A stretch of 64,000 bases of DNA. It comes from Lama glama. Taxonomy: Eukaryota. The notes under the pieces are model-generated. The model was not told the DNA's origin. It did not search any database and worked only from the letters and a program-made list of their open reading frames with translations. Where the stretch lies: contig CM052816.1 in the NCBI GenBank assembly GCA_028534125.1, positions 90,584,001-90,648,000 on the forward strand, given 5' to 3'. Shown one piece after another: positions 1-64,000 of the stretch (the stretch's first letter is position 1; every line of letters starts with the position of its first letter). The position numbers and the translations under genes were made by a program.

Positions 1-589
1 CTTGTAAGTAGAGCAGGGAAGCCCGGCAGTTTAAATGTAGCTTAAAAGCCATACAAGTCGTTCATGCTAAACCTGAACAGGATTAGTCACTGCCCTCCAG
101 CGTACTGCTCAACACTCAGGGCCCCTTGCCTGGCTCTCTCACAACAATGATAAATAAACAGATAAAACAAAACTATCTTCAGTGGTTTCACAACTGACAT
201 ACGTGGCATGTTTCTTTTAAGATCTTGGAATTCTCTCCTCTCCAGCCCTTCGTGATCAACTCTGTTTATTGTTTGTCTTCTAATGTATTTTATTCAAAAT
301 ATTTGTGACTTTTAATTAAATTCATCACAACCTCATTTTTATGGGGTATATCATACATAGTAAGTTTTTAGTTTCGATTCTTCTAAGATTTACTGACACC
401 GATGAGCTAATTTTTGAAACAGATAAGGTCGAGGCTCCTGCGTTATATGTCTGTCCAAATATATTCATGAAAACGCCCAATACATAAGGTCTGTCTGTCA
501 GTAATTACTGGGGAGGTGGGGGCGCGGGGCAGGGTGGTGGTGGTAAAAGAAAACCAGGAGTCTTCGTGACTTCATTTTAATTGTTTAAC

Positions 590-595
590 TTTATT
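590..595 (-). terminator. Polyadenylation signal AATAAA (ATTAAA close behind at 582..577)
   Basis: Minus strand reads acagtAATAAAgttaaacaATTAAAatgaag, followed by a U-rich element. Confidence 0.8.
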
Positions 596-1367
596 ACTGT
601 TGCACCATTTATACAATTACATATAATTTCAATGCATCCATTGTACTTTTTTTTTGTTTTTTTATTTTTATTTTTATTTTTTTTCCATTTTCCAATGAGT
701 GGTGTGTTGGTGTCTGTGACACGGAATGGAAGAGAAACTGGAACTGCAATGAACGCAGACTTTTTTTTTTTTTTTTCATTTCCACTGACCAATAAACAGA
801 ACTACAGGTGCACCCAACCACGGACATGCATTAACTCGTCATGAGAAAATCTAGGGAGGCTAAGTAGGATGAGAGAATGTTTGTTACTCCCAAAAATACC
901 TGGGGAGGAAGAATGGAGTCTTGGCCTTGAGATACATATGGACAGGCTAAGTGGGCTGTCTGAAAGTTGGCATTCATTCACGACATTAAAAAAATACCAA
1001 ACTAAGAAAGGCTGTAAATTAAAAAGAAAACACAGAAAATACTGCTCTCATAAAGATCTGATTGCCTTGGCACAGGCCCTGCGGGCAGAATCGAACACTC
1101 CGACTCCCCTTGCAGAAGGCAGGATGTTGGGATCTGAGTGGCAGAGTGCATGGAACAGCGGTTCAGGTACAAAAGGTGTACTTTACTTTCAGACATTGAG
1201 CTTGAAAATCCAGAACTGACTGGCAGAGTTGACTGAAGGTATATTAGATATTTCCCCACAAAAATACTATTTGGATTCTCCCCACCCCCTCCCTCCCTCG
1301 ATGGGACATCATCCTTTTTCTTGGGCAATACATCTCATTACTTCCAATTTGAAACAAGTTAGTATAG

Positions 1368-1406
1368 GAGAGAGAGAGACAGAGAGAGAGAGAGACAGAG
1401 AGACAG
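1368..1406. repeat. Interrupted (GA)n microsatellite ((CU)n in the mRNA 3' UTR)
   Basis: gagagagagagacagagagagagagagacagagagacag. Confidence 0.92.
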
Positions 1407-1449
1407 GTTGCTGTTAGACGGTATTCTTTTTTCCCATAGGCTGTCCGTG

Positions 1450-2121
1450 TTACTCTTTGACTGCTACGGTTTGATCCGAATTAGCTGCCGGCGCCTCGGC
1501 CGGTTTGACCTCGTCTGCGGGGGCCTGGGCCTTGGGCGTGGAACTGGGTGCTTCCGTGGCTGCGGGGGTCTCCTTGGAGGATGGGGCAGCCTCAGTGCTG
1601 CTGGGTTTTGAGTCTGAAGCTGGGGCCCCGTCACTTTTCGTCTCCTGCGCGGCAGGAGCGGCGGGAGCCTCAGTCTTTGTGGGTTCCCCTCCCTCCTTGC
1701 CCTTGTCATCCTTGGCGGGGGCGGCGGGCTCCTCGGCCTCCGAAGCCTTGGGGGCGTCGCCGCCCGCAGCGGGGCCCGAGGCGGCCGCCGGCTCCTGCTC
1801 GGCATCCTTCGGGGGCTCCGGCTTCCCCTCGCCTCCCTCCGTCTGCTCGGGCTCTGCCTTCGGGGCGTCTTCCTTGGCTGCCTCTGTGTCTTTCTCGCCT
1901 TCTTTGTCTTCGGGCTTGGAGGCCGCGTCCTGGGCGTCCTTCTCGGGCTTCTCGTCCTTGCCCTCCTTCACCTCCGGGGTCTCCGCCGCCGCCTGGGTCT
2001 CGTTCTCCTTGGGGGTTCCCTCCTCTTCTGTCCCGGCTCCTTCGGCCTTCTTGTCCTTGTCCTTGGCCTTCTCATCATTCACATTGTACCCCTTCTTCTT
2101 CTTGCTCAGTTTGCCTCCCAT
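1450..2121 (-). CDS. BASP1: Brain abundant membrane attached signal protein 1 (NAP-22/CAP-23), 223 aa, entire CDS in exon 2
   Basis: Translation MGGKLSKKKKGYNVNDEKAKDKDKKAEG...APAANSDQTVAVKE has the characteristic BASP1 N-terminus (Gly2 myristoylation motif, KKKK basic cluster), an acidic Ala/Glu/Pro/Lys-rich body and the conserved C-terminus. Strong Kozak context gagATGg. TAA at 1452..1450. The first 30 aa of the track ORF 1450..2211 are intron/UTR. Confidence 0.98.
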   Translation of the reverse strand: MGGKLSKKKKGYNVNDEKAKDKDKKAEGAGTEEEGTPKENETQAAAETPEVKEGKDEKPEKDAQDAASKPEDKEGEKDTEAAKEDAPKAEPEQTEGGEGKPEPPKDAEQEPAAASGPAAGGDAPKASEAEEPAAPAKDDKGKEGGEPTKTEAPAAPAAQETKSDGAPASDSKPSSTEAAPSSKETPAATEAPSSTPKAQAPADEVKPAEAPAANSDQTVAVKE

Positions 2122-2320
2122 CTCGGAGTTCTGTAACACAACGGGACACAACACACAACGAGAAAAGTTACTTGTGGTCCGGACGGAATGTGCGCGTCCT
2201 CCTAAGCCCATAGGTGTGATGGCAGGAGGAGGTGGGCCTTGGGGAGGTCACCAGGCCAGCAGGTGGAGCCCCGGCTGATGGGCTAAGTGCCCTCCCAGAA
2301 AAGACCGCACCGCTCAGCTC
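1480..2320. promoter_or_regulatory. CpG-rich segment over the coding exon
   Basis: Dense CpG throughout the CDS and the adjacent intron end. Confidence 0.6.
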
Positions 2321-5300
2321 CCTGGTCCCCTTCCCACATAAGGACGCAGCCAGGACCCAGCCGTCCACGACCACAAAGCAGGTCCCCACCAGACACCAGA
2401 TCTGCCTGCACTTCAGTCTAGGACGTTCCATCCTGCAGAACTGGGAGAAAGCAATTTCTGTTGTTTATAAGCACTCGGTCGGTGGTAATCTGTTACAGCG
2501 CCCCAACGGACAAAGATGTCTACGGAGTATAAAAACTGAAGAGGCTTCCGTTTACAAAGTGAAGAGTTCAGGAAGGATGCTCCTGAACTGTACACTTGAA
2601 AATGGTTAACATGGGAAGTCTTAGGCTACATGTACTTTGCCACAATTAAACATAAAAAAAAAAAGTGTATCATAAAGTCACTCAGTTATAAAAGGTCTAA
2701 TCACAGCCAGCAGAGGACCTATTAAGCTGAGACCAAAGAATCAGTAATTAAAAAGAGTAAGCTTGTCACTCACAAACATCAGAGCAGTATTTGTTTTTTC
2801 TGCTTTCCAATGTCCAACTCAAGCCCCAAATGTTGAGCACTTGTGCACAAGATGACAGGCACAGCCATTTTAAGTCTATATTGTAGTGAGTAAAAGACTT
2901 CATAATTTTAAAATACTTTCCAGAGAAATGGCCCAGCTGGAAAATCACACAAATCACAAATTTGAAGAAAACAATCTCACACTTCAAACTCCATTATTCA
3001 AATATGTTCATATATGCACACATGCCTCCAAAGACCAAAAGCAAAGAGGATTTGGTCTATCTCATTGTTAAGTAGGACCAGTTAAAGGAAACTATCACCC
3101 AAGAAATGAAAAGCATGGTGTTGCCAATTACATTTAGTTTGTTAGTTATGTCCAACTTCTGTTCATTGCTTTCAAGGTATTTTGGGATTTTAAAAAATAG
3201 CTCCATGGTAATTAAAAACATCTTTCATTATCACTTTCCTGATGAGAACTGAAACGAGATACACAACTTCAATGGTCATTAACAGCCTTTTTCACTCAAA
3301 GTCTCCAACTTCCTAGAGGCTGACAATAAGTCTGGTATAAAAACCCGTGAATGTATTTGAATCTTGAATTGCTCTCCCCTGGCACCGAAGCATTAATCCA
3401 AATCAATCAATTATAAATTTATAAATAACAAATTCAGCACAGAACTGTTGCCGGAGCTAAACAAGCACTGCATTTCTTTTTCTTCAAGTGCATTTTTATG
3501 GCATCAGGTATCAGTGAGAAACTATTGAAATGTTGCTCTTAAGAGGAAAATCGGTTGCCTTTCCTTGATGAAGCATATGACAGAAATCACATGCCAGTAT
3601 CCTCTTCAGTCTCCACAAATAAGAAGTCCAGCGGAAGGAAAGAGAGCGCCTTGCCCTGTGCCCCAAGTGTACAGGTATACATATGAGACCTCCTGGTTCC
3701 ATTTCAGGTCAGGGCTGCCTCCAGGCAAAATTATAATGTATTTTTTAACCAGTATTTTTTTTTCTTAGGTATAATCCATTTAAAACAGAAAATTTGCTGC
3801 TTATTCATTCCATTCCTTGGAATCACGATTCATGACAGTGAATAACCTACATTTATCTCATTTAAAAGCCAGGTGTTGGTTAGCAAAGTGCTATTCGTCA
3901 GTCAAAATCTGTCTCACCACTCTGCATGTGAATTTCCCATCTGCAGTAACTTGAATTGTTGGGGAAGAATAAAAGCAATACATCAAAAGGTGACTAAAAT
4001 ACAGTTCTAATTCTCAAGGAAAGCCTTTATTATGTTACCAAAGAAAGAATTTCTCTTACATGTATCTTTTAAAAAACGGAGTGGCTTTTGGTCATAACCC
4101 ACTTTGGATGTCCAGTGAGCTGTGTGACTTAATTTTTGGTTATTCTCTCTCAGAAGTGGGAACAAACATAAATGGTAAAAATACAATTAAATGTACTTTT
4201 ATCCCATAAGCAGTCACAAAGCAATAAGTAAAAATATGAATACACTGGAGCAGAAGTTTAAATGATAGTTTACAACTCTTTCACTGAATTCTGAATTACC
4301 CAGCATGCACGAATGGTGCATGTCAAAGTAACAGCTCTGATAGTTGAAGATATTTTGGTGCATCAAGTTAGAGCTCTGACAGGTCTGCCTTTAGGATCTT
4401 CTCCCAATTCTATAATAGAAACCCATATACCAACTTAGAAACTACAAAAGAGAAGACAAACTATAAATGTAGTGTGCATATGAACTTAACACGAGTGCCC
4501 CTTTCTGACCCCACACAGCATGAAATTCTATACAGCTATCCCCAGAGGCTTAAAGTCATGTTGGTTTACAAACCTAAAATCTACATTACTAAAATTGGTT
4601 TTCTGAAACACAGTTAGGGCCACTTCCTATCTTTGTTTTAAGTCCAGTTGCGATTCGTCTCTGGGTAGGAAATAAATCTACAGAATCAAATTCTAAAAAA
4701 GTGTCTCTCCATTCCTGTTTGTTTTTTGAACACAAAGTTAATAAACACAGCTACTTTTTGCTAATTTTCTTCTGTTAGATATAGTGAGATATCAGAGGGA
4801 AGCTTAAAGAATCCAGCAGAACTTTGGTAATCCGGTTATTTCCCAAGACATTCTGAGTGAAAACCTTGCCTTACAACTAGGGGGTAAATTAAAATTACAA
4901 CTTAAAATCTATTAACTGTTTCCTGGGGTCCAGCACAACCCTAATCCCAAACACGTTACTAAGCCATTTTATTTAATCTTCTCAACAGTACCATGAGGTA
5001 GTAAGTATGTCATGAGCATCCTCCTTTTTGCCCATATGGAAATTCTAACTAGCTGGGCCAGTACCACAGGCAAAAGGCCAAGTCCATCTGACAAAACTAG
5101 GTAAGGCAGGAAGGCCCCAGCCAGGGGGGGTCAAAGGGAATTCCACCAAGAAGCCAGCAAATAGGCAGAGCTCTCCTCTCAAGAATGGTACTCACTCTGG
5201 GTCACACAGTTGGTGCAGATCTGGGGTGACTCAAAACTCAAGATGTGGACAAGATAAGGATGAAATTCAGAATTTCAGGTACCCTCCGCCCCTAAACGTT

Positions 5301-5366
5301 TCATCAGCCCATTTGCCAGAAGAGCTTTGTATCAAGATCCTTAAGAAGTAAGGAGAGTGCTGGGCG

Positions 5367-5369
5367 TAT

Positions 5370-5404
<35 letters not shown>
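5367..5404. repeat. (TATT)n microsatellite
   Basis: About 9 perfect TATT units. Confidence 0.95.
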
Positions 5405-5405
<1 letters not shown>

Positions 5406-5788
5406 TTATATTAATATTTATAAACTAATATTTATTAGTTTAATTATACCACTTATTTGTATTACTTTTAATTTTGAAAGAAATCAGTTGGTGTAGAAAG
5501 TCAGAAGTTGAAACTTCTAAGTTAAAAAAAAATAATAAAGCAGTTAAACAAACACACACATACAGCAACTAGTCATCCATGCTGGAAGGTACTTAAACCC
5601 AAATCGAAGAAGCTACAATGAAAGGGCCAAGACTACCTCTGCATTTCTCCACATTTGGGACATTCACCAGCCATTGAGAGGCACAGCAAGAAAACTCAGA
5701 CTCAGGCTGATGCACGGAACTAAGCTCTATGTGTTGATATGATAATCAAACACTAAAGTTGATTTATTAGTTAAAACATCTCAAAGGA

Positions 5789-6415
5789 GTGGGATATACA
5801 GAGGGAACCTTTATTCAAAAAAGACACTTGCACCCTAATGTTCCTAGCAGCACTGTATACAATAGCCAAGATATGCAAACAACCTAAATGTCCACTGGTG
5901 ACTGGATAAAGAAGCTGTAGTATATTTATACAATGGAATACTACTCAGCCATAAAAAATAAAATAATGCCATTTGCAGCAACATGGATGGATCTGGAGAC
6001 TGTCATTCTAAATGAGATGAGTCAGAAAGAAAAATACCATATGATATCACTTATATGTGGAATCTTAAAAAAAAGGACAAACAAATTTATTTACAAAACA
6101 GAAACAGACTTACAGACATAGAAAACAAACTTACTGTTAGCAGTGGGGAAGAGGGTGGGAAGGGATAAATTGGGAGTTTGAGATTTGCAGACACTAACTA
6201 ATATATATATATAAAGTAGATACATAAGTTTCTACTGTATAGCACAGGGAACTATATCCAATATCTTGTAATAACTTATGGTGAAAAAGAATATGAAAAC
6301 AAATACACATATATTCCTATATGACTGAAGCATTGTGCTGTACACTAGAAATTGACACAACATTGTAAACTGACTATACTTCGATAAAAATATATATAAA
6401 CACACACTCACACAC
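5789..6415 (+). mobile_element. 5'-truncated LINE-1 (ORF2 C-terminus remnant plus 3' UTR) with 13-bp TSD
   Basis: Translation MEYYSAIKNKIMPFAATWMDLETVILNEMSQKEKYHMISLICG is typical of the L1 ORF2 end. TSD ACATCTCAAAGGA at 5776-5788 and 6416-6428. Confidence 0.93.
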
Positions 6416-6644
6416 ACATCTCAAAGGAAAGCAAAGTCAGGAGTTGTCCTTTCAAATTACAAGAGAATTCTATGTTACAAGGGCCAACACTATAGACTGA
6501 TGGCTTCAAGTTGGCATAGGAAACAACTAATGACCAACAGCAACAGAGAAAGAGGAGCTTCACTGAGTTTAACCTGGCAAATGTTGAACAGGAATTATTT
6601 CACAGAGATGCCGCACACTGCATCATGGAAGACTGGTGAGATGT

Positions 6645-6810
6645 TGTTCTGAGTTCCATCTCCACGGCTCACCTGCCCTGAACCCTTGGGCAAGTTACTT
6701 AACTTCATTGTCCTTTCATTTCCTGTCCAATAAGAAATGTCAATCTTAGGAAAATTTAACATGAGGCATCAGTACAACGTCTTGCATTTCATGGGCCTGC
6801 AATAAATGTT
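6645..6810 (+). mobile_element. MIR
   Basis: ccttgggcaagttacttaac core. Confidence 0.6.
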
Positions 6811-6960
6811 GGTTCCTTTCCCCACCATTAAATTTTGCAATTCTTAGATAGTTCTGTGCTTGCAAACCCCAAGAGGCCAGGAGAACAAAGGTTCCACACA
6901 CAAGTTCTAGAATCAGGAATTAGAAGCCCTGGAATTCAGATATTTTAAAAATATTTTCAA

Positions 6961-7132
6961 GGGGGAGGGTATATATAGCTCAAGTGGTAGAGCACATGCT
7001 TAGAATGCATGAGGTCCCAGGTTCAATTCCCCAGTACCTTCACTGAAAAAATAGTAATAATAGAAACAAACAAATAAATAAATAAACCTAATTACCTCCC
7101 CCCAAAATAAAAAATTTAAGAAATTTAAATTT
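6961..7132 (+). mobile_element. tRNA-Ala-derived SINE (Vic-1-like)
   Basis: A box (tagctcaagtgg), B box (ggttcaattcc), aaataaacctaattacctcccc tail. TSD AAAAATATTTTCAAG at 6947-6961 and 7133-7147. Confidence 0.9.
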
Positions 7133-7716
7133 AAAAATATTTTCAAGTGTCATCAAGGAGATTTTCAGGGGGTGTGTTCCATGCATGTTCCTGCAGACTG
7201 GGTACGTGTGGAAAAGAAGTTTGTACGGTTATCTGCTGTTGCCACATCATCACCATACTGCTTATATTAAAATTAAGTTATAAGATATAAACAGTCTATT
7301 ATACCAAGAAATCATTTTCCAGATAGAAGTAAAACTTATAGATTAGTCATCAAACCTCCTTCCTCCCAATCTGAGGTGATGCTAGAGTGATCATAAAAGA
7401 AATATCATTTCATCGTTTCACTACCTCTTCATCACCTGGTTCAAGGAAACGAGAGGAAAAAAAATCTCTTCAGTCATCAGGATGAAAAGAGGATCCAAAT
7501 TCTTCGGTGAAAACTCTCTTACTGACATATACATGTGAAAGGCAAAACACTTTGAGCTACACCTTACCTTTGTTAAGAAGCTAAACATAAGACGTTTAGG
7601 AGGAAAGGTAGCAGTCAAATGCCACCCCCTATTTTTTTTTTCCACAGATCAAAATTTTCTTTATTATAAAGTACCAAAGCATTTCATATTTTTAAGGTAC
7701 TAACAAACAGTGTTTT

Positions 7717-7888
7717 GTTTTGGGGTTTTTTTTTCCTTTTTTCTTTTTGGTTTGGTTGGTTTTCTTGGAGGGAGAAGTAATTAGGTTTATTTACTTATTT
7801 ATTTTTTTAATGGGGGTACTGGGGATTGAACCCAGGGCCTCATGCATGCTAGGCATGCACTCTACCCACTGAGCTATACCCTCCCCCC
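7717..7888 (-). mobile_element. tRNA-Ala-derived SINE (Vic-1-like)
   Basis: Reverse complement gggagggtatagctcagtgggtagag...gggttcaatccccagtacc. TSD aacag(t/a)gtttt at 7706-7716 and 7889-7899. Confidence 0.9.
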
Positions 7889-9208
7889 AACAGAGTTTTA
7901 AACCTCCCACAGCTGTCTTGTGACTCATTTCCCCATCTTACAAAAACCGAGCCTCGCTCTAGTTAACTAATCCCACTTGGCTATAAACAAATAGTCCAGA
8001 AGACTTAAAGTTCTGCTTTTGAGTGAAGAGAGGAAAGTGACAATCTAGCACTGGTAGGTGATCAGAGCCACCACGGATGGGATGTGGGAAAACAGGAGAG
8101 AAGCTGTGAAAGTTAGCGGGTCAGTGGTGGTGGTCCAGCCAGCCATTTGCTGGCACATCCATCAGGGACTCAGAAGGAGGCGGCATCCAGGTGACTGATC
8201 CACCCACCACCTCTTGAGACCGACTGCATAGCATCGTTGTTAGCTTATGTGACACATTCATTTCTGACACTTCTTTTTGTTTATTGGCAGCGGATGACTT
8301 TTGCTAATGACGGTCTATATTTAAGAACTTTCACAAAACCTCTAATGGTGTGTTTCTCTAATGTCTTCAAGGCACGTAACAGAGGAACTTCCTAGCTGGG
8401 TAGGCTAAGTAAGGTGAGGATTCTTTTGTCTTCAGAAATAAGTACATGAAATAAAGTAATATATGGCCTAAATACTAGGTTTTAATTCCTTCCCCAAAGC
8501 AAGTATTTGGAGGATTTTGTTGAGTCTTGGAGCTAACACAGATTTCTTTTCTTGTAAAAGGAAATTCTGTTTACAAGCTAATGTTCAACCACCAAATTGA
8601 CTACTAATATATACCTATAAAGGAAAAAGAAAAATTTGATCCTATATATTGCCACTATAGCAAACCTGAAAAAAAATTCTTTGGGGGATTAAGGACAAGA
8701 AATAATTTGAAATGCTTTTTTGTAACAAAGATAGTCTAGCTGTTTCAATTCTTTGTTCCTATGGCTGCAGGAAGCCTGCCAGTGACGCCAGAAGGTGTTC
8801 TTTAGCCATTCAAATCATTTAAGATGTGTTTATTCTGTACACACGATCCCAGGACACACTGGGCAGAACCACTTCTGCATAAACTGAATTATCATGGGAT
8901 TTCATTAAACAACCACAATTCTTCAAATTCTAAGATGATCGACTCATCCAGAACTTGCCTAATAGGCTCTTATCTGTTTTTCCTGACCTTAATATAAACC
9001 AATCTAACCAGCATAGCCTACTGAATTGAAATTTTGAGAAAATAAAGGTAGACAAGCAAAGGGCAAAATGTCATTTAGGAAAAAATTAAATTATCAATCT
9101 TTTCTTTAAGGCTCATGTCAAAAACAAGCCACCCAGCACTCACTTAGTATGACGTTTGCTAAAAATAGCAAACACACTGCATGCTGGTCCCAGCTGTTAA
9201 TAATTTTT

Positions 9209-9339
9209 TTTAATAAAAAAATGGGGATTAGGTATATTTATTTTTATTTATTTATTTTTTAACAGAAGTACCAGCGATTGAACCCACGACCTTGTGCATG
9301 CTAAACATACTCTACCACTGAGCTATACCCTCCCACCCC
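9209..9339 (-). mobile_element. tRNA-Ala-derived SINE (Vic-1-like)
   Basis: Same head and A-rich tail on the minus strand; aataattt on both flanks. Confidence 0.87.
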
Positions 9340-9570
9340 AATAATTTGTTATAAAATTCTGAGCAAGTCACCTCCTGCTCTGGGTCTCAAATTTCCCTTT
9401 CAGTAAAAGATACTTGAAGTTTATTCCCCTCCTGAAAAAAAAATTACATACACATACATGTGTGTGTATATATATATACACACATACATATATAGATGGA
9501 TAGATATATTTTATGGGTCCTTCTTGGCACTAAACAAAAGGGGTATGTGAGAAAAATGTCCTATGATCAA

Positions 9571-9625
9571 TGCTATGGTCTGAGTGTGTCTCTTTAAAAT
9601 TCATGCTGAAACTTAACCCCCAAGA
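9571..9625 (+). mobile_element. MaLR LTR 5' fragment
   Basis: tgctatggtctgagtgtgtc...aaaattcatgctgaaacttaacccccaa. Confidence 0.6.
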
Positions 9626-10215
9626 TTTACCTTTTCCCACCCTGCATCACGTGAGAACCATTTAAATATATAAATTCAATATTTAGTAATCTAAAACTAA
9701 TTAGTCTGTTTCCTATAGATAAAAACCACTTATAAAACATAAACTGGCACAACAGAGGAATGATTTTCTTGCCACACCATCTACCACCTCATCCAGAACT
9801 AGTTGACATTGGGAACAGTGTTTGCAAACCCTTTAGGAACACATATTCGGTGCAAATGGAAGACTCGCCTTTCTAAGGCAAGACTGTGCTGTTTCATAGG
9901 ACATTAACACCAAGCACTTAGCCATGTGTGGCCTCCCGACAAAGTATATTTTGTCTGTCAGAAACCAGCTTTCACCCACTTGCTACTGGTGAGAAAAATT
10001 ATCTTAGTAGTGGCTAGACTCCTTCCTCAATAAATCTTAAAATTCTCAAATTCTCAAATTCCTGACTATGGACTCCTCCCTCACCCAAAGGTCTCAAAGG
10101 AAGTTTAAAATATATGGGGCAGTTTCATTTATATCTAGATTAATCTGCTTATGCAAAAAATATGATAAACTATCTTGAATTTTATGAAGAAAGTGGATTA
10201 AATTCCTGAGTCAGA

Positions 10216-10288
10216 ATAAATGTTACCATGATTAATAAATCTTGATAAATGTTACCATGGTTAATAATGTACCAATGTTACAATGATT
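10216..10288. repeat. Degenerate tandem repeat, period about 29 bp
   Basis: ataaatgttaccatg(a/g)ttaataa at 10216 and 10245; partial third copy at 10274. Confidence 0.85.
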
Positions 10289-13200
10289 GTCCAATACAAA
10301 AATGGTCTACATTTTTGCCAAACTTGAAGGTTTTAGCCATGGACTCATTCTCTTTTCCTTCCTTCAACAAGTCTGAAGAGGTGAACAGTAAGCAAGCACT
10401 AGTACCACCAACTGATTATACCACTTGCTTTGGGAGGAACCATTTTTTGTTTGTTTGGTTTTGAATTGAGCCCAGAAATATGGAATGGTTCGTCTAAGGG
10501 GAAAAAAAATAATTCACTTGTTTATAAAGGTCCATATGTTTTTGTGGATTCTCTTAATTAAACAGTTGTGTCTAAGAATGTTCTTATGAATCATGTATTT
10601 TCAAAATCAAGGGGTAATTCATTTCTATACCCAATGTAATGGAAAGAGACACAGAACAAAACTAGGACATAGCACCATTTTCACTGCGCTATCAAAATGC
10701 AACATGTTAGAAGATTTTTGTTTGGAGTTTATCATAAGTTGGGAAAAGAGTTCCCAGCCAGTTACAGGTTTTTAATACCAACAGCTTTGCTTTGGGACTA
10801 TCAGCATGAGGTCATGGTGGCTCTGAAAACAGTAAGAGCAAAGATTCATCACCCAGACATAAAAGAGAGAGGGAGAGAGTCAGAAAAAAGAGAAAAATTC
10901 TCCCTATTACTGCTTCCGAATATCTACTCCTCCACTGGATCCAATCTTTTTCTGAATTTTTATCTTAGAGAAACTGAAGCCAAACATTTTATCCCATACG
11001 CTTTCCAGTAGGGCACCTTCACAGGCAAGAAGTATCTAGCAGAAGAGGGTTTAAACCCTGACTTCATTTCGCACTAAAGGTAAAGCAAAGTTATCATGAA
11101 TCGGGAAGCCCATTGGGATAGCTTCCCTGTCCTCGGTGCTAAGAAAGGAGCCAACTGGCAGACTGTGGTGAGTGGAGACTTTAAGCTGACTTGGTCTTCA
11201 GTTGTCTCTATAGAAGACAGTTCTGCCCTTCCAGCGACTGAGGTTCTCAAAGCCTCTGGCTACCAAGTGAAAACACACAGCTCGGCCCCTCTGCCTGTAT
11301 GTCCCTTTGGTTTTGGTCAAGACAATTGCCAACGCTGACATAACTCTACCCACCAGGGTGGAATCTAATCGCTATTTTAGCCGTTATTGGAAGTCGTTCT
11401 TACATGGCTTTCCAATAAAACGTGAGGGGTCTAGGAGCTATCACTTACTGCTTCCTTTCTTTAGTCCTTGAAAGACTATTTAGCCTTTACTGAATAGTCT
11501 GGTTGGGTGTAGGTGAGGGAGAAAGGAAGAAATACTGGATCACAAGGAGTTTTGAGTAGGTGAAACAATAATTGTCACCACCAACTTTAAAATTTCAGTC
11601 CTTTGAGGCAGATCTGAGTAACAGCATGCCATCAGGCATCCGAGAAAAGTTCTGCTAGAGAGCTGGGTCATCCAAAGAGCTTCAGGAACCATCCTGCATC
11701 CTGCTGGTGAGCAAGATTATTGGTAAAGGTTAAGGTTTTTCTCAGCCCATCTACTGAATTTTCCATGTTTTGACATGCAAATGATCACCATTTGTGATGG
11801 AAGAAGCTTCATTTAGGTAGCACTTCGCTGGTGATAGCCGTTAGTGTTGCCCACACCTTCAGATGAAAAAGGCAAGCCCCGGTTAGAGCACTGACCCTCT
11901 TCAGAAAATGCAATCTTGTATCATGACAGTTTCCAGGCATTAACTATCCAAACACCACGGGCATTACAAGCACTGTATTCTTCCCGCAATAGTACGTATT
12001 TCAAGGCATCTCCCAATTCCATTTCTCATTAGCATATTTCTACATTTTTGTTACTCTGTCAATGAACAGCAACATAATGCTGTGACAATGAAAATCACTG
12101 GCATACATTTACTGGTGTATAAAACAAAACAAGGAAACGATAGAGAATTTCTCCATATGATCTGAAAGTTACTATATTATGACTTCACGTGCTATTCTTA
12201 CTTATATCTCCTACCTCTGCGCTAATATCTAGGTACTTTCTATATAGGACAGTTTGAATTCATACAAAGGTCCCATCTAGTGCCACACAAATTTGGATTA
12301 ATTAACCATTTCATCTAGAACCAGAAGAATAAAGTTCTTAAGGATGATATCAAACAGAATACGATGAAAAAGATGACTCCAAGCCTATAGCAAAACCCAA
12401 CATGAATATGCAACAGTATGTGCCAGAGACTGGAGTACTATTTCTGGTTTGATTGCTGCTTCACTGTGAGATCAAGACAAGAAAGAGTCTCTTTTTCATT
12501 CTGTTTCCATCTGCGAAGCTGATACATTATCTTCTGATTATAAGACGGAAACAGAATCAAAAGGAGATTATTTCTTGTTTTGATCACATCATGAGAATGA
12601 ATCAATGTTTCTTGACAAAGTTAAATCTGTGGCCATAGCACATTAACTGTGTCATTCTGCAAATTCAGGGCTGCCAAGGTTCAACAGGTTTATATACAAG
12701 AAAATCCAGTATTGATTTTTTTTAAGGTAACATACAAAGTTAGAACTGACTCATAAGTTGCGTCTGCAGACAAACATCACCAGACATGTTGGATTTATAA
12801 TGACTCAGGCTCAAAAGACTCCAAGTTGTTGGTTAAACCAAGCTGAAGCAAATGTTGGGATAAGAAAAAGGGGGGAAAAATCTTTTTAACCTTAAGGAAA
12901 GATTTTACAAAGTATGGAGAAACACAACAAATTCAAAATACATTTTCAATAATAGAGGGGGAAAAAATCTAAAACATATGGTTGGTTATGTGCAACAATT
13001 TCTGTTTTCAACAAATGGCTGGCTCTCTTCTTTCAAATGCCAAAACTTTTGCTCTAAAAGAGGAAAATGAAATAAAGATAATGCAGCCTGTGTGTATTTC
13101 TGGTATTCCTACTAGGATATGCTTTGTCATAATGATTTGCTCTCAGGTTTTGTCAATGCCTGGTGATAATTTCCATTCTTGAATTATTGTTGTCAGTATC

Positions 13201-13661
13201 TGATTTGGTGAAAGCTTCTATTTAGCAACTGTAAAATCTCCAACATTTAGGGTCTGGGAATGTCCTCTGGGGATGGGGAAGTATAGTAAGAGTTGTCAAC
13301 TCATGTCTAAATTTCTAAGGCAAACCTATTAAATATCACGAGTAAAATTTTAGAGAAAACATTTGCAAGATAACCTACTTACTTGTCACAATAAAAAATG
13401 TTCAACATTGTAAAAAATGTACTGTACAATGTGCAAGAAATATTTGGAAAGCACACAGATGCACATACACTCACTGTTGCAACCCAATTTTCCCAAAGAG
13501 GTGGTTAAGATGAGTTACATCTACAAAGTCAGAAAGTCCTCCAATAGAAAAGGAAATTAACCACAAGTGAAGCTTCCACTATTTTTCTTCATGAAGTTCG
13601 GGCTAGCCCTGCAGAGCACCCTCAAAGTATCTCTGCGGATCACTCATCAAAAATCCAACAT

Positions 13662-14008
13662 GCAAAAAAGACACAGATGAACTGATTTACAAAACAGAAA
13701 CAGACTCACAGACATAGGGAACAAATTTATGGTTACCAGGGGGGTAAAAGTATTGAGAAGGGACAAATTGGATGTTCGAGATTTGCAGATACTAACTACT
13801 ATATATAAAATAAACAAGTTTCTACTGTATAGCAGGGGGAACTATATTCAAAATCTTGGGGTAGCCTATGATGAAAAAGAATATGAAAATGAATATATGT
13901 ATGTATATGTGTGACTGACACTTTATGCTGTACACCAGAAATTGACACAAAATTGTAAACTGACTATATTTCAATTAAAAAGAGTGCAAATAAAAAAAAA
14001 TTTTTTTT
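13662..14008 (+). mobile_element. LINE-1 3' UTR fragment with 10-bp TSD
   Basis: Clearly similar to 6070-6390. TSD AATCCAACAT at 13652-13661 and 14009-14018. Confidence 0.9.
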
Positions 14009-14404
14009 AATCCAACATTCAGAGTAGCCTCCAGAACTTCAAATCTTCAGAAATTATTCTACAGAAAAATACACCTGATCTTTGGTAGGAAAAGAAATTT
14101 TTTTGAAGTCAAGTAAGACATGGCAGGGAATATAAGAGGGGAAAGAGAGCCTACTCTAGTCCAGCACTAGGGTTAAGACAAACGGAGACAAGTAAAATGA
14201 GAGGAAGTTAGGCGTCATAACAGAGCAAAAAATAAGTTTTCCCAGAAGAGATGACCTTTAGTTGGAGTCAAGAGTCAGAAAAGTTTTATACGGAAGCTGC
14301 AGTTTGAGATGGTAGAAATATTAAAAGTACTTATACCTACAGTACTTACTCTAAGACTGTCTTACTATTTAATCTTGACAAATATTAAACCATCAACTGT
14401 CTCA

Positions 14405-14575
14405 TCAATCCTACAAGGAAGGAATTATTATTACTGTCTCCACTTTACCATTAGGAAACAAAGGAGCCAAATAACTTACCCAAGATCATACAACTAGTGG
14501 TCTGGAGATGTGGTGTGAACCCATGCACTCTGGCACTGGAGTGAGCACTCTTAACCATCACGATAAACTGCCTTG
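14405..14575 (-). mobile_element. MIR
   Basis: aataacttacccaagatcatacaactagt...ctctggcactggagtgagcactcttaaccatc. Confidence 0.7.
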
Positions 14576-17015
14576 AAAGATGACTAGGCTGTCTTTCGAT
14601 GAGGATGGAGAAGTGGAGAGTATGTTAGAGCAAACCAACAGGAAGAATCCAGTCAAGAGTGTTAAGAAACCCCTAGTCCCCTTTAGGAGAAGGGTCAGGA
14701 TCCATCCACCTGGAGGGACGGATGATGGATACACCTATCAAGGTTGCCTAATAGAATGTTTGTATTTAGGTGGCAGAAGGCAGAAAACCAGAAAGGGGGA
14801 AAAATATGCCTCAGAAATCAAAAGAAGAGAGAATTTTAGGAAGCAGCCTGGAGGAGTGATATTCAGCTGCAAAAAGACTAAGAAAGATAAGAACAGAGGT
14901 TGTACGATTTGATCTTGCGATGAGTTGTTAACAGCTGACCCTGGAGTGACTCAGGTAGAAGAGCGAAGACATATGCCTCTCTGGAAGGGCTCAGAGAACT
15001 CAGCCAGCAAAGATATCCACAAAGGCCCACATAAAAGAGAGTCAGTGAAGTAACAGCAAGAGTCAAGGCAAGAATTTGCAATTTTGTCAAAATGGAGTTT
15101 TGTTGATTTGTTTATAAGGATTTGGAAGAACTGAAAGTATATACAGGAAGATGGGAGGAGACAAGAAAGAAAGTAGAAACATAAAGGAGAAACAATTGAT
15201 AGGGCAAGGTTCTGGAAGACTCAGGAGGGTCAGCCACGGTTAAGCTCGGTTCGGTAAGGGTTACGATACAGACTGAGGAGTGAGAGAGAAGTGTGAGTGA
15301 AATTCCAGACCCAGGGGTCTTCCCAGACCAGGCACTGACATCACTCTCGTTCAGGTGCATGCAGTTAAATCTGAATTCTTCCAGACCAAAGACTCAGTAA
15401 GTTCTCTCTCTAGTAAATATGTGATTGTGTCTTTAAGTCATTAGTCTTTAGGTCTTCATATGTCCAGTCATTTATCTTCTCAGTTCCTTCACATAACAGT
15501 TAGGATTTCTCAAGTACTGGAAGGAAGAGACAGACATTTCATCAACTAAAATGCTTTAAAGTGCTAAAGAATTAACATAGTGACCACTAAACCAGGAGAG
15601 GTCTGATGGTGAAACAATTTGATGTGCAAAGGAGAGCAGAGTGGCTCATTGCATTACAAAAGGGTTTAAGAGTTTCTTAGGTAAGAAATGCATCGATATC
15701 TAGACCTGCATTCACAATGTAAATGTAAAAGGACCTTAACTCTTTAGAAGTCTTTTCTACCCTTATTCTTTCCTTATTATGCAATCAAGTCTTGGTCTTT
15801 AGATAAGTCTCCATTTTGACCATTTATCTGTATCATCATTGCTTAACTCTTTTATATTCGATGTTCGAAGTTTTAACAGTAAAACAGATCTGGGCTCACT
15901 TCAACATCGACCTAAAGTCTAACTTCAATTTATTCAACGGATATACGATGACCCCAGAACAAAGGTGATGTTTTAAGGTTGGCAATGCATGATGGTTACT
16001 TGGTCAATATTACAGACTCACTCTCCACTGAAACATGCAATTTTCAAGTTATAAACTCAGGAGATCAAAGAGTCTACACAATCATCACCATTGAGTTATG
16101 TAAACTCAGCTTTCACTTAGTGATAGAAATAAGTCTGCTAAATTAGAAGTGAAATTTCCATTCCATTAAATGAGACATGGCCAAGTTCTAGGGATCACCC
16201 ATGATGGCAGACTCTAAGGCACTGGGATCCATCACATAATTAAAGATGAGAACACAGAAATCACTGTAATCATAGTGAAAAGACAATTTTCTTCTAAGCT
16301 ACTATGCATTTCAAAAGCTACCTCCTAATCGATTCTACAAGTTTTGAGCATAAAACTCTGAACTGATGATGCCGCTATAAATATGGCAGGTGACAGTTAA
16401 GCTCTCCTTTGGAGATAAAGGTTAACTAAATGCAGACTTTATGCAGAAGTGTTTTTTCTCCCCCTTTAAAAATATCCTGCCACATGCAGCAAACACTATC
16501 AGAAAACATTCATTATTCATTCTCATCAATAGTCTAATATGCTTTTAGAGTCTACTGTCCATTCACATTGTTATTTATTTGCACTTAACGGGTGGTCCTT
16601 TCAAAAGCCCTGGTTGCAGCATTCTAACATCTGACTTTATGTTATAAATCACCTGCTTCTTTAGTCAATAAAGCTAGTAAGTGAACCACAACCAGCCAGG
16701 AAATGCAAACTGCTGAGATCACTTCTGAACCATCCCTTTCTTCCACAGACCCAGGAAACTAATATGTCTTATGACCGCAACTAATTTCAAACGCTCAAAA
16801 CGGAATTAAAATAAAGCACAGGGAAAAAACCTGCAGCAGCTGAGATATTTTTGCTGCTTATTAACGGTTAACAGACTAGATAGATCATCATGGGCTTTGG
16901 AGCCACAAAGGGCTCGCTCGGTGCACCCACTCGGCAAAGACCTGCTGCTGGCCAAGGCGAAGGAAGGAGACCCACCTAACACCGAGAAGAACTGTAACTT
17001 TACTTCCAGTAATTT

Positions 17016-17151
17016 TTAAAATTTTTTATTAATTTATTTTTTGTGAGGGAGGTAATTATATATTTATTTTTTAGAGGAGGTACTGGGAATTGAACCCAGG
17101 ACCTTGTAGATGTTAAGCAGACGCTGTATCGCTTGAGCTGTACCCTTTCCC
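17016..17151 (-). mobile_element. tRNA-Ala-derived SINE (Vic-1-like)
   Basis: Same family. TSD tacttccagt(a/c)attt at 17001-17015 and 17152-17166. Confidence 0.88.
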
Positions 17152-17989
17152 TACTTCCAGTCATTTCTATCTCCAATTATAAAGCGTAGTTCACACTTTT
17201 TATGATCACCTAAAATTGCCACAAGCTGACATTTATTTAATGTGTCTTTTTTTTCCCTCGGCACCAATAGCAAATGTCAGATTTCCAGCCCTAAAGCTAT
17301 TTCATATTTTAATCATTTTTGATGAAAACCATTCTAGAATTCTTTATATGTGTCCTTGATTTTTAAACAAAGAATCTGCTTTGGTTCTTGGTGTTTATGT
17401 TCAGCACAAATATGGATTCAGTAAATGTATGCTGAATTAAGAAACAATGTATTCAATCCGCAAGTAAATAGCATGAGTTACGTCCGTCTTCAAGAAGCTC
17501 TTACAATGCTGAGTTTAAGCAACACAGGGGAACATTTAATGCCATCTGCAACCCAGCCTCTCCTTACAAATCCAAATATATCTCTCAAAGCTTCTTAAAC
17601 ATTCTATCCCAAGCTGCTATGCTTTTGCCTTCTTCAAATTTGAGCATCTTGGCTACTTCATGAGGCACTGAGCAATAAAGAAACATTAAAGGTTTGAGTC
17701 CCAGAATGCTCTAAGATTTTAAAAACATAACTGAGGGGTATGTCTTCCTAACCATGGAACTCTTTAAGAAAAAAGACGATGTTTTTATCCTCAGACCTGG
17801 CATACGGTAAAAGCTCAATACATAGTTTCTTAAGTAATGAATGAAAGGTTATGAATTCTAACTGAAGCAACTAGAACCCAATACAAGTTTGTTCCTTGTT
17901 CATGATGTGATTTGGAGCAAAGTCTCTCAAATTTTCTTCTTTGTCGAAACTTCAATCTGTATCAAACAGTAGTAGTGAAATTAATGTCT

Positions 17990-18150
17990 ACAGAAGTCAC
18001 CGGAGGAGCCTATTAAAAATGTAATTTAGGGATCACATTACAGAGATTAATTAATGGGTCCAGAGTGGGTCCCAAGAATCTATTTTTCAACAAGTTGACC
18101 AGGTGAAGCTGAAGTCAGTGGCTCAGGGGCCATTCACTGAGAAATACAGA
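17990..18150. mobile_element. MER5A-like MITE remnant
   Basis: gggtcccaagaatctatttttcaacaagttgaccaggtga. Confidence 0.55.
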
Positions 18151-18307
18151 TACATGGCGTTGGAAGTGGCATTGGGTCAGCTAATGATTTTGCATCATCT
18201 GTAAAAACTAAAACCTGAAAATCCCAAAGACCAGTGTGATTACTGGAGCTTACCAAGCTAGAAAGAAGCATGGCAGAAGACCTACGTAGGTCCAGCCTGG
18301 AGGTGAT

Positions 18308-18347
18308 GGTGGACAGAACAAGGTGGCGGTGGACAGAACAAGGTGGC
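18308..18347. repeat. Perfect 20-bp tandem duplication
   Basis: ggtggacagaacaaggtggc x2. Confidence 0.95.
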
Positions 18348-19336
18348 ATCAGCCCCAATGAAATCTCATTAACTACTAAGCCATTTTCTCCTTGAGTCCT
18401 CTTTGCTACCAGAATCTCAAATAAATTAGAGTTGTCAGGGCTCATTCTCCTTCCCCAAAGCTCCCTGGCACCTAACTGCCGGCCCCCCACCGCCTGTCCC
18501 ACCCTCTCCCACCTAACCCCTCCACTAGCGCCCTTGTTTTGCCACACGGGGCACACCACACAGCAGCCTGCTGGGAAGAGCAAGGTTCGGACCAGCAGCA
18601 GCAGCTGCTGAGAAGCCCCGCGCCTCCGCCAGGCCGTGGGCGGTTCCTTCTCTCCCCAGCAACTTCTGCCACTGGTGGGGGAAGCACAGCCCGGTGGATG
18701 TTCAGTTCTGCAAACTCCCTTCTCACATAATGTGAGGCTTCAATTGTTGTTCAAAGTTTACAGTCCGCCCTGTTGAGACAATACTGTTTTCAGAAGCATC
18801 CATTTTATGTAATTAGAGTTCATGTTTCAGAAAACAGGTTTTTTTTGTTTTAGTTTCAAACAGAACTTTGATAGCTGGCCAATGAGTTCTGCGCCCTGAC
18901 CCAATATACTCTGTGGGAGAAAGCATATGGGCAGTGGAGTCAGCAGATCAAGTTCAGCTACGTGAACTTGGGCAGCACAGTTAGCCTCCGCAAACTCAAA
19001 CTCACCCATAAAAGAAAGGGGGAGGAGGTTATTAACCCATTTAAATAGAGTATTTACAGGAAAGTACACAGTTCATTTAACACACTCACTCCTTTTACTC
19101 CTTTACCTAAAACCATTTCTCAGCCCTGTTTCTATGTAATAGGGAGTCATCTTGAATTTCAAGATTAAGTTGAACTGAGATGGAACAAATTACTGTATTC
19201 AAAACAAGCAAACAAATAGAAATTGGTACAATTTAATCAAAATCATCATCATCACCATCATGTCCCTTAACATTTAAATTCTAGATTAAAGTCTGCAATA
19301 TACACTACATAATCTGTAGGTTTAAGAGCAGGTAAG

Positions 19337-19514
19337 TGTTACTAACCAGGTAAAATCTTACAACAGTGAGGATGATGTTGGTTCTTGGACACGAATCTGC
19401 CTTCTCCCCAGGTTGCTGGCCTCCTGAACAAAGCAACCTTTCCTTTCCAACCAACACCTGTCTCTCGAGGATTGGCTTTTGAGCAGTGAGCTGCTGAACT
19501 TGAGTTCAGTAACA
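19337..19514 (+). mobile_element. Probable internally deleted ERV LTR fragment
   Basis: Begins TGTTACT and ends AGTAACA (7-bp inverted termini); R/U5-like sequence; no TSD seen. Confidence 0.5.
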
Positions 19515-20661
19515 CTGGAAAAAGATGAATGCCAACCAAGAACACGAAATACCAAATGAGCCCAACATACATGGGAAAATACTGCATGGAAAATCAAAAG
19601 GGAGAAGGGCCTTAAACAACCTTGGAAAAGGGAGAGTCTCTCCTAACTCTATTTCCATCTTGCTTTCAATTGAGAGGCTGCAGCAAAGGGCCACACACAA
19701 TACTCTGTTTTGCCCATTTCACCTGCTTAGAGTTCAATAACAGTTTTAAAGTGGAAATATCAATAAACCTTTTCCCCAGGAATATCTTATTTTTCATCCA
19801 CAGCTATAAAATAATACATTTAAACACAAAGGAAAGGAAATAATTAACCAGATATCCTTCCTCAATCTTAGCAAAAAAAAAATTAAATAAATAAATAAAT
19901 CAGGCGAGAAGCCAGACACTTTTTAATTTTTTCCTATAGGCTCAGAAAAGCAAGTTAAGGAAACCAATGGCCCATATCCATGAGCATTTTTCTTGGAATT
20001 AGGGAACCACTAGGGAATGTAGCATTGCATTCGGAGGCACACCAACATCACGTTAGATCTCAGTCTGCTGACCAGGTGATAAATACCATCCTGACAAGTG
20101 GAACCTAAAACAGGGCCCCCAGTTAATGCCTCAGCGGAGGCCCTCTCGGGCTGCTCAAGCCACACAATTAACTCATCTGAATCACTCTCCTTGGAAAAGG
20201 AACTAACACGATTCCTTGTACCTGCTTTTGTGAACCTGAGTCTGGGCTTGCGTCTCACCACGGCCACTACCAGCTGCTTATGCTGAACAAGCCACTTGCA
20301 ACTCCCCAGGGCTTGGTTATGTCACTTGTAATGCACATGACTAGAACGATATCCCTTAGGTCTGCAATTTTTTCATCTTTCCACAAATGAGCTGTAATAA
20401 TGTACATATTTAATTGGATTATACTGAGCACTCAAATCCACGGGAACATTGTTACTGCCCGTAGATCTCTCGTCTAGGTCACAGGAAAAATCATGCCTCT
20501 TTGAAAGGTCAAAGGTAACAGCACGTGCTAGCTTTTGGGCTGGATTCTGCCGATACAGCTTAAGTTATTTTAACAAGTACACTACAACAGAAAGTCAATT
20601 TATTTTGCAAAAGTTAGAGCAGATCTTTGCTAATGAGGCTCTCCTGGAGAAGTCCAAGCTG

Positions 20662-20950
20662 TTTTATTTTTAATTTTTTATTGAAGTGTAGTTAGTTTCA
20701 GGTGTACAGCAAAGTGATTCAGTTATACATATACACACATGTATATTTTTTTCCTTTCAGATTCTTCTCCATTATGTTTTAAGAAATATTGAATATAGTT
20801 CCCTGTGCTCTACAGTAGGTCCTTTTTTTCAAAAAAATCTATTTTATATATAGTCATGTGTGTCTGTTAATCCCCAACCCCTGTTTTATCCCTCCCCGCC
20901 CTTTCCCCTTCGGTAACCACAGTGTGTTTTCTATGTCTGTGAGTCTGTTC
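20662..20950 (-). mobile_element. LINE-1 3' UTR fragment (sense to BASP1)
   Basis: Reverse complement of the same L1 3' UTR (atagttccctgtgc, tgtgagtctgtt) with a T-rich tail. Confidence 0.88.
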
Positions 20951-21112
20951 CTTCAGGTTTTCTGTGAACTGTCTGAGACACGGACCAAGGTGAGAGCTGC
21001 TGACAGTGGAGGGCTGAAAGGTGGGGGTGGAGAGGTACGCTGAGACGAGACAAATGAGGACAAGGGATACTTTAGGTGTCAATGATAGACACTCCACGAG
21101 TCAGTCAGTTGT

Positions 21113-21240
21113 GGGGAAGGTATAGCTCAGTGGTAGAGTGCAGGCTTGACATTCCAGGGTCCGGGGTTCAATGCCCCGTACCTCCATCAAATAAATAAAT
21201 AAACCTAACCACCCAAAACGACAACAACAACAACAAAAAA
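21113..21240 (+). mobile_element. tRNA-Ala-derived SINE with (CAA)n tail
   Basis: ggggaaggtatagctcagtggtagag...ggttcaatgcccc...aaataaataaacctaa. Confidence 0.87.
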
Positions 21241-24182
21241 GCCACTCACAATCAGACACAAATTCCTGCTGACTAGGAGACCAAGGGTCGTATCCCATGC
21301 ACTCAGCCCACGTCTCCTCCATGTGGCTGTCTGTCTATTCACTGTCTATAAATGTCCTCAGGTCTGTAGGACGTTGCTAAATGGAATATGCCAGAGGCAG
21401 CATGAGTCTTAAGCAATCCTGAAGTTGTGACAGAGACATTTGAGGAGGGGTGGACTGTCTTAATAAGAAAGTCAAAGGCCAACGCAGTGTTCCTTTAAAA
21501 CAGAAGGTGGACTGCACACAACCAAGCTTAGTGGATTCACATAAGCAGGAAAAAACTAAGGCTCAGTGAAGATCCCGAGGGTTCTGCTGCTCATCTCCAC
21601 CACCAACCCTGCACTCCCTCAACTTCCTACCCTGTAAGAGCATCAGAGGGAGCGGGGTACCCATTACAACATTTCCTGACCTATACCGGGCATCAGCATG
21701 GGGCAAGAGATTTCAAAACACACAACAGCCTGAGACTGGCCCAGGTACCACAGATGCCATGGAACCCCTGGATGTAAGGAGAGTGCAGAATACAAGCTTC
21801 GAAGGCAGCACTCAGCTATGACTCATGGGTCTGTTTGAACGGGAAAATCCTAGTGAACTTATTATAGTATTAAGTGGGTGAATTATTTTACTATGTCACT
21901 ACCACGAGACCTAAAATAGATTAAGTTGAGCCAAAGGGAAGGAGAATCTTTGCTAGAACGGCATCTTCTAGCTCCTGTGACTGTCCACCTCTCCCTCACA
22001 TCTCTGGACCAACAGGGTTTTTCTGTAAAACAAAGGGATCGAACTACTTCATCTCTCATGTGTCTAAAACACTATTACAATAAATAGCAATATAGAAAAC
22101 TTTGCACGTCCCCAACAGTTCACTTGTCCAAATCAGTAATGAGTCCAAATGAGCAAATAAATAAATAGGTTGCTGATTAGAATAAATTATAATGCAACAT
22201 GAAGAAAAATCAAAGCGGTACCTTCTGTCAGTTGGAAGGCTAAAAAGAAGCAGAAGGTGAGTTGAAATTACCTGAGAGCATCCAAAACAGAAGGAGCATC
22301 TATGAAGATAAAGATCTGTGTCAGAACATGTTTTTTTCTTTCAGTATCAACTGAAGTAGGCTGTCCACGTGCCACCTACTGAAATAAGGACACTCAACAC
22401 CGATGGGGCTTTAAGATTCATTCTCTCCACTTTAACACTGGACCTCTTACCAATCCAAGCCTAAAATGTCTTAGGGATCATCACCAAGCACGGTGTAAAG
22501 TACAAGTTTCATCTTCTACATCACGTGGTTCACACTTTGCGATGACTCAAATGGGGGCTTTGCAAATCTTACCAAATTAAAATCTGTCATTCAAAGCATA
22601 TTGAGTTCTTCATTACCTACTGAAGAATCACTGTAAACTGAACATGTCTATCAACATACCTTGCTTTACTTATTCAGATTTTTCCATTTATGATGCAGCT
22701 TTGAAAGCAAGTGACACTAAAATCCGAACCATCTTCTCAGCCAAAATTGTCTCTTTTTATTTGGAATTAGTACAATTTGACTGTCACAGGTGATTATAAT
22801 AGACTTACACAGAGGATTTGCCAAATCCTGTCACGTCTTCTCAGTTCCTCCAGTCACTCTAACTTCAAAGACCTTCTGCACAAGAAGAAATATTTTATTT
22901 CCTGTAAGTCATGAGGAAAACCAAAGGCCAAACAGAGAAACAGCATTTAACAGCGGCGGAAGGGATATTCACCGAAGATGCATCCTGTGTTAATACAACG
23001 CACATGGCCTGCCTTGCCTGGGGGGGGACAGAGCAATTTTAAATGAACGCGAAGGATGGATTACAATGATTTTTAGTAAAAATGTGCTTTTTCAACTACA
23101 AGTAAATGAGAACTAACTGATAAAAAGAATCAAGAATCTGCTTGTGAGTCTTTTCTGAATTAATTATCTTCATTTGTCATAATCAACACTTATTTGCATA
23201 CAAGATGCTCAAGTCCTCTTTGTTCTTTCATGGGAAGAAGACAGTTCCCTTAAAAATCCCATCTAATGGCTTTATTCCTTTAATAACTATGTAAGTTTAA
23301 AAAGTTAAAACTCTAATCTGTTCTTAGAAACAATGATCAGTACATATATGTAAGCTAAAATAAAATGTGCAGTATACTGTATATGTATTTACATACAATA
23401 TAATGTATAATTGTAGTTGGACTGTAATAATTCTATGTAATAAAACTGAAAAAGGAAAAAAAAATTCCATCTAGTTCCTATTACCAAAAACTCACCTACT
23501 ATACAACTGCAGATGAGCAATTTGAACCTATCAGGAAGCTGTCAACATGCAAACTGCACTTTTAGAAAAACGCTTTTCTAAAATAGCTACATACATCTAT
23601 TTGCATAAAACAAATAAAAATCAGGAGGTAAAGCAACAAATGGTCAAGGATTTTTCTGTTCCCGAAAGCCCCCTGAATGCGCTAGTGAGCTTATCATTGG
23701 TGAGGCAAACGCAGGGAACTTTGCTAAGAGTGAAAGTGTCCCAACTGTCTCACCGGCACAGATTCCAGCCTGTAACCCCACAGATGCTGGGGTACATGTG
23801 GGTGATGATCAAAGCAACTCAATGCCTTGAGTTTGGTAACCACGGCTCTCCATGACTTAGGGGTTGACCTGAAAGATATGGATTGTTCTGAGAGATCTGG
23901 AAGGACCTTGATAATTCAGCATTCCATCAGGACTCCCAGGAGAGAATAAAATAGAGAACCAAATAAGGAATCTCATTTCATATTTTGCAGCTGTTCTTCC
24001 AAAACTGTCATTACACATCTAAAAGTTCATTACAGAGCTAAGTTAATTTTAAAAACAAAATGTGCTCAATATTTGGAGTTCTTTAAATGAAAAGGAACAA
24101 TTGCTTATGTTCACAATTTTGTCAGATAATTTTGCTTGCAGGATTAAAAGCAGAAATTCTAGAATGAAGCTTTCTTCTAGAG

Positions 24183-24838
24183 CAGGGGTCAGTGAACTAG
24201 GCCACCTGCTTGTTTTTTTAAAAATAAAGCTTGATTGGCACACAGTCACGCCCTTCAACGCTGCAAAAGCTTTGGGTAGTTGTGACGGAAATTGTAGGGC
24301 TGGCAAAGTCTTGTGAACGAAAAATGTTGCAAACCATATCAGTAAACAAAGAATGCTAAAACCATCAAGTCATCAGCGGCTGCCCCACACCCCAGGGAAG
24401 ACAAGCCTGCAGCTCTGCCTCTGCAGCCACTCACAATGGTGCACCCCGAGGGGACTCAGGGTAAGAAAGGACAGGACACTGGCCCTAGATAGCTAGGTGC
24501 TTGTCGAAGGAATGAATTCAATGAGCCCAAATGTTTGCTTCCTCCCGTACATAGAAAAGCACTAAATTCTTTAACTTGAGATGCCTGGTTTTCTTTAGAC
24601 AACAAGGAATCTTTTATTGTTCCAACTACCTGATCTTTGTTGTAAAGCTCCTATATATCTTAGTTCCTCCCCTACCTCTTGGGAGCAGTCCCTCAGAGCG
24701 ATCTGAGAGGCTGTCATCCCAGCTTGAGTCCTCTCACCAAATACATTAACTCTCAACTTTTAGGCTGCGCATTTATTTCAGTCAACAGTCTAAAATATTT
24801 ACTACCTGGTCCTTTAAGAAAAAGTTTGCTGACCCCAG
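24183..24838 (+). mobile_element. MER58A-like hAT/Charlie MITE, interrupted by a solo LTR
   Basis: Termini caggggtcag...ctgacccc, tctagag on both flanks. The halves rejoin as gcaaagtct-aaaatatttactacctggtcc, matching the recalled MER58A consensus. Confidence 0.85.
24312..24787 (+). mobile_element. Solo ERV LTR (ERV1-like), 476 bp
   Basis: TG...CA termini, 4-bp TSD GTCT (24308-24311, 24788-24791), TATA-like ctatatat near 24651. Confidence 0.85.
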
Positions 24839-25293
24839 TCTAGAGTCTTGGATGAACATACTTAACCAGTGACTCGGTTCTAATCAGATGAGAGTGTGAT
24901 TCAAGCTTAAAAGATGCTGCAAAGATTAATCAGGCCCTTTTCGGTATTATCAGTAAAGAAGAATGTCACATGGGAATGTTTTAAGATTGGGAAACAAGAT
25001 AGCTTTTTTTTTTAAACCTCTTATCACTTATTCTCTGTATTCCGACTGCCCAAGAGCAAAGAGACTTAGGTTCTGTATCAACCCAGCACTTCCAGGTCAA
25101 AAACTCTGGACAAGCCAGTCTCAGGAAGTTTGGTGCCACAGCACAAAAGCCAGACCAGAACCAAAACACCTGCTTGGGTGCTAAGCCAGAGCTCCACTCC
25201 TTTCTGCTGCACGGCAAAGAGTGAGTTTCCCATCCTCTGTGAGCCTGTTTTTTCACAAGCATAAAATGGGGATACTACCCACTTTATGAGAAA

Positions 25294-25546
25294 CTAACTA
25301 TATAAAATAGATAAACAGCAAGGTCCTACTGTATAGACCAGGGAACTATATTCAATATCTTGTAATAGCCTATAATGAAAAAGAATCTGAAAAGGAATAG
25401 AAATATATATGAACATTTATATTTATATATATATTTAAATATTAAATTATTATATATATATATATGAATCACTATGCTGTACACCAGAAACTAACACAAC
25501 ATTGTAAACCGACTACACATCAATAAAAAAATAAAATAAAATTTTT
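25294..25546 (+). mobile_element. LINE-1 3' end inserted into a MIR
   Basis: ctactgtatag..cagggaactatattcaatatcttg...gctgtacaccagaaactaacacaacattgtaaac, A-rich tail, flanked by a long duplication. Confidence 0.88.
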
Positions 25547-27465
25547 AATAGGGATAATATCCAATTTATGAGAAAAGATTTATTTGTAACAATTAAAACA
25601 GACAACAAAGACTTCAACACGCCTCTTGAGCAGAGGACATGGCCTTGTGACACCCTTCCGATGATATCCGGCCTGGCCTTCTCTGAAGTTCAAATGCACA
25701 TCATTGGGACACTGCCATAATATCAAACAATGGAGAAAGGGAAACGGAAGAAAACACAGCTTCTGCTTTCCTTTCATTTTCCCCGACCTATCTTTCTCAT
25801 CTTCCAGCCTCCACCTAAGTTCCTCTCCTGTCCACGACTTCCTTCAAAGGTCCATGGGGACCTTTGCACCTCATCAATTAGGCCTCGCTCTACCTGGGAG
25901 ATCCACCCACTTGCACGGTTTCAAGAGCTTTCTGGGATGCTGAGGATCCCAAGTGCCTACAGCTCACTGTCACTTCCTGAGTGTCACAGCCATGCACACA
26001 GAGTGTACCATTGACCCAATATGGATATCCCTTGGGGATTTCAAACTCAAGCTCTCCCCAGGTGAGCTCACTGCTACCTTTCCCACCTACCTGAGCCTAC
26101 TCCTTTTCCTGCATTCCCATTCATGAGACTAGAACCACCATTGCCCCTCATTGCCTGGGCAGATACACATGGGTCTTTGTGGACCAGCCTGCACCACCAC
26201 CACCACCATTCTCACATACAATTGCTTAAAAACTGTTCATAATTCCACAGCCAAGTTCTGGCAAACAAAATATGACCTGAAGTGTTGTAAATTCTTCTAA
26301 AGAAAGACAGCTTGGCGCTCCAGCTGCCATTTTTAATCACGAGCACAGAAAGACACCACTGAACCACCACATCAGCGCGGGAGGGGGCCCATCTCTGGAA
26401 CTTTGTGTAAGAGGCAATTAATTCACTTCCCTCTCATTTAAGCCATTATAACTTTGGATTTTCTGTCCTATCTATGCAGCAAAACCTAATACTAACAGAG
26501 AGTAGATTTCTCAAAATCATTTTAGGCACCAAAAATTCAGGGTAAAATAAAATGTCTCAACACATGGGGCAATAAAGCATTCACGTGACTTCCTCCCACC
26601 ATGACGATTTCTTAACGTTTTATCGTCAAGCAGAACGTATATCAAATTGAAAAAAAGAGGTGTACTTCAATACAGATGGGCCAAACAACACTAGCAGCAG
26701 TGAGTCTCAGCAAGAAGCAAAAAAGCAAACAGGAACCCTAGGAACACACCTGAATGAGAAGCCCTAAAGATGGTCAAGAAAAAGGTTGTGGGTGAAAGAA
26801 AAGAAATTAATGAGGCAGGGAGAAGCAAAGCAAAGACAGAAGTGTCAGTATGGAAGAAGCACCATCTATACAAAACATGACAGAATATAAACAGAAGTTA
26901 AAAAAAGGCAAAGAGTAACTTTAAGTAGAGTTCAAAACCTGTGTACTGGGACACCACCTTAGCATTGACTGAACAGGACAGAGAGGGTCTCTGGGAACTA
27001 GTTGCTGAATTTGGCTTTTCAAAGTCCACATCAGTTTTCATCCCATCCATCTAGACTTTCGCTGGTCCCCAGCTCAGGAGGGAACTACCATGTCCAAGGG
27101 CCTGGACACTGCAACTCAAGGGTATGGATGACAGCTCTGACTCGTTGCTACAGGCCTGCACAAGACAGGAGTAGACGGCTTCTCACCTGTCACCAAATTT
27201 TCTTCCAGGTGAAGAACAAAAGGCTTCAGGAAGACTGACTGGTACCGCACCCCACGAGGCCAGACCCACCCACCGAGAGGGGAAGCGACGCAGGCCAGCC
27301 ACAGGGATGGTTCCTGCGTCAGGCCCCGCTGCAGGCACAGGGCGAGGGTGTCTGAGCTCCCAAGGGCCCTGGAAAGTCTGAAAACGTGAGCTCTCAAAGA
27401 AATAAAATACAGCCTCCAAAATATAAAAAGGAGACCTCCAGATTTTAACCAGTAAGTGTTTGTGT

Positions 27466-27775
27466 TGCTGTGGACTGAGTAGTAGCTCCCCCCTTACCCC
27501 CCACCAAAATTCACACGTTGAAACCTAACCCGCAACGAGCTCGTGTCTGGAGGCGGGGTCTTTTCAAGGTGTTGAGTCAAAGAGGCAAAGCCCTGGTGAA
27601 TGGGATTAGTGCTCTTATAAAACCGACCTTGAAGGAGTTACTTGCCCCTTCCAGACACCGGATCTGCTGGTGCTTTGAGCCTGGACTTTCTGGCCTCCAA
27701 AGCTAAGTGAAATTAATATTTACTGTTTAAGTCACTCTATGGTATTTATGACAGCAGCCCAAGTGGACTAGGACA
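27466..27775 (+). mobile_element. MaLR LTR (MLT1A-like)
   Basis: tgctgtggactga...aaaattcacacgttgaaacctaa...gggattagtgctcttataaaa...gcagcccaagtggactaggaca. Confidence 0.82.
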
Positions 27776-30700
27776 AATGTGTCTACAGTAATAGTATGCC
27801 AGTGAGCTGCTACAGTTCAACACAGAGATGTATAGTTATGCAAATTATACTTAATTTGGGATGCAAGTGTTTTAACGTTGACTATGATGTGGAGTAAGAG
27901 AGTCTAGAACTTGTGGAATGATGGTATGAGACTAGAAAAAGGGAATCAAGGAGGCCTAAAAAGGTCAACAAGACATAAAAGTGCTTTAAAAGCTACTCAA
28001 GAAGCACAATTGCAATGTGGCATGTATTTATAGCAAGGTCTGATGGTGCTGGTTATCCGGTGCCCTCCTGTTTGATGTGGGCCCCATGGTCATGTTTGTT
28101 TGAGGGCGCCACGCTGGACTACGGGCTGGGAGCTACGGACATCTCGCAGGCAAGACATTGCACCTTCCTTCTGAGATGGAAAGAACACTTCCATGACTGA
28201 ACTTGGTTTTGTTAATCCTCTAGTTCATGCAATGAGAACGCTCAATCTTAGAATAAACACCTAGGGGGCGGGGGCAGGGGAAAAACAAAAAAGAATAAAC
28301 ATTGAATAAAGTAATGAACTCTGTCGAACTCTGCAGACATAACCTCCCATTGAAATTTACGCAACGTCGTCAACTGTAGAATCCGTGCCACGTGTGCACT
28401 GACGTTTGGCAATAAATTTTAGTGACAAAATCCTTATCCAGCACCATAACATATGATGGGGGAAAAAAAACCCCTTCTATTTATACGATGCAATTGTTTT
28501 CAAATCAGATCAACAGATTGAAGTCACAGCAGAGGCTGCTGATACACACATTTATTGGTCACTTTCTCCAGGTAATAGACACTGGTTGTGAACGTGGTCT
28601 TTTCATAGTTTACAAACAACAGCTAAATTTAAGTGTGTGCCAGAGAGACTGTTGCATTTATAGCTGAAGTGAGAATTCTAACAGTATGACTGCAGGCAAC
28701 CATCTAAAATATATTTACTAGAATACTGACTAGCATGAAACCATCTGTTCCCCATCCCAGATCTGGAATATTTAAATGTTTCAACTGCAGTAATCATAAG
28801 TAACTGAGAACAAGACAGAAACCTCATGACCCTGGGGCTCCCGGCCAGTCTATGCCTAAGACAGCTTCGTGGTGTCCCAGATGCAAAGGGGGTCACAATT
28901 TCTCTGCTCACTGATGTCTTTCTTCCAGGAAGCAGTGGGGCACTGCTCAAGAGACCACAAAAATGCTAACTATTTTCCAAATCCTCTGCAATACACTTAT
29001 CCCCTGATTCTCATTAACAAGAACTCGACCGATTCTTTTAAGTTAAATCTAGGACATGTGAAGTCCCATTATTCAGCCGCACTCATGAGCTTCATTCCTG
29101 CCACTGTCTTATATGCCAAAAGGGACACAATTTCAGTCACATTGCTTAAATCTGACTGAGGGGTGATTCCATCAAAGGCAGACTTAAGTGCCCGCCCAGG
29201 AACTTTCGGGCCACATCAAAGTTGATTCCCAACCACGGGTACCTTTTGAAGAAGCGGCATCCGGGAGACAGTTTCAGCTTTGGCGAATGGGTCTCAAAAG
29301 CCTGACAGTAGAGGAACACACCCCGCTGGGCGGTCTGATTTTCAACTGATTTCTCCCCTAGCTGAAGGAAGACACAGTAACACGGTTTTCGATCCTCTGA
29401 ACCAAACAAAAACATCACAATAACATCGTTACACGGATGAAGTCAGGATCCACATCCTTTAGTGAGCCCTTGGAGCACTTTTCCGCGCAGAGGGTCCCTG
29501 GACCAAAGCCCTCTCAGATGGCCAGTCCTCTGTATGCTCAGAATCTTAACGCAAGTTAAGAATCAAACATTCAGAAATCCAGATGACTTTTAAAAGATGA
29601 TACAAAATGACCGATGGAAGACAGGGCAATTCTCAGCGTTCACGGCCAGAGTTCAAACCCCCAGAGGCTCAGAGGTAGAAAAATGAGATTTTGAAAAAGA
29701 CCCCTCCTGCAGATGTTGCCAAGTTACAAACACCCGTATGAGCTCGTATCTAGTTACAGAGCTGTGAGCTGACACAAAGCACAGCATCATTTCTCTAATA
29801 ATTTGTGTCTAACAAAGTTCTGATTGAACAGCAATCACTGAAATAATAACCGGGGCCCAATTCTCTGTCTAAAATTCCCCTCTCAGGTTTATTAGTTTAG
29901 CCCCTGACACATGAGGGAATGTATAACGTATATATTCTTCTCAAGAGGATATATATTGGATATATTTAATATAGAGATTCTCACTGAATAGAAAGTTATC
30001 TTCCAATATTTGAGAACGTAAAATACCAAGCAGAAATCTCCCATTCGGTGTTAGTTTACAGTATAAGGATATAATTGCAAGGAATTAACTTTACCTGATT
30101 TCCCACAGCACCCAGCACGTATTGCCCTGGAGAAACGGTGCCTGCTAAACACATTGGCAAGAGCTCCGGTGTTTTGTCTGGCGCCGGCAGTGTTGGTAAC
30201 TAGACATTGAAGACGTACAAGGTGCGGATGCTGAAGACCCAGCCGTGGACGAGACAGACCTGGGCTGGCAGCAGAGAGCTTACCCGGTCCACGCACAAAT
30301 AAGACAAATCCCCCAACAAAAGAATCACTACATGTCAAAAATGCTGTAAGATTAGGGCAGGGAGGGAGAGGACAGTAACTATCACCCCTTCTGGAGGAAT
30401 TATTCCAGTGCCTGGAGAAGCCTTCTCATAACAGGAGGGAGACATCATTCGCGTCCAGTAAGGCACAAACTAGCTGAAGCTAAGAAGGTTGAAGGTTGGA
30501 GGAACTGATCCAAGTCAATATAGGAATGAACAAGGCATGGAGCAAAGGTTTAAGTCCAGATCGGTCTATCACAGTTCTGTTTCACCATCTATCGCCTGAG
30601 CCTGGTGGAGGCAGTATGCTACGGGTGTTCCAGAATGTTCATTTTCCCTTTACACACATGATACACTCTTAGACTCAGACTTTAAGAAAAGGGAAAACTC

Positions 30701-31044
30701 CTGGGGATGGAAGGACTTACAAAAATGTCATTTTATAAGCACAAGTTCACTTATTTAAAGAGATGCCCTCCCCCCTCCACAACAATTCCTTTTAGAAGGG
30801 AAAAGATACTTTTTTCTTAAAACTGAGTTGATTTTTTCTAAACTTCCACTCTGTTAGAAGATTAGTAAGTTGAGCAAATATGCAGGACTATAAATAATGT
30901 TAATTTTTGTTGCTGTTTAAAGATTTTAAAACATATTATCAGTAGTCATAATGGCATAAAAATGCACTTACACTCAAACCCCCTTAAATTAAATGAGAAG
31001 GCCTGACTTGAACATTGATTAAGAGACAAAGTTATGATCCAGTC

Positions 31045-31307
31045 ATGGTGGATGCATGTCATTATACATCAGTACAAACCCACGGAATGTACAACACAAA
31101 GTGTGAACCCTAACGTCAGCTCTGGACTTCGGGTGATGACGGTGTGTCAGGAAGGTTCACCAGCTGTAACACATGTACCATGCTGCTGGGGGTTGCTGAT
31201 AATGCGGGGAAGCTCTGCATGTATCCGGGCAGGGCATACATGGGAAATCTCTGTGCCTTCCGCTCCATTTTGCTGTGCACCTAAAACTACTCTGAAAAGT
31301 ATTAAAA
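31045..31307 (+). mobile_element. Old L1M (L1MC-like) 3' end
   Basis: gtgaaccctaa...atgggaaatctctgtgccttccgctccattttgctgtgcacctaaaactactct resembles the recalled L1MC 3' consensus. Confidence 0.78.
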
Positions 31308-32912
31308 CAGAAAGGGAGAGAGGGAGGGAGAGATGAACCCACAGGATCATTCTTACCACCGTTTGTTGCTGACAGGGGTGCACGCTAAACTTCCACTTCT
31401 TCTTGCTTTTTTATTAACTGAGTCAACAAAATTTAAAAAAAAAAAAAGGAACTGCAAATTCACTGTGGCTGACAGTAACTGTCAAAACTACGGAGGGTGC
31501 ATGAAGCATGCCTTCTTACTCTGGGGACAAGCACAAGAAAACAGCACCTTACTGAGATTTTGCTCTTTCCTCGGCCACTCCAGAAAGGATACAGAATTTC
31601 GAGGGGACGGGGTGCTTTCTCTCTGGGATAACTGCTTCCCCTTAAATGCAGCACACCTCATAGTTTATGGAGGGACCACAGTCCAGTTCAATATTTCAGT
31701 TGAGTCCCCTGATTTAATTTTTAAGCTTAAGTTTGAGTCTCAGAAAATCCCAAGTTGGCAAGCTGGCTCCGTGTACTGGTTTTGCAGCTTTGACCCCAAA
31801 TCCTCAAGATCCTGGTCACTCAGGGGGGTCTGGAGTCTCAATTTTGTTTTGGTGAATTGACCCACAGGCCGCATTCCCACCCAGTCACCGCTGTGCACAC
31901 GGGCTCCACTCCAGCTCCGGAACAGACCCATGACAGCTTTGGAAACTTGTTCATTTCCAACAAACGCAGCTGATGGGTGGCACTGACTTAAAGAAGTTGA
32001 AGAGAAATTACCCAAACAGAAAGGAACAAACTAAGCTCTCCTATTGACCAGGATGCTTCTGGCAAGATAAGAGCAGGGAAATGTGGACCAAGAACAGCTG
32101 GTCACACTGGCTACGTGACCTGTTCCTTGTATCTCTGCGTCTCAATCTCCTCATTCGTACAATGGGATGACAAGTCACCAGGTTGCCACATCTTAAAATG
32201 TCAGTCTTTGTAAAGTTGGGAGCACTGCCAGGGTTCAGTAGATGAAAAGGTTTTATTTTGTAATAATATAATTTTAAAAGATTACAAAGTGTTGTGAAAT
32301 GCCATTTAAAAAAAAAACAACACCTTCACATAGTTTTGCTGTCCCTGTCATGATGGTTTTATGTTATCAACTTGGAATCAAAATCACCACAGCCCAGGCT
32401 TTTTATTTGGTAGACTCTTTGAAATGGCATCTTTCTTAACTGTTCCAAACACAGGACTACAGAGTGAAAAGGAAAAAACCACCACCACCACACCACTGAG
32501 TGACTTTTCCAGACTCCACCAGCACCAGCACGGCGCTTACAGCGAAGAGGACTTTGCAGACTCAAGGTGGTGGGGGAGGGGAAATCCAAACTGGAGGAGT
32601 TTTGCCACACTAAGTGAAGCCTCTGTTTTCAACCATAAGAACTTAACAAATGAAAATAAGCCACGTGCGTCTAAATTCCTCACTGAGTCCAAACTCGATC
32701 AGCCTTGCTTTGCAAGGTCCTGGAAGGAAAGTAACAGAAGTTGTAATTAAGACTGTCTCAAACACGCCCTTCAGGACGCTGAGACCTAGATCCCACGGTG
32801 AGTGGCGGAGAGGCAGCGATCATCACCAAACATATGGCCTCCGGCTACACGGACTAACAGTGATCTACCTTATTTGGACCCTGGGTTTGACAACTTCACA
32901 AATGGTTTTCCT

Positions 32913-33062
32913 GGTGGGAAGCGCGTAGCTCAGTGGTAGAGTGTGTGCTTAGCATGCAGGGGGTTCTACAGTGCCTCCATTAAAAGTAAGTAAATAAATC
33001 TGATTACCTCCCCCCAACCAAAGAAAAAAAATTTTTTAAATAAACGACACCTTAAAAAAAAA
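32913..33062 (+). mobile_element. tRNA-Ala-derived SINE with a partly deleted B box
   Basis: gtagctcagtggtagagtgtgtgcttagcatgc head; taaataaatctgattacctcccccc tail. Confidence 0.85.
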
Positions 33063-34909
33063 AAGGTTTACCAAGAAAAACCAAAGTAGGTGAGGGAATT
33101 TTTCATATATGCCCTATCTTCTTTCAAGAGCTAAAGCAGTGTGTAATATTAAGTCAAGTGCTGACTGATTATCCAGGTAGGAATAAGAAGTTGTGTGGCT
33201 TTATTCCCCGACCCCTTCATACATTCTATTGGCTCAAGCCAGCTCCATTGGTTTCTTATTTGGCTGAAATGCGTTAGCACTAAAGCCATCCCCCTTTTCC
33301 AGACATTTATCAGAAAGCTGGGCAGTCTTTATCCGAGTGGAAATGCACTTAACAATTACCAAAGATAACCGAAGTGGAATAGAAGGTTGGTGATTAATAG
33401 CTTACACTCAAAAATGAGTTTACATTCCACAGATTCTTGGAAAAGTCATTGTCGTATCAATATTTAAATACAGTTCCTAATGAGTCATATTTAAAGTGTC
33501 AGATCTTTTGTGCCACACTTCAGATGTTTATCAGAAATTAGGAATAGTTCACGGTGATGGAGCATAGTATGACAAATTGGAGATGGCACGAGGCAGGAAG
33601 AAGAGACAGCAAGAGATGGAGAAGGAAAGGTGGGTCAAGTTCAGGGGTGAAATGGCTGTGGCTACACTTCAGTACGTTCGGTTGAGACCACTAGGGGGCC
33701 TCTAAGCATTTTTATTCCTGGATGTCATGGATTCCATAGAAACCCTTGACCACAGGGTATCAAATGCTCAACAAAAAATATTAAAGGTTTCTACACACTG
33801 TTCTGAAGGTTGCCATTAGCCTCCATTAACACCTAACTACATGTTTCATCCAATAAACATCAAATTACTCCCAAGGATAAACATCAGGAGGTGTTAGTTG
33901 AAAGAGAGAAAGGACGCCCCAGCTTCTTCAGTTCCTTTGAAGTCTTATTTTGCTCGCAATAAAAACTCGGAGAGCCAGCCAGGTAAACTGAGTTGGTTGG
34001 AACCAGTGACCAGTCTTCCAGTACAATAAGACTGAGACGTTGAGCAGAACCAAACGCATCTGGAATGATTTTAAGGAGAAGCGAAGTCCACTGCTATTCT
34101 GAAAAGACAGAGTAATTCGAATAGAGACTAGCAAGGCACCTAGACAAGGGAATGGGTATAGCGCGCAAACATGTTTCGAGTCGTGAAGCAAATAAAGAGT
34201 TAGTAGAAGCATCAAACTGCTCAGACCCGCCCACGACTGCGAACTGGGAAAAGACAGGACTCCCCCAAATGAGCATCCATATTAAAGAGCCTCTTGACAC
34301 ACGTGTTACGTTCTGTACTAGTTTGGTGACGCTGCAAGTGCTCTGACTTTGGAAAGCAGCGTCAGGGGACACCTAGGAAGGGCCAGACTATAGAAGCCTT
34401 GCAGCAGCATCTCATTTCTGGATGTCTACACCTGTATTACCTGCAAGTTCAACCCCAGATTCAGGCAGTTTCCCTTCTTCCAAATGAAAATTATCCAAGT
34501 CACTAATGTTAAGAACCCGACTTTTGGTTTGTGTTTTAAGTCAGAAAAGAATTCCAGACGAGCAAGGAGGGTTCTTTGCTTCCTTATCAGAGAGACTTAT
34601 CAGCCTTCCTTACGACACCTCCAGGAAGAATTCCTGGTTGTTTACTGCAAGGTGGGCTGGAACATTCCATGAACAAGCTTTCAAAGGTATACAGAAAAAA
34701 TTCTAGCTTTTGAAAATTTCAGAGGGAATTACCCAATACCGTTTTCGCCATGAATTGATTCATTTATTAATTACATCAAGGCTGAAGAATTGTTTAAGAT
34801 GGAACTAATTAAAAGTGTGCATCACTCGCCACCTACTCACCTATTAGATATTAGGGTCTCTGAAGATTTTATATAAATCTTTAACTCCTACTATTAAATT
34901 ATTTGTTTT

Positions 34910-34998
34910 GGCGGGGTATAGTTCAGTGGTAGAGTGCACGCTTAGCACGTATGAAGTCCTGGGTTCAATCTCCAGTACCTCCATTAAAAAATATATAT
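34910..34998 (+). mobile_element. Short tRNA-Ala(AGC)-derived retrocopy / short SINE form
   Basis: About 72-nt tRNA-like body ending cctcca, then an A/AT tail; lacks the family 3' extension. Confidence 0.8.
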
Positions 34999-36134
34999 AT
35001 TTGGTTTTTGTAAACAATGACATGAAACCAAACTCTTAGGACATGAACTCAGAATCGATTCAGTAGCCATTTAACTACTTAGGAAAGACCATCAACAGAG
35101 AATGAAGAATTCCCACTGATCAGCCGGGAAACTAGCTCTCAGAATGATTTGCCCAAGAGACCCACAATGTAGCACTGGTTTAAATTCATGTAACAATCAA
35201 TTTTAAAACTGTAAAAAATAATCATTTTTTGCTCTTCTCCCCCAAAGTAGAATAATCTCCAAGATCAATACATTGATTTACATTGAGCAATTATTCTGGG
35301 TCAATTACTGCCTTAAATTCTAGGAGAACAACAGTCAAGCAAGACAGGTTTTCTGGTCCAAGGAGTTTTCCTGTGAGGGTGAGAAATAACCATCTGTCAA
35401 TCAGCCAATACAGATGGCAGGGAGTACAAATCAGACTAGAAGGTGAAGGCTAGAGGAATGGTGAGAGATTGGTTACCAACCTTGCCCTAAATTCAATGAA
35501 GGATTTTTTTTTAAATATGTATGTATCATATTCAAGAATCCCTGTACGCTATTTATAATTGAGGAGTCAAGAGAAACCAGCACTTTAGGGCAAAAAAAAC
35601 TAGACACATAAGGAAATATAATTCCTATGACAAAACATTAACAGAAAAATGATCTGTTATCAACTTTAGCACTGCAGATGTACCCAACCCAAGAAGAAAC
35701 TGGAATGAGCATTTCCCAAGCACATATTATCAAAAATAAAATGTTTTCTTTGTCTAGAGACACTCCTTAGTCACAGGCCATGTGCAATTCAGAGTCCCTT
35801 CCACACACCTCCCATTGTGTGCCTGGAGATTACATCTCTAAACAAAAGACAAGCACCTTTCATTCCTGGATTCAGGGAGTAATGTCCCTAGAATAAAGAT
35901 CTGAAGGCTCCTGCAAACGACTGGGTGCTTTTCTTAGACTCTAGAAGATGAGAACAGAAATCCTTCCCCCTGTTTCTCAAGCTGAGCAGCCTGTCTCCCA
36001 GCAGTTAGGCTGGCAGGGAGGAGCCGCAGCTGGGGGCGCTTCTCCACGGCGTCATCCTTCGGTTACTCTAAGGAAGCAGCTCTGCTCAAGATCTAAAGCA
36101 TATTCTTACTGTGTTTTAGGAACTAACTATTCTT

Positions 36135-36232
36135 ATATATGTTCATGTATAACTGAAAAATTGTGCTCTACACTGGAACTTGACACAACATTGTAAAATG
36201 ATTATAAATCAATAAAAAATGTAAAAAAAAAA
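36135..36232 (+). mobile_element. Very short LINE-1 3' end with A tail
   Basis: tgtgctctacactggaacttgacacaacattgtaaaatgattataaatcaataaaaaa matches the ends of the other L1 copies in this window. Confidence 0.82.
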
Positions 36233-39229
36233 GAGAAATCACTGACAAGAATTACAGTTATGTACATGGAGTCATTTTTTTTCTTAAAAAAATAAGAAGA
36301 ACTATTCTTGAAGGCTTTTCCTTTGATTTATAATCCCAAAGTACTTTGTTTTTGATGAAAATTTAAGATATGTAAATGGCTTTGCTACAGAGTGATTAAA
36401 AAGACCTTCGAATTAAGTGAAATCAATCCTGAATTCCTTATTCTCAAAAGTGATAGTTACATAAAACTCGTTAAATAATAGCCAGTTGAACTTGGAATAT
36501 TCCCCACGGTTTAGGCAAGTGAAAGAGACGGCTCTACTGACAGTGGAACAGAGAAAGGACAGAGGTCCATGTAGTTAATCCAATGATTATCTGCTAGTGT
36601 CTCTATCCTGTGTGTCTACCCACTCGTCTCGCTGTAATTACTGGTGTACTCGTTTGCCTTCCCCGACTGTAAGCTCCTTATAAACAAGGTAACAGGTCTC
36701 TGCATCTCTCAGCTCATTCAATAAACAAACACTGATTCTACAAGATTTTAACACGGTTTGTATTTTCCCACATTGCATTTAACAGAGTAGAAAACTCCCA
36801 CGTTGGCTGCTCTTCGGAACTGCTTTTAAAAGGCTTAGTCTTATATGCCTAACAATGCCACCAATCTTTCAATAAAGAATGAATTCATCACCAAAGCAAC
36901 ACTTTCACCTTTTAACTATATAAAATAAATGTTTAAACTTTTATCTTCAGCTGGGTAAGTGTACATCATGGTGTCCAACCCAATAACGCACGGATAGAGC
37001 AGAAATAGAATGATTTTCATACAGTTGAAGGGGAATGACGTATGTACCCACAATAACAGAAGACAGACACTCACATGGAATGAATGCTTCCTGGAGTCGT
37101 GAGATGGCGGAATTCAAAGCCAATCATGCCTTGGGCTTCCTGACTGCAGCGACAGCAACTTTTCTGTTTATATTCCTTAATTTCAAAACCAAAATGACAC
37201 CTTTACCCTAGCAAGTCACATGAGAGGATTTAAAAAAAATAAAATAAAGCAAGGAAAATATCACCCAGGAAACTGCTTGGAAATATACATCTAAAGGTCT
37301 ATCAGTCATCCAGTTACTCATGTGTGTCAGAAACTGCTGCTCAACCATCAGTACCATGTCATTCCAGCTAATTACAGATTCCAAGTACATAATCTACAAC
37401 CTCGAGGCTGCAAAGCAAATCATGAAGTTCGGTGAGAAATCAGCCGTCAGTAAGTAGGGTGAGTTAGGGACACTCAACAGTGCATAAGATTAAAAAAATT
37501 AACTGCAAAGAGCTATCACTGCCCTTTTCATTCTAAGCCCAATTTAAATCAAATGGACTTGATCCTACAGAGTAGATGATCCCTAGGTGTGCCCCCATCT
37601 CTCAATGGCCAGTTCCTTTATGTCCATCTGGAAGGGCCATCCTACCTGTTGGAGGGGGGGTGGCATCAGGGACAGGAGGGCGAGATGAAGGAGCCACAGC
37701 TGCAGAGAATGCCACTGGCTCATTCATAAACTGAATTCATTTAAAATGAGACCATTTTAAGACAAAGTATTGATTTCATAGTAAAAGTAGCCGGTGTTCA
37801 TGGTATAAATCATGTAGATGATATGACAATGTCTTAGAGGCCAATGGATATAGACAGTAAAGACCTGACAATCACCTCAACACAACTGCACTTTGAATAT
37901 GTAAAACAGAAGCCCATTAAAGCAAAAATTTTACAAATAAAGCACCAAATCTAAAAATGTTTTAGAATGAGTAAACTGTATTGTCAGATTAGACTTGCTT
38001 CCTGGAAACCTGCATTATTATTTCTTAACTACAGGTTACTTTAGAAACCAGTGTCCTATCATTGTAAAAAAAACTACAAATCTTTTTTTTCGTTAACAAG
38101 AATTCCATCGTTAAGGATCAGCTTTCGAAAACTAGACACTGACCTGTGAGAGATCTCAGGGTTAACATGAAATATTTATCTTTAAGAATTTCAGTTCAAA
38201 CTGAGGCCAAAGACACTCAGGGATGAGACAAGGAACGCTGAATACTGACCATCAAGGAGTACGTGTAAACGAGGGGCTGAAGAGTAAATCACAGATGTAG
38301 TCTTAATTGTGTTCATCCCGCCCACCCCAAAGAAAACCCTGTGATATTTGCTAAAGGTTCATTACAAGCTGGTTCCCGGATGTGGTTCCCAACACTCTGA
38401 AATATGCCTTATTTGTCAAACAGCCATAAACCAGTGCCCTTCAGTGCCTTCAGCCCTTACTGGACCATAGGTTTTGTGCTAGAAACTGACATCCAAAGAT
38501 GAACAAAGCAAAGTCCTGGACTGGAGGAACTCAGCATTTAAAGTAAGCGGTCCCAGCACAGAACCAGGGCTAAATTCACATTTACTTCAGCAGGTTTACA
38601 ATCCACGAGTGTGTTCAGATTTAAAGCCATCTGGAGGCCTAACACTCCTGACTTCACAAAGACTGTTATGAAAATGCATTGGTTAAGACGTTCAGTATAA
38701 TGGATCTGTAGCAGACCCACGGCATTCAACAACTTGGAGGAACAGATGAGAAACAGAATGACCATGAGCATCAGCTTTCATTCCTTGTGGTTTCTTTCTG
38801 GGGGAAAAAAAAAAAAAAAACAACCCCACAACGTCATACTATTCGTTTCCCAAATAACAACACAATTTCATTTTTCCTTTGAGACTCTACCTTAGGAGAA
38901 AGCTTGGAAGCAGTAATTAGTAGGACTAATTACTCGTAATGTCACAGGGCTTTAGAACAATTACTACTAAGGTTACTGCTTGGAAACAGAATAATTACAC
39001 TAATTGGAGCTCATCAGATATTCATCTTCAGAGTAAGCACAACTGATGAGGTGAAATTTAGTGTCCATAAACGGAGGTCGTCTCAGCCGCCAAAGGTGAC
39101 TTTCAGAAGACGTGTGCCCTCCATGAATATAATGGACTATGGGCAACCTTCGACACCGGGCAAGTAAGGTTTGCTCTGGATGGACCAGAACTGTTGTACA
39201 GCGCTGTTATGGGTCAACAGAACCGACAC

Positions 39230-39600
39230 ATCCCTGCCTCCTGCGTCTCTCTGTCTAGAGGAGAAGAGACACTAATCAATCACAACAGTTCTGATAAATG
39301 TGGGGGCAAAAATGCCAAGTGCTGCGAGAGGAGTGGGGACAGTCAGGAGAAGCGCCTCTGAGAAAGTGGCAGTTAGGCTGAGGAGCACTTGGACAGTGGG
39401 GAAAAGAATATTCCAGGCAGGAGGACAGCAGGAAAGAGCTTGGAGCGCTGGGAGACCGGAAAGGCAGGCCACGTGGGAACAGAGGGTGGCTGAGAGAGAG
39501 GATGCAAGGAGGCAGAAGAGGGAAATGGGAAAAGATGAACATGCAGGAACTCACAGGCCAGCAAAGGACTTTGATGTTTTATTCCAAGTGTAACAGAAAG
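39230..39600 (-). mobile_element. LINE-2 fragment
   Basis: tctgagaaagtggcagttaggctgag...ggaaaagaatattccaggcaggaggacagc...aaggactttgatgttttattccaagtg. Confidence 0.6.
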
Positions 39601-41209
39601 TCTTGATATAGAAGTCTTAGGCACAGGCGTGCCGTGCTTAGATTCAGAGGAGTATTAGGGGAGCAGTCAAGGGGAGGGACAGAAGCTGCGACTAGATCCG
39701 TGACTTAGTGTACAGGGAAATGGACGGACGTATGTGAGGGGTAATTACAATATAGACTTTACAGAACTTTGTCAGCAGAAAGATCCCAGTTTTCCGGAAT
39801 GAATGGAGGAAGGTGCTATCGACCAGAAAGCGAGCACCGAAGACCACAGACGTGGGCTTGGCGGTAGATGTTGCATGAATTAAAGACTTAAGATAAAAAA
39901 TTCTACAGCAACCCTCATTGCAGGTTTTATGCCGGAAATAATTTGCCAGTGAAAAATTTTAATAAAAGATAATAAACATTACCAGCTTTCAGTTAGTGTA
40001 GGGCTGGTGGCTCATCGAGTATAGTCAGATTGAATTATTATATTCAATTACACTGTGGATTAATGAGGTAATATTCTTTATTGCCATCATTAACACAACA
40101 TGACGTGACTTGAAGTTTGAAACAGAAAGGCAATGACTGAATCACCCGACAGGGCACTTTCAAAAGCTGTCAACTGCTTTAAAAAATAAAATCTTCTCAA
40201 AAGTGTTAAGTGAGGATATCCCCACATCCACATTCGCTGAGAGTGCCCCTCAAAAAATCCCTTCAGTATCACTACTTGTTTTATTACTTGGAAAGGCCCC
40301 AAAATTCATTAGCCTTGGTTTTTGTAGTCATCAAAGACTCCATATGATGCCTGCCACTAACTGCCCACTCCTCACGGTGCACCATACAGAAACCTAGAAA
40401 ATTCCAAGCATTCTTCCCACATCTGCTTTCTGGTAAAGCCTGTTATCTTCTAATGTCTTCAAGTGTCCATCCAGTAAAACTTGCCCTGTGGTAAGATTCA
40501 GTCGGGTGAATCCCCTACCAATGGCAGAATAGGATTGTCAACTGGCAGGTACATCTGGTCAACCCTTCCATACAGGGTAGGAAGGACACTTTCTTGAACC
40601 ACTATCAAATGGGCTTTCCCAGAATAACTCTATTTTGATTTACTCAAGACTGGCTAGTTCATTACACTGCATGGACTAAGTAAATCCTTCTCTCTTCCTT
40701 TATTCATTCTTGTCATATTTGGGTAACCAAATGGGAAAGGCTTCACACAGAGGAAAAGCATGATAACACAGTGCCAGAATGAACAATGCCGCATGCTAAC
40801 GCCTACTGAATGGTGGCGACTGCCTAGAGCACTGTGTTGAGAAGGATTCTGAGGCCTCGTCCATGTACCCATGTCCAGCACGAGTGCACAGAGGGAGGGG
40901 TACCTGCATACACCCTTTGCCATCCCTGGTACAACAAAGCCACAGAAATAGGCTTTGAATCCCACACCAGGCTCTACCTGTCCTAGTAATGCCAATCTTA
41001 GCAAAATTAATTTTTTTTGCGTCTCATGTTGTCAGAAGAGGATATATGTTTGCCTCACATGGAGTCGTGAGGATTAAATCAGGCTGGAGTGTAGCTGATT
41101 CTCCCCACTCCTTTCTTCCTGCCAAGTGAAACTGCACTTTGCACAGGGGCTGTAAATGTTCTTCACTGTAAACCACTTTTCTTAATATGAAGCACAAATT
41201 TTCGCAACC

Positions 41210-41548
41210 TGCGTTGTGCCCCACCCGCCACCCCCATTCATATACTGAAGCTCTAAACTGCAGTCTTTGCAGATAGGGCCATTAAGAGGTTAATTAATTT
41301 CAAATGAAGCCATTGAGGTGGGCCTTCACCCATCGGGCTGGTGCCCTTATGTAAAGAGACTGGGACTGAAAGAGACACCAGGGGTGCATGCACGCAGACA
41401 CAAGACCCTGTGAGAACACAGCAGGAAGGCAGCCGTCTGCAAGCCTAGGTGAGAGACCGCAGAGGAAACCAAACCTGTCAACACCCTGACCTTGGAGTTC
41501 TAGCCTCCTGGTCCTGTGCTCTGTTCTGGCAGCCCCAGCAGAGAAACG
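41210..41548 (+). mobile_element. MaLR LTR (MLT1B-like)
   Basis: attcatatactgaagctcta...ctggtgcccttat...aggcagccgtctgcaagcc...gaggaaaccaaacctgtcaacaccctgaccttggagttctagcctcc. Confidence 0.8.
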
Positions 41549-44500
41549 CGGGAACAAAGCACCCCTGCCTCTACCATTCCTGTTTCTGCAGATACGCCTC
41601 CATCCTCCCCTCTCCCACCCCTCCCCTTCCTCCTCTCATGCTCTCTTCTCCTTTTTGCCCCTGAAAACACTAGAAGGAGGGAGTGGTGGGGCTTAGAAAC
41701 AAGAGGTCATTGACTGTTGATCTAGACCAATGTAGTTTTGCTTCCTGTATCGTACTTACCAGAAATCCTGCCCACACAAGGGGAATCTGGACACCCTTAG
41801 GAACAGAAAGGAATGGTGTTCCCCTCTCTCCATCCAGAACCATGGCTGCAAAAGTACCTCATCGCCACTTCCCTCAAGTACAGCCATTTCCTCCTTTTCA
41901 GAAGGTTTTACAAACCTCCATATTTAACAAGTGCTACCCATGCCTCTCCCTCTCTCAAGAGTGGACTGGTTAATTAGGTAGGGCGGTAGCTAAATACATC
42001 TTCAGAATCAGATTTCAATGGGAATTCATCCCCAGCCACTTAAACCTCACACTAACCGTGGTGCATATGAGCGACCCAGAACATTTGTTCTAGCAGTCAG
42101 GTACTTCCTCTACCAGGTAAACCAGGCAGACAACTGCTAACAAGTCAGGGCCTGCTAGTCTGCCCCGCCTTGTGCTGCTGACATTAATTGTATTCTATTA
42201 TGCTGTCTAAATACCCTAAGGGTTTGAGGGGTTGGGAGAGGCTGGTTTGTTTTTCAGATGTATCTCCCCCAGTTCACACCCTCTTGCAACAGGAATCATG
42301 CCCAACTCAAAACTGGCTTGAGCTTTCTTTTCACTCCTCTTAGAAACAGCAGTAACATTTTTTGCAGTATTACGTCATTCTGGACTTCTTTACCCTTTAT
42401 CTGGGATTCTTGGCTCTCACACTACAAAAATGGTAAAGGAGTCTCCACGGGTGGTATGCCCAGCAGTGGGGATGAGCACAGGGAAGCGGCATGCAAGTGG
42501 TAGCTCCCGGTCTTAAAGAAGGCGGTGGGGGGGGGGGGTAGCATGAGTACAAACCCTAATTTAGTTTAGGACAAACTGAATGAGGACCAATCCTAACTAA
42601 TTCGCCAGTTGCTTCCTCTAACCGCCATTTCTTCTCCCCTTAACTTGGCAATACTTACTGCTGGAAATCAGGATATAGTCAAAGAATGTGTTACTACTGA
42701 CGTTTAAAGTGCCACAAAGTGATATTTTTTAAGCAGGAAGGACTAACCAACAGGGTTGGGTGAGGCAGAGAGATGGAAGCCTGCCGACATTCAAATTCAG
42801 TTTCGTAAAATACAGTTTTTGCTACATTCTCAGCATTCTGTTAGTAGTAAATTAAACATCATAGCTTAGAAGGATGAGTAGAACTCCTTTTGGATTTAAA
42901 ACCACAACTCTTACCTTAGTGAAATCATGTGTTCTAATTCCACTGTGTAGTGGCTTCTCTCTGCACTGTGGCCAGTTGAGTTCTCCTAGGATGAGCCGAT
43001 ACCCACCCACCCAGAGGACTTTCATATAGATGAAATCAAGGTGAAGCTCTCTGGATGGTGGAAACAAAACCAGTTAGAATAGAAAGGATGGAGATAAATG
43101 TAGGGACCTAGTGTTTCTGTCTCTTCCACCGACAGAACTTTCAAGGAGACTTTCCATTAGTCAATCGCCAGATAGACAAGGGGTAACAGTGACATTCAGG
43201 TGTGAGCCACATGAAGCAACACGTACCTGGGAAACCACTGTCCGTCTTGTGTTAACAGCCTTCTGGACAACATTGCTACCAACACTTGTTACTATTTGTC
43301 TAAAAACCACACACTGAAAGTTCTGGAAGCAGGTTTCTACCAAAGTCCAGTTGGGTGAGCCCTGGGAATTCACAGCTTGAGGTCTCAACAAAAGATCACC
43401 AGAGCGACTGAGGAAACCCTAGTGCCAAAATAAACCATGGTAAGTGGGGCAGGATCCACCGAGGTTGGGTGACCATGAGATCCTAAGCGCTATTGTCATC
43501 ACCAATTGTTAATTGAGAGTCTTTCTTTTTTTCTTTAGGAAAATGAGTCATTCAGAGACGATTCCAGAGCCCCTCATTTAATCATTTAAGTCCTTAGTAA
43601 ATACTCAAGTGGCCACATAACCTCAGCCTACCTTCTTGATGGAATGCAGGGTAATGGCAGGAGGAAGTCATTGCAAATCTACCCCCCTGTAAGTCACTGA
43701 TTTCTCTAGATGCTCCTTTTCTCCAGTCATCTTAAATATGTCTACGGCAAATACAGATGCTGTTGACCTGGACTGAAACCGCTGAGAGCATTTGTAAAGA
43801 AAAATACCCCTACTGCCTGTAGAGTTTCCAAGACAAGCCCAGAGAGGCTTAAAGCGATACTTTGTAAAGACTCGACAATTCCGAGGAGACTGTCTTCCAT
43901 CCTTAGGGAACAGGGATGTCTTCACAGTTACCCAATGGTTGCTACTGTTTTCGCCTTTGATAAACTATTTCCCCACTGAGATCTTGTTAATATTTAACTT
44001 GGCTGTTGTATTAATCTGTGTGGTAACGGTGTTTTGACCGGCTGTCAATGGGTAAATGTTGTGGGTCTTTTCAAATTCACTTCGCCAAGCAATCCAGGAA
44101 ACTTGTAATTTAGAAAGTTCAACCCGGAAAAGCTGTTTTCTGACATCTTATTCTTCATAAACTTAAAAAAAAAAAAAGAGGTTTTAATTTGGGCTTATTT
44201 TAGAAATATTCATTTCTGAACCTGTAAAACTGTAATAATGAAAAGCACTACAAAAACTGCAAAGTCACTTGTTTATGGCAGGTTTCCCTGGGAAAAAAAT
44301 ATAAATTCACCCAAGGCTTATTCTCCACCTACTGAAATGTCTAAATAAGTCATTTTAAATATAAATTAAAACTTTCTCATCTAAAACTAATCTTATCACA
44401 GTTTCTCAAAATACAAATGCACATAAACAGTTTACATTGCTAAACTCCATTTCAAACATCCGAATATTAAGCTTTATGAAGTATTTTAACAACTTAAGTA

Positions 44501-47184
44501 TTTAAATTCCATATTTTAATGACAACTTCAGAAACTTCTAGCCCTTTTAAATCTCCTAAATCAGCCCCAATACTATAAATGACAATTCTAAAGAAGAAAA
44601 GATTAAACCAGGTCTTTTATGCAGCTCTCAAACCAGTAAGCCAGATCACACGAGAAACTGGCATAAAAGTTCCTGTCCGTCACTGTGCACGTTGGATCTT
44701 CCAAGAGATTCCAGAGCATTTCTTCTAGGGCACCATGCTTGACCGCTCCGCTCACTCAGCAGCCCCCAAATAAGTCTAAAACCAACTGGCTTTCTTATCA
44801 AACTCCTATCCTCCACCTACAGGCTCCAAAGCCTGCACCATTGCTTATTTCTGCAGGAAAACAAAGATATGATACTAACATTTAGTTTTATGGGAAAAAC
44901 TACTTCAGCGTATGCCGTAAGTTCTTTGCCATATGAAGGAAACCACGTGTCTGTAGTGTAAGAGCAAAAAAGAGGTAAGTTGAGGAGTAGAGATGGCGAG
45001 CAGATCGCGCAGTGGCAGGTAGCAACCAGAGAGCAGCACAAGGGATGCTATCAAAACGCAGACCAGGGTCTGTCTCTGAGGAGGGCAGCAGGGAGAGACA
45101 CAGGATCAGGATCGGATTCCCAAAAAATGGTCTCAGAGCCAAAGAATGGTAGGAATTTTTTTTTTAAAGTTGTGGACAGTAAGTAAGAGTTTGACTCAAT
45201 TAGAAAGAAGGGAGGGCGGCAGGAGTGAGGCTTTTTTGGGAAATAACCTGGGTTTCTACTCAGCCACTACCCAGCTCATGAGACCCTGACTAAGCCACCA
45301 AATTGTCCAAGGTCCTTTTGAGTTACAGAGTAAGTGTTTCAATTACGAGCTTTCAAACTTATGATGGCAAGTATTTACAAAGGACTGAGGCTGTAGTTTA
45401 GAACGTAAAAGCTATCACCAACTTTCTGTAAATGAACTCTGCATCGAGGTAGAAAAAAAAGGGGTAGCCAATTTAGGACTTGGTTTATTTCTCATCAGGC
45501 AACCATTACTACATAGCTGCAGGAGGGCTGACTAGCCTCTCTGGTGAGTATTTTAAAAGCTGAATTACAGGTAAGGCATTTGAGTGATTACTGTGGGCCA
45601 CCTGTGAAGTGTAATGAGGAAAGTGAAGGGGCCGACTACCCACATTTATCCAAAGTCCTGAAGAGGAGCCATCATCCTCATCCTCTTCATCCTCATCATC
45701 CCAGAACAGAGGTGACTTAAGGACATCAGCCCGTGTTCACCATGACAAGGAAGAATTTCTCATCTAGGTTACTTAATATATGTATGGATTAAAACTTTTT
45801 TGTAAGCTGTATCTCATCTATGATAAATAATTCTTCATGTTACAACTTAGTACAACTCTCTCTATTGAAGATGTTAATATGTTGGAACAGGTTATCCGTT
45901 TTATCCTCAAGTGTCCATATGACATGAGATAAAATGGCCAAGACTTAAGGGAAAGACAGAATAGCGTGGGGCCATCAGACACGGGTTCAAATTTTGTCAC
46001 ATTCTCTTGGCTCCAGGATCTCAGGTACATTATTTAACCCTCTATTTTTCATTTATTCACAGATAAAATGCATTTAACAATTTTTTTGAGGGGATAAAAT
46101 TCAACTAAAGCATATGACATACAATAAATAGTCAATTTCATTAAGTGTCCAATTTCATTCCTAAACTTCTCTAGATATAAAAGAAAAAAATTTTTGATGA
46201 AGTTTTTTAAATGATACAATCACCATATCCAAAATCTCTTTCCTACAGTGAATATCTGATAGATAAAGTTAAATATAATTATCATCCTGATTCATAAGAG
46301 TCAAAAACCCATTTAAAGAAACTATTAAAAAAATAATTTAGCCAAAATGAGAATGACTTGACCTTCATGGAACAGCAAAGCCCAAGGATCCAGAAGGCCA
46401 AAAACAAGTTAGTTAAGCAGATCCCAGAATTAAATGCCTAAAAGGTCAAACCAGATTCCAGGATGATCCATCTCAAATATCTGAAATTCCAAAGAACTTT
46501 CTTTTTTTTTTTTTTTTTTTTTTTAAGATTCCACAGTGACTGAGGTTGCCAGGGGGATAATTATTTCCAAAGACTTTTGTCAACAGGTGATACAGTCACA
46601 TTCCTGCATAAGATAAGCTTCAGTTTTACTCCTGGAGTGGGTGGTGGGGATGTGGGAAAGCGAAAGCCTGCACCTGGTGTGTCCTGAGGATTTTAAACAC
46701 CTAAATTGGTTTATACAATCTTTGTACTAAGGGCTAAGATACTCCTTTCAAATGCTAATGAATTCATCTTGATTCAGGGCACCACAACACCAAGTTTCAG
46801 GAATATGAAGGACTTCTGTCAATACCCAAGGTCATCCAGTGGAGTCCAGATGTCAACATATCAAAACACTGAGCCTTTCTCTGAGGCTCTCAGGACTTTC
46901 ACATCATTGCTTTTCATTTCAATACCAACTCAGTTGGGAGGCTGGAGTTGTATCCATCTACCCACTTTGGACTTTTGAAACTAGTACAAGAGGATTTTTC
47001 TAAACCACAGACTTCTATGTTCTCCCAACTCCTGTCCACGGCACCACCAACAGCCTGTCTTGCAATAATGACCTTTGAAATAAGCATAGAGACAGCTACA
47101 GACATAGAGGATGAAGTAAAGAAAGCTGGTCTCCTCATCACTTGACAGTGAAAGTGCATTATAGAGATGCAGAAAATATGTGTA

Positions 47185-47380
47185 AGGCATTGTCCTAAGT
47201 GTGTGATGACTTCATTTAATCTCTATAATAACTGCATTATAACCCCCCCATTTTATAGATGAGAAGTGGGGCACAGAGAAGCTAAGCAATTTACCAAAGA
47301 TCACACAGCTAGACAATGGCTGAGACAAGATTCTTAACCTAGTGAATCTGGCTCCACACTCAGCCCTCCAAGTCACACTT
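47185..47380 (-). mobile_element. MIR
   Basis: cccattttatagatgagaag..ggcacagagaagctaagcaatttaccaaagatcacacagctag. Confidence 0.75.
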
Positions 47381-50300
47381 TCTAAACACCATACTCCCTA
47401 CAGTGTACAAACCATAGCTGAAACGTATATTTCAAAGCAAAGTTCAAGAAACAAACCAGTGAAGACCAGCCCTTCCTCCCTCATCCAAAATGAACAAGAG
47501 AATAAAAAAATCAATTTAAAAACAAGTTCATAAAGTGTTTAAGCGATAAGAAGGAAATGTGTAAATGCCCGGCCTTTCCCCACTGAACACCACTTTCTTA
47601 TATCATCTTGACATCTTTCCTTATGACCTGGGTCCCTGTTGTGCTTGCAGATGGCTTCTATTTCTAAATCTCTCAGGCTTTCAGGAATTTATTCCTAGAC
47701 TTCGAGGTATGCTCAATCACAGCCTCCCCTCACTGGCAGCCTTGGCTAGTCCACACAATTCCTGCTTTCCCTGTTTTTATTTAAAAAAAAAAAAAACTGC
47801 TGCCTTTAGAAAGCCTGATTTTGTAAGTTACTTAAATTCTTTGCACGCAGAAGGAAAACACGTGATGAGACTTTCTCTGCATCCCATCTCATCGGGCTTC
47901 TGAGTTCCACAGGGAAGAAGAGAATGTTGTTTTAATCACCTTGCTTCCCAGGCTTGTATCGTTTCAAAATTCCACTTTTACTCTTTCCTGGTAAGAATCT
48001 GATTATCTACACGATTATCTTTTACTTTTGATAAGGTTTACTGGACATTTTTTTTCTCACAAGACACTTACCTAGATGTCTGTCTTAATAGCAGTGGAGG
48101 GAATGGCATTTACCAAAAATCCTCCTTTGGCAGGCTGGGAGCTCCTGTGGTTTTAAGACTACTCCTATATTTTCTCAAAAGAACTTAAATGCTGTCTCTT
48201 GAGTTCCAGAAGCAGCCATGGGAAATTTGATGAGGGTGGCCATTCTGGCTTCACTCAATCCACTTTGGGGCAAATTCCCATACATTTCTGTCTCACGGAA
48301 TTTCAAATATGTATCTCTATGTGGTTTGAAATATCCTATTTCTGACTGAATACACGGAAACCCTCAGGTCTTGATTAATCAGCATGGAAGAAAACTGCAG
48401 CTTAATATAGAGAAATTAGTTACCGATGTCAATCACACCGCCTGTGTTGATAATGCAGACTGAGAGGGCGAGGGGCCCCTAAGAGCCAGCCACTGTCCTT
48501 ACACACTTTCCAGACATACGTGTCATCCTTCGGATAGCCTAAAAACAGGAATTATTACTCCAATTTTACAATAGCAATTTTTATAAAGTGAAATTTAGAG
48601 AGGTTTGAAGTAATTTGCCCAAAGTGGCCCAGCCAGTGCCTAGAGATTTTTCAAACCAACTAAGCCCGAGGACGCCTCCCGATCAAGACTACTTCCTTTA
48701 AAAAAAAAAATTCCGGCTGTCCACAACCTCAGTTATTTCCTGCTATTAACCCACCATAATTAAGCTGAAGAGTAAAATTCACATTGCATTGTGTCATCCA
48801 AAGTTTTAAGAGTCAGAATAAATGGAAAAGATTCAGGGAGTTGAGAAAACTTGACAAAAAGACAGATACCACACCCATTTCCCCGAGAACTTCAACGCAT
48901 CTACACGTTTGGCTTTTCCTCAGTTACCTGGTTTCCAGTTTACCAGCTAAAACAGTCATTAAGAAGATGTGAATCTTTTGATAAAAAGGGTGTAAAATGA
49001 GTAGGTAAAAACTACATATTAGAAAGATAAAGACCTGCGCAAATCAAAGCGTTTCTTTTAACAGAATCAGACACCAAAGGCAATTGCTTTTGACAAATGA
49101 TACTTGGTAGGCCTTTTCTGGATATTTTTCAAAACAAAATTTTACAAGTGATCAGAAAAATAAGGCAGAGCAACTTTATAAATCTTTTATTTAGTAAGCA
49201 TTGTTTATTACAGCTCTTCAAGTTCGGTAGTGCTTCATGTGAATGTTTAAGCCTGTAAATGAACATGTTAATTTAAGATGCTCAATACAACCCATTTGTT
49301 TCAGGGGTACACTGGTAAAACTTAGAAGTGAGCATCTTAGTAGACTAGCTAGGCTCTCCCTTCAATATACACTGAGAAAAACAGAAAATTAATTATTTTC
49401 CGAAGACTATTATGAAGCACTATAAAATGATAGTCTATACCAATCAGTTTCACTTCATATCATTAATTAAATCTTATTTTATAGCATTAGTCTATATGTA
49501 TAAATTATGTGTGTGTATAAATATACATGGCACCTTAACTGATTTAAAAAAGGGTTTGGATTTTGCTTTTTTTTTCCCCACAGTGAAATATTACAGATGT
49601 CCATTTTAGAGTGAGCAAATCCTCTCCAAACCTAAGTTTCTCACACTCCACTTATGACCACGGAAAACAATAGTTTGGGATTGTTCTTAATGTGAATTTT
49701 TTTAAAAAAAGAAAAACTAAAGAGACAGAATACATCACATCTTCTAGTAAATCCAGGAAGATTATAAAGACGCCTCCAAAGATAAGAAGCCGAAGCCCAT
49801 AGGGCTCTTCCATTCAGATTAGGGTGTTCAAATTAGATGTTCACCCTGGGGTGGTCTGGGGGGAGGGAAGGCCCTCTTCTGCCCACAAAGAAAGCAGGAG
49901 CACCAGCTAAGGAGAGGCCCGCCACTGGCGCCACTGATAATACAGTCATTGTTGGTGCATTTTGTCACAAGGCCCAATTTTCCCTTTCTCCACCTGCTAC
50001 AGCTTGCCAAAAAGCTAGCTGGATAAAAGAATAAGGTAAATGATCACTTAGAATTCAATTGAAAAATTATCTTGCTCAAAAACCTGAGACTCATTGAATT
50101 GGGGGCATATTGTTATATATTTGCTATTGCATATGGTCTGTCTGCCGACTCATCCCTCCCTCAAAAACAAAACCTAAAAAGAAAAAGAAAAATCTACATC
50201 TAGCCCCCTAAACCATAAAAAACAAACAAACAAAAAAACCCACTCAGTACTATGAAGTAGAGAGGGTACCAGGCAGCTACCCTACCAAGTAAAGGCTCTG

Positions 50301-52774
50301 CTATATTAAATTTGATCAATATCAAGTTTTTATTAAAAGGGACAAAAGAGATGATTCCCATTTTCCTGCCACGTGTTGTCTTACCAGGATGTACTGAGAA
50401 TACTTAAGCATAAAATTCTTTCAAGCATAACGTGCCATTGCGAAAATATAATATTTAGCTCCTATTTTGTACACAGTTAAGTCTCCTTTCAGTTGATAGA
50501 ACAGACTAGCCCAAAAAGAAATCTTAAGGGCCGTACATGGTCCTTGGATAATACATCATTGGGAAGAAAATCATCCATCAACCACCAAAGGTATGTATGT
50601 ATGTATGTATATATATATATATCATGGTTTCTGGTAGACATTGAAAAAAAATTAAGAACTTAATCAACCATCATCTTCACCCCAGCAGCCCCAGCTGACT
50701 TCTTCCTCCCCATCAGTGGATTTCCAACTCCATGGGGTTCATCTTTGGGATCCCTAATGAAACAATGAGGAAAATCAAGGGAGAACAATCAAGAAATCAA
50801 GAGAAAACAGATATAGTTAGGATCCTGATAAGGTAACCATTTTCTCAGCTCTGGGTTTTGTAGGCCATCTTGTTCACATAAATGCCAAAATGTCTTCATT
50901 TTTCCCAAATGGTGACACTAGGGGCGATACCCACTGTCAGTTTTAAGACGAATATCCCTTAATCAAATGGCCAACAGCAAAAATCTGTCAGAGAAACGGT
51001 TAATTGATGCAAATTAAGAGAGCCACCATCACTGCAGTGCAAAACGATGCAGGAAAAGAACAATGAACAGTATTAGAAAATAGCAGTGTTCGGTTACAAA
51101 AAAATATTTAATCCAGTTTGCCCTCACCATCAAGGCTAATCTTATTTTTCATCAGTTGAAATCACTAAGAAAGCAAACGATTAGATAGGCTGGAAAGGAA
51201 GAAATATACACACAGGAGGGAAAAACTTGTCATTTGTGTCCAAGGGTTTCACGCAACATTTAGGGTAAACGCCTTTGTTCCTGGGCTTGGTAAGGGAGTG
51301 GGTGGGTGGGTGATGCAGAGATCAGATGGGGCTGCCGGGGCCCTCCACACCCTGCTCTCAGGCGCATGCGCGAGGCCAAGACAAAGGAATAGGTAATTAC
51401 AGTCCCGATTCATTCATTTTGCCCGCAGTGCTGAGGATCTCTTAGCCCCGGTAATCCCTGGGAGGTTGATCCACACTGCTATAGCAGGAAGACCACATCG
51501 ATGCTAGTGTCCAATTTTAACCCGCCATCACAGATGTGCTAGTGGCCTCGCGGCAGACCGAGGTGTGGCGTCAATTCTGTTTAAGGTACTAAAAATGCCC
51601 CCGTGAGCGCTGTACTAATTTCAGCGGAGTGAAAATTACACAGGCAAAGACTGTTCGCGGAGTTCGTTTCAAGGCGGAAATGTCTCTGGGGAAGCAGATA
51701 AGGAGCCCAGCCAAGCGTTCGATGAATATTCATGAAAAGAATGCGGTTTGGAGCCACGCATTGTGTGTGCGCTCGGATCCAGGGATTCTGCAATTTTTAT
51801 TCTTGAGGGGGAGGGGACGGTAAGGCGGGGAGGGGCAACAGGGACCCGGCGTCGGGTTTCAGTGTTAGCGCTTCAGGCAAAACCTGCTAAACCCTAAACC
51901 TTCGCTCACAGCGGGTCTGGGCCGTTAGGGGCCGCGCGCTGTCAGGTTCAAGCTCACACCCTCCCCGCCGGGCCGCGCGGGTAGGGGCACCCAGCGCATT
52001 CTGCGAAGGCGAAGACTCGAAAAAATAAATGCTCAGATGTAGCCCACCGGTTAATGGGAAAGCAGTTCAGCCACGTTCGAGGCTGGGGCTCTGATCTGCT
52101 CAAATGTGCTTTGGAGGCACGTTGTCGTGTGAACCTCGCATTCTTTGGCCACCCCAAGCCAAGATTCGGGCGTCCCACAGGTCAAGGAAACCCATTTGCT
52201 AAACCAAAAAGCACCTCCTTCCTTCCGATCACACCAGAGTCCCCGTATTCTTGCTCCCCCTAACTCCCGCCCCACCCCACCCCCACCCTCCATCTTTTGC
52301 TGCTGCGCCCCTCGCACCAAGCGCTTTCTTCCCGGCTGTGAATGGTGCCGATGACAGATAACTCTTCAGCCTCACAAAACCGTCTCTTCGGGTCTCAGTG
52401 GATTAAAGGGTTTCACAGGCGGCAATTTCCTCCTTAACTAGAAGCTTCCCTCCCACTACCCACCCCCTCAACTCCATTTATCAGGCTCACCAACCCTCCA
52501 TCCTCCCCACCCTGCGAGTGGCGGAATCCACCCACCTCCGAGGCCCCCACCACCCCAGATCCCCGTAGCGCGACGGAGCAGTCACTGAGGGGATCCCGTG
52601 TCCGGCGCCGTCTAATTGGGCCCTGCACCGTTTCCCCCTCAGCCCCGGCTGCAGCTAGGGGAGAGAACAAAGGGCCTCGGGAGTGGGGCGGGTGCAGAAG
52701 GGGAACGGAGGCCCCGGGGATGCCGGCACCCCGGGTCCGCCGCGGCAGCGGGGCGACAGGGCGCGCCTCCTTAC

Positions 52775-53000
52775 CGGCTCTGGGTGCCTGTGCCGCCCCT
52801 GGGTGAACGCGGTGCCGCCGAGGGGCCCGGGTCGCTGGTGTCGTCCGGTCGGGTGCCTGGCCGCTGGCAGAAGATCTCTCACCGGCTCGACGGCGGAGCC
52901 CGGAGCGAGGAGCGAGTTGGAGCGCTGCCGCCGCCGCCGTCGCCGCTGCCGCTACTGCCGCCGCCGCCGCCGCTGCAGCCTCTGCATTTCTCGCGCTCGC
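52775..53000 (-). other. BASP1: BASP1 exon 1 (5' UTR); TSS approximate
   Basis: GC-rich segment with CGG repeats, ending in a consensus donor, inside the CpG island. Confidence 0.82.
52926..52974 (-). repeat. Interrupted (CGG)n repeat in the 5' UTR
   Basis: Plus strand gccgccgccgccgtcgccgctgccgctactgccgccgccgccgccgct. Confidence 0.9.
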
Positions 53001-53084
53001 GCTCCCCCTCCCCTTCCTGCCCAGCGCCCTCCCCCGGCGCGTCCGTCCGCCCAGCCTCCCTCCTCTCGCTCACCCCGCCCGCCT

Positions 53085-53115
53085 CCCTCCCCTCCCCTCC
53101 CCTCCCCTCCCCTCC
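53085..53115. repeat. (CCCCT)n pentamer repeat in the proximal promoter
   Basis: ccctcccctcccctcccctcccctcccctcc. Confidence 0.9.
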
Positions 53116-54901
53116 ATCCCGGTGCCCCGCCCGCCTCCCCTCAACTCTCCGCAGTCCTGGTGCCCCGCCCGTCTCCGTTCAATCCCCTCCAGCCCTTCTC
53201 TCTCCTTACGTCTCCTTCCCTCCATCCCGGGTCCCCCCCACCCCCTTCTCCAAAGGGATTGTCCTCTCCTTTCGCTCCCCCCTTCCCTTCATCCCTGTGC
53301 TCCTCCTGCCTCTCTACATCAGCCCTGAATGCCTGTTTCCCACACCCTCCCCACCTCTCCTCCATTCCTCTCCAGTAGCTTGCCCCCAGCCCTCGTCGTC
53401 TCCCCTCCCCCGCCGCGCGGCGGGGCTGTCTACAGGCACTTTCTCTCTCTCTTTCTCCCTCTCTCTCTCCCCCTTTCTCCCTCTCTGGAACGGTTGGAAA
53501 AGACGTGCTCGGGCTCTCGCTCACACTCAGAGGGCTGCCTGGAGGTGATGAATGACGCCCCCCTGCCACCTGCTACCTGTCTCAGCATCCCAGTCCGGCC
53601 GCTCGAGACGTCTGGCTGAGATTCCGATACCCGGGCAGGCAGTGAGGTTGGGGGTGACCAGCTAGCTCCCCTCCACCCGTCAGGACAGATGCCCGCGGGT
53701 TTGAGGGTGGCCTCCAACGGTAGACGCGTCTGGGCGGCGCCCCCGGGGCACCAAGCGCGCTGGGCTGGCGGCTCCCGCACTCGCTGGGCTGAGCCGCGAA
53801 AGCTGCGGCTTTGGGCGAGCGCGGCGCTAAGTTCCAGCTGTCCAGGCGAGCGGCGTTGCCCCTGCGAGGGTGCTCTCGGGACTTGGGAGAGGAGGGAGTG
53901 AAGACAAGAGCCCTGGGAAAGGAACCGTCGGGTTTTGATGGCAGCCAGCTCTCAGGAAGACTGAGTTAGCCGAGGCAACCCGCACAGTGCCGCTCAGAGA
54001 CGCACAGATCAAAACCGTGGCCAACTGCGGTGTGTCAGGGTGTCCCGGGGGCCTGCGACTCTGTTTAATACCGAGATAAGAAATAACCACCCGGGTGGGC
54101 AGATATGCTCACCTTGCTTATCTGTTGGCAAGCCAATGCAAAGATAATAATAACGTAATATGACATCGCTTACAACGGTAACTCTTTCACTAAACAAAAG
54201 CCAATTTTACCTTCCCGCAAAACCCATCTGAACCTTTGGAACTCTCATTTGCGGCATTTGGGCGCCCTCTGGCTGTGTCTGGATTACTTTCATGGTCGCC
54301 TACATCTCAGCAAAGAAAAAAAAAAAAAGATGGAGCTGCTGGTTCTCCAGGATGGTTCTGCCCTCTTGACCTGGGCGTGGATTTGAGAGCAGGAATATTA
54401 TCCAAAATCAGGGTGACAAAATGTAACCATATTTAGAGAGGCAGACTCCAAAGGCAATTGCATCTGCATTCAGCTGGGGAAAGGTAAGTCCATTTTCAAT
54501 TAATAGGAAAAAACTTACCAGAATTTAATTACTATTTTAAATGAATCCGGGTGGTCGTGAAGACCCCATACTACGCTAGAGGTTTTGCAGCGGAACGGGC
54601 TCCTGGACTGCACAGGTGTTGCACCAAATTAGACAAAGGCCTGCGGGCTGGAAATGTTCACATGTTAAAGCCAGGGGCAGAGGGATTTTGCTGTCTTTTT
54701 CATTTCTTCTTTTGTCTTTCTGCCATTGAAATGAAAGAACAAAGAATATGGTATAAGAGAAACATGGCATAAGAACAGGGAAGCAAATTACAACTAGGGT
54801 TGCCTCTAAAGCTTTTTATTTATTTGAACATAAATATTGAATAATTTAATATGGTCAGTATTAATTGACCCTCATTCCAGCACACCCTCTATGAAGCTAG
54901 A

Positions 54902-55131
54902 TGTAGTTCTCAACCTCCTGTTTGGGGCAGATAATTTTCTGTTGTCAGGGGGATGGACCCGCCCAGTGGACTGTAGTCTGTTCATCATCATTATTGGCCT
55001 CCATCCATCCACTAGTTACCAGTAACACATATGACCATCACCACCATCACCAGTTGTGACAACCAAAATGTCTCCAGACATTGCCAAATGTGTCCTGGGA
55101 GGCAAAAATCACTCTAGGTTGAAAACTATTG
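54902..55131 (-). mobile_element. MER20-like hAT/Charlie MITE
   Basis: cagttgtgacaaccaaaatgtctccagacattgccaaatgt is the reverse complement of the MER20 core; gttctcaacc...ggttgaaaac termini. Confidence 0.82.
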
Positions 55132-56934
55132 GGCTCTACATTTTTGTTTAATTGTTGTGAGCAAGTGTCTAAGTCTTTAACTTATTAAATTGAATAAGCA
55201 TTAGCAATTTTATGCTCAAAGCATTTATTGAGTGTACTTGTTATGGGATATCTGTGTAGCTATTTCATTTAGCATTCAGTTTTTGTCCCTGTGATCTTCC
55301 AGGCATGTAAACTTATCTTAAAATTCATAAACATATGTTCCTATTGTGGTTCCATGATAAATCTCTGGATGTTATCTCAGTTCTAGCTTCTCTTTTTCTG
55401 ATTTTTGAAAAAATACATAAAAATTATAATTTGGTACTTTCAGTGCTTCCAGCTAAATTTTCATGTTGGAGAAAGCAAGCCTTTAGAAGGTGTGATTGGA
55501 ATACAGAACCCAGGTTGCCATAGAAATGGGAGGCAAAAGCTTACACCAATGAGACTGCAGGTCCCCTCAGTTTTGTCTTCCATCAGATTTAGTTGTTCAT
55601 TTAAAAGATTTTTTAAAAGAATTCTTTAATGACATAATGATGAAACTGGCTCATAGTGCTATTAATCTTAAGAATGGAAGCTTTTCCAGAATTTATAGTT
55701 ATACATCAAATGGTACCCAAAATATTATATCTCAACACATTACTATGTAAAATCCAATTTGGTGATTTTTTAGTCTCATTTTTAATTGTTCATCTAACAT
55801 CTTACATTTTTAATTTGCATGCTCTCGAAAGTTTTTTTTTTCCAACACATACTTAGGGAATTAATGAATAAGCATTTAAAGCTCTGGAGTTTAGAAAATT
55901 TTTAATATTAACTATTGTGGATGTCACTAGCTGTTTAGATTACAGACTAATGAACTTGTGAGTCTATGTTAAAGGTGCAATTTATGACAAATTTAATTAC
56001 CTTTCAACATTACAGTCATGAAAATAAAAATGGCTTTACTCTCCAAAAGGAATGAATAATTCCTTAATAAACAAAGCTAAACTTCCTGGGTTGTAAAATG
56101 AATTCCACGGTCATCTTCAATTGCCTACACATTTTGCTCCAGTGAAGCATAACCTGCATTATGGAAATATTCATCAAAAAGATAAATGATTCAGTGATGA
56201 CTGATTTTTGCTAAAGGATTTGCCATAGAATTGCTTGCAATGTCATGGTCTCATTGGCACCTAAATTAGTAGGTTTATGACAACTTCAACATGTGCTTAG
56301 CTTTTCAAATCATATCTATGGTCAGTTGAGACGCATACAATAGATGATTACATCGACCTCATCTTATCTCACCTCCAAACCTCACCCATAACTCCCCTCT
56401 TGGTACCTCTCATATCACCCACCAAGGCTTAGCATCTTCCTCAGTTCCCCATCCTTTCCTCCTAAACAGTAAAAAGGGAATTCAGGTCCCAAGTAAAACC
56501 TGTAGACCAACATGAATGAAGCAAAAAGCACAGTGACAGTAATGTCACCCCGTGTCACTCCAGCCACCTCTGCTTGACATCTTTTTGACTGGCTCCCGTT
56601 CAAGGCCACTGAATTAACGCGAGCCCTCGGACACCCATGTAGGGAATTTGATCAATTCAGCTCGACGGCTAAGTATTGAGTGGAGGACTGAACTGCTGTA
56701 ATTTGATCACAAGATCTCTTCTACAAATCACAAGCGAAAGGCCAAACAGCCAATATTACGTAGAAAAGTAGACAGCTTTTCTTTCTTAAGGATATTAATC
56801 ATTTTTAATCCAAGGAAAATATTGAAATCTGTATATGTATCGCATCCTTCTCCCTTTCTATCCCCTACCCCCAGCGCCATTATTACAACCTCACCCTTCA
56901 TGTAGCCCAGTGAAAGGGCTTCCTTTGTTTCAAT

Positions 56935-57144
56935 CAGTCGGTCTCAAGCAGGGGCTCTTCTGCTCCCCAGAGGACTGTGGGAGTATCTGGAGGCTTTGGG
57001 GGAAGGGAGTATAAGGCAGAGAAGTGCTCTGGCATCTCATGGGTAGAGATCAGGTTTGCTGTTAAACATCCTACATGCAGAACAGCCCCACAACGGGCAA
57101 TTATCCATCCCAAGATGTCAGTATGAGGAGGTTGAGAATCCGTG
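56935..57144 (+). mobile_element. MER20-like hAT/Charlie MITE
   Basis: ctggcatctcatgggtagag...aaacatcctaca...aggttgagaatccgtg; degenerate 8-bp TSD gtttcaat/gtttgaaa. Confidence 0.8.
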
Positions 57145-59042
57145 GTTTGAAAGAGCATGAGGCTGGAAAAGACCTGATTCTTTTTTTTTTTTTTTTTTTG
57201 GAAGAGCACACGCTGCATGGGGGACTACTTCTTGCCATGGTACACGGTGTCTGCAGCAAGTAGCAGGTCTGGAAGTGCAAAGATTTCACAGTGATTTTCC
57301 TTTTAGCAGGGACTGAGTTGCACCCTGAGCCCTTCTTGCCACCTAGGTGGACTAGAACACTAATTTAGGCGCCCCCTTGCAGAGCAATGGCCAAGGTTCC
57401 CATCAGGGATTCTGAATTCCACTCTGTCACTCCACGCTGGGTGACTGGAAAAAAACAGCTTAACGGCAGGTCCCCTAGTTCACCCTCCTGGGTATGTCCT
57501 GTAACAGGATAGCTGGGAAGTCTAAGGAATCGTGTATTTACCACGAAACCTTGGATTTGAAGTGGAAGGAGCGACCTGGCCTAAGCACCACACTGGGAAC
57601 ATTTTTGCCCACGATAAAAAACGGATAAAACACAACATTGTACCCTACCTAAACAGTTCTCATTCCCAACTGCCTTCTCCCTTTCATAGTCCAGAATCCC
57701 GCCCACAACCCCACCCCCATCAATCCTTTCAATCTCAAAGCAATTTTTCAACTCATCAGCATTTTCTATGAAGAAAATACATAAAACCGGTGATCCAGGG
57801 ACATTTGCCTCACTAACCAGTGAGGGCTTTTTTCAGGCAGTGCCTGCCTGTTTCTACAGACACACGGCAGGGGATTAGAACAGAGGGACTTTAGTCTTGG
57901 GAAAATAGTCCTTAATTCCTTGGCTACCCTTCCCCCATAATCACCGGTTAAACCCTTCAAATAACAAGTTACTTTACAATGGCATAAAGAATGTTGTAGA
58001 GCAGTTTTTCACGTGGCTTCCCTTTTGGGTAAACGAGACTACCGAGGTTCCAGCGTTAAATAGTGTGAACCTTAAGTCCAGCCCCGCTCCTTGTTACCAC
58101 CAGCTCCTGCTCTCTGATCAGCCCCTACTGGTCATGAAAATATTTTTACTTTAACTGCAGTGCAGGGAATGGTGGCCAAAACAAACTGGTGAGTGCAAAA
58201 GCAAGTTGCCAAAGAGACCGCTGAGGATGTGCATTTGGGCTGTAAATTAAGGGATGCTGCTTTGCCGACTTCTCCAAGTGCAAATACTGTCAAATTCCAA
58301 CAGCAACCTAACTCCGCCCTTTGGACGGACTCCCTAAGTCTCTCGGTCAGATGCTGTGATCCTCTTGCTTCTCAAGACCAGGAATCCCCTACTCAGATAA
58401 GACCAACTCAGTGTCAGAAAGAATGACTTCTCCCCAAACGTAAAAAAGTATGATAGTCAGAAATGAGAGAGCCAGGCTTAAAATACATTAAGGGAAAAAC
58501 TGGCATAAATAGTTGAGGATATCCAAAAACCTCCTCAAAAAAAAACCAAAACCCAGCTATGGTGTCAGTAGTTTTAAGGGGAACCGAATGCCATCTGTGA
58601 CAACGAGGCAGACCATCACAGTGGTGGACCAGGGTATTGAACACATCTAGAAAATCGTGGTTCCTGTCTTAAAGCATCTACATTCTTGGAGGACAGGAAA
58701 CAAAAAAGAAAAGCAGTTTCACTGCAGTGATTAAAATATTCATCTGATCAAAGTCAAACAAAAGGAAAGATGTCAAAAACAGCTTCTAAGGTGCCTAAAG
58801 TAAGTTGCTGAACAATATAGGGAGTATGATTGTCCTTATGTTACATTATAAATAAACACATGGGAAATGTCTGCAGGACTGCAGCCCAAACTGCTAATAG
58901 TAGCTCTCACTGGGAATCGGTGTCATTTCAGAGGTGGGTGGAGGGTTGCTCAGCTTTCTAATACCATGTTCTTAAGTTCTATGCTGAATGAATGTTTTTG
59001 CAATGACCACTCATTACTTTGGGAATCAGAATATATCATTTT

Positions 59043-59214
59043 GGGGGAGGGTATAGCTCCAGTGGTAGAGCACATGCTTAGCCTGCTTGAGGTCCTGGGT
59101 TCAATCCCCAGTACCTCCTCTGAAAATAAATAAACCTAATTACCTCCCCCCACCAAGATAAAGTAAAATAAAATGATATAATAGTAAATAAATAAATACA
59201 ATAATTTTTTTAAA
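59043..59214 (+). mobile_element. tRNA-Ala-derived SINE (Vic-1-like)
   Basis: Full head and tail. TSD AGAATATATCATTT at 59028-59041 and 59215-59228. Confidence 0.92.
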
Positions 59215-61744
59215 AGAATATATCATTTGGTACATTGATTGCTCCAGAAACCGGCTCCGGGCTGGGCAGTCCCTACGTGGAAACTGCCTCTCGGGCACCC
59301 AGTATTTTAACACTACGCTTCTGTTTCTTGCATCTTTTTGCTTCTTCACCTTTAAATTAGTGGCTCAGTTTGGATGAAGAATGTGTCGAAGCCCTGGTAC
59401 TTCCCTTTTGGTCCTAATCCAACCCACTTCTAATGCAAGAGACCACCCCAGCCCGCATGCCCAGCTTTTGAGATGATTGCAGAAACAGGAAGATTTTCGC
59501 CTAAAGTTAGTCCCTGCTACTCCATCAGATATTAACTTACTTTTTGCATGAATGATCCCATAATCAACACAAAGTTCTGTTTTCTGTGAAACATTGTGTT
59601 TTATGTCTTCCTCGGTGTATTTGAATGGGCATCTAGAGCGTCATTGCTGCTAAATCAAAATCGCTTAAGCATTTTATCTTCTATTGAAGACAATTATTGT
59701 CTCCTTTCTGGCTTTTACTCCTGATAAATCCTGCGATGGCAGCTTCAAACACATAGTTCTCATCTTTTAAAATACTTCCTCAGTTTCAGTTTCTAGAAAT
59801 GAGATCCATCCATCATATGTTTTAAGTTGCATATATTTAATTACCAACAGGATTAGACGCTGTCTTTCCAGTGTTGGTTCACTGCTTGGATTTAATCTGG
59901 TGTAACAGTCTCAGTCTCCTATGAAAAAGTTACTATCAACTCTGTAGATTAAAGTCTTCTCACTGTTCATCCTTGTGATCATTTCGTCCATGGGAAAATT
60001 GATCCCATCTTTACATCTGCTGAACTCCACTGCAGTATGACTTGGGGAAACTGTCCATCTCAGGGGCTGAGCTGACAAGCTCAGTTTTTAGACGGTAATG
60101 GTTTCAAATCCTAACTTCGCCTCCGCTTTCTAGCATTATGAGTTTGAACACAATCCTCCCTGTCTTTTAACCTTAGTGGTTTCATCTGGAAAATGGGAAA
60201 ATTACCAGCTTCACTGAGTTGTTCTGAAAATTATATAAGAAAATGGATTTAAGGCCTTCAGCCAATTCAGAAAACACATTCAGAGAATGTGTCTTCAAGA
60301 AGCTGGTTTTATAGCACCACCAACAGGACCATTAAGGAAGGAATGAAAAAATAAGAGTTAAGGACCGAATCAGGGAAGACAGGAGGGCACAGATAGTTCT
60401 GACGGAAAACCTGAAGTATGACACTCTGTTTGCACAAAGAATTTAACTCTAAGCTTCCTGGCAGCCAAGAGGAAAAAAAATCATAATATTATGGTCTATT
60501 GATATTTCTAATAACAGAAAATGTTTCAGGTGTGTCAGAAGGGGCAACTCTTCCCAGCTATCAACTTTAAGAAGAACATATCACTATATCCCTTTATGTA
60601 AAAGATACTGCTTTTCTTAAAGACAATTTTTCAATAACGATTTTTACTGGAGATACGGAAATTCTCTCATAAGGTCATTTATTATATCAACCTGCAAACT
60701 GCAGAAACCATCTTAGTATAATTCTACTGAAGTATTTGTATGAAAAGAGTAAAAATAATGTGGTCCAGACCAGCATCTTTGTGCTGGAGCACACAGGAAG
60801 ATTCTCCGAGTGGATGGAGGGTGCAGGAAGGAAGCAGGGACCCTCTCCCTGGACTGTGCACACTGTCCGTTAGGGGAGCGAGGTCTGTTCAGAATATGTG
60901 TCCACCTTCACTGCAGGCTGTGATGCCACCTCTGCACTTCAGTCTCAGGCAGAAGTTTTCAACCTGGGACTTCAGGCTCCTAGGAGACTTCAGGGTGGCC
61001 ATCGGGAAATCATCCTCCCCTCTCGCTTAGCTGCTTCTTACTAAAAACCAGGCATTTTGATGTGAACTTTAAGCAAACACTGCAGCACAAGAATTGACTT
61101 GACTATTGTGTTGGCAGAAAAATAATAAGAAATATTTGTATTTTAAGGGTTTCTTTTAAACTTAAGACCTTGGCTTGTATTTTGGCTGAAATAGAGGGCA
61201 CCCCCATTTCTTCCTGAAGGGATGCCCTGGGAGTCTGGCAAGCGACGGACACCTTACATCTTGTTGGCAGCTGCTTAAAATCTTCCCAAGGGCCTGGAAA
61301 TTGCTCCAGAGGCTGGAAGAGGCAGCCTGGACCAGGAAGGCAGACTCCTGAGGGCAGTTGTTACCAACCAACCAACCAACTGGATGGACTCAACGATGCC
61401 TTAAGTGGCTCCTGCGAAGCATCCAGGCTGGAAGGTCATGGCCCTGATGTCCTGCTGTGCAGAGCGCCCTTCCTGGTGGGACGCCCTGCAGAGCCCAGCT
61501 GAGGATGGGGAAGCAGAAGGTACAGAACTTTCTCAGAGAGCAGAGAAAAACAGAGTTGGCTTAAAGGACACAGTAACTACTGATAGAAAATGCCACCCAC
61601 TGCATCAATCTATGTTTTATACTATGTTTCTTAAAGTTGTTATTAACTGATCATCTTAAAGGGACTGATTTTTTTTAAAGAGAAATTAAAAACCAAGGTT
61701 CAACGTAGAATCCTTCCCTTCAAAAATATAAAATCTAATGGAGA

Positions 61745-61956
61745 AACTCACACTCTAGAAAGAGCCAAATACTAAATATTTTAGGTTTTGCAAGCCACGA
61801 GATTTCTGTCTGCCACTGGGGACTCTGCCGTTGTCACAGGAAAGCAACCACATACAACATAAAAACAAATGGATGGGGCCGTGTTCCAATAAACTTTATT
61901 TACAAAAACATGTTGGCGGTCAGCTTTGACCCAAGGGCTACGATTTACCCAACCTG
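61745..61956 (-). mobile_element. MER58-like MITE
   Basis: aaatattttaggttttgc...gccgtgttccaataaactttatttacaaaaaca is the reverse complement of the MER58 core. Confidence 0.78.
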
Positions 61957-63524
61957 ATCTAGATCATTAAGAATTTCTTCCTGCTAAGATCTCCAATCAC
62001 TGTCTTTTCTTTTCACTAAGATAACTCCACACATTCTTTTAAGTCTTCATATCCATTCAGATGGCTTTTTAATCCACTCAAAACATTTATAACTAACTGA
62101 ACTGTAAAGTGATGAAAATTTCCATTTAATCCTGATTTCCATTTAAAAGGGCTTACCCTCCCTTCTGAGGTTTATTGTGTCTTAATCTCATTCATTTCAC
62201 ATGTATTGTCCCTGTAATTGAAATATAGCTTGAAATATTTGTCAGTCTGGTCTGGAATTACCTCCTCATAAAGAAGCAAGATGGAGCAAAGAAAGCAAAT
62301 GAATCCAGCCAACTTAAGAGAAGAGAAGATAACACATCTTACAGGGAAATAAAATACTAGGCATAATAAACACCAGACAGTGCAGGACATTTTTCTGAAA
62401 GGAACATTTTTAATATACAGTAAAAGGCCTTTCCTTGGTGCTATAAGACGTCAGATGAACTCTGGCTAAATATGTAGGTGTTAGATCTGTTTTCACTCAT
62501 CTTAGATTTATTCCTGGAGATCATTGTTTGTAATGTTGAGTCTAATTCTTACTCTATCATTAAATGTTGAGAACTGCTCAAAGGTTTAAGTTTTGTTCAA
62601 ATCTAAAATGCAGTTGAAAAAAACAAGGTTTTGAGACTCTGTCTTTTTAAATCACTTTACTTTCAGAGCTGAGGGAAACCACGTGACTCAAGCGTACACA
62701 GCCACAACCAGTGGCTGTCACTGAGCAATCCATATCAGTCAATGACAGCAGGCTTCTCCCAGCCAGAACATTCTTTGTAATACTGTACCCAAGATGCCAC
62801 TACCAATTAGATCTCACCCCAAGACTGATAGGTAATTGTCATCGCCAATGTAGTCCAGTTCCTCATTTTACAAATTGGGAAGCCATGAGGTTCAGGCATC
62901 TTCCCAAGGGCTAAGCGTGATTCTCATCGATTTAATGCCTTGTCTACTTCTGTTTTCCAAATACCAGTTTATCCAGAAACCAAAGTCTGATGGGAGTCAC
63001 CATTCTTGCAAAAGGAATTCATGTGCAAACTAAACATTTATCAAGAGCCTATTAAATGCCAGGAACTGTTCTGAGGAGTAGAATTCAGCAATGAACAAGG
63101 CGGACGAGGTTCTTGTGGACACAAGGGATTAAAAACTTTGGAAAATTTTATTGCGATGGAAAGCAGAAAAATGCAGCATTAGCTAGAGAGCATTTGGGAT
63201 TAAGGAAAGGGCTTTTTTGTTGGTTTTTTTTTTTTTTGATGTCAGCTATTGGAGCATGTGTATGTGCGAGAGGGAGGAAGACTGAGAATATAGGGGAGGG
63301 GGGGTAATTACAGGTGCAGGGTCCTTGAGCCTTTGACAGGGAAAGAGGTATTGGATCCAGAGAATAAGACAGGGAAGAGCTGACCTACAGCAGCTCACAT
63401 AAAGCAGGAGGAGTGATCGAGAAGACGGCACACATGCCCATAGGATATTAGGTTAACAGGTTATAAAAGGGGGTCACATTTCCAAATTTTAACTTACAAA
63501 CGCAAGTCTTTATCCTTTAAAACG

Positions 63525-63636
63525 TAAGCACCAGGAGGGCAGAGATTCTTGTCCATTTCATTAACGGTCGTGAGTTGAGTACCTAGGACACCGCTTGGTA
63601 CACACTGGGAGGTCAAAAAATACTTATCGAAGGAAA
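63525..63636 (+). mobile_element. LINE-2 3' end
   Basis: taagcaccaggagggcagaga...cctaggacaccgcttggtacacactgggaggtcaaaaaatactt. Confidence 0.6.
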
Positions 63637-64000
63637 AGTACTGCAGAGCACCTGTTTTGCCAAGTCTGGTTTTCCAAGTGACCACAAGGTGGCAGGCTTG
63701 TACAAGAAAACACTGCCACCTGGTTGGCTACTTGCCGTAGTGTGATAAATGCTAGACCCAGAGAAGGGGTGACTTTTTAATGAACATTCTAATGAATTAG
63801 AAAACAATTTCTAGCATGGGGGGTATGTACTTATGTGTCTTGATAAGTATTTGCTTGACAGAAAAGACTATGCAACAGGAGAAAGGAAATAAAATGCAAA
63901 GACTGGCTAGGTACCCAAGAGTTTAAAATACGCTGCTGGTGATGTGAAATTATTTCCTCTTAAAACAATAACGCTGCCTCAGCTATGTCACACATTTGGT

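What the first reader, a model, noticed from the sequence alone, without database searches (positions are those of the whole stretch)
52775..52987. Upstream AUG in exon 1 is in frame with BASP1 and blocked by only one UAG: poly-Arg uORF or readthrough N-terminal extension
Seen: the minus-strand ATG at 52987 (context gagaaATGc, purine at -3) is the only AUG between 52987 and the donor. It opens MQRLQRRRRRQ* (TAG at 52954..52952), encoded by the CGG repeat. The same frame then continues without a stop: RQRRRRRRQRSNSLLAPGSAVEP-VRDLLPAARHPTGRHQRPGPLGGTAFTQGRHRHPEP, across the splice junction to NSE-MGGKLS. Established: BASP1 membrane targeting needs a free Gly2 for N-myristoylation, the protein also acts in the nucleus as a WT1 co-repressor, and stops followed by C are comparatively leaky. 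Inference: the element could be a repressive or stalling Arg-rich uORF. Alternatively, readthrough of CAG-UAG-CGG or near-cognate initiation (GUG 52882, CUG 52870) would give a non-myristoylatable, N-extended BASP1, with +74 aa and an Arg-rich basic N-terminus in the readthrough case. Caveats: GC-rich DNA is stop-poor by chance, and the TSS must lie upstream of 52987.
Basis: partly seen in the sequence, partly recalled or inferred. Interest (0 to 1): 0.72.

Follow-up and report, generated by a model that had tools for sequence, protein, structure and literature searches.

The report
Ordinary BASP1 CGG-repeat gene leader
The first exon of the BASP1 gene holds an extra start codon, an arginine-coding CGG repeat and one stop codon in frame with the protein, but chance alone gives such an open frame in this T-poor DNA and the extra start likely sits where transcription begins, so this is probably an ordinary gene leader.

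Summary
The DNA observation is right: ATG 52987, TAG 52954-52952, then an open frame, 74 codons in all, into the BASP1 ATG. It is not more than chance: 90% of dinucleotide shuffles have no stop in the 59 codons after the TAG, and another frame has none at all. Poly-Arg is simply the CGG array read in this frame. The ATG and the TAG each overlap one of the only two initiator-consensus matches nearby (+1 at 52983 and 52956; count not above chance), and the human CAGE cluster maps across the ATG, so many transcripts likely lack it. UAG-CGG without a 3' structure is a poor readthrough signal. No BASP1 uORF appeared in the human ORF tables searched. The start site in this species and cross-mammal conservation stay untested. 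Verdict: ordinary leader; weak uORF or near-cognate extension possible; readthrough unlikely.

The parts
52985..52987 (-). Upstream ATG (G at -3, C at +4); overlaps the first initiator-consensus match
52952..52987 (-). 11-codon ORF (Arg-rich) ending at the TAG; a uORF only if transcription starts upstream of 52987
52952..52954 (-). The single in-frame TAG, followed by CGG; overlaps the second initiator-consensus match
52923..52973 (-). Degenerate trinucleotide array, 17 units, 79% matches; pure CGG runs of 5 (52972-52958) and 4 (52939-52928) units
   Evidence: human counterpart listed as a BASP1 5'UTR CGG repeat of 5 reference units
52981..52986 (-). BBCA+1BW initiator-consensus match, predicted +1 at 52983
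   Evidence: consensus from PMC5287114 abstract; number of matches not above chance
52954..52959 (-). Second BBCA+1BW match, predicted +1 at 52956
53005..53170 (-). Purine-rich proximal promoter with GC-box-like motifs (53013, 53052, 53080, 53097-53112, 53132, 53170); no TATA match in 52900-53300
   Evidence: motif patterns recalled; function inferred
52868..52882 (-). In-frame near-cognate codons GTG 52882 (C at -3, A at +4; also a donor-like GT) and CTG 52870 (C at -3, C at +4), both in weak context
52775..52951 (-). Rest of BASP1 exon 1 to the splice donor: 59 open codons in the BASP1 frame
   Evidence: junction inferred from GT/AG and gene structure, not from reads
1450..2130 (-). Start of exon 2 (2130) and BASP1 coding sequence (ATG 2121, G at -3 and G at +4; 223 aa)
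   Evidence: homologues named BASP1 with Pfam PF05466
51600..54299 (.). CpG-rich region around exon 1 (52800-53099: GC 0.77, CpG observed/expected 1.01)

Best explanation
This is the CpG-island promoter and CGG-repeat 5' leader of BASP1, whose open frame and poly-Arg are by-products of T-poor repeat DNA, and whose extra ATG likely lies inside the transcription start zone so that most mRNAs would start at or after it and be translated from the strong main AUG. Shown: the sequence anatomy, the chance level of the open frame, the repeat origin of the Arg run, the two initiator-consensus matches, the lack of a known readthrough signal. Inferred: polymerase II starts over a broad zone with preferred sites at or downstream of 52983; scanning ribosomes pass weak near-cognate codons with only low-level initiation and start at 2121 to make myristoylated BASP1; a minority of longer transcripts would carry the 11-codon ORF and terminate at its UAG.
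For: Open frame expected by chance (P 0.90 and 0.96; frame 2 has no stop; P 0.14 for an in-frame ATG with at most one stop). The Arg codons are the CGG array; the other frames read Gly-rich and Ala-rich. The only two BBCA+1BW matches in 52794-53300 have +1 at 52983 and 52956, both downstream of the A of the ATG, with GC-box-like motifs 30, 69 and 97 nt upstream of the first. Human CAGE cluster chr5:17217483-17217787 (hg38, 305 nt; PMC9844987 supplement row), anchored on the BASP1-AS1 ORF start, leaves about 160-250 nt of the cluster downstream of the ATG-equivalent. In human SW480 cells a transcript starting 137 nt downstream of the regular start, still in exon 1, goes with efficient BASP1 protein expression (PMC12974518 section 7); for regular starts placed at 52987-53103 that maps downstream of the ATG. 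No BASP1 uORF in the 6 supplement files of PMC10032668 (7,264 ORFs over 15 aa; 221 of 3-15 aa). No protein with the extension.
Against: The start site of this species was not measured. The two initiator matches are no more than chance gives (2 seen, 3.2 expected in 52794-53300; 0.8 expected in 52900-53050, P 0.19). The human CAGE cluster also extends about 55-145 nt upstream of the ATG-equivalent and its peak positions could not be read, so some transcripts likely include the ATG. The human CGG repeat is annotated as 5'UTR. The ATG has a purine at -3. The 221-ORF list is strict and was discovered in heart, so absence is weak. Human BASP1 is in the relaxed Ribo-seq extension set. Conservation of ATG, TAG and frame across mammals was not tested.
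Confidence: 0.72

Rival explanations
1. Regulatory uORF: transcripts from upstream start sites carry the AUG, ribosomes translate the 11-codon Arg-rich ORF and reinitiate or drop off, so start-site choice tunes BASP1 output.
For: AUG with G at -3 and an in-frame stop 189 nt before the main AUG. The human CAGE cluster likely extends upstream of the ATG-equivalent. Arg-rich 3-15 aa uORF peptides are a described group (PMC10032668 passage).
Against: ATG overlaps an initiator match with +1 downstream of it. Not in the human ORF tables searched. An ATG arises in 41% of shuffles. A far shorter human transcript goes with efficient protein expression.
Confidence: 0.15
2. Functional near-cognate extension: a fraction of ribosomes start at an in-frame GUG, CUG or similar codon downstream of the UAG and make an N-extended BASP1 that cannot be myristoylated and serves the lipid-independent part of its chromatin role.
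For: In-frame GTG 52882, CTG 52870 and AGG codons with no stop to the main AUG. Human BASP1 is listed in RiboSET_ext of PMC9789052. H3K27me3 placement by BASP1 does not need lipidation (PMC9379585 abstract).
Against: RiboSET_ext is the relaxed top-5000 cut (3,451 genes) whose extensions mostly lack coding conservation. BASP1 was not found in 11 other supplement files, which by their numbering include the top-390 and 60-gene conserved lists. Both named codons have C at -3 and no G at +4. The human start codon could not be read, so it may not correspond to these codons. G2A abolishes BASP1's block of v-Myc transformation (PMC7053243 passage). Low-level initiation without function is covered by the best explanation.
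Confidence: 0.1
3. Programmed readthrough: ribosomes start at the uAUG, read through CAG-UAG-CGG and make BASP1 with a 74-residue Arg-rich N-terminus.
For: Frame is open on both sides of the stop. C follows the stop, and CGG after UGA is a viral type II readthrough context (PMC4132726 and PMC13517186 passages).
Against: [quoted passage not shown] Not UGA-CUAG and not UAG-CARYYA. The 122 nt after the stop fold worse than 198 of 200 shuffles (z +2.07). It also needs the AUG to be transcribed and used. No homologous protein.
Confidence: 0.02

Closest known systems
CGG-repeat 5'UTRs of CpG-island genes, including the catalogued human BASP1 repeat (Annear et al. 2021, PMC7844047; passages and one supplement row seen)
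   Same: Same gene, pure run of 5 CGG units, at the 5' end of exon 1; 1,836 of 6,101 human CGG loci are in 5'UTRs.
   Different: Human locus is polymorphic (6-34 units, 3.6% of alleles differ); polymorphism in this species not tested. That catalogue says nothing on the ATG or TAG.
Human non-AUG N-terminal extensions, RiboSET_ext (Fedorova et al. 2022, PMC9789052; abstract, sections 6-7, passages, supplement searches seen)
   Same: Human BASP1 is on the relaxed list; the leader here has in-frame near-cognate codons and an open frame.
   Different: Not found in the files holding the top-ranked or conserved sets; start codon and rank unread (Supplementary Data 2 too large); the addendum's 177-gene list not seen.
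Short AUG uORFs of 3-15 aa (Sandmann et al. 2023, PMC10032668; passages and supplement search seen)
   Same: 11 codons, Arg-rich, upstream of a coding sequence.
   Different: No BASP1 entry; here the AUG may not be in the mRNA.
Programmed stop-codon readthrough (UGA-CUAG genes, Loughran et al. 2014, PMC4132726; viral types I-III, PMC13517186; passages seen)
   Same: Stop followed by C with an open frame beyond; CGG follows the stop as in viral UGA-CGG.
   Different: UAG instead of UGA, no stimulatory structure, no conservation evidence, and the stop would end a uORF rather than a main ORF.

Membership tests
CGG-repeat leader of a CpG-island gene | Four or more CGG units | tested here: met
   Runs of 5 and 4 units inside a 17-unit degenerate array
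CGG-repeat leader of a CpG-island gene | Lies in a CpG island at the 5' end of the gene | tested here: met
   GC 0.77, CpG o/e 1.01 at 52800-53099, upstream of the exon 1 donor
CGG-repeat leader of a CpG-island gene | Repeat is transcribed into the 5'UTR | tested here: inconclusive
   Annotated UTR5 in human; no read evidence for this species
Translated AUG uORF | AUG lies inside the mRNA, downstream of the cap | tested here: inconclusive
   Overlaps an initiator match with +1 at 52983; human CAGE cluster spans it; peaks unread
Translated AUG uORF | In-frame stop before the main AUG | tested here: met
   TAG 52954-52952
Translated AUG uORF | Ribosome footprints or initiation peak | tested here: inconclusive
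   No BASP1 uORF in the human tables searched; strict lists, other species, no raw data
Translated AUG uORF | AUG and stop conserved across mammals | not tested
   No orthologous DNA obtained
Programmed readthrough | Efficient stop context (UGA-CUAG, UAG-CARYYA, UGA-CGG, UAG-G types) | tested here: not met
   UAG-CGGCAG
Programmed readthrough | Stimulatory 3' RNA structure where the context needs one | tested here: not met
   z +2.07; 198 of 200 shuffles fold at least as well; only the first 122 nt were folded
Programmed readthrough | Coding-type conservation of the extension | tested here: inconclusive
   No homologous protein; no DNA alignment available
Non-AUG N-terminal extension | In-frame near-cognate codon with no stop to the main AUG | tested here: met
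   GTG 52882, CTG 52870; expected by chance
Non-AUG N-terminal extension | Favourable initiation context | tested here: not met
   C at -3 in both, A or C at +4
Non-AUG N-terminal extension | In-frame footprints upstream of the main AUG | tested here: inconclusive
   Human BASP1 in the relaxed set only
Non-AUG N-terminal extension | Positive coding conservation over mammals | tested here: inconclusive
   Not found in the files that by numbering hold the 60-gene conserved set; corrected 177-gene list not seen

The most novel reading that the evidence does not exclude
The BASP1 leader is a switch: start-site choice and initiation at an in-frame upstream codon (or, boldest, readthrough of the uORF's UAG) make a regulated N-extended BASP1 that escapes myristoylation, leaves the membrane and PIP2-dependent pool, and carries out only the lipid-independent chromatin function.
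Probability: 0.07. Interest if true: 0.6.

Novelty: already known. Interest (0 to 1): 0.15.

Why it matters
As judged, it matters little: CGG-rich leaders are open in most frames, the human repeat is already catalogued, and low-level upstream translation of BASP1 is already on a list of 3,451 genes. If a regulated extension were real, it would be a natural source of non-myristoylated BASP1, the form so far studied as the G2A mutant, and would explain how cells could separate its lipid-dependent from its lipid-independent repression.

Tried and rejected
Own-genome search: no genome held. Metagenome scan for orthologous exon 1 DNA with a 28-nt pattern: 0 loci. Sequencing-run search: 22 of 24 listed runs hold part of 52700-53300, none half of its words (best 0.42), all kept as contigs; nothing was laid, so these shares are not used as evidence and the start site and cross-species state stay open. 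Protein searches with the extension: 0 of 1,630 candidates; 3 hits among 1.84 billion representatives, all repeat-inflated unrelated proteins without the BASP1 N-terminus. BASP1 homologue searches returned 9 and 10 proteins (14 distinct), too few mammals for a comparison; predicted extensions in axolotl (P0002, 86 aa) and catfish (P0010, 49 aa) do not align with this one (the other extended models P0008, P0011-P0013 were read by eye only). CAGE peak positions: PMC5358891 supplements gave no coordinates; the decomposed-promoter file of PMC9844987 gave no BASP1 row because it is cut in storage. One recalled paper id was wrong. Literature searches for a BASP1 uORF, extension or readthrough: (6 papers; 3; 0; 1), seen as listings only, none on this by title or abstract start; others (20 of 103 listed; 40 of 2,039 listed) showed no paper containing BASP1. 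Rejected as a test: 'indels in multiples of 3' inside the CGG array, since slippage keeps frame by itself. Rejected as proof: the initiator matches, whose number is at chance level.

Full report
What is there. The window holds the whole BASP1 gene on the minus strand: a CpG-rich first exon near 52.8-53.0 kb and a second exon from 2130 with the 223-codon coding sequence from ATG 2121 (homologues named BASP1, PF05466). Earlier AI notes on this genome call it a camelid (not checked, not needed). The splice junction is inferred from the GT and AG ends, not from reads.

Is it more than chance? No. The exon piece is 76.5% GC and 8.5% T, and has two stop trinucleotides in all three frames together. 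In 5000 dinucleotide shuffles the 59 codons after the TAG are stop-free 90% of the time, and 71 codons hold at most one stop 96% of the time; frame 2 has no stop at all. An in-frame ATG with at most one stop turns up in 14% of 3000 shuffles of 52794-53020. The Arg run is a 17-unit degenerate trinucleotide array (52923-52973) read as CGG; the other frames read it as Gly and Ala. The human counterpart is catalogued as a polymorphic BASP1 5'UTR repeat with 5 reference units (PMC7844047, one supplement row and passages). Because such arrays slip in threes, frame-keeping indels there would not show coding selection.

Is the ATG in the mRNA? This is the hinge, and it was not measured. Indirect evidence points to the ATG lying in the start zone. 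The only two matches to the human initiator consensus BBCA+1BW (PMC5287114, abstract) in 52794-53300 have +1 at 52983 and 52956; the first overlaps the ATG and would leave it out of the RNA, the second overlaps the TAG; GC-box-like motifs (patterns recalled) lie 30, 69 and 97 nt upstream of the first and there is no TATA match. Against over-reading this: 3.2 matches are expected by chance in that stretch. In human lymphoblastoid cells the BASP1 CAGE cluster is broad, chr5:17217483-17217787 (PMC9844987, supplement rows and section 15). I anchored it with the human BASP1-AS1 ORF start (hg38 17216978), whose orthologous DNA starts at window 53548. For net indels of 0-90 nt, 56-146 nt of the cluster lie upstream of the ATG-equivalent and 158-248 nt downstream. 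So starts likely fall on both sides; the peaks could not be read. In SW480 cells a CRISPRa-induced transcript starting 137 nt downstream of the regular start was mapped by 5' RACE in lines that express BASP1 protein efficiently (PMC12974518, section 7 and passages; supplement unreadable), which suggests the upstream part of the leader is dispensable for making the protein.

uORF. Possible in longer transcripts: the AUG has G at -3 and a stop 189 nt before the main AUG. A search of the 6 supplement files of PMC10032668, which cover 7,264 Ribo-seq ORFs over 15 aa and 221 of 3-15 aa, found a BASP1-AS1 ORF and BASP1 as an interactor, but no BASP1 uORF (one file cut in storage, 2 of its 3 hits shown). 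The short list is strict and heart-derived, so this is weak.

Readthrough. Unlikely. Efficient mammalian cases have UGA-CUAG; UAG works with CARYYA (PMC4132726, passages). Here the stop is UAG and the next 122 nt fold worse than 198 of 200 shuffles. No database protein carries the extension, which is weak evidence given the poor recovery of mammalian BASP1 itself.

Near-cognate extension. This has the one independent hint: human BASP1 appears in a RiboSET_ext sheet of PMC9789052, the relaxed top-5000 Ribo-seq cut of 3,451 genes, whose extensions mostly show no coding conservation (sections 6-7 and passages). It was not found in 11 other supplement files, which by their numbering include the 390-gene and 60-gene lists. 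The table with its start codon was too large to read and the addendum's 177-gene list (PMC10764858, whole text seen) was not seen; both may bear on this. In this species GTG 52882 and CTG 52870 have C at -3 and no G at +4, against G/G at the main AUG. On function, BASP1's co-repressor activity needs myristoylation except for H3K27me3 placement (PMC9379585, abstract), and G2A abolishes its block of v-Myc transformation (PMC7053243, passage), so an extended form would be a partial-function species, not the nuclear co-repressor as such.

Verdict. An ordinary CpG-island, CGG-repeat leader of BASP1 (0.72). A regulatory uORF in longer transcripts (0.15) and a functional near-cognate extension (0.10) are not excluded; readthrough is improbable (0.02). 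I found no paper on a BASP1 uORF or readthrough in searches (listings only). The start site in this species and conservation across mammals are the two untested points and would settle the matter. Interest 0.15.

Noticed in passing
window 53548-53900, + strand: DNA orthologous to the human BASP1-AS1 ORF c5norep17 (114 aa, labelled young and de novo in PMC10032668): the ATG is present but the ORF ends after 23 codons, and matching peptide stretches continue in another frame with stops. Fits a primate-specific origin of that ORF.
   Followed up: partly
window 52883/52882, - strand: A second donor-like site (GTGAGA after CCG) inside exon 1; its use would shorten the exon by 108 nt and keep the frame. 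Use not tested.
   Followed up: partly
window 53085-53115 and 53442-53486: Purine-rich repeats in the promoter: 6.2 copies of a 5-mer G-run unit and about 22 GA/TC dinucleotide units; G-quadruplex or triplex potential not tested.
   Followed up: no
window 2122-2211, - strand: An intronic ATG at 2211 is also in frame with BASP1 without a stop (253-aa ORF); database models P0008 and P0012 have what look like similar intron-derived extensions. Shows how easily in-frame extensions arise at this gene.
   Followed up: no
window 590-595, - strand: [quoted passage not shown]
   Followed up: no
P0002, P0010: Annotated BASP1 models of axolotl and a catfish carry predicted N-terminal extensions of 86 and 49 aa, unrelated in sequence to this one.
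   Followed up: partly
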